NCBI GenBank assembly: GCA_963662665.2
Contig: CAXXJS010000023.1
Span: forward strand, 1 to 63,443
Direction: 5' to 3'
DNA: 63,443 nt
Origin: Candidatus Latescibacterota bacterium
GTDB lineage: Bacteria; Latescibacterota; UBA2968; GCA-2709665
Made by a program: the position numbers and the translations under genes. Under the pieces are notes generated by a model. The model saw nothing but the letters and a program-made list of their open reading frames with translations. It did no database searches and was not told the origin of the DNA. Positions 1 to 63,443 of the stretch are shown piece after piece (within the stretch, counting starts at the first letter, position 1; every line of letters begins with the position of its first letter).

Positions 1-11615: not shown

Positions 11616-12851
11616 ATGTCCTGCAGAGTCATTTTGCTGTTGTTGGCCGTTCTTGGCGTGAACGGTTGCGCCGTTCCACGGCAGGTTGCGCAACCTCCGG
11701 CTCGCGAATCCAAACCATCGATAATTCCCGACGAACAGTTACGTGCGGTTTTGCGGGATAGACTGAATAAGGCCGGCGGCGAGGCAATCACGGCGTCCGA
11801 CCTGGCAAGATTGACGCGCGTTACTGCACAACAAGAAGGTATTATTCATCTATCCGGGCTCGAGCATGCAAAGAACCTGGTATCGCTGAATCTTGACGGC
11901 AATGACATCACCGACCTTTCTCCCCTTGCGAGGCTGGCAAACCTGGAAAGGCTGCGCCTTGAAGGCAACCGCATCAGCGACATTACGCCTCTCACCGGGC
12001 TGAAGAACCTCGAAAGGCTGTATCTTGCAAACAACGGCATCAGCGACGTCTCGCCGCTGGCCGGACTGACCGATCTGATCAGGCTGCGACTTGAAGCCAA
12101 TGGCATCAGCGAGGTACAGCCGCTGTCGGGATTGACCAATCTGAATGAACTGGATCTCGACAACAACGGCGTCACCGATCTGACGCCCCTGTCGGGACTG
12201 ACCAACCTGACCGGGCTGCGCCTTGAAGGCAACGGAATCAGTAACTTGAAGCCTTTGTCCGGGCTGAAAAAGCTGAAGGAACTGGACCTCGACAGCAACG
12301 GCATCAGTGACACCGCGCCGTTGTCCGGACTGGCCAACCTGACGGGGCTCCGTCTCGACAGCAACGGCATCAGTGACCTGAAGTCTCTTTCGGTGCTGAA
12401 GAACCTGAAGGAACTGGACCTTGATAGAAACGGTATCAGCGACCTGTCGCCCTTGTCAGGCTTGACCGGTCTGAGGCGTCTCTACGTCGAGAGGAACGGA
12501 ATAAGCGATATAGCGCCCCTGGCCGGGTTGAAACACCTGAATAGGCTGCATCTTGGTCACAACGGAATTATCGATCTGTCGCCGCTCTCCGGTTTGACCG
12601 GTCTCGAGCATCTTCACGTCGACAATAACGCCATCAGCGATGTCCGGCCGTTGGTTGGACTGGTAAACCTGAAAACCCTGGACCTCGGACAAAACCGTGT
12701 AGCGGACCTGTCGCACGTCGACGGGCTCGGCAACCTGACCAGACTGATTGTTCGCGGGAATCCCCTGTCAATGGAGTCTATACAGACGCACATTGTCGAA
12801 TTCCGCAGGAAGGGCGTGAGGGTGTCGTGGGAGAACCCGCGGGCGGAGTGA
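11616..12851 (+). CDS. Internalin-like leucine-rich-repeat lipoprotein
   Basis: GAGG RBS; lipobox-like VNGC; IPDEQLRAVLRD internalin cap; tandem 22-aa LRRs; GNPLS C-cap. Confidence 0.9.
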   Translation: MSCRVILLLLAVLGVNGCAVPRQVAQPPARESKPSIIPDEQLRAVLRDRLNKAGGEAITASDLARLTRVTAQQEGIIHLSGLEHAKNLVSLNLDGNDITDLSPLARLANLERLRLEGNRISDITPLTGLKNLERLYLANNGISDVSPLAGLTDLIRLRLEANGISEVQPLSGLTNLNELDLDNNGVTDLTPLSGLTNLTGLRLEGNGISNLKPLSGLKKLKELDLDSNGISDTAPLSGLANLTGLRLDSNGISDLKSLSVLKNLKELDLDRNGISDLSPLSGLTGLRRLYVERNGISDIAPLAGLKHLNRLHLGHNGIIDLSPLSGLTGLEHLHVDNNAISDVRPLVGLVNLKTLDLGQNRVADLSHVDGLGNLTRLIVRGNPLSMESIQTHIVEFRRKGVRVSWENPRAE

Positions 12852-13036
12852 TTGGGAGAACGAGGCCGGGTCATTTATCGTGACTGGATCTCGGGCGACG
12901 CCAAGACGACTTACGAGTCTGGCTGCGCCCAATCTAAGGACCTTCGCGGTTTTGACCGGTGACGTGACGAACGGCTCAAACCCGCGTTGTGCCAGAGCAT
13001 CGACTTATTCTCGAATATGGTACTTCAATAAAGAAA

Positions 13037-14746
13037 GTGGACAGTTTGTCGAATCCAATTCCAAAAATTCTGATTGTAGAAGAAGACGAGCCCCTGGCCG
13101 CGGATTTGGAGGAATGCGTGAAAGAATTGGGGTACACTGTATCTGCAGTGGTTTCAGACGGTCACGCGGCCGGCGAAGTCGCCGGAAACGCGCGACCGGA
13201 CCTCGCCCTCGTCGACCTCAGCCTCAAAGGAGACCTGGACGGTCCGAGAGTCGGGGGCCAATTGTGCCGCAGGTTCGACGTTCCCGTCGTGTACCTGATC
13301 GACAACACACGAGGTGAACTGTTTGAACGGGCGCGAGCAACGAATCCGTACGGATACGTGCTGAAGCCGTTCGATACGCGCCAACTCTACGTGAACCTCC
13401 AGGTCGCCGTTTCCACGCACCAACGGGAACGCGAGCACAGAAAAGCACTGATCGAGTTGGAACGAACCATTGGCGAATCCACGTACCGCAAGGAACTCAT
13501 GGACACCGTATTCGACAGCATGAGTGAGGGCGTGGTCGCCGTGGATGATTCCGCGGATAAGTTCCTATATGTCAATCCCGGCGCGCGACAGATCCTGGGA
13601 ATGGATATGACTGACGACCCTCCCTACAGGTGGGCCGAGAAATGTGGCGCCTACTATCCCGACATGGAAACACCCATGAAGGCAGCCGATTTACCACTCA
13701 TGCGAGCCATACGCTGCGGCGAATCCACGGATGAGGAAGACGTCTACATACGGAACACGAAAAAGCCGGATGGTGTCTACATCCGGATGAGCGGACGGCC
13801 CCTTCTCGACAACACGAGTGAAATCAGGGGTGGCGTGATTATCTTTCGCGACGTTACCGAGCGGGTACTCGCCGACGAGGCACTAGCGCGGGCATTCGAC
13901 CAGGGGAGGCTGGAGATGGTGGATACCATTCTCCACAACATTGGCAATGCCATGAACAGTGTCACCATTGGAATCGAAACTGTGCGGAGGAATCTTGAGA
14001 ATGACCGTGCCGGAAGCCGTCTCTTCGCGCTCGCCCGTGCGATTGACGCTCACCGGAACGATTGGGTCGCCTACATCGCTGACGATCCGCAGGGTCGGAA
14101 GGTGATGCCGTTCGTTATAAAACTCGCGGAAGACTTTGGCCGTCGGAACGACGAACTGATGAAAACGGTCGGTCGCGTCAGGGATCGCGCGAATCGTATC
14201 GCCGATATTATCCGCACCCAAAAGGCCCTCGACGGTTCTGACATGGATCGAAAGGATATTGACCTCTTCGATGCACTCTCGGGTGCTTTCAGGGTGTTGA
14301 GAGATTCCCTCAATAAACGAGGCATCCATACCGAAGTCGACTGCGGGAACGCGCCTCAGGAGATCCGCATCCGTGAAAGCCAGTTTCACCAGATGCTGGT
14401 AAACCTGGTAAAGAATTCGATCGAAGCCATCGATGAACATGCCGTTTTGTTCGGACTCCAGGAAAAACCTCGCATCCGGATCAGCGCCTGCGCAATGAAA
14501 GGCTTTCTTTTCCTTGAGATAATAGACAACGGCATCGGTATCCAGAACAAAGACACCCGCGCGCTGTTTACCCCGGGTTATACCACAAAAAAATCGGGGA
14601 GCGGGCTCGGCCTCCATTCGTCTGCCAACTTCGTCATTGCTTCAGGTGGACGAATCGAACCGTTAAGCGAAGGCAAGGGCAATGGAACAACCATGCGCGT
14701 CATGCTGCCGCTCTCGGCGGTGGCACCGCACGTGGCTGCTGGATAG
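13037..14746 (+). CDS. Hybrid histidine kinase (REC-PAS-HisKA-HATPase); start uncertain (GTG 13037 or TTG 13046)
   Basis: ILIVEEDE/LVDLSL/KPF receiver; PAS; ILHNIGN H-box; NLVKNS, DNGIG, GSGLGL. Confidence 0.9.
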   Translation: MDSLSNPIPKILIVEEDEPLAADLEECVKELGYTVSAVVSDGHAAGEVAGNARPDLALVDLSLKGDLDGPRVGGQLCRRFDVPVVYLIDNTRGELFERARATNPYGYVLKPFDTRQLYVNLQVAVSTHQREREHRKALIELERTIGESTYRKELMDTVFDSMSEGVVAVDDSADKFLYVNPGARQILGMDMTDDPPYRWAEKCGAYYPDMETPMKAADLPLMRAIRCGESTDEEDVYIRNTKKPDGVYIRMSGRPLLDNTSEIRGGVIIFRDVTERVLADEALARAFDQGRLEMVDTILHNIGNAMNSVTIGIETVRRNLENDRAGSRLFALARAIDAHRNDWVAYIADDPQGRKVMPFVIKLAEDFGRRNDELMKTVGRVRDRANRIADIIRTQKALDGSDMDRKDIDLFDALSGAFRVLRDSLNKRGIHTEVDCGNAPQEIRIRESQFHQMLVNLVKNSIEAIDEHAVLFGLQEKPRIRISACAMKGFLFLEIIDNGIGIQNKDTRALFTPGYTTKKSGSGLGLHSSANFVIASGGRIEPLSEGKGNGTTMRVMLPLSAVAPHVAAG

Positions 14747-15049
14747 CACCGGCCGCACCGGGCACTGTGCAACGTTGGTTCGCAATCAGATTTCGAGAGG
14801 GGAACCTCAGTCGTGGCGATGCAAATTGCGACTTTGGTTGCAATACGCTACTTCCGGTGAGTATTTCCCGATTAAAAATCTCATAAGCCATTATTAATCA
14901 GATTTTTATGTCCTATATAACATCGTTGACACACCGCCGTCGCGACGACCCCCGGAGACGCATTATACAACATCCGAAAGATTGGTCGTGAGTCGACTGT
15001 GTATTTTAACTCCATAAATCTCATTAAGTTAGTAGTTTCTACCAATAGT

Positions 15050-15065
15050 TGGCACGGATTGTGCA
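15050..15065 (+). promoter_or_regulatory. Sigma54 (-24/-12) promoter
   Basis: TGGCACGGATTGTGCA with exact GG-N10-GC spacing, preceded by an AT-rich tract. Confidence 0.75.
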
Positions 15066-15146
15066 ATAAACAATTAACCGCGAAGGGCAGGATGAGTCAT
15101 GCGTGTACCGTTTTCAGGTAACTTGCCAACCGGCAGGAGACGAAGC

Positions 15147-17042
15147 TTGTCGATGGAACCTTACAATCACGGAAATAACCGCGTTCTTATCGTCGATGAT
15201 CAGCCCGAGATCCACGACGACTTCGTGGAAATGCTCTGTACAAATAACGTGATGCCGGCGGCCGACGACCTGGCGGCTGCGTTCGTGAGGGAGCAGGAAG
15301 GCAGTTATCTCCCGGAGTTCGAGCTGCTGCACGCGAGCAACGGGCAGGAAGCGTATGACATCATCCGGGAGGGAAGGGAATCGAATAAGCCTGTTGCCGT
15401 GGCGTACATTGACATCAGAATGCCACCGGGTATCGACGGGATCGAGACTGTGCGACGCGTGAGGGAAATCGATCGCGACATCGAAATCGTCATTATGACA
15501 GCGTACACCGATATGTCATTGCCGGAAATCGTCTATGAAATGGATTTGCTTTACAAGCTGCTGTATATAAGAAAGCCTTTTACCCACGAGGAAATACAGC
15601 AAATTACACTGTCGCTGGTCGGAAAGTGGAACGTCGAACACGAGCTGGAGGAACAACGGCGACGACTTGCCGTAAGCCATGGAAGACTGGAAGCAGTACT
15701 GAATGCCACGGGCGACGCCATCGCAATGCACGATGCCGCCGGACGACTGGTTTTCGCCAACGAGATGTTCGAGAAACTGATGGGCCTGCAGGGAGTCGAC
15801 ATCACGGGCATTCGGCAGAGCGATCTCGCGGCACGGTTCAAAAAGCGGTTCCGGAAACCCGACCTTGGCCACATTGAGAACAGGTTTTCGGTCGACGACG
15901 GCGACCTGGTGGAAACGACCGGCGCCGGCGGGCTGCCGGAGCAACGTCTGTTCTACCGCTCGACTGCAAGGGTGAATGACGAACGGGGACACGAAATCGG
16001 CAACCTCGTCTCATATCGGGATGTGTCGCGGGAGATTGATGCCGCGCAAATGAAGGCCGAGGTGCTGCGCCTTCGCACCGAATTGGAAACGACTTATTCC
16101 TTTGCCGGAATGGTCGGCACGAGCAGAGGAATACAACGAGTATATGCGCTCATGAAACAAGCCGCTGAAAGCGACATTACCGTATTGATCCGGGGCGAAA
16201 GCGGCACCGGCAAAGAACTGGTGGCCAGGTCGTTCCACTTCAACAGTTCGCGAAAAAAGGGGCCGTTCGTGGCACTGGATTGCGCCACCATACCCGAAAC
16301 GCTTATGGAGAGCGAATTATTCGGACACGAAAGAGGAACTTTCACAGGCGCGACCACACGGAGAATCGGGGCCTTCGAACGCGCGGACGGGGGCACGATT
16401 CTTATCGACGAAATCGGCGACTTGCCGTATGCCCTTCAAGGCAAGTTATTGCGCGTTCTACAGGAACGGGAAGTCCAGCGGATCGGCGGAACAGCTCCCA
16501 TATCCGTCGACATCCGTGTGATTGCGGCAACCAATAAAGACCTGGAACGCGCGGTAAAGGCAGGCGAGTTCCGGCAGGATCTGTTTTATCGCGTTGCGGC
16601 CTTTCCCATTATGATTCCGCCGCTCAGAGATCGCCGTGAGGATATCCCCGTCCTTGCCGAATACTTCCTCGAGAAATACACAAAGCGCCTCAACAAACCC
16701 ATCGAAGGTATTTCCGGCGCCGCTATGCGCTTGTTGCTACAGTTCGACTGGCCGGGAAACGTGCGCGAACTTGAAAACGCCATCGAACGCGCCGCGCTGT
16801 TGGAGGCGTCATCGGTGATTCAGGCGGGCAATCTTCCGCCACAGCTGTCTCCGGCCATCGCATCCGGACACGACCGCGCCCTGGCGAAGGCGGTTATGCC
16901 GCTGGCCGAAGTCGAACGACAGGCCTTGCTTCTGGCGCTGGAAGCCGAGGGAGACAACATTACCCGGGCCGCACGCGCCCTGGGCATCCACCGGGCGACC
17001 TTGCACCGCAAACTGAAGAAATACAATCTTGGCGGGGACTGA
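15147..17042 (+). CDS. Sigma54-dependent response regulator (REC-PAS-AAA+-Fis HTH); start uncertain (TTG 15147 or ATG 15153; ORF open from 15099)
   Basis: GESGTGKE Walker A; ESELFGHERGTFTGA; WPGNVRELEN; AARALGIHRATLHRKL; AGGAGA RBS. Confidence 0.93.
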   Translation: MSMEPYNHGNNRVLIVDDQPEIHDDFVEMLCTNNVMPAADDLAAAFVREQEGSYLPEFELLHASNGQEAYDIIREGRESNKPVAVAYIDIRMPPGIDGIETVRRVREIDRDIEIVIMTAYTDMSLPEIVYEMDLLYKLLYIRKPFTHEEIQQITLSLVGKWNVEHELEEQRRRLAVSHGRLEAVLNATGDAIAMHDAAGRLVFANEMFEKLMGLQGVDITGIRQSDLAARFKKRFRKPDLGHIENRFSVDDGDLVETTGAGGLPEQRLFYRSTARVNDERGHEIGNLVSYRDVSREIDAAQMKAEVLRLRTELETTYSFAGMVGTSRGIQRVYALMKQAAESDITVLIRGESGTGKELVARSFHFNSSRKKGPFVALDCATIPETLMESELFGHERGTFTGATTRRIGAFERADGGTILIDEIGDLPYALQGKLLRVLQEREVQRIGGTAPISVDIRVIAATNKDLERAVKAGEFRQDLFYRVAAFPIMIPPLRDRREDIPVLAEYFLEKYTKRLNKPIEGISGAAMRLLLQFDWPGNVRELENAIERAALLEASSVIQAGNLPPQLSPAIASGHDRALAKAVMPLAEVERQALLLALEAEGDNITRAARALGIHRATLHRKLKKYNLGGD

Positions 17043-17250
17043 ACCCCACACGGCATCCGGGCTGGGAGGCCTCCTCACGATGCATCGTTGGCATCTTCTT
17101 GCCTTCGACATATACCAGGGCTCTCTCCCCTCTCAGCCCGGAATTCAGCGCATCTTACCCTCCCCCGTTTCTGATATCCTGCTTTTCCCTGGAGCGGCCT
17201 CGTCAACCGGCCCACGGTACGGAGTCGCTTTTATTGCTTTCCTTAAGACC

Positions 17251-17285
17251 GCGAGGGAGTGTCGCAGATTGCAACACTCCCTCGC
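17251..17285. terminator. Hairpin between convergent genes (possible bidirectional terminator)
   Basis: GCGAGGGAGTGT-CGCAGATTGCA-ACACTCCCTCGC. Confidence 0.5.
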
Positions 17286-17305
17286 CAATTATCTTTGTGT
17301 TGATC

Positions 17306-18043
17306 CTACGCCTTGCTCGCAACGAAGAACATCCTGCCGGTTTCCTGCGCGCCCTCCAGGATCTGGTCCTCTTCGTCAAACGTACGAATCTCTTCGAATC
17401 CAGCGTTCCGAAGCCGCTCGGCGATGTCCCGGTCGGAATACCATCGCTGCAGGAGAGAGACGCCTGTCCGCTTCCAGCCGGTCCCTTCCTTCTCGAACAC
17501 CGTCAGGTCCATCCTTCCGATCCTCTTCTCTTCATCCCTCGACGATCGCGCCACGCATACGTGATCATCCTCAACAATGCCGAAACTGCCGCGCCATCGC
17601 GAAATGTAGCCCGCTTCCATGTTGAGATCAAACTCGAAATGGCCGCCGTCTTCAAGGACGCGATGGACGTTTCGAAACACCCGCTCCAGGTCGTCCAGGC
17701 TTAACACGTGGTTGAGGCTGTCGTAGGTCGAAAACACCGCCGAAAATTGGCGATCCAGGGAAAGCTCCCGTACGTCCTGTACGAGAAATTCCACGTCCGG
17801 CGCGTTTCTCCGCGCAATCTCGATCATCCCCCCGGACCCATCCACACCAGTGACGGCATATCCCTTATCGGACAACACGGCCGCAAGCTGCCCCGTACCG
17901 CAACAGAGATCCAGAACGGCGCTGCCGGTCGGCAGGTCACGCAGCACGAGACGATCCAGAACCGGATAAATCCGGTCTGCAAAATAACCCCAATGCCTGT
18001 TGTAGACGCCGGCAATGGGGTCATAGGCGTCGAAGCGATTCAT
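17306..18043 (-). CDS. Class I SAM-dependent methyltransferase
   Basis: VLDLCCGTG, GVDGSGGM, DSLNH. Confidence 0.92.
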   Translation of the reverse strand: MNRFDAYDPIAGVYNRHWGYFADRIYPVLDRLVLRDLPTGSAVLDLCCGTGQLAAVLSDKGYAVTGVDGSGGMIEIARRNAPDVEFLVQDVRELSLDRQFSAVFSTYDSLNHVLSLDDLERVFRNVHRVLEDGGHFEFDLNMEAGYISRWRGSFGIVEDDHVCVARSSRDEEKRIGRMDLTVFEKEGTGWKRTGVSLLQRWYSDRDIAERLRNAGFEEIRTFDEEDQILEGAQETGRMFFVASKA

Positions 18044-18167
18044 AGGGGGTTTTCCTTCCGTCGAGGCAGGTTATGCCTATATGAAGACCGCAGGAGAAAC
18101 GCCGAATCGTTCGGACAGCGCGCGAAATTGCCGAACGTTCATCACTCGGCCACGCTGGACAGGCGTT

Positions 18168-18359
18168 TCACGCTTCAATCGGAGTCAGCCAAGATACCCG
18201 GGCCACCTGTGACGCGCGCTCCAAATCACCACTTTCCAGACCCTCGCAAACACCATCCAGCTTGTCGGCGTTCCTCACTGAAAGGTAGGGCGGCCATCCC
18301 GCGTCGCCATCGATCAACCCCACCTCGACCTCGGCAGCATATTCTCCGACGTGGACCAT
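18168..18359 (-). CDS. Conserved small hypothetical protein often found in TA-like pairs; 5' end possibly degraded
   Basis: GEYAAEVEVGLID...GWPPYLS...KLD...GDL..AS..ARV..LTP pattern recognised from memory. Confidence 0.55.
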   Translation of the reverse strand: MVHVGEYAAEVEVGLIDGDAGWPPYLSVRNADKLDGVCEGLESGDLERASQVARVSWLTPIEA

Positions 18360-18452
18360 TTTTTCAGGTTGTCATAACCGTCACGATCTCACTGTAGAAA
18401 AGCGATTTTCTAGCGGAGCATGTAGGACATGCTACGACCTCAATACAAAGGT

Positions 18453-18626
18453 CTAGCTCGAACCCGCATTTCGCACCGTTCCTTTTCGCTTATGTACTGC
18501 CAGGCCTGATTTTTCTGCAATATACTCGATCTGCTGTTGAGCAGTCATTCCCTTCATTTCTTCGCTCATTCTGTCGCGGATGCGTCGCATGAGTTGAACG
18601 GCGCCAAGTTTCTGTTTCGCCTTCAT
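18453..18626 (-). CDS. Putative antitoxin partner of a PIN-domain toxin
   Basis: GGAGG RBS; MKAKQKLGAVQLMRRIRDRMSEE; overlaps the PIN fragment. Confidence 0.65.
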   Translation of the reverse strand: MKAKQKLGAVQLMRRIRDRMSEEMKGMTAQQQIEYIAEKSGLAVHKRKGTVRNAGSS

Positions 18627-18771
18627 AGTACACCTCCCGTGGAGAGCGTATTTCAAGGGGGGGATAACCCCGCTCCAAATTTACCGAGTTGAAGCCGAGA
18701 ATACGACTCCACTTGACAATATGCGCAAAATTCCAACTCACCAGAATATCCACACGTTGAACCGTCGCGAT
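18610..18771 (-). pseudogene. C-terminal fragment of a PIN-domain (VapC-like) toxin; ends approximate
   Basis: IATVQRVDILVSWNFAHIV...EIRSPREV; N-terminal half missing. Confidence 0.75.
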
Positions 18772-18799
18772 CCGGGATGGACACGAGACCGATCCTTAA

Positions 18800-18959
18800 C
18801 AGTCCGTTGATAAAGTCGCTCTGCAGGCGAGGCCGAGTGATTGTGGCCGTAGACAAGGCGCGCGACCGCGTCGAATCGGGGGATTCGAGGAGGGAGCGCA
18901 ACGCAGTATTTCGGCCACAAGGACCGGAAGCAGCCCGGATGGACTTTTTCAACGGGCTG
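18800..18959. mobile_element. MITE family B (160 bp) with TTAA target-site duplication
   Basis: TTAA|CAGTCCGTTGATAAAGTC ... GACTTTTTCAACGGGCTG|TTAA (16/18 TIR). Confidence 0.8.
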
Positions 18960-19505
18960 TTAATATGGACATGCATCCAATCCTGTCATTTCGACTGCCG
19001 TGAGCGTGTTCCCTGCCGCCTTCGGGCAATCCGCATCTCCATCGGACTCATCCGGTACCGCCGATTCCGGATATTCTCAAGGAAGGGGGTTGCCTTATCT
19101 TCCCGGAACCACGTCTTGAAGGCTTTTGAGATCCGTTACCGCAGCGCCCAGGAACTCAGGCGTCCTGGGGTGCAGGAGGCGGCCGCAGTCCCAGAAAAAC
19201 CTTACCCCGCGGATGTTCTTTACAATTGCAAGCAGCTTTTCCTCTTCGGCCGACAGGGGCGCGACCGGTTTTTCGATGGCGGCATGGTAGGAAAACCGAA
19301 ACACGTCAACATATCCGGGTTCATAGAAATCCGAGCCGGGCCTCGCCACGGTTTCGCCTTCCGCCTGCTCCAGGTCGTGGACCGCCGTTCCCCATCCGGC
19401 CGACTGGAAGTCGTGGACATTTGTGATTCGCAGGGCGCTGCCGTTCTCCACGAGCACGTTATGCAGTCCCGGTTCTCCCCACAGGAGGACGTTACCGCCG
19501 CCTAT

Positions 19506-21137
19506 GAGTCTGCGCCGCAGGAAAATTCATTTCAATGGACATGTAGTTGTAGGTATAATGGGTCGTGTAGTTGGTATATGTCAAGGGTATCGTTGTGTGT
19601 TATGTCAGGGGAGGGAGCGATCCATGCCGACAACGTTTCGACCGTATCACCCGGACCAGATATTGCTGTTGGCGCCGGATCTTCGGGAGTGGGTGCCTGA
19701 AGGTCATCTGTCGCACCAGGTGAGCGATCTGGTGGATTCCCTGGATCTGGGGTCGTTCTACGCGCCCTATGAAGGCGATGGTCGTCGCAATGCGCCATAT
19801 GATCCATCGATGATGTTGAAGGTATTGATCTATGGGTACGCGACGGGAGTGTATTCGTCTCGAGCGATCGCTCGGAAGCTGGAGGAGGACGTGGCGTTTC
19901 GTATGTTGGCGGCGGGCAATTTCCCACAACACCGGACGATCTGCGAGTTTCGGCGTCGTCACCTGGAAGATTTCGGGCGTTTGTTCGTGGAGGTGGTTGG
20001 TGTGGCACGGGAGATGGGCCTGGTACGTTTCGGGACGTTATCTTTAGACGGCACGAAGGTACGAGCGAAGGCCAGCAAGCGCAAGGCCATGAGTTACGAG
20101 CGGATGTTGAAGGAACAGGCTCGTCTGGAGAAAGAGATCGGGGCGTTGCTTTCGGGTGCTGTGTCGATTGATGCCGAGGAGGATGCACGTTACGGCGTGG
20201 ATGTTCGTGGCGACGAGTTGCCGGTCGAGTTGCAGCGCAGGCAGGCTCGTCTGGCGGCGATCAGGGCGGCGAGGGAGCGTCTGGAAGCATCGCAACGAGC
20301 CGTCGACGATGCGCGCGGGCGCAAACCGGGTCAGAAGCGCAACCCGAAGGGCGGGCGGCCTTACAAAAGAGCCTATGGCGAGCCCGACCCGAAGGCTCAG
20401 AGCAACTTCACGGACCCCGAGTCTCGGATCATGAAGACGAGCGCGGAGGGGTTCCAGCAGTGCTACAACGCGCAGACGGTGGTGGACGCCGAGCGTCAGA
20501 TCATCGTGGCTGCACATCTGGGGTCACAGGCCACCGATCAGGGCTTTATGCTCCCCTTGCTGGATGGTGTGCAAGAGACATTCGGGGTCAAGCCGGACGC
20601 GGTTCTGGCGGATGCGGGCTACTGCAACGAGGAGGACCTGGCCACGCTTGAGGAGCGTGGCATTGATGGTTACGTGGCGCTGGGGCGGGAGGGCAAGGAA
20701 AAGGTGGACGTCGATTCGGAGACGCTTCCGGCGACCCATCGCATGGGCGAGAAGCTCACCAGCCCGGAAGGTCGGGGCCTGTATGCGAAGCGCAAGTGGC
20801 TCTCGGAGGCGCCCAACGGATGGATCAAGGAGGTATTGGGCTTCCGGCGCTTCAGCTTCCGGGGGCTGGAAAAGGTGCGTGCCGAGTGGGATCTGGTCTG
20901 CCTCGCGTTGAACGTCAAGCGGATGGCAGCGTTGTCGATGTGTTGAAGCATGTTTTCGGGTGTCCTGTCCTTATGGACTCGACATACGGGAAGCCACGAT
21001 CCCTGGAATCTCGCCCTCAACACGCCTGCCTGCAACGATCACCGTACCCAAAACTCATCATACCACTCCCAACATAACGACCAACCCGACTCACGGACAC
21101 ACCTCGCCCTTTGTAAAAACTCCTGCGGCGCAGACTC
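19506..21137 (+). mobile_element. IS1182-family insertion sequence (1632 bp), 4-bp TSD CTAT
   Basis: Perfect 17-bp TIRs GAGTCTGCGCCGCAGGA / TCCTGCGGCGCAGACTC; CTAT at 19502-19505 and 21138-21141. Confidence 0.95.
19624..20946 (+). CDS. IS1182-family DDE transposase
   Basis: YDPSMMLKVLIYGY, SSRAIARKLEED, LDGTK, TDPESRIM, YNAQ, ADAGY, GFRRFSFRG. Confidence 0.95.
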   Translation: MPTTFRPYHPDQILLLAPDLREWVPEGHLSHQVSDLVDSLDLGSFYAPYEGDGRRNAPYDPSMMLKVLIYGYATGVYSSRAIARKLEEDVAFRMLAAGNFPQHRTICEFRRRHLEDFGRLFVEVVGVAREMGLVRFGTLSLDGTKVRAKASKRKAMSYERMLKEQARLEKEIGALLSGAVSIDAEEDARYGVDVRGDELPVELQRRQARLAAIRAARERLEASQRAVDDARGRKPGQKRNPKGGRPYKRAYGEPDPKAQSNFTDPESRIMKTSAEGFQQCYNAQTVVDAERQIIVAAHLGSQATDQGFMLPLLDGVQETFGVKPDAVLADAGYCNEEDLATLEERGIDGYVALGREGKEKVDVDSETLPATHRMGEKLTSPEGRGLYAKRKWLSEAPNGWIKEVLGFRRFSFRGLEKVRAEWDLVCLALNVKRMAALSMC

Positions 21138-21824
21138 CTATCCTGACTTCTGGCGCCGGGTCCAGTGCGAACAGCAACCTGTCCCACAATTCAGGCAGCG
21201 TCGCCTCAATCGAGGATGCCAATGCCGCGTCGCCAAACAAGGCGTCCCTCAAAGTGGCTTCCCACGATGCCAGGTCTCTTGTATTCTCCAACCAAAGCGC
21301 TTCCGGACACTTCTGACTATGCACGCGCGCCAGGACCTCGCCAAGGAGGGCGACCAGCCGCAGTCGCCCCGCCCGCGACGCACCTTTGTAGTAACCGAGG
21401 CCCGACTCACCGGGCTCGACAGGAATCAGCAGGCATTCAAACGGAAGCGGTTCTCCGTCACCGTCGTACACAATGGACTCAGAAACAGGAACACCAGGAG
21501 CGGCTTGCAGTGCACGTGTGGCGATGAATTCGGTCTTCAGACTGAAGCCACGTGATTGCCGGAACTGAATCTTCAAGAATACGCGACCGGAGGAGCGGGT
21601 CCTCACGTCCAAAACCAGATTCGTGAAATTTCCATCAAGGCGCTGAACTGACCGGGACGTACTGAAGCCGTGTTTTTCGAGAAACGCGTCGATCCGCGTG
21701 CGGGACACATCGGGTTTATGGCGAAATAAAGCCCGGATATCTCTCATGCGCGCCAGTCCTGTTACCATTCCGTGCGGCCCCTGTAAGATCTCCCAGCCGA
21801 TTCAACCGCGGCGTTCCTTGCCAT

Positions 21825-22610
21825 TCATGTATCCCGCCGCATCAGGCTGTAACTCTGCGCGGTGGGTCCGACGTGGGGCTGCGTCGCCAGAAAGAGCGCC
21901 ATCGGCACGACGTCTTCGGGAGACTTGAACCACTCGCCTTCGATGTGGAGTACCGCGTCCATATCCGTTTGCACCGGTCCCGGGATGAGCTCGTTTACGC
22001 TGATGTTGTGCTGCCGGAGTTCCTGTGCGAGAACCCGCGTCAACATCCATAGCCCGGCCTTCGAACAGCAGTAGGCCGAACTCTCCGCGAATCCCCTGTG
22101 GCCCATGCCGGAGCCGATGGTGATGATCTTGCCACCGCCCCGCTTCTTCAACGCCGGAATCGCCGCCCTGGCGCAATAGTACGCGCCAAGGAGATTGATG
22201 CGAATGGTCTCTTCCCACGCGGCGGGATCGCCGCTCTCAACTGGACCGTGATCCAGATTCACGCCCGCATTGAGGACCACGATGTCTATCCCGTGGAGTT
22301 CGGCTTCCGCAAATTCAAAAAGCGCCTGTACATCCTCTGGTTGGCGTACGTCCGCCCGAAACGTGACCGCGGTTCCGCCCTCTCCCCGGATCTCCTGTAC
22401 GGTTTCTTCGATCTCGCTTTCGGTCCTCGCCGCACAGCAGACCGACGCGCCTGCACGGGCGTAGCCCAGTGCGATCGCACGGCCGATCCCGCGACCGGCG
22501 CCGGTTATGACAGCGACCTCTCCCTCAAGCGTCCCGCCGCCTTCGTAATGGTATGCGAATTCGGGGTCTCTTGCTTTGCGTTTCTCAACGTATTTCTTGA
22601 GATCACTCAT
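21825..22610 (-). CDS. SDR-family oxidoreductase with an antitoxin-like N-terminal extension
   Basis: TGAGRGIG, LNAG, YCCSK. Confidence 0.9.
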   Translation of the reverse strand: MSDLKKYVEKRKARDPEFAYHYEGGGTLEGEVAVITGAGRGIGRAIALGYARAGASVCCAARTESEIEETVQEIRGEGGTAVTFRADVRQPEDVQALFEFAEAELHGIDIVVLNAGVNLDHGPVESGDPAAWEETIRINLLGAYYCARAAIPALKKRGGGKIITIGSGMGHRGFAESSAYCCSKAGLWMLTRVLAQELRQHNISVNELIPGPVQTDMDAVLHIEGEWFKSPEDVVPMALFLATQPHVGPTAQSYSLMRRDT

Positions 22611-22731
22611 GGATCCGCCCTTGAATTATTCCCAATAGGAATCAATTGAAGTTTTGGAATTGATCGCTCGCTGGGAGCCACGAGAAATTCGACAGGTAAG
22701 ACAAACCAGAGTCTGTTTGGATCCTTGCGCG

Positions 22732-22808
22732 GTCATTGAGCTTGTCGAAATGCCCGCGCGCTGGTACCCATCACGACACCCTTCGGCGACCATTTGACAA
22801 GCTCACGG
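22732..22808. repeat. Degenerate palindromic repeat of the GAGC(C/T)TGTCGAA type
   Basis: TGAGCTTGTCGAAATG ... CATTTGACAAGCTCA; same core as in repeat family C. Confidence 0.55.
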
Positions 22809-22861
22809 AGCGGCTCGGGGCGTGTATCAGCGTGCCGGCTCGGTACCGTGGTAAACCAGAT

Positions 22862-23413
22862 TCACGTCCGGTTTTTTCTCGCCTCCCATTCGCATCGCAA
22901 CAGACCGCTCCACACCGTATTCCTGAATTGCCCTCGCAGGTATTGGTCCTGGCGCAGTACGCCCTCGCGGACCATGCCGAGCTTTTCCATAACCCTGACG
23001 GAACCGGCGTTCTGTTCGTCGGTCGTAGCCTGTATACGATTCAGATCGGGAAACGCGGCAAACGACGCGTCGATCACGGCGCCTGCCGCTTCCGTGATCA
23101 ATCCTTTCCCCCAAAGGTGCCTGGCAATGCTATAGCCAATGGTACCGACGCGATTCTCGAATTCGAATCCGATATTGACGCCGCCGACGGCGGAACCGGC
23201 GTATTCAATCGCCCAGGACACGCGTTTTGTGCGGTCCTGCGACAACTGGTTTGCCAGAAATCCCTCGGCGTCAGCTCTCGTATAGGGTTGGGGAACCGGG
23301 CCAAGATAACGCGCCCATTCCGGATCGGATGCATACGACAGGACGTCCTCAACGTCCTCGAGGCTGTATGGCCTGAGTCTCAACCGGTCTGTTTCGATAA
23401 CTTCCGGGAGCAT
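22862..23413 (-). CDS. GNAT N-acetyltransferase (RimJ/RimL type)
   Basis: IETDRLRLRP, IGYSIARHLWGKGL, NAGSVRVMEKLGM; GAGG RBS. Confidence 0.92.
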   Translation of the reverse strand: MLPEVIETDRLRLRPYSLEDVEDVLSYASDPEWARYLGPVPQPYTRADAEGFLANQLSQDRTKRVSWAIEYAGSAVGGVNIGFEFENRVGTIGYSIARHLWGKGLITEAAGAVIDASFAAFPDLNRIQATTDEQNAGSVRVMEKLGMVREGVLRQDQYLRGQFRNTVWSGLLRCEWEARKNRT

Positions 23414-23537
23414 GTCAAGACCTCGATCGATCGGTCGCGAAAATCGGCACAATCGAAAGGAAAAGCCACCAAACCCTGGGCAACCACAAGGGTTTCCTTT
23501 ACGCAGAATTGGGGAAACACTGTAGATGTCAAACCCG

Positions 23538-24401
23538 TCACACTGCAAATTGGGACTCGATGGCGAGGACAATGTCAGGCGCGTGCTCGTCGAAGCCGTG
23601 ATTCAGGGCAAAGAAGAGGACGAAGAAGAGCTTTCGCTTCGACTCGTAATCCACTCGCGTCCAGAAGTCGTTTCCCAACGGCAATCGATAGGCCTCTGCC
23701 ATATCCTCCGCGAACGGCTTCCCGAACCTGCGGTAGAAGGTGGCGAAATCGGCCGCAGGATCACCGACGCTGATGTCGCCGAAATCTATCACCCCGGTCA
23801 CCTTTGATCCTGATGCGTCAATCAGTACGTTGCTGGTCCCGAAATCCGAATGGGTAACGACGTCCCGATGCGCTGCGGACGCGATTCTCGACACCGCCCG
23901 ATAAAAGTAGCGTTCGGCCTTCTTCCGGGTAACGGGCTGAAGGCGCGGCGGCGCGGCCGGCCACGACTTGCCCCAGAAATCGCCGCCACCGAACGGCGCA
24001 GCCTTGAGATGACGATGCACGAACGGTACGGCGTGGAGACTGGACAGAAAATCGCCCAGAGCCTCCGCGTGTGACGTCCTCTCACGCCGGCCCAGACCCA
24101 GCAATATCGCCTCGGAAAACTTGACACCCTCGATTTTTTAGTAAGCGATGAAGTTGGCGCCTGAGTACCGGATTTCGGGGATCGGAAGAGGTGAATGCTT
24201 CTTGAACAACGGTAGAAAAGCCTGTTCAACGGCAAGCTGCGTATTCGAAGGGTCCCGGACGAAACGGAATATCCACTTCCCGTTAACCTCCAGAACGACA
24301 TGCGTCCAGCCCTCGTCCACCCGAGCGATAGACTCGACGGGGTCCTCTAGAACATCCCGGACGATCGATTCAAGAGTGTGCACGGGTATTGGTCGTTCCA
24401 C
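23538..24401 (-). pseudogene. APH-family phosphotransferase split by in-frame TAA at 24138-24140
   Basis: ...FIAY*KIEGVKF... in one frame; THSDFGTSNVL and GVIDFGD motifs. Confidence 0.85.
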
Positions 24402-24567
24402 CTATCACGGTAGAAAGGGACTGTTTCTCAAGGAGTTGCGGCGGATGGAATTTTCAATCAGGGGCATCCCGATACCGCAAGGCAAGTGCTGTTACTCCTG
24501 GCGCGGCATCTCTTTGCTCAGCCGCAACCATAAGGTCGACGTCAACGCGCAAGCCCGTCTTACGGTT

Positions 24568-24700
24568 CAATCACTCCCCCCTTGAGGGGGAGTCGCAGAA
24601 GCCGAGCCCGTTGCCTGGGCCGTCCCCTGAGCCTGCCTGCTTTAGGCTTATCGAATTGTCGAAGGGTCGGCGACGGCTGATGCGGTGGGGGGATTTCAAC
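24568..24700 (+). repeat. Dispersed palindromic repeat family C, copy 1
   Basis: CAATCACTCCCCCCTTGAGGGGGAGTCGCAGAAGCCGAGCC...GCTGATGCGGTGGGGGGATTTCAAC; other copies at 30415 (-) and 42221 (+). Confidence 0.85.
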
Positions 24701-24750
24701 GCCTAACCGTATGGGAACTGCAAGAAAATTAACGTGTTATCCGTAGAAGA

Positions 24751-26853
24751 CTAAACAAGGTATTGATCGAACCACTTGAGCACGCTTACGTAATAATCCC
24801 TGGTATCCGCAGCCGACCAATTGGTCACAATATGGTCCTCATGCTTGTATTCTCGCATTTCCACCCGTTTGCCAAGTCGCCTGAGACCGAGATATGTCTC
24901 CCGTGCATTCACCGATCCAGGCACATCGTGGGTCCCGCATATTACCAACACCGGCGTCTCGATCTGATCGAATGCAAAGAGCGGCGAGTTCTCAATATAG
25001 GCATCTCGTTTCTCCCAGAGACTTCCACCGTTTCGCGCCTGTTTTCCCTCACACCAGCTCATTCCATTTACTTCTGTAAGATAAGTGCTGGTCATGTTGA
25101 CTCCGTACGGCGCATTGGCAACCGCGGCGCGGAAAACTGTTGTGTGCGTAACCAATGCCATGACGCCATAACCACCATAGCTGTGTCCCCAGACACCGAT
25201 TCGATTCTTGTCGGCAATACCCATTTCTATAGCTTGACTGATAGCGGGTAGTGTTACGCCGACGATCTGATCAATCGGGTTATCGTCTTCCATAATCGAG
25301 TCCGGATATAGTGCGGCATAGCCGGCGCTGGTGAGTAACTGCGCTTCCGAGTGATACCTGTCATGGTTCGAAAAATCACTCCCAGGATAGATAGTTACAA
25401 CCATGGGTAGTCGGTCTTCCGCCAGCGTACCTTTGGGAAGAAATAGAGCCGCCTTCTGGATACGACCATTCGCATCCTTGAATTCTACGGCCTTGCGCAC
25501 CGGTTGAGCCACGTCGCGACGCCAGGGATTGGTCTCAAGTAGTGTCTTTGCCTCCCCACTTTCGAGACAGTACGTATGTACCATCTCGTCAAGTTCGACT
25601 CTGCCACGCGCAAAGACGAATCGTTCGGATGCGGCCAGAGTGAACTCATCAGGGCTCGAATGCGGCGCGGCACAAACTCTGGTCATCTCGCCGGAAACAG
25701 AGTGGATGCGGACGATGTATTTCGAGTCTTCGCCTGTGTCAGTCGCAAGGGCAAGAATATTGCCCCGATCATCCGTATGAAGGACTGACTCTCCATGCCG
25801 TTGTGCAATCGCATTTATCCTCAGATGATTGCCCGTCGAATCCCTCGATAGCTTGCGACTCCCACCCTCCGCAATAGACAGGTGAAACAAAAAACCATCC
25901 TGAAGCCACATAAGGCGCGTACCGTCATCGGTCCACCAGGGTATTTGAAAGTTACCCAGGGACGAAGTAATTTCTGTCACCATTGTCGGCTCAGTTGTTC
26001 CGTCCGCCGGTACGCAATGGAGATGTTGAGGGTCTCCCCACTTTCCACCGGAGACATAGGAAATCGTCTGACAATCCGGCGACCACGAGAAACGACAGGC
26101 ATAAGTGTTGAACGGTACGTTCCTGGCGACCGTATAAGGCTCGCGACCATCAAACGGGACGATATTCACATCGGCAATAACGTGGGGGCGATCTACCGGA
26201 GATGCAATTACATTGAGTGATGCTAAAGCTCGTCCATCAGGAGCCATACGCAGGGCGCCTCGCCCGAGAACGGTCGCTAATTCGGTGACAATGCCTGATT
26301 CTACCTCCAAAATGCCGACGCACGTCTCCATTCCGGGCTGTTCAAAAAATGGGCTATACTGATCTGAGGCTGACCCGCCCGGAGTGTAAGATCGCACAAT
26401 GATGCCGCGGGTTTTAGTGGCGTCATGGGCATTTGGGACCAGCGGTACAATGATGTAGCGACCGTTGGGAGTCCATTGAGGATCGTTAAAACCCCTGGGA
26501 ATCATAGCGTTGGATACAATCGACACTTCGCGTGTCTGTCTGTTCCATAATCCTACACAAGCGTGAGCATCTTGTGCGACGACGTATGCGGCAAGCGTCT
26601 GTCCATCTGGAGACCATCGCCCTGCCCAACTCAATTGCAGATTGGAAAACGGCGCGATGGATTCACCTGTTTCAACGTCTATCAGGACAATATATGCGCC
26701 GTTCGGTCCACCATAATTTGCATCGGAACGGACGCGACACTTCCCCCGACTGAGTGTTACGGCAAGCAATCCGCCATCAGGCGAGAGGTCCCACGGACAA
26801 TTTCTGGTAAACTGGGTGACGTTCAGCAAGTCATCGACAGTGAATGTTCGCAA
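24751..26853 (-). CDS. S9-family (prolyl oligopeptidase/acylaminoacyl) peptidase
   Basis: WSPDG propeller repeats; GHSYGG; D and H of the triad near the C-terminus; GGAGG RBS before TTG. Confidence 0.9.
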   Translation of the reverse strand: MRTFTVDDLLNVTQFTRNCPWDLSPDGGLLAVTLSRGKCRVRSDANYGGPNGAYIVLIDVETGESIAPFSNLQLSWAGRWSPDGQTLAAYVVAQDAHACVGLWNRQTREVSIVSNAMIPRGFNDPQWTPNGRYIIVPLVPNAHDATKTRGIIVRSYTPGGSASDQYSPFFEQPGMETCVGILEVESGIVTELATVLGRGALRMAPDGRALASLNVIASPVDRPHVIADVNIVPFDGREPYTVARNVPFNTYACRFSWSPDCQTISYVSGGKWGDPQHLHCVPADGTTEPTMVTEITSSLGNFQIPWWTDDGTRLMWLQDGFLFHLSIAEGGSRKLSRDSTGNHLRINAIAQRHGESVLHTDDRGNILALATDTGEDSKYIVRIHSVSGEMTRVCAAPHSSPDEFTLAASERFVFARGRVELDEMVHTYCLESGEAKTLLETNPWRRDVAQPVRKAVEFKDANGRIQKAALFLPKGTLAEDRLPMVVTIYPGSDFSNHDRYHSEAQLLTSAGYAALYPDSIMEDDNPIDQIVGVTLPAISQAIEMGIADKNRIGVWGHSYGGYGVMALVTHTTVFRAAVANAPYGVNMTSTYLTEVNGMSWCEGKQARNGGSLWEKRDAYIENSPLFAFDQIETPVLVICGTHDVPGSVNARETYLGLRRLGKRVEMREYKHEDHIVTNWSAADTRDYYVSVLKWFDQYLV

Positions 26854-26872
26854 TGGTCTTATCCCTCCTGGC

Positions 26873-27322
26873 TTACTGCTGTTGGTACCCGTTAAAGACG
26901 ACTGATCGTCTGGATTCTGATATTACCAGATCATCCACTATGCCAGCGCATCTCTGAAAACCGCAGCCGCGCCACACGACAATGTCGCGAAAGCCCTGCT
27001 CTGCCAGCGATTCCAGGACATGATAGACGCACTCTTCGCGCAACGGGTGAGGGATGTGTACGTAGCCCGAACCGAGTCCCCGATGTTCGGGCGTGGGACC
27101 GAATGGCATGGCCGGTAGGACAAGAACCTTTGCACCATAGGCGCGTGCCGCATAAGGCGCAGCCTCCAGGGCAACGGCTTCCGCGAACCAGGTATCGAAA
27201 TCCACCAGCAGATGCGGGCCCTGTTGTTCGGTGCATCCCGTGGGTACGATCGCCGCGCACCCGGCATCAATAAGGTCCCTGAGTTCCAGGTATGTATAAT
27301 CTGTGAATTGGTGTGACTTCAT
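26873..27322 (-). pseudogene. Creatininase-family protein, C-terminally truncated
   Basis: PTGCTEQQGPHL..DFDT, FGPTPEH; only 149 aa, similarity lost after WRGCG. Confidence 0.7.
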
Positions 27323-27343
27323 TATTCCGCACGAGATTCAATT

Positions 27344-27431
27344 GTAGGGGCGCCCCTTGTGGGCGCCCGCCTTTTCAACGATCGCAAGTCGCCACCTCGA
27401 AACCCAGGGCAACCGCAAGGGTTGCCCCTAC
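27344..27431. repeat. GTAG-type REP doublet (REPIN-like)
   Basis: GTAGGGGCGCCCCTTGTGGGCGCCC ... GGGCAACCGCAAGGGTTGCCCCTAC; related singlets at 23478-23502 and 29203-29227. Confidence 0.8.
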
Positions 27432-27488
27432 GCGGGATTGGCGGCTGCGAGGTCTCGACAAACCGTTGTGGAATGACGTTAATTCGTG

Positions 27489-28154
27489 TCAGTCTCCAAC
27501 CTTTTCTTTCCAAATGTCGACCGCATGCCGAAACCCGATTTCCGGGCTGCTGAGGATCGGAATTGAAATTTCAGGGCACAGGTCCGCGGCTCCCGCCATG
27601 GAGGCCTGCGCCAGTACGATGACTTCACCTTCAGACGCGCGCTCGTTTAATGTACGGGCGATTTCGTCAAAATATCCTTCGTTGTCTCCGTCCTCGAGCC
27701 TGCTCCAGGCATTGTCACAGAGAACCTCGATCAGATCAATGCGCTTTTTGCGCGTACTTGCGACTTCAAGAATCAGGTTTCGAGTTGGAGCGAGGGTACT
27801 CTCGAGTGCGGCGGCGATGACGATTCGGGAACCGATTTCGACGGCTCTCTCGGCCATCGGGCGATCGACTCGAATGACCACGCCATCCGTGGTGTCGTTC
27901 GCTCTTTCTGCACTCGCTCCGATTGTGGAACACGTGCAGAGAACCACGGCCGCGCCGTCTTCAACCACGGAGCGGATGCGGCCCTTAATACGTCCATCCA
28001 GGTCTTGGCTGATTCCCTTCTCGCGGGCTTCGGTGAGAAATTCCTCTTCCACAATGTGCTTGACGGGAAATTCCAGATCGGCTTCCTCGATTAGCCGATC
28101 AAAGGCATCGATCAGCACCGGTGTTGTGTGTAGAAGGGCCAGATGTGACTTCAT
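27489..28154 (-). CDS. Asp/Glu/hydantoin racemase-family protein
   Basis: LALLHT, VLCTCSTIG, RVDRPMA, IVLAQASM. Confidence 0.85.
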   Translation of the reverse strand: MKSHLALLHTTPVLIDAFDRLIEEADLEFPVKHIVEEEFLTEAREKGISQDLDGRIKGRIRSVVEDGAAVVLCTCSTIGASAERANDTTDGVVIRVDRPMAERAVEIGSRIVIAAALESTLAPTRNLILEVASTRKKRIDLIEVLCDNAWSRLEDGDNEGYFDEIARTLNERASEGEVIVLAQASMAGAADLCPEISIPILSSPEIGFRHAVDIWKEKVGD

Positions 28155-28281
28155 ACAATGACTTCCTTTCGTTGATAGGTATCGTCCTGCCAGGGGGTCT
28201 AAAAAAATGAACAGTTTACGATTGCGACTATGCTTTTCCTTGAGGCTTCGATGAGGCGCCGAAAATACGACGTGCCGACGG

Positions 28282-28890
28282 TCACGCTCCCTTAATAATC
28301 CGTTTCAGCAACTCAGGGTTCCGTCTCTGCAGTTCCAGAAGCCTGGCGGCCGTTCCCACCGGCTTCACGCTGGCGGAACGCGGAATTCGCACCCGTTCCT
28401 TGAGGATTCCGCCCTGCGCCTCGAGGCGTTCGACGGTGAAAGATTCCGTGGCGAGTTCGTAGAATAGATCGGGACTCAAGGTCGCGATGGCCGAGAGATC
28501 GCCCGCCGCCGCCTGCCCGATCGTATGGCCGGCGTACACCGCGACCACCGCACCGGGGACAAATCCCGGATCGTTTCCTTCCCACAGGAACTGCACGCCT
28601 GCCGGAACGCTTCCCGGCGGAAGCGGTGACGCGTTTCCTTCCGGGTCTATCGAAAAGGGATGCGTCGAACGATCGACCGCGACGCTGCAGCCGATTTCTT
28701 CCATCGCCTCCCTCTGCAGCGCGTCCTCCAGAGACTCGCCATCCTCAATCGTGCCGCCGATGCAACTCATGCCAATCTCCACGACCCCATCCGGCGCACG
28801 CTTCCATTTCGCCTGTTTCTGAAGTTCGAAGAGAAAGCCATTCTTCTCTCCAAGGATGATCGCAACGCCTATGATCAGAACGTCTGACAT
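28282..28890 (-). CDS. NUDIX hydrolase
   Basis: GGTIEDGESLEDALQREAMEEIG. Confidence 0.85.
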   Translation of the reverse strand: MSDVLIIGVAIILGEKNGFLFELQKQAKWKRAPDGVVEIGMSCIGGTIEDGESLEDALQREAMEEIGCSVAVDRSTHPFSIDPEGNASPLPPGSVPAGVQFLWEGNDPGFVPGAVVAVYAGHTIGQAAAGDLSAIATLSPDLFYELATESFTVERLEAQGGILKERVRIPRSASVKPVGTAARLLELQRRNPELLKRIIKGA

Positions 28891-29339
28891 GTCTTAGACC
28901 GGTTAGCTTGTTATCTGTCATAATTTCTGCGACGTTGCCGTGGAATTCCCGGAAGAACCCGGTCGATTTGACGTCACGATCCGGCAATTCCTGAGATCAC
29001 CTGATGTGAACGGAAAGGCAACGCATTTGAACTTGGCTGATTCCCCATTTCCTGCAGATAGCCAAGGCTGTCGATCGCTTGTTATTGTAGGCCACGGTAC
29101 GCTTTGTACGTCACAGCCATCGGCCTGGTGATCGTGCAGCAAACTACCAGTTTGCTCTACCTGATCAAGCGTCCTCAACACTGAATCGCCCTCCGTCGCC
29201 TTGTACGGGCGTCACTTGTGGGCGACCGCCTTCGGCGGTGGTAGGGGTTCTCCTCAGCATTTTTCGGCAAATTGGCAACGGATTTTTAACGAATTGAGTT
29301 CCGCCGCATTGACGCGACGTCGGGTGACGGGTGTTCTGC

Positions 29340-29777
29340 TCACAACATTCCTTGTCTGATCAATTCTCTTGCGCCCGGACCGGTCTGGACCCTGTAGTGC
29401 GTTCCCATTCTGTCCGAAAAGAAGTCCTTGATGCGTTCCAACTGTTTCGGTACGGTGTTCCTCGGGATACGATCCAATCGAAAGTATTCGATCCGGTCCG
29501 CCTCGTTCGTGAGCCTGACCGCGCCTCCGGTGACCCGGCAGAAGAACGAAAATACAATCTCGTTCCTGTCCGGCTTGCTGTAGACGCCGCTGAGATGGAC
29601 GGGCGCCGCTTCCAGACCCGTTTCTTCCTCTATCTCCCGCACGAGCGCATCCCACGGACTCTCGCCTTCTTCCACGCCGCCGCCGGGCAGGTTCCACAGA
29701 TCGAAATCGCGCCGGTGGCACAGCAGGACGCGGTCCTCTTCATCGGTGATGATTCCGAATACGCCGACCCTGAACAC
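29340..29777 (-). CDS. NUDIX hydrolase
   Basis: PGGGVEEGESPWDALVREIEEETG. Confidence 0.92.
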   Translation of the reverse strand: MFRVGVFGIITDEEDRVLLCHRRDFDLWNLPGGGVEEGESPWDALVREIEEETGLEAAPVHLSGVYSKPDRNEIVFSFFCRVTGGAVRLTNEADRIEYFRLDRIPRNTVPKQLERIKDFFSDRMGTHYRVQTGPGARELIRQGML

Positions 29778-29779
29778 GA

Positions 29780-30352
29780 TCAGGTACCTTCCATGAAAAA
29801 GCGTAAATATCCCAATTCGGCATCGGATATACCGAGACTGTCAAGTTCGCCTATCGGAATAAATGCCGCCGAATCCTCGTAGTCGTCATGGATCATTGAA
29901 TCCGGCAAATACTCGGTAGCATAAGCCGCATAGACGATTTGAAAAAAGTGAGGATGGGGAAACCGGTACCCCGTCGGTTTCGGCCCAAGATGCTCCAGGT
30001 GGATGAATCCCAGCCGCGAGACCGCTTCAATCGTCCAGCCTGTCTCCTCCGCAACTTCCCGGAGAAGCGTATCTTCGAAAGTTTCACCCTCTTCGTGCCG
30101 GACGCCCGGCAGTATGTGATTCCCTTCGCGATTGCTGAGCACGAGAACGGAATCGTCCTTAACAACGAGACATCGAACAGACGTTACAAGCTGTTCCGGC
30201 GGCTGTTCGTCGGAAACGTAATAGCGCAGACGCAGAGGAAGCTTGCCGTCGGCCCACCGGGTTTCCGATTCGCAAAACGGCGTCTTGCCGACCAGCAATG
30301 CACGCATTTCGTCGTCAGGATTCAATCGACGACCCATTGGCATTGGAGTCAA
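29780..30352 (-). CDS. NUDIX hydrolase (start uncertain)
   Basis: PGVRHEEGETFEDTLLREVAEETG. Confidence 0.85.
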   Translation of the reverse strand: MTPMPMGRRLNPDDEMRALLVGKTPFCESETRWADGKLPLRLRYYVSDEQPPEQLVTSVRCLVVKDDSVLVLSNREGNHILPGVRHEEGETFEDTLLREVAEETGWTIEAVSRLGFIHLEHLGPKPTGYRFPHPHFFQIVYAAYATEYLPDSMIHDDYEDSAAFIPIGELDSLGISDAELGYLRFFMEGT

Positions 30353-30414
30353 ACCGTAAGCCTTCTACGCAAAACGCGACCACGTTTTTTCAGGTCGCCT
30401 GCACGCGTTTGGGG

Positions 30415-30510
30415 GTTGAAATCCCCCACCGCATCACCCATCGCCTGCCCTTCGACAGGCTCAGGGACCGGCTCGGCTTCTGCGACTCCCCCTCAAGGGG
30501 GGAGTGACTG
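30415..30510 (-). repeat. Repeat family C, copy 2
   Basis: Reverse-complement match to 24568-24700, including CCCTTCGACAGGCTCAGG. Confidence 0.85.
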
Positions 30511-30657
30511 GACAGTCAATCGGTCTCGCGCGTTATCTTGCAACCATTTGAGTGCCGCTGAACGACACGAAGCCATATCAGGTCTTTATTGATAGGAGTG
30601 GTAGATATCCGCCCGGTCTACGGACCCATATCCCGATGCTTCAACCCGAGAAATTCG

Positions 30658-31176
30658 TCAAATAAAGTCGAGATACATGCGGCTGGGCTGAATGCCCCTG
30701 TTGTTCTGGTATTTCGCGCTCTTGTAGGTTTCGAAATCGCCATCCAGCGTATGGTAGTAGATCTGGCAAATTTCAACGTTGGGATAGATCCGGACGGGAT
30801 GGATGCAGAACATCTCCAGCGTCCAGTAGCCGGCGAAACCCACGTCGCCGAAACCAGCGGTGACGTGTACAAACAGCCCCAGCCTGCCCACCGACGAGCG
30901 CCCCTCGAGCATGGGGACGTGGTTATCAGTTCTGGTGAATTCAGCCGTTCGACCGAGATAGAGTTTACGGGGTTGCATCTCGAACCCTTCGCCGGGAATT
31001 CGAATGGACCGCGTGGGACTTTTCTTCTTCATATCGAGAACGTCGTCCTCGTACATCACGAGTTCATCGGCCAGTGAGAGATTGTAGCTGTTCGGATTGA
31101 GCCTGGCCGGATCAAACGGCTCTATGGTGATATCCTTTCCAATTCGCTCCTGGATCATCTTTCCCGATAGGATCAT
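30658..31176 (-). CDS. dcd: dCTP deaminase
   Basis: MILSG, LNPNSYNL, GRSSVGRLGL, DVGFAGYWTLE, ICQI, KYQN. Confidence 0.95.
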   Translation of the reverse strand: MILSGKMIQERIGKDITIEPFDPARLNPNSYNLSLADELVMYEDDVLDMKKKSPTRSIRIPGEGFEMQPRKLYLGRTAEFTRTDNHVPMLEGRSSVGRLGLFVHVTAGFGDVGFAGYWTLEMFCIHPVRIYPNVEICQIYYHTLDGDFETYKSAKYQNNRGIQPSRMYLDFI

Positions 31177-31756
31177 TTCGTGGGTCCCTGTTGTGTCTGC
31201 AAGAGCAACATGCGGCGCAAGTCCGCGGTGGAATGAGAAATATCGTCAAGGTCGACGATATGTGGATATACCATTTTCAGTAACCTCGAAAAAAGTTATG
31301 CAGATATCTTTCTCTTTAGGTCAGTTGCGGATTAACATACGTATGCGACCGTGTTCAATGGTGTTTTTCGATCAGGCGTCCGTAACCCGCGGGTACATCA
31401 ATTCATCTCTTTTTGTTGGTATATACCTTGCAGAAAGCGGCGGAATTCATTATGTATAAGGGTGAACGCGGACGCAGCACCGCGTACGGACCCCGCTGGC
31501 GCAGACAACGTTGGGAGCGTGCATGCGCCGGTTGGACTTCCTGTATTCATTACACGCGGATGCGGGGCTCGCGCTGTGTACACCAGCATTCCGCCCTGTG
31601 AATCAACCGCGGTATGCGCGATTCCTGGATGCGCCATTCACGGCAGCATCAACCCTGTAATAAACACAGGCTTCAATCAACCAGCCAGAAAAATAACGGT
31701 TCCCGGCGGGACGCACCGGGGACCCTACCGTTCACCCTAATATGGGAGATCATCGG

Positions 31757-32560
31757 ATGACCAGACTTTTCTCGGGTCTTTCCCTCGCCCTGCTCCTCTG
31801 CATCGGCCTGACCGCATGCGGGGAAAGCGAAGTGGAGAGACAGAAACGGGTAATCGCGCAGAAGGAAGCCAGCATCGACTCGCTCTCAACCGAGGTGGGA
31901 AGCGCACAGGCCGAACTCGTCACCCTGAAGACACAACTGGACAGCCTCACCAAGTTCGAGATGCTCTTGCAGGAGAAGAACCAGCAACTCCAGAAGGAAG
32001 TCAAGAAATACCGCGCTATTGCTGCGCAGCGCAAGCGCAAGAACGAAGAGTTGCAGCAGGCAATCGCCCAGCTAGAGGAGGAGAAGAAAGCCGACACGGC
32101 CAAAATCGACCGGCTGCTCACCGAATCGGACAGCCTCAGCGCAGCCCTGCGCGTTCAGAGAGACGTCACCATGAAGCTGACGCAGGACCTGGATGCGGCA
32201 AACAAGGATATCGAAGAAACACAGGAGAAACTCGACCAGGCCAAGAACGCGGTACGTGTGGTGGTTGGCACCGAGGATCGTCTCAAGGCAGACGGATTCC
32301 TGGAAACGGGCCGGCGCTTCTTCCGCAAAGGATACAAGCTTGTCCAGAAACCCGGTCACGACAACCTGAAAGTTACGCTCTTCTCCGTCGGCGAAGGCCC
32401 CACACTGTATCGAGGGCAGAAACTGAAGGAGTTGATTGGCCGTTCCGGCAAGCTGAACAAAGACAAGGACTATACGGTCAGGTTGAGCGCGGACGGCACG
32501 CACATCACTCTGGTCAATGAGCTCCTGAAGGGAGAGGCCGTGCTCGTAGTGATCGAATAA
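31757..32560 (+). CDS. Coiled-coil lipoprotein of unknown function
   Basis: GGGAGA RBS; LTAC lipobox; long heptad-rich region. Confidence 0.85.
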   Translation: MTRLFSGLSLALLLCIGLTACGESEVERQKRVIAQKEASIDSLSTEVGSAQAELVTLKTQLDSLTKFEMLLQEKNQQLQKEVKKYRAIAAQRKRKNEELQQAIAQLEEEKKADTAKIDRLLTESDSLSAALRVQRDVTMKLTQDLDAANKDIEETQEKLDQAKNAVRVVVGTEDRLKADGFLETGRRFFRKGYKLVQKPGHDNLKVTLFSVGEGPTLYRGQKLKELIGRSGKLNKDKDYTVRLSADGTHITLVNELLKGEAVLVVIE

Positions 32561-32636
32561 CCATTCGTTCGATCTACACCCGTTAGGCCGGCCAGTTTTC
32601 GCCTAACCAATTCATCCATCGACACGCCAGATAAAC

Positions 32637-32677
32637 CCGGGCAACCCTCAGCGCATCACCCTGTGAGGGTTGCCCGG
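32637..32677. terminator. Probable terminator between convergent genes
   Basis: CCGGGCAACCCTCA / TGAGGGTTGCCCGG, 14-bp stem. Confidence 0.6.
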
Positions 32678-32735
32678 ATTTGTATGCAGGGTACAGCGGC
32701 AATCGCTGTCCCGCTATGGCCTCCAGCGCATCTCT

Positions 32736-32909
32736 TCAAGCGGGCGGTCCCGCGGGCGTCCGGCGGCTCGACGAGCGATCCGTTCCTCCGTCCTCGATCC
32801 GAATCCGGACGACGTCCGGCACGTTGATTACACGGCCATGTTCGCCCCGCCTGAGTTCTCGGAGCCCCTCCAGAATCTCGAAACCCACGTCTCGATTAAC
32901 CTCGTTCAT
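32736..32909 (-). pseudogene. N-terminal fragment of an XRE/NadS-like antitoxin
   Basis: MNEVNRDVGFEILEGLRELRRGEHGRVINVPDV..IR, then no HTH; ATG overlaps the aac(3) stop. Confidence 0.6.
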
Positions 32910-33739
32910 TTCTGTCTGTTCTCCTCCAGCCAGCCGACTGCGAAATCCACAACGTCGCGCTGAGGCATGAGCTGGCAATCCGCGAGACCTACCTTGCCGC
33001 TTCGCACCACGCTCCCTGCATCCGACTTCAGAAAGTCCTCACCTATTCGATAGAAATCCGAACTGTCCGGTTCTACTTCATCGAAGGTTGCCCATTGCCG
33101 TGATCCCGATGTATAGACCGGAGCGCCTTCCCGCACAACCTTCCTGGTTGGAAAACTCGCCCGGTATTCCGCAAGATGCATCGAAGTATTGGATCCATGG
33201 CTCGCGCCGAGCAGAAGGACAAAACCGTGCAGATCGTAAATTCTCGACAGCGGCGAATGCTCGCCCAGGCCGAAAGCCAGTGTGTGATCATCCACGATAT
33301 GCAATGCCCGAGGGCCGCACGCACAGAACGAGACCTGCGGGTGCGAACTGCGGAGAACGCCTTTCTGCTTTCGGAACGTCTCCGCGACAATGCCCATCGC
33401 ATGTGTAGGCGTAAGATCCGGATCGTAGGCCGGCATATTCTCCCGGATGATCGACCACCAGGACTCGGGGACAGGAGGGTTTTCCCACTTGCCGGGCTCG
33501 GACAGGCCGGGCGAGTGGGCGGGCATCGCCAGTGTGCCGGAAGATCCCAGAACGCCCTGAAGCGCAGCGATAACCGCAACGGCTCCCCCGCACACCCACC
33601 CCATCGCACTCAAGGACGAATGAACCAGAACAACCATCCCGGGTTTGAGGCCAAGCGCACGGAGATCCTTCATCATGGATTCGATAGTCGCGGGGGTTTT
33701 TGTTATTTCAACGACATTGCTCTCACTCATTTTCCTCAT
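32906..33739 (-). CDS. AAC(3)/YokD-family N-acetyltransferase
   Basis: VHSSLSAMGWVCGG, RSSHPQVSF, SNTSMHLAE. Confidence 0.93.
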   Translation of the reverse strand: MRKMSESNVVEITKTPATIESMMKDLRALGLKPGMVVLVHSSLSAMGWVCGGAVAVIAALQGVLGSSGTLAMPAHSPGLSEPGKWENPPVPESWWSIIRENMPAYDPDLTPTHAMGIVAETFRKQKGVLRSSHPQVSFCACGPRALHIVDDHTLAFGLGEHSPLSRIYDLHGFVLLLGASHGSNTSMHLAEYRASFPTRKVVREGAPVYTSGSRQWATFDEVEPDSSDFYRIGEDFLKSDAGSVVRSGKVGLADCQLMPQRDVVDFAVGWLEENRQK

Positions 33740-34098
33740 TCCCCATGCGCGACCTGTTTCGCAGCGATCGCGACGATCTCTACGAGCGTGTCACCCTCCA
33801 GTCCGGCCTCCACGCAGGCGCGCTGAGGCCAATGATCCGGACCGATCCAGGCGTCCCATACCTCGTTGAGGATGGGTTTCCTGGACATTTCCGTGATGTA
33901 GACGGTGGCTGAAAGGAGCCGCGTCCTGTCGGTGCCCGCCTCCGCGAGATTCTCGTCGAGTTGTTTGAGAGCCTGCCGCGTCTGGTCCCTGAAATCCGAC
34001 GACAGGTCCGGCGCAATGACGGCTGTGTAAATGATGCCATTGCATTCAACGGATTCGCTCCGGCCTACCGCCTTTCCCGGATATCGCTTGATGTACAT
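33736..34098 (-). CDS. RidA/YjgF-family protein
   Basis: QTRQAL, NEVWDAW, PQRACV, VEI. Confidence 0.92.
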   Translation of the reverse strand: MYIKRYPGKAVGRSESVECNGIIYTAVIAPDLSSDFRDQTRQALKQLDENLAEAGTDRTRLLSATVYITEMSRKPILNEVWDAWIGPDHWPQRACVEAGLEGDTLVEIVAIAAKQVAHGE

Positions 34099-34358
34099 CG
34101 ATTCTCTTCCTTTCCGTACGATCAGTCCGTAATTGCTGATACCCAATCCCCATGGCATTCAACGGTCAACACGCCCTGAATCAGGTAAGTTTTCCAGACG
34201 GGAGCCGTGCGAAACCCAAAAATAGTTGGTCGCCGCGAAACAAAATCCTATATTGGGTCAATCGAATGTGATTTGTTCGTGAGTTGCAGGCCAATGGGTG
34301 GTATCAGTCCAGGCAACTCAGCGTCGTTCACACCTTAAATACTTCGGATTTTCAATCT

Positions 34359-35216
34359 ATGTCGCTGTTAACGTTCAAACTGCTGGCCGCCGTCGCAATC
34401 CTGGCCATAGGCGTGATCGGCGGCGTCATTCCCATGCTGGCCGCCCGGCACGAATTCAGCCGCCGTTTCTTTTCGCTGGGCAATGCCTTTGCAGGCGGCC
34501 TCTTTCTGGGGGTCGGGTTCATCCACCTGCTGCCCGAAGGCATGGAAAAGCTGGAAGGGGTTGTGGAGTTTCCTCTGGCCGCGCTTCTGGCTGCGTTGGG
34601 CCTGGGCGCCCTCCTGCTGATCGATCGTGTCATCTACGGCGACCATCACTCCCATGAGACGCCGGACAAACTTCGGGTGCATCAATCCTTCTACCCGTTC
34701 GTGTTGCTCGCGTTGCTCTCGGTCCACTCGGTGATTGCCGGTATTTCTCTCGGACTCGAGTCTCACCTGGTGGGTTCGTTCGTCATTTTGCTCGGGATCC
34801 TTTCTCACAAGGGATCGGCCGCTTTTGCGCTGATGGTCAGCGTCCACAATGCGGGAATCCGGGCGCGACAACAGAAGTCCATGCTGGCAATTTTCGTTGT
34901 GATGACGCCGTTGGGTGTTCTGGGAGGCTTGCTGGCCGGGGTGATCCTGGCGGGAAACGAGGAAACCGCTGCTCTCATTGAGGGAAGCTTTAACGCGCTT
35001 GCCGCCGGGACCTTCATCTACGTGGCGACCGTTGAAATCATCGACGCGGAGATGTCAACCCGCGAAATGCGCCTGGCGAAATATGTACTGAGCGCCCTGG
35101 CAGGTGGCGACGACGTGCCTATGCCCGAGAAAGACACCGACCGCCTGGCCAAGTTTGCATTGATCATTGCCGGTATCGCGCTGATGGCGCTACTTTCCGA
35201 TTGGCACGCGCACTGA
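34359..35216 (+). CDS. ZIP-family divalent metal transporter
   Basis: GNAFAGGLFLGVGFIHLLPE, HSVIAG, HKG, AAGTFIYV. Confidence 0.92.
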   Translation: MSLLTFKLLAAVAILAIGVIGGVIPMLAARHEFSRRFFSLGNAFAGGLFLGVGFIHLLPEGMEKLEGVVEFPLAALLAALGLGALLLIDRVIYGDHHSHETPDKLRVHQSFYPFVLLALLSVHSVIAGISLGLESHLVGSFVILLGILSHKGSAAFALMVSVHNAGIRARQQKSMLAIFVVMTPLGVLGGLLAGVILAGNEETAALIEGSFNALAAGTFIYVATVEIIDAEMSTREMRLAKYVLSALAGGDDVPMPEKDTDRLAKFALIIAGIALMALLSDWHAH

Positions 35217-35390
35217 GAAAACGCCAACGGGGCTTGCACTTCCGGCAGATGACGAAGTGCTCCATTCAGAAATGCCAGACGTGATCGACGGATCGAAAAC
35301 CCGTCTCCGATAACCAGTCGACTTGCGCGGAAAAACCGGAGATCCGGTCCTTTTCAGGGCTGTCTCTCCCGGTCTGGCCGACGATCGCAC

Positions 35391-35717
35391 CTACCCGATC
35401 CCCCTCTGCAGAAATTCCACCCGGTCCGAATGCCCACTCACCTTCCGGGACGCGATCTCAATCATCTCGTCTGAAAAGTCGACGGCGACACAGGTTGCTT
35501 TGGGATACCGATCGAGGATGCGTTTGACAAAGGTGCCCGTTCCGCATCCCAAATCCAGCATGCGAAATTCCTCCCAGGTATCGAAAGGCACGAATTCCAG
35601 GGCCAGGTCGTGGTAGAACTCATACATTTCGATGCGAACCGGCTGGAGGCGGTCATAATCCACGGCGCGAGAGGCAAACTGTACACTCCGTGATTTCCGA
35701 ATTCTCTGATGATCCAT
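35391..35717 (-). pseudogene. Truncated class I SAM methyltransferase
   Basis: MLDLGCGTG, VDFSDEM; stops after about 108 aa. Confidence 0.7.
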
Positions 35718-35824
35718 CTTTATCATGAGCCTCTGGGAACTAACTCCTTGAAAGAACGCTCCAACCCATCCTCCGTATCCTCCCCGTTTCACAGACTTTG
35801 TCTGACGAGTGTCGTAAGCGTCCA

Positions 35825-36001
35825 TTAGACGGAAGAGGACGTGTGAGTTGGTTTGCGAGGCGGAAATGACACTGGATTCTGAGATAATCGCGCTTGTCGC
35901 TTCTGGATATCTTCATAAATAGCGTCAATATCGTGATTAAACTCAAATGCGTATTTCTCACGGAGCTTTCGCGTTTCTTCCACAATCGGATCTTTCCACA
36001 T
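35825..36001 (-). CDS. Putative antitoxin (58 aa, missed by the ORF track)
   Basis: MWKDPIVEETRKLREKYAFEFNHDIDAIYEDIQ; GGAGG RBS; directly downstream of the PIN toxin. Confidence 0.8.
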   Translation of the reverse strand: MWKDPIVEETRKLREKYAFEFNHDIDAIYEDIQKRQARLSQNPVSFPPRKPTHTSSSV

Positions 36002-36004
36002 GAT

Positions 36005-36478
36005 TCAACCCTCCATCAATTCTTGAGGCGTACAGATAACAGGCGGTTCAGAGCCTTGCTGACGACAGATTTCTTCTATTTGTGGCCTCATTACTGCGTT
36101 GGCAATGTGTGTACAGTTCCAGGTAAGCAAGTACTCCATACCATTCACGGCTGCAACTGCGATATGGTACGCATCCATTTCAGCTATGTCTGGAAGAGGA
36201 CCCCTGGAAACCAGACTTCTGGCAAGTTCTCTGCCTTTATCGGTCACATCAAGCCTTGGTAATGTCCCAATGGCATCCAACCGCCTCCGCGCAAGATCAG
36301 GATCACCAAGATGCGCTTCAGCAGTTACCAATTCGGAAACGAAAACTTCGAAATTGGGCTGACGTGTGTCCCACCACTCAATGGTTATACTCTGATTTGC
36401 TGCAACCCTGAGATCGTTACTCAGCCTGGCGGTCAGATAACTGAATATCGACGTTTCTACGTAGACCTTTGGCTTCAC
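36005..36478 (-). CDS. PIN-domain (VapC-like) toxin
   Basis: VYVETSIFSYL, DAYHIAVA, LLTWNCTHIAN, ICTPQEL. Confidence 0.9.
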   Translation of the reverse strand: MKPKVYVETSIFSYLTARLSNDLRVAANQSITIEWWDTRQPNFEVFVSELVTAEAHLGDPDLARRRLDAIGTLPRLDVTDKGRELARSLVSRGPLPDIAEMDAYHIAVAAVNGMEYLLTWNCTHIANAVMRPQIEEICRQQGSEPPVICTPQELMEG

Positions 36479-36713
36479 TGTTTGCTCCAGTTTATCTGTT
36501 GGGCGAATTTGTCCGAAAGATCGGGAACGTTCAGGTGTCAGCTAAGGGATGGATGGGAAATAGGCGACTGGATTGCCGGCAGTTGCTCTATCCTTTATAT
36601 TCTCTTGCTTCGCCACATCCGAAAATTCACTGGCGATCTCCCAGACGAGATCTTTAGAGATCGAAGCATTCACAGATCATACCCTTCAACATGGGACACA
36701 CCCAGCCTCCCAT

Positions 36714-38651
36714 TCAGCCACAATACCTCCCCAGCCACGACAACATTCTATCGAGATATTCCACGTGCAGCGCCGGGTGGCCGCTCCTCCTGAAGCCGTG
36801 TGACGACTTTGGAAAGCGCACAAACTCCACGGTCTTTCCCTGCCGCTTCAGCGCCACGAAAAACTGTTCGGCCTGCTCGATCGGACAGCGGTAGTCTTCC
36901 TCGCCGTGCATCAGCAATACCGGCGTTCGTACCTCCGACGCATACGTCAGAGGCGAACGTTCCACAAGGGCATCCACGTTCTCCAGCACCGAACCTCCCC
37001 ACTGATTCTCGCCGAACGACACCCCGATATCCGACGTTCCGTACATGCTGTGTAAATTGATACAAGGCGCGCCGATCACCGCCGCCTTGAAACGATGGTC
37101 GTGACCGACGATCCAGCTGCTCATAAAGCCGCCGTAACTATATCCGTGTACCCCCAGCCGGTCCGAGTCCACGTAGGGCCGCTCGCACAGCAGGTCAACC
37201 CCCGCCATCAGATCCAGGAAATCTTCTCCGCCCCAATCTCCCAGCACCGCCTTCAGAAAATCCGGTCCGTATGACGACGACCCCCTTGGATTCACGGCCA
37301 GTACAATATACCCCGCGCCCGCCAGAATCTGATGCGTGATATCGTACGAATCCGAAAAACGCCCGTTCGGGCCCCCGTGAATATCCAGCACCAAAGGGTA
37401 TGACTTTGCATCATCGAAATCGTGCGGAAACGCCACCCGGGCCTCAATCGCCTGGCCGCTCCTCTCGAACACGAACTTCTCCATGTGCGCAGCGGGATGC
37501 GCGTCCAGAAACGCGACGTTTACCGCCGTTACCACCCGTTGGCGCTTCGGAACCACATCGAGTATCGCCACGTCGCACGGACAATTCGGGGACGACATCA
37601 CCACAGCCGCCCGTTCGCCGGTGCGATCAACCGACAGACCCGTGAATTCCTGACCACCCCCATTCACAACGTCGATCCGTGGGGTAGGCCCATCGGAATT
37701 CACCAGGCACAGGAACGACTCGCCCGCCCTGTCACCGATAAACAGAATCCCACCCTCCGGCGTCCAGCACCGCGAAGCGAGAGGTTGCACGACTGTATAC
37801 ACGTCACCCGCCACGCAAACCGGCTTCCCGGTTTCATCGAGCACAAACAGCCACGATTGCCGTGAGTCCCACACGTCCGCGTGGTGAGAGCCCGCAACTA
37901 CCACACGCTCGCCATCCGGCGACCACGCCACGGATTCGGCGCGGCTGAGTCCCCGCGACCAGCAATGCGACGTTCCGCCCGCTTTTTCCATCACGTGGAC
38001 CTCTGAAGCCCGCACGAAGTCGCGCGCTTCAACGCAGTCGGTCACGAATGCAATACGGCCTCCGTCCGGAGACCAGACCGGCGCCTCGTGATCGCCCTCC
38101 CCGTCCGTTATCTGTTCCGCCGTGCCGGTCGCGGCGTCCACCAGAAACAACTGCGAAAACGCGTCACCCCGCCAGCCGTCTCCATCGTCACGGTATCGCA
38201 CGCGACGGGCGACCATCGTCCTCGGCATCTGCTCATCATCGTGGTCTTCCGGTGCGCGGTCCGGGTCCACCCGTGAGACAACGACAATTTCCGTTCCATC
38301 GGGCGCCCATGCCAGACCCTTCACCCCATCCGGAAGCGTCGTCACCTGCCTCCGTTTCCCGCCATCGACCTGCGTCACCCAGACCTGCGTTCTGTCGTCC
38401 TCTCCAGAACGCAAGAAGGCCAGATTCTTGCCGTCCGGCGAAAGTCCCGGCGCGCCGTCCCGTGGACCCTCCGTCACATCCACGGCAGTACCGTCCGCAA
38501 GCGATTGCATCACGATCCGGGACTCCCGCTTCATCGTCTCCCTGTTGATCTCCTGCCGCACGAAGACCAGGGCCGAACCGTCCGCCGCGATATCCACGTC
38601 CGTTACGCCGATCAGATCGTTTGTATGCTCTGGCTCAATTGCCGACGACAT
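36714..38651 (-). CDS. S9-family peptidase (acylaminoacyl/dipeptidyl type)
   Basis: IHGGP, NPRGSSSYG, GYSYGG, GEEDYRCP, SHG. Confidence 0.95.
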   Translation of the reverse strand: MSSAIEPEHTNDLIGVTDVDIAADGSALVFVRQEINRETMKRESRIVMQSLADGTAVDVTEGPRDGAPGLSPDGKNLAFLRSGEDDRTQVWVTQVDGGKRRQVTTLPDGVKGLAWAPDGTEIVVVSRVDPDRAPEDHDDEQMPRTMVARRVRYRDDGDGWRGDAFSQLFLVDAATGTAEQITDGEGDHEAPVWSPDGGRIAFVTDCVEARDFVRASEVHVMEKAGGTSHCWSRGLSRAESVAWSPDGERVVVAGSHHADVWDSRQSWLFVLDETGKPVCVAGDVYTVVQPLASRCWTPEGGILFIGDRAGESFLCLVNSDGPTPRIDVVNGGGQEFTGLSVDRTGERAAVVMSSPNCPCDVAILDVVPKRQRVVTAVNVAFLDAHPAAHMEKFVFERSGQAIEARVAFPHDFDDAKSYPLVLDIHGGPNGRFSDSYDITHQILAGAGYIVLAVNPRGSSSYGPDFLKAVLGDWGGEDFLDLMAGVDLLCERPYVDSDRLGVHGYSYGGFMSSWIVGHDHRFKAAVIGAPCINLHSMYGTSDIGVSFGENQWGGSVLENVDALVERSPLTYASEVRTPVLLMHGEEDYRCPIEQAEQFFVALKRQGKTVEFVRFPKSSHGFRRSGHPALHVEYLDRMLSWLGRYCG

Positions 38652-38671
38652 ATCCGTCTCCCGATATCATC

Positions 38672-39826
38672 TCACGCTCCACAGGTGCGTCGGGACGTAT
38701 ATACCCGGCCGCCCTTTACGACCGTCACCGGCACCAGACTCCGCGTACCGGTCCGGCCTTGCCCTCTCGAATCCTCGAGGCGAAAGTGCCCTTTCCGCAA
38801 CTCGAACACGACGGCGTCACCGTAGGCCCCTTTCGCCAGCGTCCCTACCTCGCCCTCCATCCCGACTATTTTCGAAGGAACGGACGTCACGCGTGAAATC
38901 GCATCTTCCATCGACAGACCCAGGTGAAGAAATTTCGTGACCACCGAGGCCAGGTCGTAAACGGGTCCGTTGACATTGTAAATGTGCAGGTCCGATGAAA
39001 TCGTGGTTGGCAGGACGTCCTGTGAGAGTGCGGTCTCGACAATCTCCCAGGAAAAAGACCCGGCGCCGTGACCCACGTCGAACACAACCCCCCGTTCGAT
39101 CGCATCCAGAACCGAATCGCGGACACGCCCCTCGCCATTGAGAATCCCGCACGGAAAGTCGTGGTAACAATGCGTCAGAATATCTTTGCCCTTCATCACG
39201 CTCAGTATATCGTCAATCGAATTACACCACGAGTCCTGCGGATGCACCATGATGGGCATTCCGGCCGCGTCCGCCGCTTCCCTTGCCCTGTGAAGAGGGA
39301 GCATGCCGGACCGTTCGCTGACGATAGTATTCCTCGTCAGCCGGACCTTCACGCCCAGAACGACGTCGCGGTGCAGCTCAATCATGCGGCAGGCCTTGTC
39401 CACGTCCGCGTATTCGGGAATCTCGAACTCGCCGATCTCCTCGGTCAACATCCCCTGCGACGAGATATTCATCTGGGCCAGAATCCGCGTCTCGCTCACG
39501 TCGATCACGTATTTCCGGAAACCGGGAAAAATATCGGCGCCTGCGGACCCCGCATCGACCACTGTCGTCGCGCCTCGAGCCAGACACGTGGGATCGGGTT
39601 CGATGCCAAAGTGACTGACACCGGCGAACACATGGACGTGAAGATCGATCAATCCGGGCGTCACCACGCAACCCGCCGCGTCGATCACCTCGCGGGCTTC
39701 GCACCCGTCAAGACACTCGCCGACCGCGGCAACCCTCCCTGCCGCGAAACCCACGTCCCGTACGTCGCTAAGGCTTTCCGCCGGATCGACCAGCGTCCCT
39801 CCCTTAACCAGCAGATCGTACTTCAT
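38672..39826 (-). CDS. Amidohydrolase (dihydroorotase/deacetylase-like)
   Basis: PGLIDLHVH, DAGSAG, THC, DVGHGAGSF, SSDLH. Confidence 0.92.
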   Translation of the reverse strand: MKYDLLVKGGTLVDPAESLSDVRDVGFAAGRVAAVGECLDGCEAREVIDAAGCVVTPGLIDLHVHVFAGVSHFGIEPDPTCLARGATTVVDAGSAGADIFPGFRKYVIDVSETRILAQMNISSQGMLTEEIGEFEIPEYADVDKACRMIELHRDVVLGVKVRLTRNTIVSERSGMLPLHRAREAADAAGMPIMVHPQDSWCNSIDDILSVMKGKDILTHCYHDFPCGILNGEGRVRDSVLDAIERGVVFDVGHGAGSFSWEIVETALSQDVLPTTISSDLHIYNVNGPVYDLASVVTKFLHLGLSMEDAISRVTSVPSKIVGMEGEVGTLAKGAYGDAVVFELRKGHFRLEDSRGQGRTGTRSLVPVTVVKGGRVYTSRRTCGA

Positions 39827-39898
39827 TCCCGACTCCATTCAAGTAGAAAGCGTCCAAACGCGGTTGGCTGCCCGGTGCGTACACGCGGAATCGACAAC

Positions 39899-40786
39899 TC
39901 AGGCGGCTTCGTCCGAATCACCTGACCCGGTATACGAGAAATCATACGTCAATGCATCCCCCACCGGCCGGTAGCCGATTTTGGTATAGATGCTGTTGGA
40001 CGTGGGATTCAACTGATCTGTATAAAGGCTGCAGAACGAATAGCGATCCGAGAGCAGCTTTTCCGTCAAAGACCAGACACACGACGTCGCGTATCCCCTA
40101 TTGCGATGCTCCGCGGGCGTGTACACGCCATTGATGGTGATGCCGTTTCTGGTCGCACGGGAGGTCTTCGCCATGGAAACCGGCCCCCCGCGGTCCCAGA
40201 TGTACACCTGTCGCGCCTGAATGAACCGCTCGGCGCCGCCTGCGGCTGCCTCCGGATCCGTTGGCTCACCGATCTGCTCCGAGAATTCCGCAATCCACCG
40301 CGCCACGACGGCGTGGTCATCCATAGACGCCAGGCGCATTACGCCCTTTGAAAGTGGAACGACGGCGACCTCTCTGATCTCGAAGGCACGCATGCGCATG
40401 GTCAGTCTTGAAGATGCGCCATGTACCGCTTCGACCCAGGAATCGCAAAAGACGCGGGCTTCCTCCTCCGGCCCGACAACGCCGGGTACCGAGACCTCGT
40501 TCGCGTGCAAATGGCGAACCAGTGGACCCACCGCATTCTCAGTCCGGACGTCGAATCTGCTCAGGATAAGTTTTTTTCCCTGCGTCATGATCGCCATACC
40601 AACCGCGCGATCCCGGTCCAGGACACTCAACATCACGGGGAGTTCCACGCCAAAGCACTGCGGATTTCCGGCAAGCCCGTACATCAGGCCGAGGGGCAGG
40701 TTATGCTCGCTCTCGCGCACTTCCAGGTAAGCGGCGGTATTGGAAATCAGTTCCTCGGCACAATCGTGAGACAGTATTTCGATCAC
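39899..40786 (-). CDS. GNAT N-acetyltransferase
   Basis: VYTPAEHRNRGYA, LYTDQLNPTSNSIY. Confidence 0.92.
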   Translation of the reverse strand: MIEILSHDCAEELISNTAAYLEVRESEHNLPLGLMYGLAGNPQCFGVELPVMLSVLDRDRAVGMAIMTQGKKLILSRFDVRTENAVGPLVRHLHANEVSVPGVVGPEEEARVFCDSWVEAVHGASSRLTMRMRAFEIREVAVVPLSKGVMRLASMDDHAVVARWIAEFSEQIGEPTDPEAAAGGAERFIQARQVYIWDRGGPVSMAKTSRATRNGITINGVYTPAEHRNRGYATSCVWSLTEKLLSDRYSFCSLYTDQLNPTSNSIYTKIGYRPVGDALTYDFSYTGSGDSDEAA

Positions 40787-40910
40787 CGGTTTGCCGTTTC
40801 GTTACGTAGCCGGAGGTTTGACCGATTGCGGGCAACCTGACAGGCGGCGGTTGCAGCCGAATCGCGCCGGGCCCGACACATTTCGCAGACCATTTTCAGG
40901 TATCGCGACA

Positions 40911-41525
40911 TCAGGGCAGGATCCGTCTTCTCTCCAGATCGATCCTCAACTGACCGGCGTCGCGAAAATGGATGGACGGCAGGCCGACCGATTCCGCGTT
41001 CCTCACGTTCTGGATTCGATCGTCGATAAACAGACACGCCTCTGGTGCGAGGCCGAGTACGTCGAGGACGTCCGGAAAAACCGTCGGATCAGACTTGGTC
41101 TTTCCCAATTCGTAGGAGTAGAACCGATCGTCGAATACATTCAGAAACGGATGAATCGTCCTGATGTAATGAATCCACTCCCGAACGTGGTCCGACAGCA
41201 TGGCAACGCGATACGACTTCGCGACCTCGCGCAGAATGTCGAGCGAACCCTCGATCCGAACGTGGAAGTTGTCTCTGAGCATTCGCTTGAGCGACGCCAG
41301 TTGCAGGTCCCAGCGCGATCGTTCCAGAATCCCGCCCAGGTAGGCATCCTCGGAAATTCGCCCTTCCAGCACCTGCATCAGCGGGTCTCCGAGAAACCAC
41401 TCCAGAAGGCCGTCTTCCAGAATGGAGAGTTTGCTCGAAATACGCTTCTCGACTCCTGGAAGCCCAGCGATGAAAACCTCGGATAGATCGAATATGAGGC
41501 ATCGTGGAAGGTTCTGGCTTTTCAT
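40911..41525 (-). CDS. HAD-family phosphatase
   Basis: LIFDL, LSD, K.DP, FIDDRIQN. Confidence 0.88.
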   Translation of the reverse strand: MKSQNLPRCLIFDLSEVFIAGLPGVEKRISSKLSILEDGLLEWFLGDPLMQVLEGRISEDAYLGGILERSRWDLQLASLKRMLRDNFHVRIEGSLDILREVAKSYRVAMLSDHVREWIHYIRTIHPFLNVFDDRFYSYELGKTKSDPTVFPDVLDVLGLAPEACLFIDDRIQNVRNAESVGLPSIHFRDAGQLRIDLERRRILP

Positions 41526-41725
41526 TCGGGAGGACGAAATGTTACGGGCACTATTGAGGTAAGTGTTAGAGAGTAAGAACGATGCGATGCTTTATTCAGT
41601 GGCTGATTCGGGGAGAATAGCGACGAACAGTTTTGGATCGCTGATGTACCGCGTTGATGCTGGAGAATGGATAATGACGTTACCGCCGGGTGGTTTAAGT
41701 CAGAGGAAAATCGTCTCTCGATAAC

Positions 41726-42040
41726 TCAAGATATTTCAAGGCGTTTCGCGCGCTCGTCCAACCATCGTTGAAAGGACCGTTGACTTTCGCCGGATGGCCT
41801 GCCAAGGAGCAACCCTTCCACACTGAGGTCCTCGTCCAAATCCGGCCAATGAAATCCATCTCCGTTACCAATAGTTCTCCAGTTATTTCGCTCCCTGGGC
41901 GAACCATGAAGTAGACGGGGATACCACGCCAAAGGAACCGATATACTGCGTCCGTCGACGAAGTCAACGGTCAACGTATCGTCTGTAACAGTAATATTCT
42001 CGGCTTTGGCAACTATCCGCTCAGTCTGTAAAGTATTCAT
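41726..42040 (-). CDS. DUF2442-family protein (TA component)
   Basis: DGRSISVPLAWYPRL, HWPDLDEDLSVEGLL. Confidence 0.88.
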   Translation of the reverse strand: MNTLQTERIVAKAENITVTDDTLTVDFVDGRSISVPLAWYPRLLHGSPRERNNWRTIGNGDGFHWPDLDEDLSVEGLLLGRPSGESQRSFQRWLDERAKRLEIS

Positions 42041-42200
42041 CCCACCCTCGCAACAATAGTTCCTGATTGTCCTTCACCGCTTTTTGAATCCTTTTGATGT
42101 CAGCGCGACTAAACCCTCCGCTGCCTTGAAGTCGAACGGGATTGAGCCAACATTTGGCTATCTTATTTTCGCTCTCGACATGAATAGGTGGCACGGAACG
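42021..42200 (-). pseudogene. DUF4160-family protein, N-terminus lost next to repeat family C
   Basis: PPIHVE...AKCWLNPV.L..S.GF....L...W.EYF; N-terminal part absent. Confidence 0.75.
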
Positions 42201-42220
42201 CGCGCGGCGGTTTGATGGAC

Positions 42221-42343
42221 CAATCACTCCCCCTTGAGGGCGAGTCGCAGAAGCCGAGCCGACCCCTGAGCCTGTCGAAGGGCCGGCCTGTCTGCGCGCA
42301 ACGCACAGGCAGTCGACGGCTGATGCGGTGGGGGGATTCCAAC
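42221..42343 (+). repeat. Repeat family C, copy 3
   Basis: Matches 24568-24700. Confidence 0.85.
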
Positions 42344-42706
42344 ATCATACCGTATGCAAGCAGCGTGATGAAACATGTACGCATCTTACGTTGAAGTCTT
42401 ACTGTAAGACTCTTAGATCAAGGGACTTTCGCAAGAGTGAGTGACTGGAACGCGTTAAAACCTGTACGGGAACTCACGGCTTTACCTTCGATAACGTAGA
42501 ATAACCAGGGGAGTTTGTCAAGGGCAGTTGAGGAATTCGATCATTCCGCCCCGTTCATCCTCCTCGCCATGGAGCCATCGCCTGCCAAGGCGCTTCCTCA
42601 TTGGCGGGCGTAGTCGGGTGGGTTATATTACACGAGACATCGTTGTGCTCCCGGTCGCCAGTCTTGCCCCGCGGGCGCCATCCTTCAGGTCCGACAATGC
42701 CGCATT

Positions 42707-42970
42707 ATGACCGACACCCAGTTATTGCAGGAATTCGAGGCCCTCGCAGAACGCCTGGACATCCCCGTCATCTACGCGAATCTCGAAGGCGGCGAAGGCG
42801 GCCTCTGCGTGGTGCGGGGCAAGCCAAGATTTATACTCAACCAGGGACCTGACGTCCGCACACGCATTGAGATCTTCGCCCGGGATTTCGCCCGGCTTCC
42901 TCTCGACGACGTCTACATCCGGCCTCTTGTGCGAGAACGCATCGACGCGGTCAGGTCCACGCGGGAATAA
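42707..42970 (+). CDS. Conserved hypothetical protein
   Basis: GGLCVVRG and LDDVYIRP.VRE motifs; 87 aa. Confidence 0.75.
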   Translation: MTDTQLLQEFEALAERLDIPVIYANLEGGEGGLCVVRGKPRFILNQGPDVRTRIEIFARDFARLPLDDVYIRPLVRERIDAVRSTRE

Positions 42971-42996
42971 CCACCCGGGCACACCGCGAAATCCGA

Positions 42997-43968
42997 CTAC
43001 AGGTACCGTATGTTCTTTCCTAACATGGCCAACGCCTCCCCTGTAGCAACCATTGGCCGCAACGACCGCGCCCAAAAAATGGACTCCTGGGGCGCATAGA
43101 CCGTTTCCAGCACCCTGCCGAACGGATCGGTCACGTCGGCCACGGGATCCCCTTTTTGCAGATGATCGTACAGCTCCGCCCTGTACTCCACAAAGCCGCC
43201 CCGCGCAGCGAGGAGGGACAGAAAGCCGTCCACCACCATCTGTCGCCGGGGAGTTTGAGCCCGGCCCTCGATAAATCCGTAATGCTTCAGGATGTTTTCC
43301 ACGCCCGCCACGCCCTTCCGTATGCTGCCTTCGTCCCATCCATGGCATCCTCCCAGTTCCGGATCGATGGTGGGAATTCCTTCATCGGGCGCCGCGCGCG
43401 CCAGTTGTCCGTCCGGTCCCCGACAGTCCAGAATGTACCCGATGCCGAACACGCGGGCCATCTCCATGCAGGCGCGGTGGATGCGTTTACGACGGTCTAC
43501 CCGTACCCGGACTTCGTCGATCATGGGTCGAACCCCGCCCTGGTGTAAATCAATGCAATAGTCCGACTGTTTCACCGCGCTTTGGAACAGCCTGTACGCC
43601 ACACGCTCGCTCGACGTGCCCTCCTTGCGACCCGGAAAGCACCGGTTCATCTTCTTCCCGTCAACGGGATTCAGGGACTCGCCCGCGTGAAAGGCATGAA
43701 AGTTCGCAACCAGGGTTGCAATCACCCTTCCCTTCAGGACCGCCGGATCCAGTCGATTTAGTACCCGCCTGATCACGGCGATGCCATTCAGTTCGTCTCC
43801 ATCGCTGGCCGCCTGAAGATACAGAGTCCGCCCTGGTTCCGCACCGTTCATCAGCACGACGGGAAGGCGCACGGGAGAATTATCCTGCATCTCTCCTACC
43901 GTCATATAACCGTCCCGCCGCTGTCCCGGCCCGGCTTCGATATGTTCAACCTTCAAAACATCGCCCAT
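42997..43968 (-). CDS. Succinylglutamate desuccinylase/aspartoacylase (M14-like) protein
   Basis: DGDELNG, MNRCFPG, IDLH, ELGG; GAGG RBS. Confidence 0.9.
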   Translation of the reverse strand: MGDVLKVEHIEAGPGQRRDGYMTVGEMQDNSPVRLPVVLMNGAEPGRTLYLQAASDGDELNGIAVIRRVLNRLDPAVLKGRVIATLVANFHAFHAGESLNPVDGKKMNRCFPGRKEGTSSERVAYRLFQSAVKQSDYCIDLHQGGVRPMIDEVRVRVDRRKRIHRACMEMARVFGIGYILDCRGPDGQLARAAPDEGIPTIDPELGGCHGWDEGSIRKGVAGVENILKHYGFIEGRAQTPRRQMVVDGFLSLLAARGGFVEYRAELYDHLQKGDPVADVTDPFGRVLETVYAPQESIFWARSLRPMVATGEALAMLGKNIRYL

Positions 43969-44123
43969 ATTGACCTCAGCGTCGAATAACTCGCTTCCTG
44001 ATTCAACAATAAACATGCACGGTACCATCCGCTCTTGTCAACCGAAAAGGGGCAATCCTGTCCGTTCATAACACGTCTGAATCGACGGCCGGCCACGGAA
44101 CCGGCTGCTCTTTGGAGTATAGC

Positions 44124-44227
44124 GGGCGGTTCGCGAACCGCCCCTACGAAAACCAAACATCAACGAATCGGTCTCGCGGGGTTACGCGCTGTCGTTGTTT
44201 TTGTAGGGGCAACTTTCAAGGTTGCCC
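44124..44227. repeat. Pair of GTAG-type REP palindromes
   Basis: GGGCGGTTCGCGAACCGCCCCTAC and GTAGGGGCAACTTTCAAGGTTGCCC. Confidence 0.75.
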
Positions 44228-44449
44228 GCAAAATGGCGTTGGCGTCCGTGATTGACGGCGTCAGTCCGTATAGATAGCCGGTGGGCGAAGGGTGGCCCTC
44301 TCACCGCTACGGTCTTCCGTCCCCCCGCCTCTTGCTGATCGCTGTCTTTCCCTTTGTGTCTTTGTGTGAGCTGATTTTCATCATTGCTGCTTCCGGCCGA
44401 CCGAATTTCGTTGATCTATTTCCGGGACAGAACGCAAGATCGATTATAG

Positions 44450-44477
44450 TTGCCATATTATTTATATACTATATATT
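44450..44477 (+). promoter_or_regulatory. Sigma70-type promoter of a leaderless TA operon
   Basis: TTGCCA-N16-TATATT; ATG 7 nt downstream; no RBS. Confidence 0.55.
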
Positions 44478-44484
44478 ATTTAAT

Positions 44485-44745
44485 ATGTGGACCGTTCTTG
44501 AACATCGAAAGGTGAGAAGGCAGGTCGATTCCATTCCCCGGGAAATACTCGCGCGTTACGAGACGTGGAAAGATATCGTAACCCTCTCCGGTCCCGATGG
44601 CCTCAGGTACATCGAGGGGTTTCGCGACGAAACGCGGCCGGGGAAGAAGAAGAGACGACGACAGTCCCGGCTGGGCGCCGGGTGTCGCGTCATCTACAGA
44701 GTCAAAAACCGGGAAATCCGCGTGAGGGCCATACGCGGCAAGTGA
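44485..44745 (+). CDS. RelE/HigB-like toxin (possibly degenerate)
   Basis: Y..WKDIV..SGP.GLR...GF.DE...SRL...RVIY; toxin-first pair with an XRE gene. Confidence 0.75.
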   Translation: MWTVLEHRKVRRQVDSIPREILARYETWKDIVTLSGPDGLRYIEGFRDETRPGKKKRRRQSRLGAGCRVIYRVKNREIRVRAIRGK

Positions 44746-44762
44746 TCGCGGGAGGCAGCGAG

Positions 44763-45023
44763 ATGGGAAATCAGCGCAAGGCGCCAAAAAATATGGCTGT
44801 ATCCGTCGGCGAGTCCGTCCGGGCGATCCGCGAACTTCAGAAACTCAGCCAGAACGAACTCGCCAGACGCACCGGCATTCCCCAGCCTACTATATCGGCC
44901 ATTGAGAACGGCCGCATCCGACTTGGCGTGGAGCGAGCGAAGGTACTGGCGAGAGCATTGATGTGCCATCCGGCTGTCCTGGTATTCCCCGGCTGGGAAA
45001 TTGAACTGTCCGGCCCCGCCTGA
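44763..45023 (+). CDS. XRE-family HTH antitoxin (HigA-like)
   Basis: LSQNELARRTGIPQPTISAIENG; GGAGG RBS. Confidence 0.88.
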   Translation: MGNQRKAPKNMAVSVGESVRAIRELQKLSQNELARRTGIPQPTISAIENGRIRLGVERAKVLARALMCHPAVLVFPGWEIELSGPA

Positions 45024-45041
45024 TCGCCAGGACCAATCTAA

Positions 45042-45088
45042 CCTTGATTCGAAAGTGCGCCTTTTCACGGCGCACTTTCGAATTGGGG
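45042..45088. mobile_element. 47-bp mini-MITE (family D) with CTAA TSD, containing the 5' hairpin of the group II intron
   Basis: CTAA|CCTTGATTCGAAAGTGCGCCTTTTCACGGCGCACTTTCGAATTGGGG|CTAA; ends match 50872-51818; 20 nt identical to 51787-51806. Confidence 0.75.
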
Positions 45089-45269
45089 CTAACTGCGCGG
45101 GCTCGCAGGTTTTCACTGGCAGTTCATTCTGACTTTTCTGTATCTTCCAAAATCCTCCTACTGGAACGACATTACCTCTCCGCACCCCTTGAAACCCGGA
45201 CAGACGGCACCGTAGCGTCCGTACCCCACCCCGTTTTTTTTATCATCGACTCTCAGATGGAGGTCTGCC

Positions 45270-47042
45270 ATGAAGCGGATCGCATTGAAGGTCTTTGCCA
45301 TTATTGGTGGTATTGCCACCATGATCGTCATCGTAATCGCGGCCGTTGCCATCGCGTTGATGTACAAGGGTGAAGAAGAAGTGCCGCGACTCACCGTCCT
45401 GGAACTGAATCTCGAACGGAATCTTCCCGAGTACGTACCGGGCAATCCTATTGCCGAAGTCCTGTTTCCCGATGCGATCACGGTTCGGGACATGGTTGAG
45501 GGTCTCCATCGGGCCGCTTCAGACGGGCGCGTCGTGGCGCTCCTGGCGAGGGTGGGAAACAGCGGAATGGGTCTTGCGAGGCTTCAGGAATTGCGAGACG
45601 CCGTGCGTGTATTCGGTGAGAGCGGCAAGCCCGCAGTCGTCTATGCAGAGACATTCGGCGAATTCGGCCCGGGCAACGGCTCTTACTATCTCGCAACGGC
45701 GTTCGACGAGATCTATCTCCAGCCTTCCGGCGTTGTTGGGCTGACAGGTTTGATCGCCGAGACCCCCTTCATACGCGGAACCCTGGAAAAATTTGGCATT
45801 GTCCCACGCCTGGACCATCGACGGGAGTACAAGAACGCGAAGAATTTCTATACCGAACGCCAGTACACGTCAGCCCATGAAGAAGCGACCCAGGCGGTGA
45901 TGAACTCACAATTCGATCAACTGGTGCGCGGGATCGCAGACAAACGCGGCCTGTCGCCCGAGGCGGTCCGCGAACTGTTCGACACGGGACCATTCCTCTC
46001 TAAGGGAGCATTGGAGGCGGGGCTGATAGACGGGCTGGCGTACCGGGACGAGGTGTACGAACACGTAAAGGAACAGGTGGACGAGGGCGCGACGTATCTG
46101 ACGCTGGGCAAATATCTGAAACGGATTGAAAACGACGACGAACACGGTGAAACCGTCGCCCTGATCTACGGAGTCGGCGACGTGACGCGGGGCAAGAGCG
46201 ATTTCGATCCGACCTCCGGCGAAACTACGATGGGATCGGATACCGTCGCCAGGGCCTTTCGCGATGCTGTTCGCAACCAGGACGTCGAAGCGATCCTCTT
46301 TCGTATCGACAGCCCCGGCGGATCCTACGTCGCCTCGGACGCAATCTGGCGCGAAACCGTCCGGGCCCGTGAAGCCGGCAAACCGGTGGTCGTTTCCATG
46401 GGGGACGTTGCGGGCTCCGGCGGATACTTCGTCGCCATGGCCGCGGACCGGATTGTTGCGCAGCCAGGCACGATCACCGGGTCCATAGGGGTGCTGGCGG
46501 GCAAGATGCTGACGTCCGGTTTTTGGGAGAAGACAGGAATCTCGTGGGACGAGGTCCACACGAGCGCACATTCCGCCATGTGGACCGGCACCAAAGACTT
46601 CTCAGACGAAGAATGGTCAGTGTTCCAGGCCTGGCTGGATACAGTGTACGAGGATTTTACAGACAAGGTCGCCGAGGGACGTTCGTTGCCGATAGAACGC
46701 GTGCTCGACGTCGCCCGGGGTCGCATCTGGACCGGCGAGGACGCCAGAAAGCTGGGGCTGGTGGATGAACTGGGAGGTTATCAGACGGCGCTAAAACTCA
46801 TTCGCGAAGCAGCGCAGTTGCCGCCAGATGCCGAACTCCGGCTACAGGTCTTTCCCAGGGCGAAGTCCACCTGGGAATACCTCCTTGAACACGGCATCGT
46901 CCGCAGTAGCGACTCCGCCGCCGCGTCCGCATTCGTCCATACAGTGCGCAAACTGCAACCGGTCGTCACCCTCGCGCGGCGCCTGGGTCTTGTCCCCTCC
47001 CCCGGCGTGTTGACGATGCCCGAGATCGCGCCTTTCAGGTAG
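45270..47042 (+). CDS. sppA: Signal peptide peptidase SppA (67K type)
   Basis: N-terminal TM helix; YYLATAFDEI, YKNA, RIDSPGGS, SGGY, TGSIGV, GRIWTG. Confidence 0.95.
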   Translation: MKRIALKVFAIIGGIATMIVIVIAAVAIALMYKGEEEVPRLTVLELNLERNLPEYVPGNPIAEVLFPDAITVRDMVEGLHRAASDGRVVALLARVGNSGMGLARLQELRDAVRVFGESGKPAVVYAETFGEFGPGNGSYYLATAFDEIYLQPSGVVGLTGLIAETPFIRGTLEKFGIVPRLDHRREYKNAKNFYTERQYTSAHEEATQAVMNSQFDQLVRGIADKRGLSPEAVRELFDTGPFLSKGALEAGLIDGLAYRDEVYEHVKEQVDEGATYLTLGKYLKRIENDDEHGETVALIYGVGDVTRGKSDFDPTSGETTMGSDTVARAFRDAVRNQDVEAILFRIDSPGGSYVASDAIWRETVRAREAGKPVVVSMGDVAGSGGYFVAMAADRIVAQPGTITGSIGVLAGKMLTSGFWEKTGISWDEVHTSAHSAMWTGTKDFSDEEWSVFQAWLDTVYEDFTDKVAEGRSLPIERVLDVARGRIWTGEDARKLGLVDELGGYQTALKLIREAAQLPPDAELRLQVFPRAKSTWEYLLEHGIVRSSDSAAASAFVHTVRKLQPVVTLARRLGLVPSPGVLTMPEIAPFR

Positions 47043-47092
47043 GGGACAAATACCCCTGCCGCCAACGACCCACCACGACCCACCCCCTGAAA

Positions 47093-47220
47093 GCGGTGAG
47101 ACGGTAGAGGTAAGACGGTAGAAGACGTCCTTGCCCGATTGGTTCTTCCTTTGTGCTCCGGCAAGAAATGAAACCGAACGGGCACTCACATCATCTCCCG
47201 TCTCACGTCTCACGTCTACC
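47093..47220. repeat. Repeat family E with inverted heptamer-tandem ends (GTGAGAC / GTCTCAC); uninterrupted copy
   Basis: Matches 52998-53281 once the MITE there is removed. Confidence 0.8.
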
Positions 47221-47304
47221 CTCTTTCGTAACTCTCCGATTCAAGCTTATCGCTGTGCGCTGACAGCTTCCTTCGTGACAGATCCGGAAGAAGGGAATTC
47301 CATT

Positions 47305-47610
47305 CCATCGCGGCAGACCTGTGACGACATTGCCGAAGAGTACCGCGACTCGAAGCTTCTCCCATTCCGATATGCCAATGAGCGCTATGCGGTCTTCCAA
47401 CTGTTGAGCGCCCCGTGCGGGAAAACGGTGCTGGACCTGGCATGCGGCGAGGGGATCTATGCGCGTCAGTTCAAGCGTGCCGGCGCGGCATCGGTGATGG
47501 GGGTCGACGTCTCCCGGGAGATGATCGCGCTGACCGAGGTGGAGCCGCCCGTCCGGGATGACTTCATGGCGCGGAAACCGTTCGCCGGCGTTACTGCCAG
47601 CAAGCCCTGA
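47305..47610 (+). pseudogene. SAM methyltransferase relic with no start codon and an internal deletion
   Basis: DDIAEEY, VLDLACGEG, GVDVSREMI, followed directly by a C-terminal-looking segment. Confidence 0.7.
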
Positions 47611-47686
47611 TTGGCGGCACTCGTGTGTTCACGTGCTACCCGGTATTTTCGTACGGGTATCAAAAGGTGTCGGTTTCCACCATCGA

Positions 47687-48613
47687 TCACCCGGCCAGCA
47701 CCATCTTCAGCAGGGCCATCCGGATGTATAGTCCATTGTGCGCCTGCCGGAAATATGCCGCGCGGGGGTCCGTATCAACCGCGGGGTCGATCTCGTCCAC
47801 CCGAGGCAGCGGATGCATCACGCGGGCGTTATCGGAAAGCGCCTCCATTACCTTTGTATCGATGATGTATTTCCCCCGGGCCGCTTCGTAGTCACTTGTG
47901 CGATCGCCGAACCGTTCCCTCTGGATCCGTGTCTGATAGACCACGTCAACCTGCCGAACAACGTCGATCAGGTCGTCACGTTCCTGGAAGTACACCCCGT
48001 TCCGGAGCAGGTATTCCTTGATGTCAGCCTTCATGCGCACCATCTCGGGCGCCACGAAATACAGCTTTACGTCCTGGTACCGGGTGAGCAGATAAGCGAG
48101 CGAACGCACAGTGCGTCCATTGGCGAGGTCGCCCACCATAGCCACCGAAATACCGTCCAGCCGGCCGATTTCCTTCTGAATCGTATAGACGTCGAGCAGC
48201 GCCTGCGTAGGATGCTGACCGGGTCCGTCGCCGGCGTTCAAGACCGGCACCGACGCCACTTCAGCCGCCCGCCGAGCGGATCCACCCTCGTAGTGCCGAA
48301 GCACAATTACATCCGCGTATCCCTCCACAATTCGGATGGTGTCTTCAAGCGTTTCGCCTTTCGCCGCCGAGGAAAACTCCCGCGCCGACTCGGTCGTAAC
48401 CACGCTTCCCCCCAGACGGATCATGGCCGACTCGAAAGAAAGCCGGGTGCGGGTGCTGGGTTCGTAAAACAGCGTAGCCATGATGCGGCGATTGAGTATA
48501 CTGGACCCGTAGAGGCTGACAACCTCCTCCATCTCCTTGGTGACCGCGAAAATCTCCGTCAGCAGTTCACGATTGAACTGCTGCGCCTCGACCACGTGGA
48601 ACAGGCCGTCCAT
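47687..48613 (-). CDS. pyrB: Aspartate carbamoyltransferase catalytic subunit
   Basis: FYEPSTRTRLSF, HPTQALLD, RIQRER, MHPLP; GAGGGAGG RBS. Confidence 0.98.
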   Translation of the reverse strand: MDGLFHVVEAQQFNRELLTEIFAVTKEMEEVVSLYGSSILNRRIMATLFYEPSTRTRLSFESAMIRLGGSVVTTESAREFSSAAKGETLEDTIRIVEGYADVIVLRHYEGGSARRAAEVASVPVLNAGDGPGQHPTQALLDVYTIQKEIGRLDGISVAMVGDLANGRTVRSLAYLLTRYQDVKLYFVAPEMVRMKADIKEYLLRNGVYFQERDDLIDVVRQVDVVYQTRIQRERFGDRTSDYEAARGKYIIDTKVMEALSDNARVMHPLPRVDEIDPAVDTDPRAAYFRQAHNGLYIRMALLKMVLAG

Positions 48614-48777
48614 CGAGTGTCCTCCCTCAGAAGCTGTATTAAAACCCCCAGCGGTCTTCGCGCGGCTGCAAAGACGTCGGCCGACGTTGGTCAAATCCAC
48701 CTGTATCTTTAGATACAGTCGGCTTCGCCCGCCTGGACCGACACCTTTTCGCTCGCGCTCGGGAACTTACCGGGAAT

Positions 48778-48879
48778 TTAAAACAGTTTCTCACAACAAA
48801 AAAAGCTCCCCTGCATGGGAGCGGAAAAACAGCAGCCGGGGAGCCGGAAAAGTCGATTTCGAATAGAAGAGATTGCCAT
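48778..48879 (-). CDS. Putative pyrB leader peptide (PyrL-like, 33 aa)
   Basis: MAISSIRNRLFRLPGCCFSAPMQGSFFCCEKLF; starts near the predicted TSS and reads through the terminator. Confidence 0.6.
   Translation of the reverse strand: MAISSIRNRLFRLPGCCFSAPMQGSFFCCEKLF
48798..48822 (-). terminator. Intrinsic terminator/attenuator in the pyrB leader
   Basis: GCTCCC-ATGCAG-GGGAGC-TTTTTTT on the minus strand. Confidence 0.75.
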
Positions 48880-48889
48880 TTAAAATGCA

Positions 48890-48918
48890 AATATAGTCCG
48901 GCCACACCACGTTGGCAA
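48890..48918 (-). promoter_or_regulatory. Sigma70 promoter of pyrB
   Basis: TTGCCA-N17-TATATT on the minus strand. Confidence 0.7.
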
Positions 48919-49299
48919 GTGGAAAATCTCCCGGCGGATTCAGGGGACGCTGTCTGCGGTTTGGTGGTTCGCAACGGCGCGCGCGATCGATGCCGGCGCG
49001 ACGGCAGGCGAGTACCGGTCTCCTGTCCGGAAATCTGCCAAAAATTGGTTGACCGCACCCAGGAAGTCCGATATATTTGAGTTCGCGGTGACCGTGTTTT
49101 CGCTGGAAGGCGCAACACGGCGCCGCAATTCATTGTTCATCCGAAACGCTGAATATTACAGAATGTCAATCGCCCGGGCTCTCTCCATGTTTTCCGGCCC
49201 GGGTCTTTGTGTGTCCGGTCTCCACGCCTCCACCGGTGAACGGCGTTCGATTCACCCGATATCGATTCCGGCCGATTTATCTGACCCCTCCTTTCCACC

Positions 49300-50871
49300 G
49301 TGTCCGGGAGAAACAGAATGGTTCAGGCAATACCACCTGCCGATGTAAAACGCTCGATGTCTCCACTTGCCAGGTATCTCTCCGAATCCGCCGCGGTCGG
49401 CAGTCCCGTGGATCCGGGTTTTGTCTCCTACCTCGCGTCACTGGAACAGATTCACGCGACTTCACCTCTAGTGGCCGCAACCATCGTTGCCGAACTGGAG
49501 GATCAGCGCGGCAACCTGAAGATGATCGCCAGCGAGAACTACTGCTCGCTGGCCGTTCAGCTCGCACAAGGCAATCTCTTCACCGACAAGTATGCGGAAG
49601 GTGTGCCCGAACGCCGCTTCTACGCGGGCTGTGATAACGTCGACACCGTCGAAAAACATGCCGCTTCCCTCGCTCGAGACCTCTTCGGGGCGGACCACGC
49701 GTACGTTCAGCCCCATTCCGGCGCCGATGCCAATCTTGTCGCCTTCTGGGCTATCCTGTCCGCCCGCATTCAGACGCCGTTCGTTGAACGGACGGGACGG
49801 AACGACCTCGCAGCTCTCTCCGACGCCGACTGGCGGGAACTCAGAACCGCGCTGGGCAACCAGAAATTGCTCGGGCTTGATTACTATTCCGGCGGCCATC
49901 TCACCCACGGCTACCGGCAGAACGTCTCCTCCAGAATGTTCCACGTAGAAACCTACGGTGTCCACCCCGAAACCAAGCTTATCGACTACGACCGGGTCCG
50001 CAGCCAGGCGAAGGCGTTCAAACCCCTGATCCTACTGGCCGGATACAGCGCTTACACGCGTAAAATCAATTTTCGCATCTTCAGGGAAATAGCGAATGAA
50101 GTGGGCGCAGTCTTTATGGTAGATATGGCGCACTTTTCCGGTCTGGTGGCAGGCAAGGTCTTCACCGGCGACTACGATCCCGTGACGCACGCCGACGTTG
50201 TGACCACCACGACCCACAAGACCCTCAGGGGGCCGCGAGGCGGCATGATTCTTTGCACGGCGGAATATGCGGAACACGTGGACCGCGGGTGCCCGATGGT
50301 GCTGGGCGGTCCTCTGCCCCACGCCATTGCTGCCAAGGCCGTCGCCTTTGAGGAGGCAGGCGCCGGCGAATTCAGAACCTACACGCGACGTATTGTGCAA
50401 AACGCCGTGGCCCTGGCCGAAGCCTGCGTTAAAGAGGGGCTTAACGTACTCACCGGCGGCACCGACAACCATATGCTGCTCATCGACGTGACGCCGCTTG
50501 GTCTCACCGGCAGGCAGGCGGAATCCGTCCTGAGAAATGCCGGGATCACGCTCAACCGCAACGCATTACCCTTCGATACGAACGGCGCATGGTACACCAG
50601 CGGGCTACGGGTCGGCACACCCGCCCTCACGACGCTCGGCATGGGCGCGGACGAAATGCGGAGAATCGCCGCCATCTTGCGGCTTGTCCTCTACAACACA
50701 CGGCCCGTCCGGATCAGGAAAGGCAGGCACGCCGGAACGCCGAGCAAAGCGCGGTCCAGGACCCGGCCGGAGGCGCTCGCAGAAGCCCGTGCAGAGGTGG
50801 CGAACCTGCTTTGCCGGTATCCTGCGTATCCCGAACTGGACCTGGAGTACCTGAAGCAGGTGCTGCGTTAA
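49300..50871 (+). CDS. glyA: Serine hydroxymethyltransferase, long type (start uncertain; ATG 49318 or 49357 possible)
   Basis: [45 protein letters not shown]. Confidence 0.96.
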
Positions 50872-51818
50872 CCCCAATCCGAAAAAAACAGCAACTCGGA
50901 AACGCGACGAAAACCCCTGAAACGGGGCGCAATGGTCGTCAAAAAGGACGTTTTTTCAGTTCACGTCCAGTGACCTGGTGTATCCTGGTAATCAGCCGTC
51001 AAATCGCCTTTATTCACTTGCCTATATTCGATTTTACGTCCCGGAAAAAGTAGAGTCGAGATGTGGCGCGGTGGTTTAGGAGTGGCCTGTCTGTTCCCGC
51101 CCCTTTCGTCTGGCGGTGCCTCAATAGCCCCTCCCTGCTCCGTTTCCACATCCCGCTCGTCGAACCGGACGTGCGGAGTTACCGCATCCGGCTCTCCGAC
51201 GGACATCGCCTTCAGGTACACACTGCCCGATCTGCCCGGACAGCTTCACCTGAAACCTTAGCTTGATCTGGAGTCGCCTCGTCTTATTCTGGAGGAGGTT
51301 ATAGGCTTGCGCCACTCTCCCGACAGTTGTCCCCTTCACAAGCACATCCGAAGTCAGGCCCCTTTCCTCCGCCGGCGTTACCCGGCATCACAGGTACTAC
51401 GAGCCTGTCCGCCACCCCATACGGCCCGGCCTGGCCCTCACGGGCTTCCGGTTGGTGGCTCTCCACCACCGCTGGGGCTTCCCGTGTTGCGTCGGATCTC
51501 CTTGTATGCGTGCCTCCGCCATTACCCCGGCGGGACCGTTGGGTGCTCTCGTTGCCTGCTTCCCCAGCGACGGCGGCCTTCCCCGTTCGCAAGCCGGGTC
51601 GGCTCCCGCATTACCCTTTTCGAGGCCTGCTCAGCGTTTACTCACGTTTCAGCCCACATACTCGCCGAGTCGCCTGGCGACCCTCTACACCGGAGGCTTC
51701 GGAGATGTCGTTACCTACGTCTCCGCTCCGATTGCTTCCGACTGTGGCAACATCTGTCGGGTGGGACTCTCACCCACTGAAGTTCCGCGCCTTTTCACGG
51801 CGCACTAGCGAATCAAGG
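50872..51818. mobile_element. MITE family D (about 190 bp without insert) with TTAA TSD, carrying a group II intron
   Basis: TTAA|CCCCAATCCG ... CGAATCAAGG|TTAA; same ends as 45042-45088. Confidence 0.65.
51050..51805 (-). ncRNA. ORF-less group II intron (756 nt)
   Basis: 5' GTGCG; domain V GAGCCGGATGCGGTAACTCCGCACGTCCGGTTC (51194-51162) with AGC triad; long domain VI ending CTCGACTCTAC; no RT ORF. Confidence 0.93.
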
Positions 51819-51865
51819 TTAAACGGTCATCCCGGTGCTTGGGGCGCCTGTCAAACCACCCGCGT

Positions 51866-52966
51866 TCATTGCCTGACCGCATCCATCACCGCGTCGTGAA
51901 ACTCCGGCCGCAACCTTCGTATCCCCTGATTCTCGCGGGTGGGATGCACCCGGTTTGTCAGGAGTATTACGCCGACGTCCCGCTCCGGATCGGCCCAGAC
52001 GGAGGTGCCCGTGAAGCCGGTGTGTCCGAACGACCGGACCGAGAAACGCCGGCCTGCGGAACTGCCCGCCTCCGATACTGTATCCCACCCCAGCGCGCGG
52101 GTGCTGCCGGGCGCCAATTCCGCCCGCGACGTAAACCGGCGGATGGCATCTTCGGAAAAAACCCGCCTTCTCTCGTGCATACCTCCGTTCAGCATCACCC
52201 TCAAGAAACGCCCCAGATCCGCCGCCGCCCCGAAGAGTCCCGCGTGCGGCGCCACACCGCCCATTGCCCAGGCATTTCCATCGTGCACCTGACCATGAAT
52301 CAACCCCCTGCGTTGCTCAGCCTGAAACTCCGTTGGCGGAATGCGGTCCAACAACTCGCGCCCGGGCAGAAACATGGTCTGACCCATCTCCAGAGGACCA
52401 AAAATGTACTGCCGGGCAAGGTTTTCGAGCGGTACTCCACCCAACCCTTCGATGGCTGCCCCCAGAAGGAGAAAGCTCAAATCGCTATAAATCGTCGCGG
52501 ACCCCGGTGCGTACGTGAGCGGTGTCCTGCACGCGGCCGCGAGTACCGACGCCTTACCCCGGCAGGTCTCGAAAAATCGCTGGTGCGCGGGCAACCCGGC
52601 ACAGTGCGCCAGTAGATGTCTGATCTTCACGGCGTCCCTGCCATCCCCGCGGAAAGCCGGAACGTATTCACTCACTCGCTCATCCAGGTCCAGCCCGGAT
52701 TCAAGCGCCATACAAATCGACGTTGTCACAACCACCTTCGTAAGCGACGCGAGGTCGTAGAGGTCATCCTCTCTTACCTCCGGCGCATCCGGCTCGTACG
52801 TGTGGCGTCCGGCTGTCCAGCAGGCGACCCCGCCCCCACCCCGCACGAGCAGGCCCACGGCGCCTGGCGTGCTCCGCTTACGGACGTGGCGTTCCAATAC
52901 CTCGCCGGCCCGCTCGAGACGTATGGGATCGATACCGTCCTTTATGTCGGTTCGTTGCGAATTCAT
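51866..52966 (-). CDS. Serine hydrolase, beta-lactamase class C/PBP-like family
   Basis: ASLTK (SxxK), YSD, GHTGFTG, LLTNR. Confidence 0.92.
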   Translation of the reverse strand: MNSQRTDIKDGIDPIRLERAGEVLERHVRKRSTPGAVGLLVRGGGGVACWTAGRHTYEPDAPEVREDDLYDLASLTKVVVTTSICMALESGLDLDERVSEYVPAFRGDGRDAVKIRHLLAHCAGLPAHQRFFETCRGKASVLAAACRTPLTYAPGSATIYSDLSFLLLGAAIEGLGGVPLENLARQYIFGPLEMGQTMFLPGRELLDRIPPTEFQAEQRRGLIHGQVHDGNAWAMGGVAPHAGLFGAAADLGRFLRVMLNGGMHERRRVFSEDAIRRFTSRAELAPGSTRALGWDTVSEAGSSAGRRFSVRSFGHTGFTGTSVWADPERDVGVILLTNRVHPTRENQGIRRLRPEFHDAVMDAVRQ

Positions 52967-52997
52967 TTTCCGTTTTGGAATCTCTCTTTTTTAAGAG

Positions 52998-53281
52998 GCG
53001 GTGAGACGTTAGACGTGAGACGGTAGATGACGTTCTTGCCCGATTGAGTCTTCCTCTATTGTTCTGTCCCAGAAATAAGATGCCTAAATTCAGCCGTCGA
53101 GTCGCCCGGCTCGCAAGGCACCTGAGCGCAGGCGACCTGGGCAGGTCGGCCCAACGTAGCGAGACGGGATGAATCGGCGGAAGAATGGTGAGGTATTTTT
53201 GGGACAGGACACTATGCCTCCGGCAAGAAATGAAACCGCACGGGGCGGACAATCTCTCCCCTCTCCCGTCTTACGTCTACC
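52998..53281. repeat. Repeat family E copy interrupted by MITE A
   Basis: Flanks align to 47093-47220. Confidence 0.8.
53059..53212. mobile_element. MITE family A, copy 2 (154 bp), TA TSD
   Basis: TA at 53057-58 and 53213-14; homologous to 10915-11060. Confidence 0.85.
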
Positions 53282-53419
53282 CGCCATTGCTACCGTCTTC
53301 CGGTTTGGAACACTGACCTTGACTTTCCGGTCCTTCTGCATATCTTCAGCGGTGCGAGACTTGGGTGCTGTCCCATCGGCACGCCTCTTTGATTGGGTCT
53401 CGACACCAGGAGGTGAATC

Positions 53420-53740
53420 ATGCCTGATGTCCGAAAACACGTCGTGTTCGTCACCGTTCCGAGTGAAGCCGAAGCCGCCGAAATCGGTCGCGTTCTGGTT
53501 GAAGAACGACTGGCGGCATGCGCCAACATCACCGGGCAGATCCGATCCATTTACCGCTGGCAGGACTCCATTGAAGATGAACCGGAGTTTCTCATGATTC
53601 TCAAGACGACAGAGGACAGCCTGGACGCTCTCATCGCCCGGGCGAACGAACTACACCCTTACGATGTACCTGAGATCATTGCCCTGCCCATCCACAAAGG
53701 GCACCCGCCTTATCTGAATTGGATCGCCGAAAACGCCTGA
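53420..53740 (+). CDS. cutA: Divalent-cation tolerance protein CutA
   Basis: LAACAN, SIYRWQ, HPYDVPEII, YLNWI. Confidence 0.95.
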   Translation: MPDVRKHVVFVTVPSEAEAAEIGRVLVEERLAACANITGQIRSIYRWQDSIEDEPEFLMILKTTEDSLDALIARANELHPYDVPEIIALPIHKGHPPYLNWIAENA

Positions 53741-53853
53741 CACGGGGTCCCGATGCGGCCAGGAGCGTTGGCGGGCTCCGCCTGTCGCTTGTTTCAGGCC
53801 AGCCAGGGTTGATATCGACGATCTTCGACGGGCGTCAACCGGAAGGATCCGCA

Positions 53854-54798
53854 ATGGCAGGACAAGCGCAATACGCCATAGGCATCGATTTGGGCGGTGG
53901 CAGCATCAAGGGCGCGCTCGTGTCCGCCGGCGGTCGCATTGAAGCCAGGAAGCGTTGTCCTACGGACGTCGAAAGCGGCGAACACGGCGTGGCGGACCGG
54001 ATTGCGGAACTTGTCGAATCCCTCCGCGTCCGGAACGGCCTTTTGTCAGGCGACATCGAGGGCATTGGCATCGGCGTCCCGGGCGTCACGACGCCACAGG
54101 GCACGGTGATCATTGCTCCGAATCTGCGCTGGCACCACGTGCCGTTCAAACAGATTCTTGAGGCGAGAATCAGGCTGAACGTTGAAATCGACAACGACGC
54201 CAGTGTCGCCGCCATGGGGGAAGCCCAACTGGGTGCGGGGCGGGGATGCGAGTCTCTCTTCCTCATCACCCTGGGGACGGGCATTGGCGGCGGGCTGGTC
54301 CTGGGCGGCGGCATTCACCACGGCGCCTCATTCGCGGCGGGTGAAATCGGCCATATGTGCATGGACCCCGACGGCCCCCTCTGCGGATGCGGCAAAAAGG
54401 GATGCCTGGAAGCCCTCACCGCCGGCCCCGCGATGGTCCGCTACGTTCGCCACCGGCTTCCGGATGCGGTGTCCACTTCTTTCTCGGATGCGGAATCCCT
54501 CTCACCGGAAACCATCTGCCTGGCCGCGAAAAACGGCGACAGCCTCGCCATTGAAGCCGTCGCCCGCGTTGCCCGCTATCTCGGCATCGCCATTGCCAAT
54601 CTCATCAACGTCATCAGCCCCGACATCATCGCCATTGGCGGGGGAATCGCCGGGGCCGGCGGCGTACTTCTCGACCCCGTCGCTGCTGCCGCCCGTGAAT
54701 ACACCCTTGAGGGGATGTACGATCACACCCGGATCCTGCCGGCCGAACTGGGCAACGACGCCGGCGTCCTGGGTGCCTCGCGCCTGGTCCTGAAATAA
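53854..54798 (+). CDS. ROK-family sugar kinase (glucokinase-like)
   Basis: GIDLGG, NDA, GTGIGGG, GEIGH, CGCGKKGCLE. Confidence 0.93.
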   Translation: MAGQAQYAIGIDLGGGSIKGALVSAGGRIEARKRCPTDVESGEHGVADRIAELVESLRVRNGLLSGDIEGIGIGVPGVTTPQGTVIIAPNLRWHHVPFKQILEARIRLNVEIDNDASVAAMGEAQLGAGRGCESLFLITLGTGIGGGLVLGGGIHHGASFAAGEIGHMCMDPDGPLCGCGKKGCLEALTAGPAMVRYVRHRLPDAVSTSFSDAESLSPETICLAAKNGDSLAIEAVARVARYLGIAIANLINVISPDIIAIGGGIAGAGGVLLDPVAAAAREYTLEGMYDHTRILPAELGNDAGVLGASRLVLK

Positions 54799-54855
54799 CA
54801 CAACGCATGGAAAAATAACGAACATACGATCGACCGGAACCCTTATCCCCCGCTG

Positions 54856-55722
54856 TTACTCCCACCCCAGATCTTTCAACACGGATTTCAGATACGCGAT
54901 GTCCTGCTGCGCGAACCACTCCCGGTCGCCCGGCCTCGGGGCTTCAATACACAATGGACCGTTGAAACCCGCCCGCTGCAACGCCAGCAGATACTCCCGG
55001 TGGTTGATAATCCCGTCGCCCAATCCCACCGCGTTCCGTCCGTCTCCTGCGGGCATCGAGTTTTTCAGGTGTACCATGAACAGCTTCTCTCCAAGCGTGG
55101 AAACGGTCTCCCCGATTGAAGGACAGGACGGGAAATACACCATGTTCCCATAGTCCAGGTTCGCCCCGACGAACGGAGAACCGATCATATCCAGAAGTTT
55201 CATCGTGGGCGCCGGCAGATCGTGAAACTAGCCCATGTGGATCTCGAACGCGAGCCTGAATCCGATCTCCTCGGCGACCGCGCCAAGTTCCCTGAACCCT
55301 TCGGCCGCCCATTCGTAATGATGCGCCGACGCGGCTCCGGACCCGTGCAGATGATGTGCCGACCCCGCATTGGGGTCCGAACTGCGCAGCGTCCCGGCCA
55401 TGATATTGCAGACCGTAAGTTCCAGCCGTTCACCCGCGAGTCGATAGAACCTGACCCCCTCCTCAACCTGCGCCCTGCGGATGCCGGCATCTTCCTGCAT
55501 CAGTTCCACACCGGGGCCGCCGAACAGCACGTGTTTCAATCCCGATGCTTCGGCGGCTGCGGCAATCATATCCAGGTATTGTTTCTGCGTCTCCTCTTCG
55601 CCCCTGCGATGACGGCGGAACTCGATACCGTCGTACCCCCACCCCACCGCCTTCCGGCACATCTCCGGGATCGTCTGCCCCTGTTCGCAATAATTCACAT
55701 GCATGATGATCGGTAACGACAT
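54856..55722 (-). pseudogene. Sugar phosphate isomerase/epimerase (TIM barrel) split by in-frame TAG at 55228-55230
   Basis: GYDGIE, FEIHMG*FHD, NLDYGN, VHLKN, CIE, all in one frame. Confidence 0.85.
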
Positions 55723-55847
55723 TCAATTGCCCCCTCCGTTGAAGAACTCCACACAATAGCGTTTGCCTCACCCGCAGAACGTGGCTAAAATGCCAACGAA
55801 GCCCAGGAAAGTCAACCGCAACCACCAGCCATCGAGGAGATCTGTCA

Positions 55848-56174
55848 ATGGCCAGTTGGTTCTATCTCTTTCTCGCCATCGCTCTCGAAGTCGCCGGGAC
55901 GACGTGCATGAAACTTTCGGACGGATTCGCCCGTTTGTGGCCCTCCATCGGCGTTGCCGTCTTTTATCTCGCCTCCCTGGCGGGACTGACGTTGGCGCTC
56001 AAACAGATTCCGGTGAGCATCGCATACGCCGTCTGGGCCGGCCTGGGCACAGCCATCATCTCCCTCGTCGGCTTCTGGTATTTCAAGGAACCGGTTACCG
56101 CGGTCAAGCTGCTTTCCATCGCACTCATTGTCGGGGGCGTGACCGGCCTGCATCTCTCCAGTTCGACACACTGA
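55848..56174 (+). CDS. SMR-family (EmrE/QacE-like) multidrug efflux transporter
   Basis: Glu14 in LAIALEVAGT; AYAVWAGLG; 4 TM helices. Confidence 0.93.
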   Translation: MASWFYLFLAIALEVAGTTCMKLSDGFARLWPSIGVAVFYLASLAGLTLALKQIPVSIAYAVWAGLGTAIISLVGFWYFKEPVTAVKLLSIALIVGGVTGLHLSSSTH

Positions 56175-56275
56175 CGCGCAGCTTGCGGACCCGGCGGATG
56201 GTTCGGCCTCGCCAACGGATGGAACAGCGGATCCCGACGGGACATGGAAAAATCCCGTCAAATTAAAAAAAGGAG

Positions 56276-56304
56276 TTGACATTCGAACTGTAAGCAATTA
56301 ACTT
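56276..56304 (+). promoter_or_regulatory. Sigma70 promoter of csp with a long structured 5'UTR
   Basis: TTGACA-N17-TAACTT; about 135-nt leader with GGCAAGGAT...GTCCTTGCC hairpin. Confidence 0.6.
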
Positions 56305-56447
56305 TAACCCACGCTGTAAATAGAAGGACGTTGTTTCTGTCTCCTGTGCAGTCGAAAAAAGCGATGCGGCAAGGATCAGAATTATCGGTCCTTGCCTTTT
56401 TAATTGCCTGCACATTCAGTTTAAGGTAGAAAGGTGGTGAATAAGCA

Positions 56448-56648
56448 GTGGCTGACGGTCGAGTGAAGTGGTTCAACGACGCCAAGGGCTTTGGTTTCAT
56501 TGAGCAGGACGGCGGAGAAGACGTGTTCGTACATTTTTCGGCAATCCAGGGCGAAGGTTTCAAGTCTTTGTCCGAGGGAGATGACGTCGAATTCGATATC
56601 GTCGAGGGTCCCAAGGGGCTCCAGGCGGCAAATGTGATGAAACGATAG
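56448..56648 (+). CDS. Cold-shock protein (CspA family)
   Basis: [31 protein letters not shown]. Confidence 0.97.
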
Positions 56649-56674
56649 GATAAACGGAGTTTTCGTACGTGCAG

Positions 56675-56705
56675 ACGGACGCCGACAAGTCGGCGTCCGT
56701 TTTTT
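56675..56705 (+). terminator. Intrinsic terminator of csp
   Basis: ACGGACGCCGAC-AA-GTCGGCGTCCGT followed by a T run. Confidence 0.85.
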
Positions 56706-57489
56706 ATTTCGTCAACGTTCCCATCGCGCGCACCTGACAGTTCGCGTTACCGTCGGAGGTCCGACGATAACTCCAACGCCACTCGTGCCAGGTATCTACT
56801 AAGCCCGCCTTCACCGGATTGTTTAGAACATACGCGATAATCCGCTCCCACTCGCAAGCATCACGAACCCACCGATCATGACTTTCGTGATGCCAAAATG
56901 GTCCGCGCCTTCCCAAAACCCGATTTGCCTTCCTGGCTGTAAAGCCTTTCAACGACTGCATAATAGAGGAAAGCGAATTGTAACACCCGTTGCTCCCTTG
57001 AGTTGCAACTTTCGGCGACCTATCAGGATGCGGTACGAAAGGTTTTTTCACCAGGGGCGAAAACACAACATGTACGTGATTGGCCATGATACAATAGGCA
57101 TCCAGACGATACACTTTACCGTCTCGGTAGTGCAGGCTTTCCGCCACCAACTTAGCGATTCGCTCATCTTTGAGCCAAGTCGGGCCATTCTGCCCATATT
57201 CCTGCATTATTTCAAATTTCCGCAGCCATTCTCGACGCCATTCGAGTACACGATGTTCGCGTTTTTTCTCAAGTGTTCTCCGGTCGGTCGAGCCAAGCCG
57301 GGCACCACCTCCTGACCTGGAAGGACGTAGTCTTTCAGTACCCTGTTGGCGTTTCTCCGCTGCCCAATGTTTCAGGACTGTCTTGGGCAGAGAACCTGCG
57401 AGAATGAACGTGACGAAGAAGGTCGCGCCGGGCGGCTGAATGTGTGGCAGGTTGCGGCGATAGAACGGTTTATAGTCAAAATGGCTCAT
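56704..57489 (-). CDS. REP-associated tyrosine transposase (RAYT, Y1 HUH)
   Basis: RRNLPH, FFVTF, YCIMANHVHV (HUH), LKGFTA, FW..ESHD, YVLNNPVKAGL, WRWS. Confidence 0.9.
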   Translation of the reverse strand: MSHFDYKPFYRRNLPHIQPPGATFFVTFILAGSLPKTVLKHWAAEKRQQGTERLRPSRSGGGARLGSTDRRTLEKKREHRVLEWRREWLRKFEIMQEYGQNGPTWLKDERIAKLVAESLHYRDGKVYRLDAYCIMANHVHVVFSPLVKKPFVPHPDRSPKVATQGSNGCYNSLSSIMQSLKGFTARKANRVLGRRGPFWHHESHDRWVRDACEWERIIAYVLNNPVKAGLVDTWHEWRWSYRRTSDGNANCQVRAMGTLTK

Positions 57490-57733
57490 CTGCGATTTTC
57501 CAAAAAAGAAAACGCCCGGTTCGTCACGTAATTTTCCGAGCGGTACATGCTGCAACCCTAAATTGTTCGAACAGACCCGTCACTGAGGGCGGCGTTCAAA
57601 CCCGCCCTCCGTTGAGGATACGCCCGCGCGAGGCCAATGTATGGGCACCTCTGTCAACAGTGGACGCCGCGCTTGCGTACACTCACCCGCGAATTGCGTG
57701 CCAGAACACCCTTGCGCGACCGCAATTAACAGT

Positions 57734-57983
57734 GTAACACAAACTGTCAGTTTGTGGGCAACGGAACGCGAGATATTGTCAGACTTCACTTGTTCCCATC
57801 GCGCGAACTAACAGTTCGCGTTGCGGTCGGAGGTCCGACAACGGCACAGGAACGCTATCCCACGTCACGCCCGCACGTCGTAACACAAACTGTCAGTTTG
57901 TGGGCAACGGAACGCGAGGTATTGTCAGCCTACGCTTGTTCTCGATGCGCGCACCTGACAGTTCGCGTTGCGGTCGGAGGTCC
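57734..57983. repeat. RAYT-associated REP array (146-bp tandem unit, about 1.7 copies); a further half-unit lies at 56717-56765
   Basis: GTAACACAAACTGTCAGTTTGTGGGCAACGGAACGCGAG at 57734 and 57880; ACAGTTCGCGTT(G/A)C.GTCGGAGGTCC three times. Confidence 0.85.
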
Positions 57984-58020
57984 AGCGGGTTCCGCTCCGG
58001 TCTCGTCCCGGCGTCAATAT

Positions 58021-59937
58021 CTATCCTATCTTCAGGATCACGTCCAGTATTGACGGGAGCCAGGTGGCGCGCGCAAGGTTGGTGGCCGACTTGAGTTCCT
58101 GAAGCGTTCGCTGCAGTGTCTGTTTCGCCTCGCCAATCTGTCCCGCCGCAACCTGCGCCGCTGCCAGGTCCGTCAAAGTCCACGTGGTGATCCCGCCGCC
58201 GTCCCGACGGGCCAGCTCGATCGCCGCCAACTCCAGGGTTTTTCCTGCGTTGTCAACGGCGCCCGATTGCGCCTGTGTACGCCCGATTTCGGCCAGCGTC
58301 CTGATTCTTTTGTTCGAATCCTTGATTGACAGGGCGGTCGCCCTGGCCGCCGCGAATTCCTGTTTCCGGGCCTGGGCGGATACGATCTCCTTAAAAACGG
58401 CGTCCCGCCTCGATACCCGGTCAATCGTACTCGCATTGTGCCGGCTGAGCCGGATCTCGCCCGTCTGCGCCTGACGCATTGCCACGTGGTAGACCAGATC
58501 TTGCTCTGCCTCGGAGTCATCAGGACTGAGCGGCGCGGCGATTTCGAGCAGTGTTTCGAGCTGGTCGGACGCGATGTGGTAGACGAGATTCTTCGTCAGG
58601 TCGACATCGCCGGACGATTTGAGACGCCGTGCAGCCGTGTCAATGGTCCGCCTTGCGCCTTCGGTATCGCCAGCCGCCGTCTGAGCCGATGCGATGTTGA
58701 ACAACCATTTCACCCCGGACGGCGACAAATCTTCGCTAACCGACTGGAAAACCCTGTCAAGGGTCTTCCTGGCGCCATTCCGGTCATCTACCTTCATCTG
58801 GGCGGCTGCGATTTGAATGAAGACGTAAGGGTCGACGTCGGCCAGCGAAGCGATCGTTGCTCCGGCGCGCGCGACGTCCACTCCGCCTCCCGATGCCGCC
58901 AGCGCTTTGTCCAGGGTCGATCGCGCGTGCCCTTCATTGCCCGTTTCGGCCTGAGCCCATGCGATCTTTCCAAGCGCGATGGTCCGCCGGTATCCGCCAC
59001 TGATGGACCCGGCCGCCTCGATCGCGAGACCGAAGACTTTCCTCGCCTCTTCGGTCCTGCCCTCGTCCGCAGCTGTCGACGCAACGCCAATGAGCGCGTC
59101 GATCTGTCCCTCCGCGTCTTCTATCGACTTCGCGGTTGCGCGGGCGGAAGCGGTGTAGCCCACCGCCGCCTGTCCCATCGCGATTTTTCTCAGACCCCTG
59201 TTTCGCGAATCACCGTCTCCAACCGCCCGGGCGGTTGAGCCGGCAATCCGGAAGCCCTCGAGGGCGGCTCCCAGGTTTCCCGATTTCGCCGACGCCGTCG
59301 CAACGCCGATCAACGCATCGATCCGGCCCTGTACATCTCCAATAGACATGGCCGTTGCGCGCGCCGAGTCGACGTCGCCGGCGCCAGCCTGCACGGACGC
59401 GACACTGCCCAGCGCACGAGCACGCGCGTATCCACTCCTGACTGTCCCTGCCGCGGCGACCGCCAGATTGAAGTTTGCCCTGGCTTCCATCGAATTACCC
59501 TCCAGGGCCTGCGCCGCCGCGCCCGCGGCAAACGCACCCGCGCGTATTTCCAGTTCCCAATCGGATCTTGCATCGAATGATACCGCGGCCTGGAGCGTCA
59601 GACGTGAAACACACACGGAACTCACCGATTTCCAGCACCTCGCCGTTGCACTTTCGATGGCCTTCCCCACCTCCGCCAGCGAGAGAGTGCCGATTCCTTT
59701 GCCCTTTGCAAGCCTTGCGGCCGCCTCGCTTGCAGGATGCGCTTCAGTAATCGCCAGCAGTTTGCCGCGCGCCGCTTCAAACAACGCGATGGCTCTTTCC
59801 GGCGTCCGCGCGCGTTTCGCCGCCACGACGTGTCTGGCGGCGTCCTTCAAGAGACCGTCGACGCCGGGCGCTTGCGCCGCTGCCCATGACGCGACGACCG
59901 CCAATGCGACCGCGACGACAAAGGGAATCATCTTCAT
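58021..59937 (-). CDS. Secreted TPR-like alpha-solenoid repeat protein
   Basis: Signal peptide; repeated IA.AQA.AG....A..TA.SI.D...R..AL units; GGGAGG RBS. Confidence 0.85.
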   Translation of the reverse strand: MKMIPFVVAVALAVVASWAAAQAPGVDGLLKDAARHVVAAKRARTPERAIALFEAARGKLLAITEAHPASEAAARLAKGKGIGTLSLAEVGKAIESATARCWKSVSSVCVSRLTLQAAVSFDARSDWELEIRAGAFAAGAAAQALEGNSMEARANFNLAVAAAGTVRSGYARARALGSVASVQAGAGDVDSARATAMSIGDVQGRIDALIGVATASAKSGNLGAALEGFRIAGSTARAVGDGDSRNRGLRKIAMGQAAVGYTASARATAKSIEDAEGQIDALIGVASTAADEGRTEEARKVFGLAIEAAGSISGGYRRTIALGKIAWAQAETGNEGHARSTLDKALAASGGGVDVARAGATIASLADVDPYVFIQIAAAQMKVDDRNGARKTLDRVFQSVSEDLSPSGVKWLFNIASAQTAAGDTEGARRTIDTAARRLKSSGDVDLTKNLVYHIASDQLETLLEIAAPLSPDDSEAEQDLVYHVAMRQAQTGEIRLSRHNASTIDRVSRRDAVFKEIVSAQARKQEFAAARATALSIKDSNKRIRTLAEIGRTQAQSGAVDNAGKTLELAAIELARRDGGGITTWTLTDLAAAQVAAGQIGEAKQTLQRTLQELKSATNLARATWLPSILDVILKIG

Positions 59938-60055
59938 CGTAGACCCTCCCGTGCGTGTATTCAGATCCGGAACATTAGGAGCTGCGACAAACCGGAAGTC
60001 TCCCTGCCGGGTCTATCACCGTCGCTCGTAGCGATCCTGCAGCCTGCAGGTTGTG

Positions 60056-61243
60056 TCAATATCGAAACGGCGTCAGTTGCGCCTGTGTGACTTCCACGCC
60101 GAAGCCCGGTCCGTCGACCGGCTTCATCCGTCCGCCTTTGGGTGCTGAAACGCCGGGGGGACGCGCGGCTTCGTCCGGGTCGACGCCCGGTGGGCTGGCG
60201 ATGTAACATTCTGTCCACGGAATTGCCGGCATCGCGTAACAGACGTGCTGCCCGTACGGCGTATTTCCGCCGCCGTGGGGAATGACCGATATGCCGGCCG
60301 CCTCGGCGATTGCGCAGATCTTGACGACCGCGGTCATTCCGCCGACCCAGTTGATGTCCGGCTGGAATATATCCAGGAGGCGGCGGCTGGCCGCGTGTTG
60401 GAAAGGAACGGTCGTGTACCAGTGTTCTCCCGTGGCCAGGGTCGCCCAGGGAAGCCGGCTGCGCAATTCGGCATGGGCGTCGAGATCCTCCGAGCGGAGC
60501 ATTTCCTCCATCCACTTGAGTTTGCTCGGGCGCAGTTCCTCGGCAAGGCGAACGGCGTACTCCACGTCGAACGCCATCCAGCAGTCCAGCATCAGTTCCA
60601 CGTTATCGCCGGCGAGGTCTCGCGTGCCGGCCACAAGATCCACGTTTTTTCTCAGACCCTCCAACCCGTCGGCCGGACCATACGGGCACGGCAGCTTTAT
60701 GGCTTCGAAACCCAGTTCCAGGTACCAGTCTGCGTCGCCACCCGTGGCGTAGCAGAACATATCGTCGCGCGCCGGCCCGCCCAGCAGTTCGTATACCGGC
60801 TTGTCCAACAGCTTTCCCTTCAGGTCCCAAAGCGCGAGGTCGATGGCGCTCACGGCGTAGGCATGCAGACCGGTGGCGCCGTACGAGGCCCCCATTCGCA
60901 CCATCATATCGTAGCACTTCTCAGTTGCCAGGCAGGGTTCGCCCACCAACCGCGGTCCGAGAAAATCGTCGATGACGGCCGCCACGGGGCGTCCGTGACT
61001 TGCGGTTGCAAAACCCAGGCTGCCGTCTTCGGCTTCGACAACGCAACCGAAGCCGCCCCAATTCGGCAACCAGGACGGACGGAACGCGGCGTAACGCGGA
61101 TAGCCTGTCATCGGGTTGGCAACAGGGCCCTGCGCGGCCCACGACGGACGGCGCGCCGTTTTGTACTCCACGGCGCCGGGCTTCGCGCGTCCATACGTTT
61201 CGGGAAAGTTTATCTGAACGGCGCGGATGGACTTGATTTTCAT
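60056..61243 (-). CDS. rhmD: Enolase-superfamily acid-sugar dehydratase, L-rhamnonate dehydratase-like
   Basis: VANPM..YP.Y...R.SW, DLALWDLKGK, MLDCWM, WMEE, TGEH, QPD. Confidence 0.75.
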   Translation of the reverse strand: MKIKSIRAVQINFPETYGRAKPGAVEYKTARRPSWAAQGPVANPMTGYPRYAAFRPSWLPNWGGFGCVVEAEDGSLGFATASHGRPVAAVIDDFLGPRLVGEPCLATEKCYDMMVRMGASYGATGLHAYAVSAIDLALWDLKGKLLDKPVYELLGGPARDDMFCYATGGDADWYLELGFEAIKLPCPYGPADGLEGLRKNVDLVAGTRDLAGDNVELMLDCWMAFDVEYAVRLAEELRPSKLKWMEEMLRSEDLDAHAELRSRLPWATLATGEHWYTTVPFQHAASRRLLDIFQPDINWVGGMTAVVKICAIAEAAGISVIPHGGGNTPYGQHVCYAMPAIPWTECYIASPPGVDPDEAARPPGVSAPKGGRMKPVDGPGFGVEVTQAQLTPFRY

Positions 61244-61316
61244 TACGGGGCTCCTCCTGGTTGGCGTATCGCTGAAGGGGCATGGACGGCCTGGCGGCGG
61301 CAATGGCGCATCACGA

Positions 61317-62258
61317 TCACCCCTGCCAATCGGTTGGAAGTTCCAGCGACCAGACTTCGCTGTTCAAAGGCCGGGCATGCCCGCCGGCCAGCCAGATTCT
61401 GTCCTTGAAGACGTACGCCGAGTGCTCGTGGCGATTCGTCCATACCACGTCGGATTTGAGTTCCGTCCAGTTCGCGCCGTCTTTCGAGTACCAGACGTCC
61501 CCGAAGTCGCCGTCCTTACGCGACCATCCACCCAGGACCCACATATGGCCACGATAGACGACCAGGGAAAACCACATGCGCTTCTTCCACGGCGCTTCGG
61601 ACGTTACCCGCGTCCAGTTCGCGCCGTCTTCCGAACACCATACGTCATTGAGCGGGATGGTCTCGGGCTGCCACGCGCCGCCACCCATAATCCAGATCTT
61701 GTTGTGAAACACCACGGCCTGGGCGTGCGTTCGTTTCGACCAGGCGGCATTCTCCACTTCGCATCTCCAATTCCGGCCATCGGCGGTGGACCAGACGTCG
61801 TTTTTGAGCGTCGTGTCGTCGTCCTGGTAGAAATTTTCGGTACCGCCCATGATCCACATCCTGTCCTTGAACACGACGAACGATGGGGATACCCTGGGGC
61901 ACCACCCCGGATCATCCGTTTCCAGGACCCACCCGGCGCCGTCGGGCGACGACCACACCGTGTTCGTATTCTCCGCGCCGGGCAATTTCCGCCCTCCCAT
62001 CAGCCAAATCCTGCCTTTGTACGGCATGGTTGCCGGCAGGTCGCCGTGTTCCCAGGGCGCAACCTCCACGGTTCGTGTCCAGTTCTTCCCGTCGGACGAC
62101 TTCCAGACGTCCCGCGGATTGGGTGTCTGGGGGGTGAACCAGCCTCCAAGAATCCACATATGGCCGTCCCACACCATCTCCCCCTGTGAGTCCCGCGCCT
62201 GCCATGCCGCCTTTTCGGTCACACATACCCAGTCGGGGCCCTTCGCCACGTTGCTCAT
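61317..62258 (-). CDS. Kelch-repeat beta-propeller protein
   Basis: Six W..GG...NDVW.S.DG.NW repeats; GGGAG RBS. Confidence 0.88.
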   Translation of the reverse strand: MSNVAKGPDWVCVTEKAAWQARDSQGEMVWDGHMWILGGWFTPQTPNPRDVWKSSDGKNWTRTVEVAPWEHGDLPATMPYKGRIWLMGGRKLPGAENTNTVWSSPDGAGWVLETDDPGWCPRVSPSFVVFKDRMWIMGGTENFYQDDDTTLKNDVWSTADGRNWRCEVENAAWSKRTHAQAVVFHNKIWIMGGGAWQPETIPLNDVWCSEDGANWTRVTSEAPWKKRMWFSLVVYRGHMWVLGGWSRKDGDFGDVWYSKDGANWTELKSDVVWTNRHEHSAYVFKDRIWLAGGHARPLNSEVWSLELPTDWQG

Positions 62259-62339
62259 ATCGATTTCTCCCTGATAAAGACTTGACGCCGCAACGACTTC
62301 CCATGGAACCGCGAACCGCACCTGGCGGGGCCGGACAAC

Positions 62340-63380
62340 CTACCCCAGCGACCAGCCTGAACTATCGACCGCCGCCGTTCTGTGTCCCTTGTGGCGATCG
62401 TATACGCTGTGCATTTCCTCAATGCTGTCGAAATAGCCCACGATATGGGCCGCGCTGAACCTATCGCCCGCGCTCACCGGCCTGCCATGCATTTCCAGGA
62501 TCATCACGATGATATCACCGGGGCGCTGGCTGCACCAGGCCTCGTAGACCACAGTGGGATCGAGCGTAAGGCCGCCCAGCCAGGGCCCGTTGTCTCCCGT
62601 TTCAGGATCCCGCAGCCGGTACGCGCGGATGAAGTGCCCGGGCGTCCTGTTCAGGTCGCGGCGATACCCGAACTTCCGGTCGGGAGGAAAAGGATCGATG
62701 AATTCGCTGGACGGAATGCGCAGGCCGTTGGGACCGCTCAGATAGCTGAGATAGATCTCACTGAACGTATCGCCCCTCGTGTGGCGGACGCACCCGGGCG
62801 TGTCGTTCCTCAGAAACATTTCGGGCGAATCGTTCGCACTCTCGATCTGATCCATCAATACGAAAAACCGTTCACCTCTGGGAAACACAATCAGCTGTGT
62901 CCATTGCGATCCCGCGTTTCGGCCGGGCGCCGCATACTCGAAACGATACCTGGTCCTCACGGCGATGAAGTCCACACCGTGGATCACGTCAGGCGCTACG
63001 GGCTTCATTCTATGGCAGAGCTGCGGCCCCTCGATCATGCGCTTGCGATGGCTGCTTCCGTGCGCCAGGATGGCGTATTCCCTGCTGTCCGGATCCGACT
63101 CGTTCTCATACCAGCGATATCGCCCCAGGCCGTGCCCGTCGTCGGCAATCGCGCTGCCGCTGTACGATTCGTCGCTGCCGGCCTCCATCAGCCAGTCGAC
63201 CACCATCAGCCCGTCGCCGATTTCGGAGAATCCGGTTCTCTTGTCGACAAACGACCCCTTTTCGATACCTGTCATCCACCGCTTCGGGTCCCGCTTGGGA
63301 ACAGCGGCTTCGAGTTCGGTGGTCTCGATCCGGATCCTGCGGTCGTCTTCAATCACGCTCGCCCATGCAGCATTTTTCAT
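62340..63380 (-). CDS. Hypothetical protein
   Basis: 346-aa ORF with genome-typical codon usage, co-oriented with its neighbours. Confidence 0.75.
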   Translation of the reverse strand: MKNAAWASVIEDDRRIRIETTELEAAVPKRDPKRWMTGIEKGSFVDKRTGFSEIGDGLMVVDWLMEAGSDESYSGSAIADDGHGLGRYRWYENESDPDSREYAILAHGSSHRKRMIEGPQLCHRMKPVAPDVIHGVDFIAVRTRYRFEYAAPGRNAGSQWTQLIVFPRGERFFVLMDQIESANDSPEMFLRNDTPGCVRHTRGDTFSEIYLSYLSGPNGLRIPSSEFIDPFPPDRKFGYRRDLNRTPGHFIRAYRLRDPETGDNGPWLGGLTLDPTVVYEAWCSQRPGDIIVMILEMHGRPVSAGDRFSAAHIVGYFDSIEEMHSVYDRHKGHRTAAVDSSGWSLG

Positions 63381-63443
63381 GGATCCATTCCCATTCGTTT
63401 GACTTCAATTTGCCAATCGACGACAGGCTGTTTAGAGGAAAAA

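Follow-up and report, generated by a model that had tools for sequence, protein, structure and literature searches.

A non-autonomous group II intron that probably homes into the tip of a multicopy MITE in an uncultivated Latescibacterota bacterium

A non-autonomous, ORF-less group II intron in a Latescibacterota genome very probably has its homing site in the tip of a multicopy MITE. Judged from the sequences compared here, one genomic parasite uses another as a landing pad. The intron lies in the window, which is the whole 63,443-nt stretch of DNA that was analysed, and the features referred to below are as follows, in window coordinates.

51050 to 51805, minus strand: ORF-less group II intron of 756 nt (RF02003 and RF00029 matches; edges from empty versus occupied MITEs)
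51642 to 51779, minus strand: 5' part of domain I (RF02003 match)
51613 to 51617, minus strand: candidate EBS2 (AGGGU), pairing with exon positions -14 to -10
51586 to 51592, minus strand: EBS1 (UUGCGAA), in the end loop of a hairpin with a CCCG/CGGG stem (supported by the consensus fold and by covariation with exon positions -7 to -1)
51201 to 51355, minus strand: domain IV remnant; the 1975-nt sister introns have about 1.4 kb with the ORF at this place
51162 to 51194, minus strand: domain V, a 33-nt helix with AGC triad and 2-nt bulge
51050 to 51158, minus strand: domain VI, unusually long at about 109 nt (fold z = -4.85; conserved in relatives)
51806 to 51818, minus strand: 5' exon, the outer 13 nt of MITE end A, of which the last 7 nt are IBS1
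50872 to 51049, minus strand: 3' exon, the rest of the MITE up to and including end B (nhmmer MITE model)
51819 to 51822, no strand: TTAA duplication, upstream copy relative to the intron strand (congener G011, empty at the orthologous site, has a single TTAA)
50868 to 50871, no strand: second copy of the TTAA duplication, with the glyA stop codon at 50869-50871
51866 to 52966, minus strand: beta-lactamase-family gene (PF00144, 188.8 bits), whose end lies 44 nt before the MITE, read along the intron strand
45042 to 45088, no strand: 47-bp mini-element, with CTAA at 45038-45041 and 45089-45092

The identification as an ORF-less group II intron, which an earlier note had made from the sequence alone, was borne out when the Infernal models it had suggested were run. 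RF02003 (group-II-D1D4-4) matched the minus strand from 51779 to 51642 with 89.7 bits against a gathering score of 49, and the whole genome held 12 matches above the cut-off. RF00029, the model of domains V and VI, aligned end to end on the minus strand at 51196-51050 with 35.7 bits against a gathering score of 40, a shortfall that could be attributed to a long insert of about 85 nt in domain VI. The termini, GUGCG at 51805 and CUAC at 51050, fit the GUGYG and AY ends of group II introns, and the fold placed a bulged A, the predicted branch point, at 51056, 7 nt from the 3' splice site. The three longest ORFs that overlap the intron, two of them on its strand and one on the other, gave no Pfam match. 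Within the domain IV remnant, the segment 51324-51294 is still similar to the region around the start codon of the sister introns. In other group II introns, the start-codon region is the binding place of the protein.

The intron edges could be set to the exact base with an empty sister MITE on another contig (C53:8490; 97.8% identical to the MITE part in the window), which reads CGCTA at the junction and continues directly with TTTTTCCGGG. The intron therefore does lie 13 nt inside the end of a TTAA-flanked element, as the earlier note had read it. The MITE itself is 191 bp long and non-coding. A 191-nt nhmmer model of it gave 77 matches in the genome, 66 of them near-full; 57 of these were empty, so that intron-free MITEs with the expected ends are abundant, while eight carried the 756-nt intron and one carried a 1975-nt sister intron. 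Its duplication is 4 bp, mostly CTAA or TTAA, with both sides identical in 40-41 of the 66 near-full copies, and the 10-bp tips of the terminal inverted repeats agree between the two ends at 7 of 10 positions. The left TTAA does overlap the stop of glyA, the serine hydroxymethyltransferase gene (PF00464, 391.6 bits). In G011 the same locus has a single TTAA and neither MITE nor intron. The beta-lactamase-family gene is a possible source of read-through transcripts into the MITE and intron; terminator-like sites in 50700-52000, including the gap between gene and MITE and the stretch upstream of the intron, numbered 0 against 1.2 expected. The ligated exons look like an empty MITE, and only the unique flanks tell the two apart; no RNA run contained the stretch.

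The full pairing of the imperfect element ends over 14 bp with G-U wobbles, also described in the earlier note, is present, and we found no evidence that it has a function at the RNA level. Four of the 14 pairs are the palindromic TTAA and the remaining pairs are the inverted repeat. Folded as RNA, the empty MITE did not exceed its shuffles in stability (z = -0.16). The three mismatches of the repeat are all transitions that become wobbles on one strand, an arrangement with a chance of about 1 in 4 given three transitions, by a rough estimate.

The position of the EBS1 loop, first predicted from the sequence of this one intron, was confirmed by covariation with the last seven exon bases in relatives. 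EBS1 UUGCGAA forms six of seven pairs with the exon end in the window, UUCGCUA, and all seven with UUCGCAA, the exon end in six of the other seven copies. Relatives with other exon ends had correspondingly different loops: CAUGGAU/ATCCATG, UGUCAGC/GCTGACA, UUUCGAA/TTCGAAA, UGAAUUA/TAATTCA and UGACGA/TCGTCA (exon as DNA). In a permutation test the EBS1 pairing scored 201.5 out of 245; shuffles averaged 108.6 (sd 8.6), and none of 10000 reached that score. Contigs matching the conserved stretch in public sequencing runs diverged exactly at the start of the EBS1 loop in all four runs. The candidate EBS2 scored 109 out of 175, where shuffles averaged 83.6 (sd 4.3) and again none of 10000 came as high, and a register scan had its maximum at -14. 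Most of its partner, from -13 to -10, lies in the 5' exon, and -14 is the last base of the duplication. This covariation indicates that the intron RNA recognises repeat bases 7-13 through EBS1, and the last duplication base together with repeat bases 1-4 through EBS2. A CAAGG at about intron position 301, which would pair with exon CCUUG and would turn the loop described above from EBS1 into EBS2, was dropped as a candidate, because it is invariant in relatives with other targets.

Comparison of the eight composites revealed a strong contrast between the intron and its host. Over all 28 pairs, the introns were identical at 754-756 of 756 positions (99.7-100%; 0-2 differences), while the 3' parts of the MITEs were identical at only 158-175 of 182 (87-96%, hence 4-13% different). 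Even where the MITE parts reached the best value, 175/182, the introns of the same pairs matched at 755-756 of 756. The flanks were unrelated at all eight loci, and the 4-bp duplications were identical in six and differed by one base in two. Near-identical introns in dissimilar MITEs argue for independent entry by retrohoming into MITEs that were already present and diverged; each of the eight introns entered a different one, and the spread is best described as retrohoming, not transposition of the composite. The genome is a metagenome bin of 66 contigs (92% complete, 5.4% contamination) and near-identical repeats may collapse in assembly, so the 99.7-100% identity of the introns may be a slight overestimate; even with 1-2% of hidden variation, they would still stand in contrast to the 4-13% divergence of the MITEs.

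The earlier note had proposed that the composite spreads in two ways, by retrohoming and as a unit moved by a DDE transposase. The first part agrees with these data, and the second does not. A 4-bp duplication surrounds each composite, the repeat has kept its outer 13 bp, and ribozyme-transposon chimeras moved by a transposase do exist in the form of IStrons, according to the accessible text of PMC4227781. However, insertion of the empty MITEs at an earlier time accounts for the duplications, and no pair among the eight composites had a common MITE history, which refutes unit movement as the main route. Two MITE-borne copies in the complete genome of congener G009 showed the same kind of contrast between intron and MITE. 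The intron also interrupts the inverted repeat, so that 13 bp remain on the outer side and the other part begins 756 bp further on; transposase binding has probably been lost by this separation, and that transposon end may be disabled. Movement of the composite by a DDE transposase in addition to retrohoming is thus very unlikely.

The choice of target also pointed to retrohoming. All nine intron-bearing MITEs among the 66 were struck at the same base, after base 13 of end A, in agreement with the original idea that the intron targets the terminal repeat of the MITE. The ORF-less intron occupied 6 of 17 MITEs ending in CGCAA, two of three ending in CGCTA and none of 46 others (Fisher p = 2.2e-5). 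The MITE family amounts to a natural experiment, in which dozens of diverged target copies are occupied only where the end matches EBS1 with six or seven of seven pairs. Eleven of the 17 MITEs with a perfect seven-base IBS1 are nevertheless empty, which reflects either inefficient homing or further determinants.

We also considered that the intron might have passed between MITEs as DNA, without reverse transcription, through gene conversion or homologous recombination. The flanking MITE homology of 13 and 178 bp would allow this, and conversion would yield homogeneous introns. The homology on the 5' side is only 13 bp, however, and the variable columns, with 0-2 differences within the intron and many from 3 bases into the 3' exon onward, left no co-conversion tract. 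The occupation of 8 of 20 EBS1-matching MITEs against 0 of 46 is a signature of RNA-guided targeting, and in relatives the target and EBS1 have changed together. Spread at the DNA level is highly improbable on these grounds.

Another explanation would be that the assembler threaded one intron unitig into several MITE loci. A 756-nt repeat in a metagenome bin invites such an error, and an apparent swap of EBS1 among the three ORF-containing sister copies hints at phasing errors. Against this, single-contig genomes of the genus have numerous members of this intron family at defined sites (at least seven ORF-containing copies in congener G007 and several ORF-less ones in G009), and the exon ends of MITEs with an intron follow the EBS1 rule, a pattern not expected from random threading. 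We regard an assembly artefact as extremely unlikely, and retrohoming of the intron into MITE tips remains the preferred reading.

The mini-element had been cited in the earlier note in favour of composite spread; its sequence points elsewhere. It has MITE tip A (13 nt) at one end and MITE tip B (13 nt) at the other, with a hairpin of 21 nt between them, and on the minus strand intron bases 1-19 come after tip B, so that the beginning of the intron is joined to the other tip. The element is missing at the orthologous site in G007, where the subject is 51 nt shorter, and in G011. It is a relic, and its arrangement shows that an intron once entered the second repeat as well.

An ORF-less intron that moves by retrohoming would need a protein from elsewhere, and the RT-encoding parent intron that the earlier note had thought worth seeking is present in the same genome. 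Three sister introns of 1975 nt have open 463-aa frames that encode an intact 441-aa RT/maturase. This protein, P0001, scored 354 bits on TIGR04416 (cutoff 300) and matched RVT_1 and GIIM; it has reverse transcriptase and maturase domains and no endonuclease domain. Its nearest solved structures are IIC reverse transcriptases, 6ar1 (1e-53) and 7uim (2e-50). The three ORF-containing copies fitted their own exons poorly, with 3-4 Watson-Crick pairs and 1-2 wobbles of 7, and each fitted another copy's exon better, which may be due to mis-phasing in the assembly. In the four public runs the contigs bearing on this phasing were short and interrupted by the variable loop; a 358-nt contig from X15 reaches from the exon end past EBS1, and its three differing letters could be only partly located.

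We propose that the intron would reverse-splice after base 13 of the MITE end and would then be copied into DNA, with the RT/maturase supplied in trans by one of the three sister introns. Since P0001 lacks an endonuclease domain, priming would probably occur on strands at the replication fork, as for other endonuclease-less introns. It is conceivable instead that the ORF-less copies are old, inert insertions that have lost both splicing and mobility, as the accessible text of PMC4424553 calls bacterial ORF-less introns rare and mostly non-mobile. The eight near-identical copies in diverged hosts indicate recent activity, and all the ribozyme landmarks are intact. The structure has been kept across species: a consensus fold across the ORF-less lineage contained 217 predicted pairs, of which eight showed compensatory changes and few were broken. 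Trans-driven, mobile ORF-less introns have experimental support elsewhere (PMC2882425). Loss of all function is very unlikely in view of these observations, and we retain the trans-driven scheme.

The MITE in turn would be mobilised by the transposase of an IS1380-family element. The MITE ends do resemble those of such an element in the same genome, the divergent IS1380-like element at C57:49338-50890, which is 1553 bp long and flanked by TTAG at either end. One tip of this element agrees with the first bases of MITE tip B at 14 of 17 positions, and the similarity is confined to about 20 terminal bases. The genome also holds a 16-copy IS (NF033539, 387 bits) with 4-bp NTAR duplications in all six copies examined. 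Both IS1380-type elements have 4-bp NTAR/YTAR duplications and C-rich tips (CCT or TCT). Members of the IS1380 family make duplications of 4-5 bp and have tips starting with CC. The search for a cognate transposase suggested in the earlier note has hence yielded a candidate, although not one with identical tips: a paired-tip search of this genome, with both tips within 30-6000 bp and matching duplications, returned only MITEs, two composites and the mini-element. Two other candidates were set aside. The solo tip at C61:190192 adjoins no transposase gene, and the one match to DDE_Tnp_4 (PF13359) is unrelated.

The MITE or the intron was matched in all 14 other genomes of the genus. ORF-less copies from seven species aligned through the domain IV remnant. 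The loss of the ORF is old, since the same remnant occurs in the ORF-less copies of six other species, in which EBS1 has been retargeted to other repeated sites. Of 469 confirmed relatives of P0001, 80 were kept, and proteins 61-72% identical to it occur in MAGs labelled Planctomycetota, Gemmatimonadota, Acidobacteriota, Proteobacteria and others. In several phyla, the insertion point of related introns lies 13 nt downstream of a YTAR tetranucleotide. Among 48 distinct exon ends, TAA or TAG stood at -16 to -14 in 23 and one base closer in six, while the other offsets had 0-4 each. Ten downstream ORFs were examined, of which two encode IS1380-type transposases and one an IS4/5-type transposase. 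The YTAR spacing and the neighbouring IS1380/IS5 transposases hint at a lineage specialised on transposon tips. We put forward tentatively, as a proposal with somewhat less than even likelihood, that a widespread endonuclease-less lineage homes ancestrally into the outermost 13 bp of the ends of YTAR-duplicating transposons (IS1380/IS5 types and their MITEs), with EBS2 lying across the boundary between duplication and tip and EBS1 re-tuned in each family. A literature search made outside most subscription journals and supplements found no paper describing homing into YTAR-flanked transposon tips.

If the rule of 13 bases after YTAR is true across the clade, the transposon tip would be a new homing niche for group II introns. 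If there is such a transposon-tip lineage, its introns would be hyperparasites that split, and perhaps disable, transposon ends. The naturally retargeted EBS1/EBS2 sets are ready material on target recognition by endonuclease-less introns. The present system further suggests that a retroelement without its own enzyme can still multiply by using a target that another parasite keeps multiplying.

Several known systems share parts of this arrangement. Class C group II introns insert after terminator hairpins (PMC7306698), and the present intron is linked to them by a protein that lacks the endonuclease domain and whose nearest structures are IIC reverse transcriptases, which are neighbours and not a classification. 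The class C pattern of a short IBS1, no EBS2 and insertion after a terminator or attC hairpin does not fit this intron: its EBS1 is 7 nt and its EBS2 5 nt long, and the scan of 50700-52000 found no terminator-like site, so we did not file it as class C. The pattern of hiding in mobile elements (Waldern et al. 2020, PMC7306698) applies here, as the intron resides in another mobile element and outside host genes; the accessible text of that survey works at the level of gene neighbourhoods, namely transposase genes, and mentions no base-precise preference for a repeat tip. IStrons, which combine a group I intron with IS200/605, likewise join a ribozyme physically to a DNA transposon. As described in PMC4227781, the transposase of an IStron mobilises the whole chimera together, whereas here the ribozyme is a group II retroelement and unit transposition is disfavoured.

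RmInt1 of Sinorhizobium meliloti resembles this system in its endonuclease-less RT/maturase, in its homing site within a multicopy IS (ISRm2011-2) and in a dispersal that follows the IS copies, according to the accessible text of PMC1802570. RmInt1 encodes its own protein, whereas the intron here is ORF-less, and the homing site here is made up of the outermost 13 bp of the repeat plus one base of the target duplication. The closest parallel in dependence on a foreign protein is TeI3 of Thermosynechococcus elongatus, for which experiments demonstrated that a 'driver' protein of related introns mobilises it (Mohr et al. 2010, PMC2882425). As far as that account goes, both introns trace to a single old deletion of the ORF in domain IV, ORF-less copies outnumber ORF-containing ones in both, and both form families with diverged EBS sequences that match their own insertion sites. 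Unlike for TeI3, the target here is the tip of a MITE/IS inverted repeat, one sequence present in dozens of copies, the protein has no endonuclease domain, and the host is an uncultivated member of the Latescibacterota in which the system is known from sequence. The one well-studied exception of this type comes from a cyanobacterium, and the present intron would be a second, independent case, from an uncultivated phylum.

The DNA at 51805-51050 on the minus strand has the features of a group II intron. The Rfam domain I model RF02003 matched 51779-51642 on the minus strand with 89.7 bits (gathering score 49), and none of the three longest intron-overlapping ORFs on either strand had a Pfam match, in agreement with the earlier note's description of an ORF-less group II intron. 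The domain V/VI model RF00029 aligned end to end over 51196-51050; a long insert in domain VI kept its score at 35.7 bits, short of the gathering score of 40. Direct reading placed GUGCG at the 5' and CUAC at the 3' end of the RNA. Domain VI was long and stably folded (z = -4.85), with a bulged A (51056) at its base, 7 nt from the intron 3' end. The main features were as follows.

51805-51050, minus strand: group II intron (RF02003 and RF00029 alignments, direct reading of the RNA)
51194-51162, minus strand: domain V (33-nt helix, AGC triad, 2-nt bulge)
One flank of the intron, plus strand: serine hydroxymethyltransferase gene (PF00464)
Other flank, minus strand, convergent: beta-lactamase-family gene (PF00144)

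The beta-lactamase-family gene lies upstream on the intron strand and ends 44 nt from the element. The serine hydroxymethyltransferase ORF (49300-50871, plus strand) was long, with 523 aa from the first GTG, and its Pfam match fell in two separate stretches. This split suggests that the protein has an insert towards its C-terminus, and that its N-terminus is extended or its true start lies further in.

The host of the intron is a real MITE, and intron-free copies were the majority. With the 955-bp unit as the query against the window's genome (66 contigs, 4.86 Mb), blastn returned 87 pieces, of which 8 were full-length units. Three copies carried ~1.4 kb in place of query positions 467-623, and ~65 consisted of the 182-bp '3' exon' alone. 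The same 13-nt tip stood upstream of these solo copies. From 9 clean copies a 191-nt profile was made; it gave 77 matches, and the 66 near-full ones comprised 57 empty and 9 intron-bearing elements. The flanking 4 bp were mostly CTAA or TTAA. The two sides agreed fully in 40 of the 66 as scripted, with the window's copy and one on contig C8 off register by one base, or in 41 with the window's copy read as TTAA/TTAA. Atypical tetranucleotides (TTCA, TAGA, TCAA, GTAA, CGAA, CCAA) were atypical on both sides alike, which marks the word as a genuine duplication rather than a fixed recognition motif. At the orthologous site in another genome of the genus (G011), the glyA and beta-lactamase-gene flanks abutted at a single TTAA with no insert. 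The same flanks were 115 nt apart in G006 and 57 nt apart in G007, where the 191-bp MITE would not fit. Several MITEs were nested, or arranged in tandem with one common duplication (C9:10032-10323, C36:43134-43451, C30:42479-42731, C61:175179-175357 and C24:7973-8284), so the same transposase often seems to target the ends or flanks of the MITE itself.

Target recognition was examined in 38 relatives, drawn from 8 further species of the genus, together with the variants of the window's own genome.

51617-51613, minus strand: EBS2, AGGGU, at the end of an A-rich loop upstream of EBS1
51592-51586, minus strand: EBS1, UUGCGAA, loop of a CCCG/CGGG hairpin

The helix flanking EBS1 was constant in this set, while the seven loop bases varied jointly with the last seven exon bases, which bears out the EBS1 position proposed from the sequence alone. 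The pairs (RNA/DNA) included CAUGGAU/ATCCATG, UGUCAGC/GCTGACA, UUUCGAA/TTCGAAA, UGAAUUA/TAATTCA and UGACGA/TCGTCA. The AGGGU loop covaried with exon positions -14 to -10, with a sharp peak at -14 in the register scan. EBS2 located 5' of EBS1 is the canonical order. The pairing score was 201.5 of 245 for EBS1 (35 distinct combinations; 108.6, sd 8.6, with exons shuffled) and 109 of 175 for EBS2 (83.6, sd 4.3), and neither was reached in 10000 shuffles, a count that overstates independence in a set of relatives. CAAGG near intron position ~301, considered as an alternative EBS2, was invariant across targets and was therefore rejected. Jointly, EBS2 and EBS1 cover 11 of the 13 tip bases and the final base of the duplication; this accounts for an insertion point exactly 13 nt in.

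The choice of MITE copies follows the intron RNA. The ORF-less intron occupied 6 of 17 MITEs whose tip ends in CGCAA (7/7 pairs with EBS1), 2 of 3 with CGCTA (6/7 pairs) and none of 46 with other endings (p = 2.2e-5). Among eight aligned composites, that is, MITEs carrying the intron, all 28 pairs showed 0-2 differences over 756 intron columns. The 182-bp MITE part differed at 7-24 positions (87-96% identity), with variable columns starting 3 bases into the 3' exon, and the outer flanks of the eight were unrelated to one another. In this metagenome bin the assembler may have merged small differences between intron copies, but hidden variation of 1-2% would not change the contrast between intron and MITE. 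The earlier note proposed that the composite could also spread by DDE transposition. Such movement would bring the MITE part along, which was seen in no pair, and on present evidence the proposal is wrong. The intron therefore entered eight MITE copies that were already in place and had already diverged, always at one and the same base. The earlier note was right about homing into the terminal repeat and about the pairing of a non-autonomous intron with a non-autonomous MITE, and the underlying observation held in nearly every detail.

Three 1975-nt introns in the window's genome, whose domains I-III share 94-95% identity with those of the ORF-less form, encode a reverse transcriptase.

C61:80849 (start): sister intron in a full MITE, at the same insertion base
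C24:8271 (start): sister intron in a very short MITE-like element
C16:126157 (start): sister intron at a tip-like sequence

Each has an open 463-aa frame, and the 441-aa protein from the first ATG contains RT and maturase domains and nothing further (TIGR04416, 354 bits; RVT_1; GIIM). A 31-nt stretch of the ORF-less intron (51324-51294) resembles their start-codon region, which in other group II introns is the main binding site of the protein. The sister protein and this retained stretch make it plausible that the ORF-less intron is mobilised in trans by the RT/maturase. Trans mobilisation of ORF-less introns has experimental precedent in Thermosynechococcus (PMC2882425). Because the protein has no endonuclease domain, priming from replication-fork strands would be the expected route, as described for endonuclease-less introns (PMC4424553). 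The EBS1 loops, ~214 nt into the sister introns, look exchanged, each fitting the other's exon better. The C61 and C24 loop, UUUUGGA, paired poorly with its own exon end and at 7/7 positions, three wobbles included, with the C16 exon. In C16 the loop is AAUCGAA, which paired at 7/7 with the C61/C24 exon. Three nearly identical 2-kb repeats may have been swapped in assembly, which would explain the misfit; alternatively, these may be real ectopic insertions.

A mini-element, the only one of its kind in the window's genome, had been taken as support for the composite.

45042-45088: mini-element with CTAA flanks; 13-nt tip A, 7-bp hairpin, 13-nt tip B

The hairpin has a perfect 7-bp stem and a 7-nt loop. 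As the loop orientation shows, intron bases 1-19 come after tip B on the minus strand; the join recurs in a second relic at C40:161354. At some time, therefore, an intron variant inserted into the other repeat, and most of it was afterwards lost by deletion. The other tip ends in ...CGAAA, and an extant intron in G006 has the matching EBS1, UUUCGAA. The orthologous site lacked the mini-element with one duplication copy (51 nt) in G007 and was likewise empty in G011. The element is thus a relic of insertion into the other repeat and gives no sign of composite transposition.

Two IS1380-type elements bear on the transposon family of the MITE.

C10:121223-122515 (one of 16 loci in the window's genome): IS1380-family element, ~1.7 kb, 4-bp NTAR duplications
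C57:49338-50890: divergent IS1380-like element, 1553 bp, 495-aa open frame (PF13701, 110 bits)

The 16-copy element encodes a 454-aa transposase (PF13701; IS1380-family equivalog NF033539, 387 bits), and NTAR duplications were found in all 6 copies examined. The C57 element has TTAG at either flank, and one of its tips shares 14 of the first 17 bases with tip B, a likeness that ends after ~20 bases. No element with tips identical to those of the MITE was found in the window's genome, and the C57 element is the best candidate for its autonomous partner. An unrelated IS1182-family IS (19423-20946, plus strand; NF033551, 372 bits; ~1.64 kb), with 8 further copies in this genome, has long near-perfect inverted repeats and CTAG-like flanking words.

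Matches to the MITE or intron occurred in all 14 other genomes of the genus and in 17 of 21 of the family, with none in 19 of the sister family. The ORF-less introns of seven species align via the same domain IV remnant, so a single loss of the ORF preceded the split of these species. In the consensus fold of these introns 217 pairs are predicted, of which 8 show compensatory changes and few are broken. The lineage has been retargeted in other species: G001 holds at least 15 ORF-less copies, none of those listed being in the window's MITE family, while some in G006 and G009 sit in that family with EBS1 matching its tips. In G011 and G013 the target tip is CCTGAATAATTCA, the type found on the 16-copy IS1380 element, whose tip is thus the homing site of sister intron variants there. 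In G001, G007 and G009 the most frequent intron variant, with EBS1 CAUGGAU (e.g. L042-L049, L062-L068, L085-L088), lies at a repeated word of type TATCCTGTNNATCCATG that is tandemly reiterated in places. Palindromic inserts of ~27-33 nt (GCCTGCCTG...CAGGCAGG type) occupied different places within some intron copies (L058, L053, L054 and L056 in G009; L077 in G011) and resemble yet another very small mobile hairpin element.

Searches of a species-representative genome collection confirmed 469 relatives of the protein, the best 80 of which had 61-90% identity and were labelled as many phyla. At 51 of these 80 loci a motif script located the 5' boundary together with 30 nt or more of exon, giving 48 distinct exon ends. 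In these non-independent loci, TAA or TAG started at exactly -16 in 23 of the 48 and at -15 in 6, and 0-4 times at each other offset from -30 to -3. Several ends look like a duplication and tip, such as CTAG or CTAA ahead of CCCGGA..., CCTGGA... or CCTGCA.... Ten downstream ORFs were scanned: two were IS1380-type transposases (L106, an Acidobacteriota MAG, and L092, from the genus), one had an IS4/5-type N-terminal domain (L102), four were ordinary host genes and three had no match. The offset peak and the transposase neighbours tentatively suggest that the lineage specialises in tips of transposons that make YTAR duplications; TAR was seen as duplication in the window's genome. A conserved 45-nt stretch just upstream of EBS1 (L009:1680-1730) reached contig depths in the thousands in sponge, coral, marine-labelled and other runs, branching into many different sequences at the EBS1 loop. 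The lineage thus appears to be abundant in those communities and to have introns of many specificities there.

A literature search covering few subscription journals found nothing on group II introns in MITEs, IS1380 elements or repeat tips. Specialisation of a lineage on transposon tips is possibly one new general rule, worth a systematic survey. The system otherwise varies known kinds. That group II introns of bacteria hide within mobile elements is stated in general terms in PMC7306698, and RmInt1 homes into an IS. ORF-less intron families with trans mobilisation are known from Thermosynechococcus (PMC2882425), and IStrons are a known combination of ribozyme and transposon.
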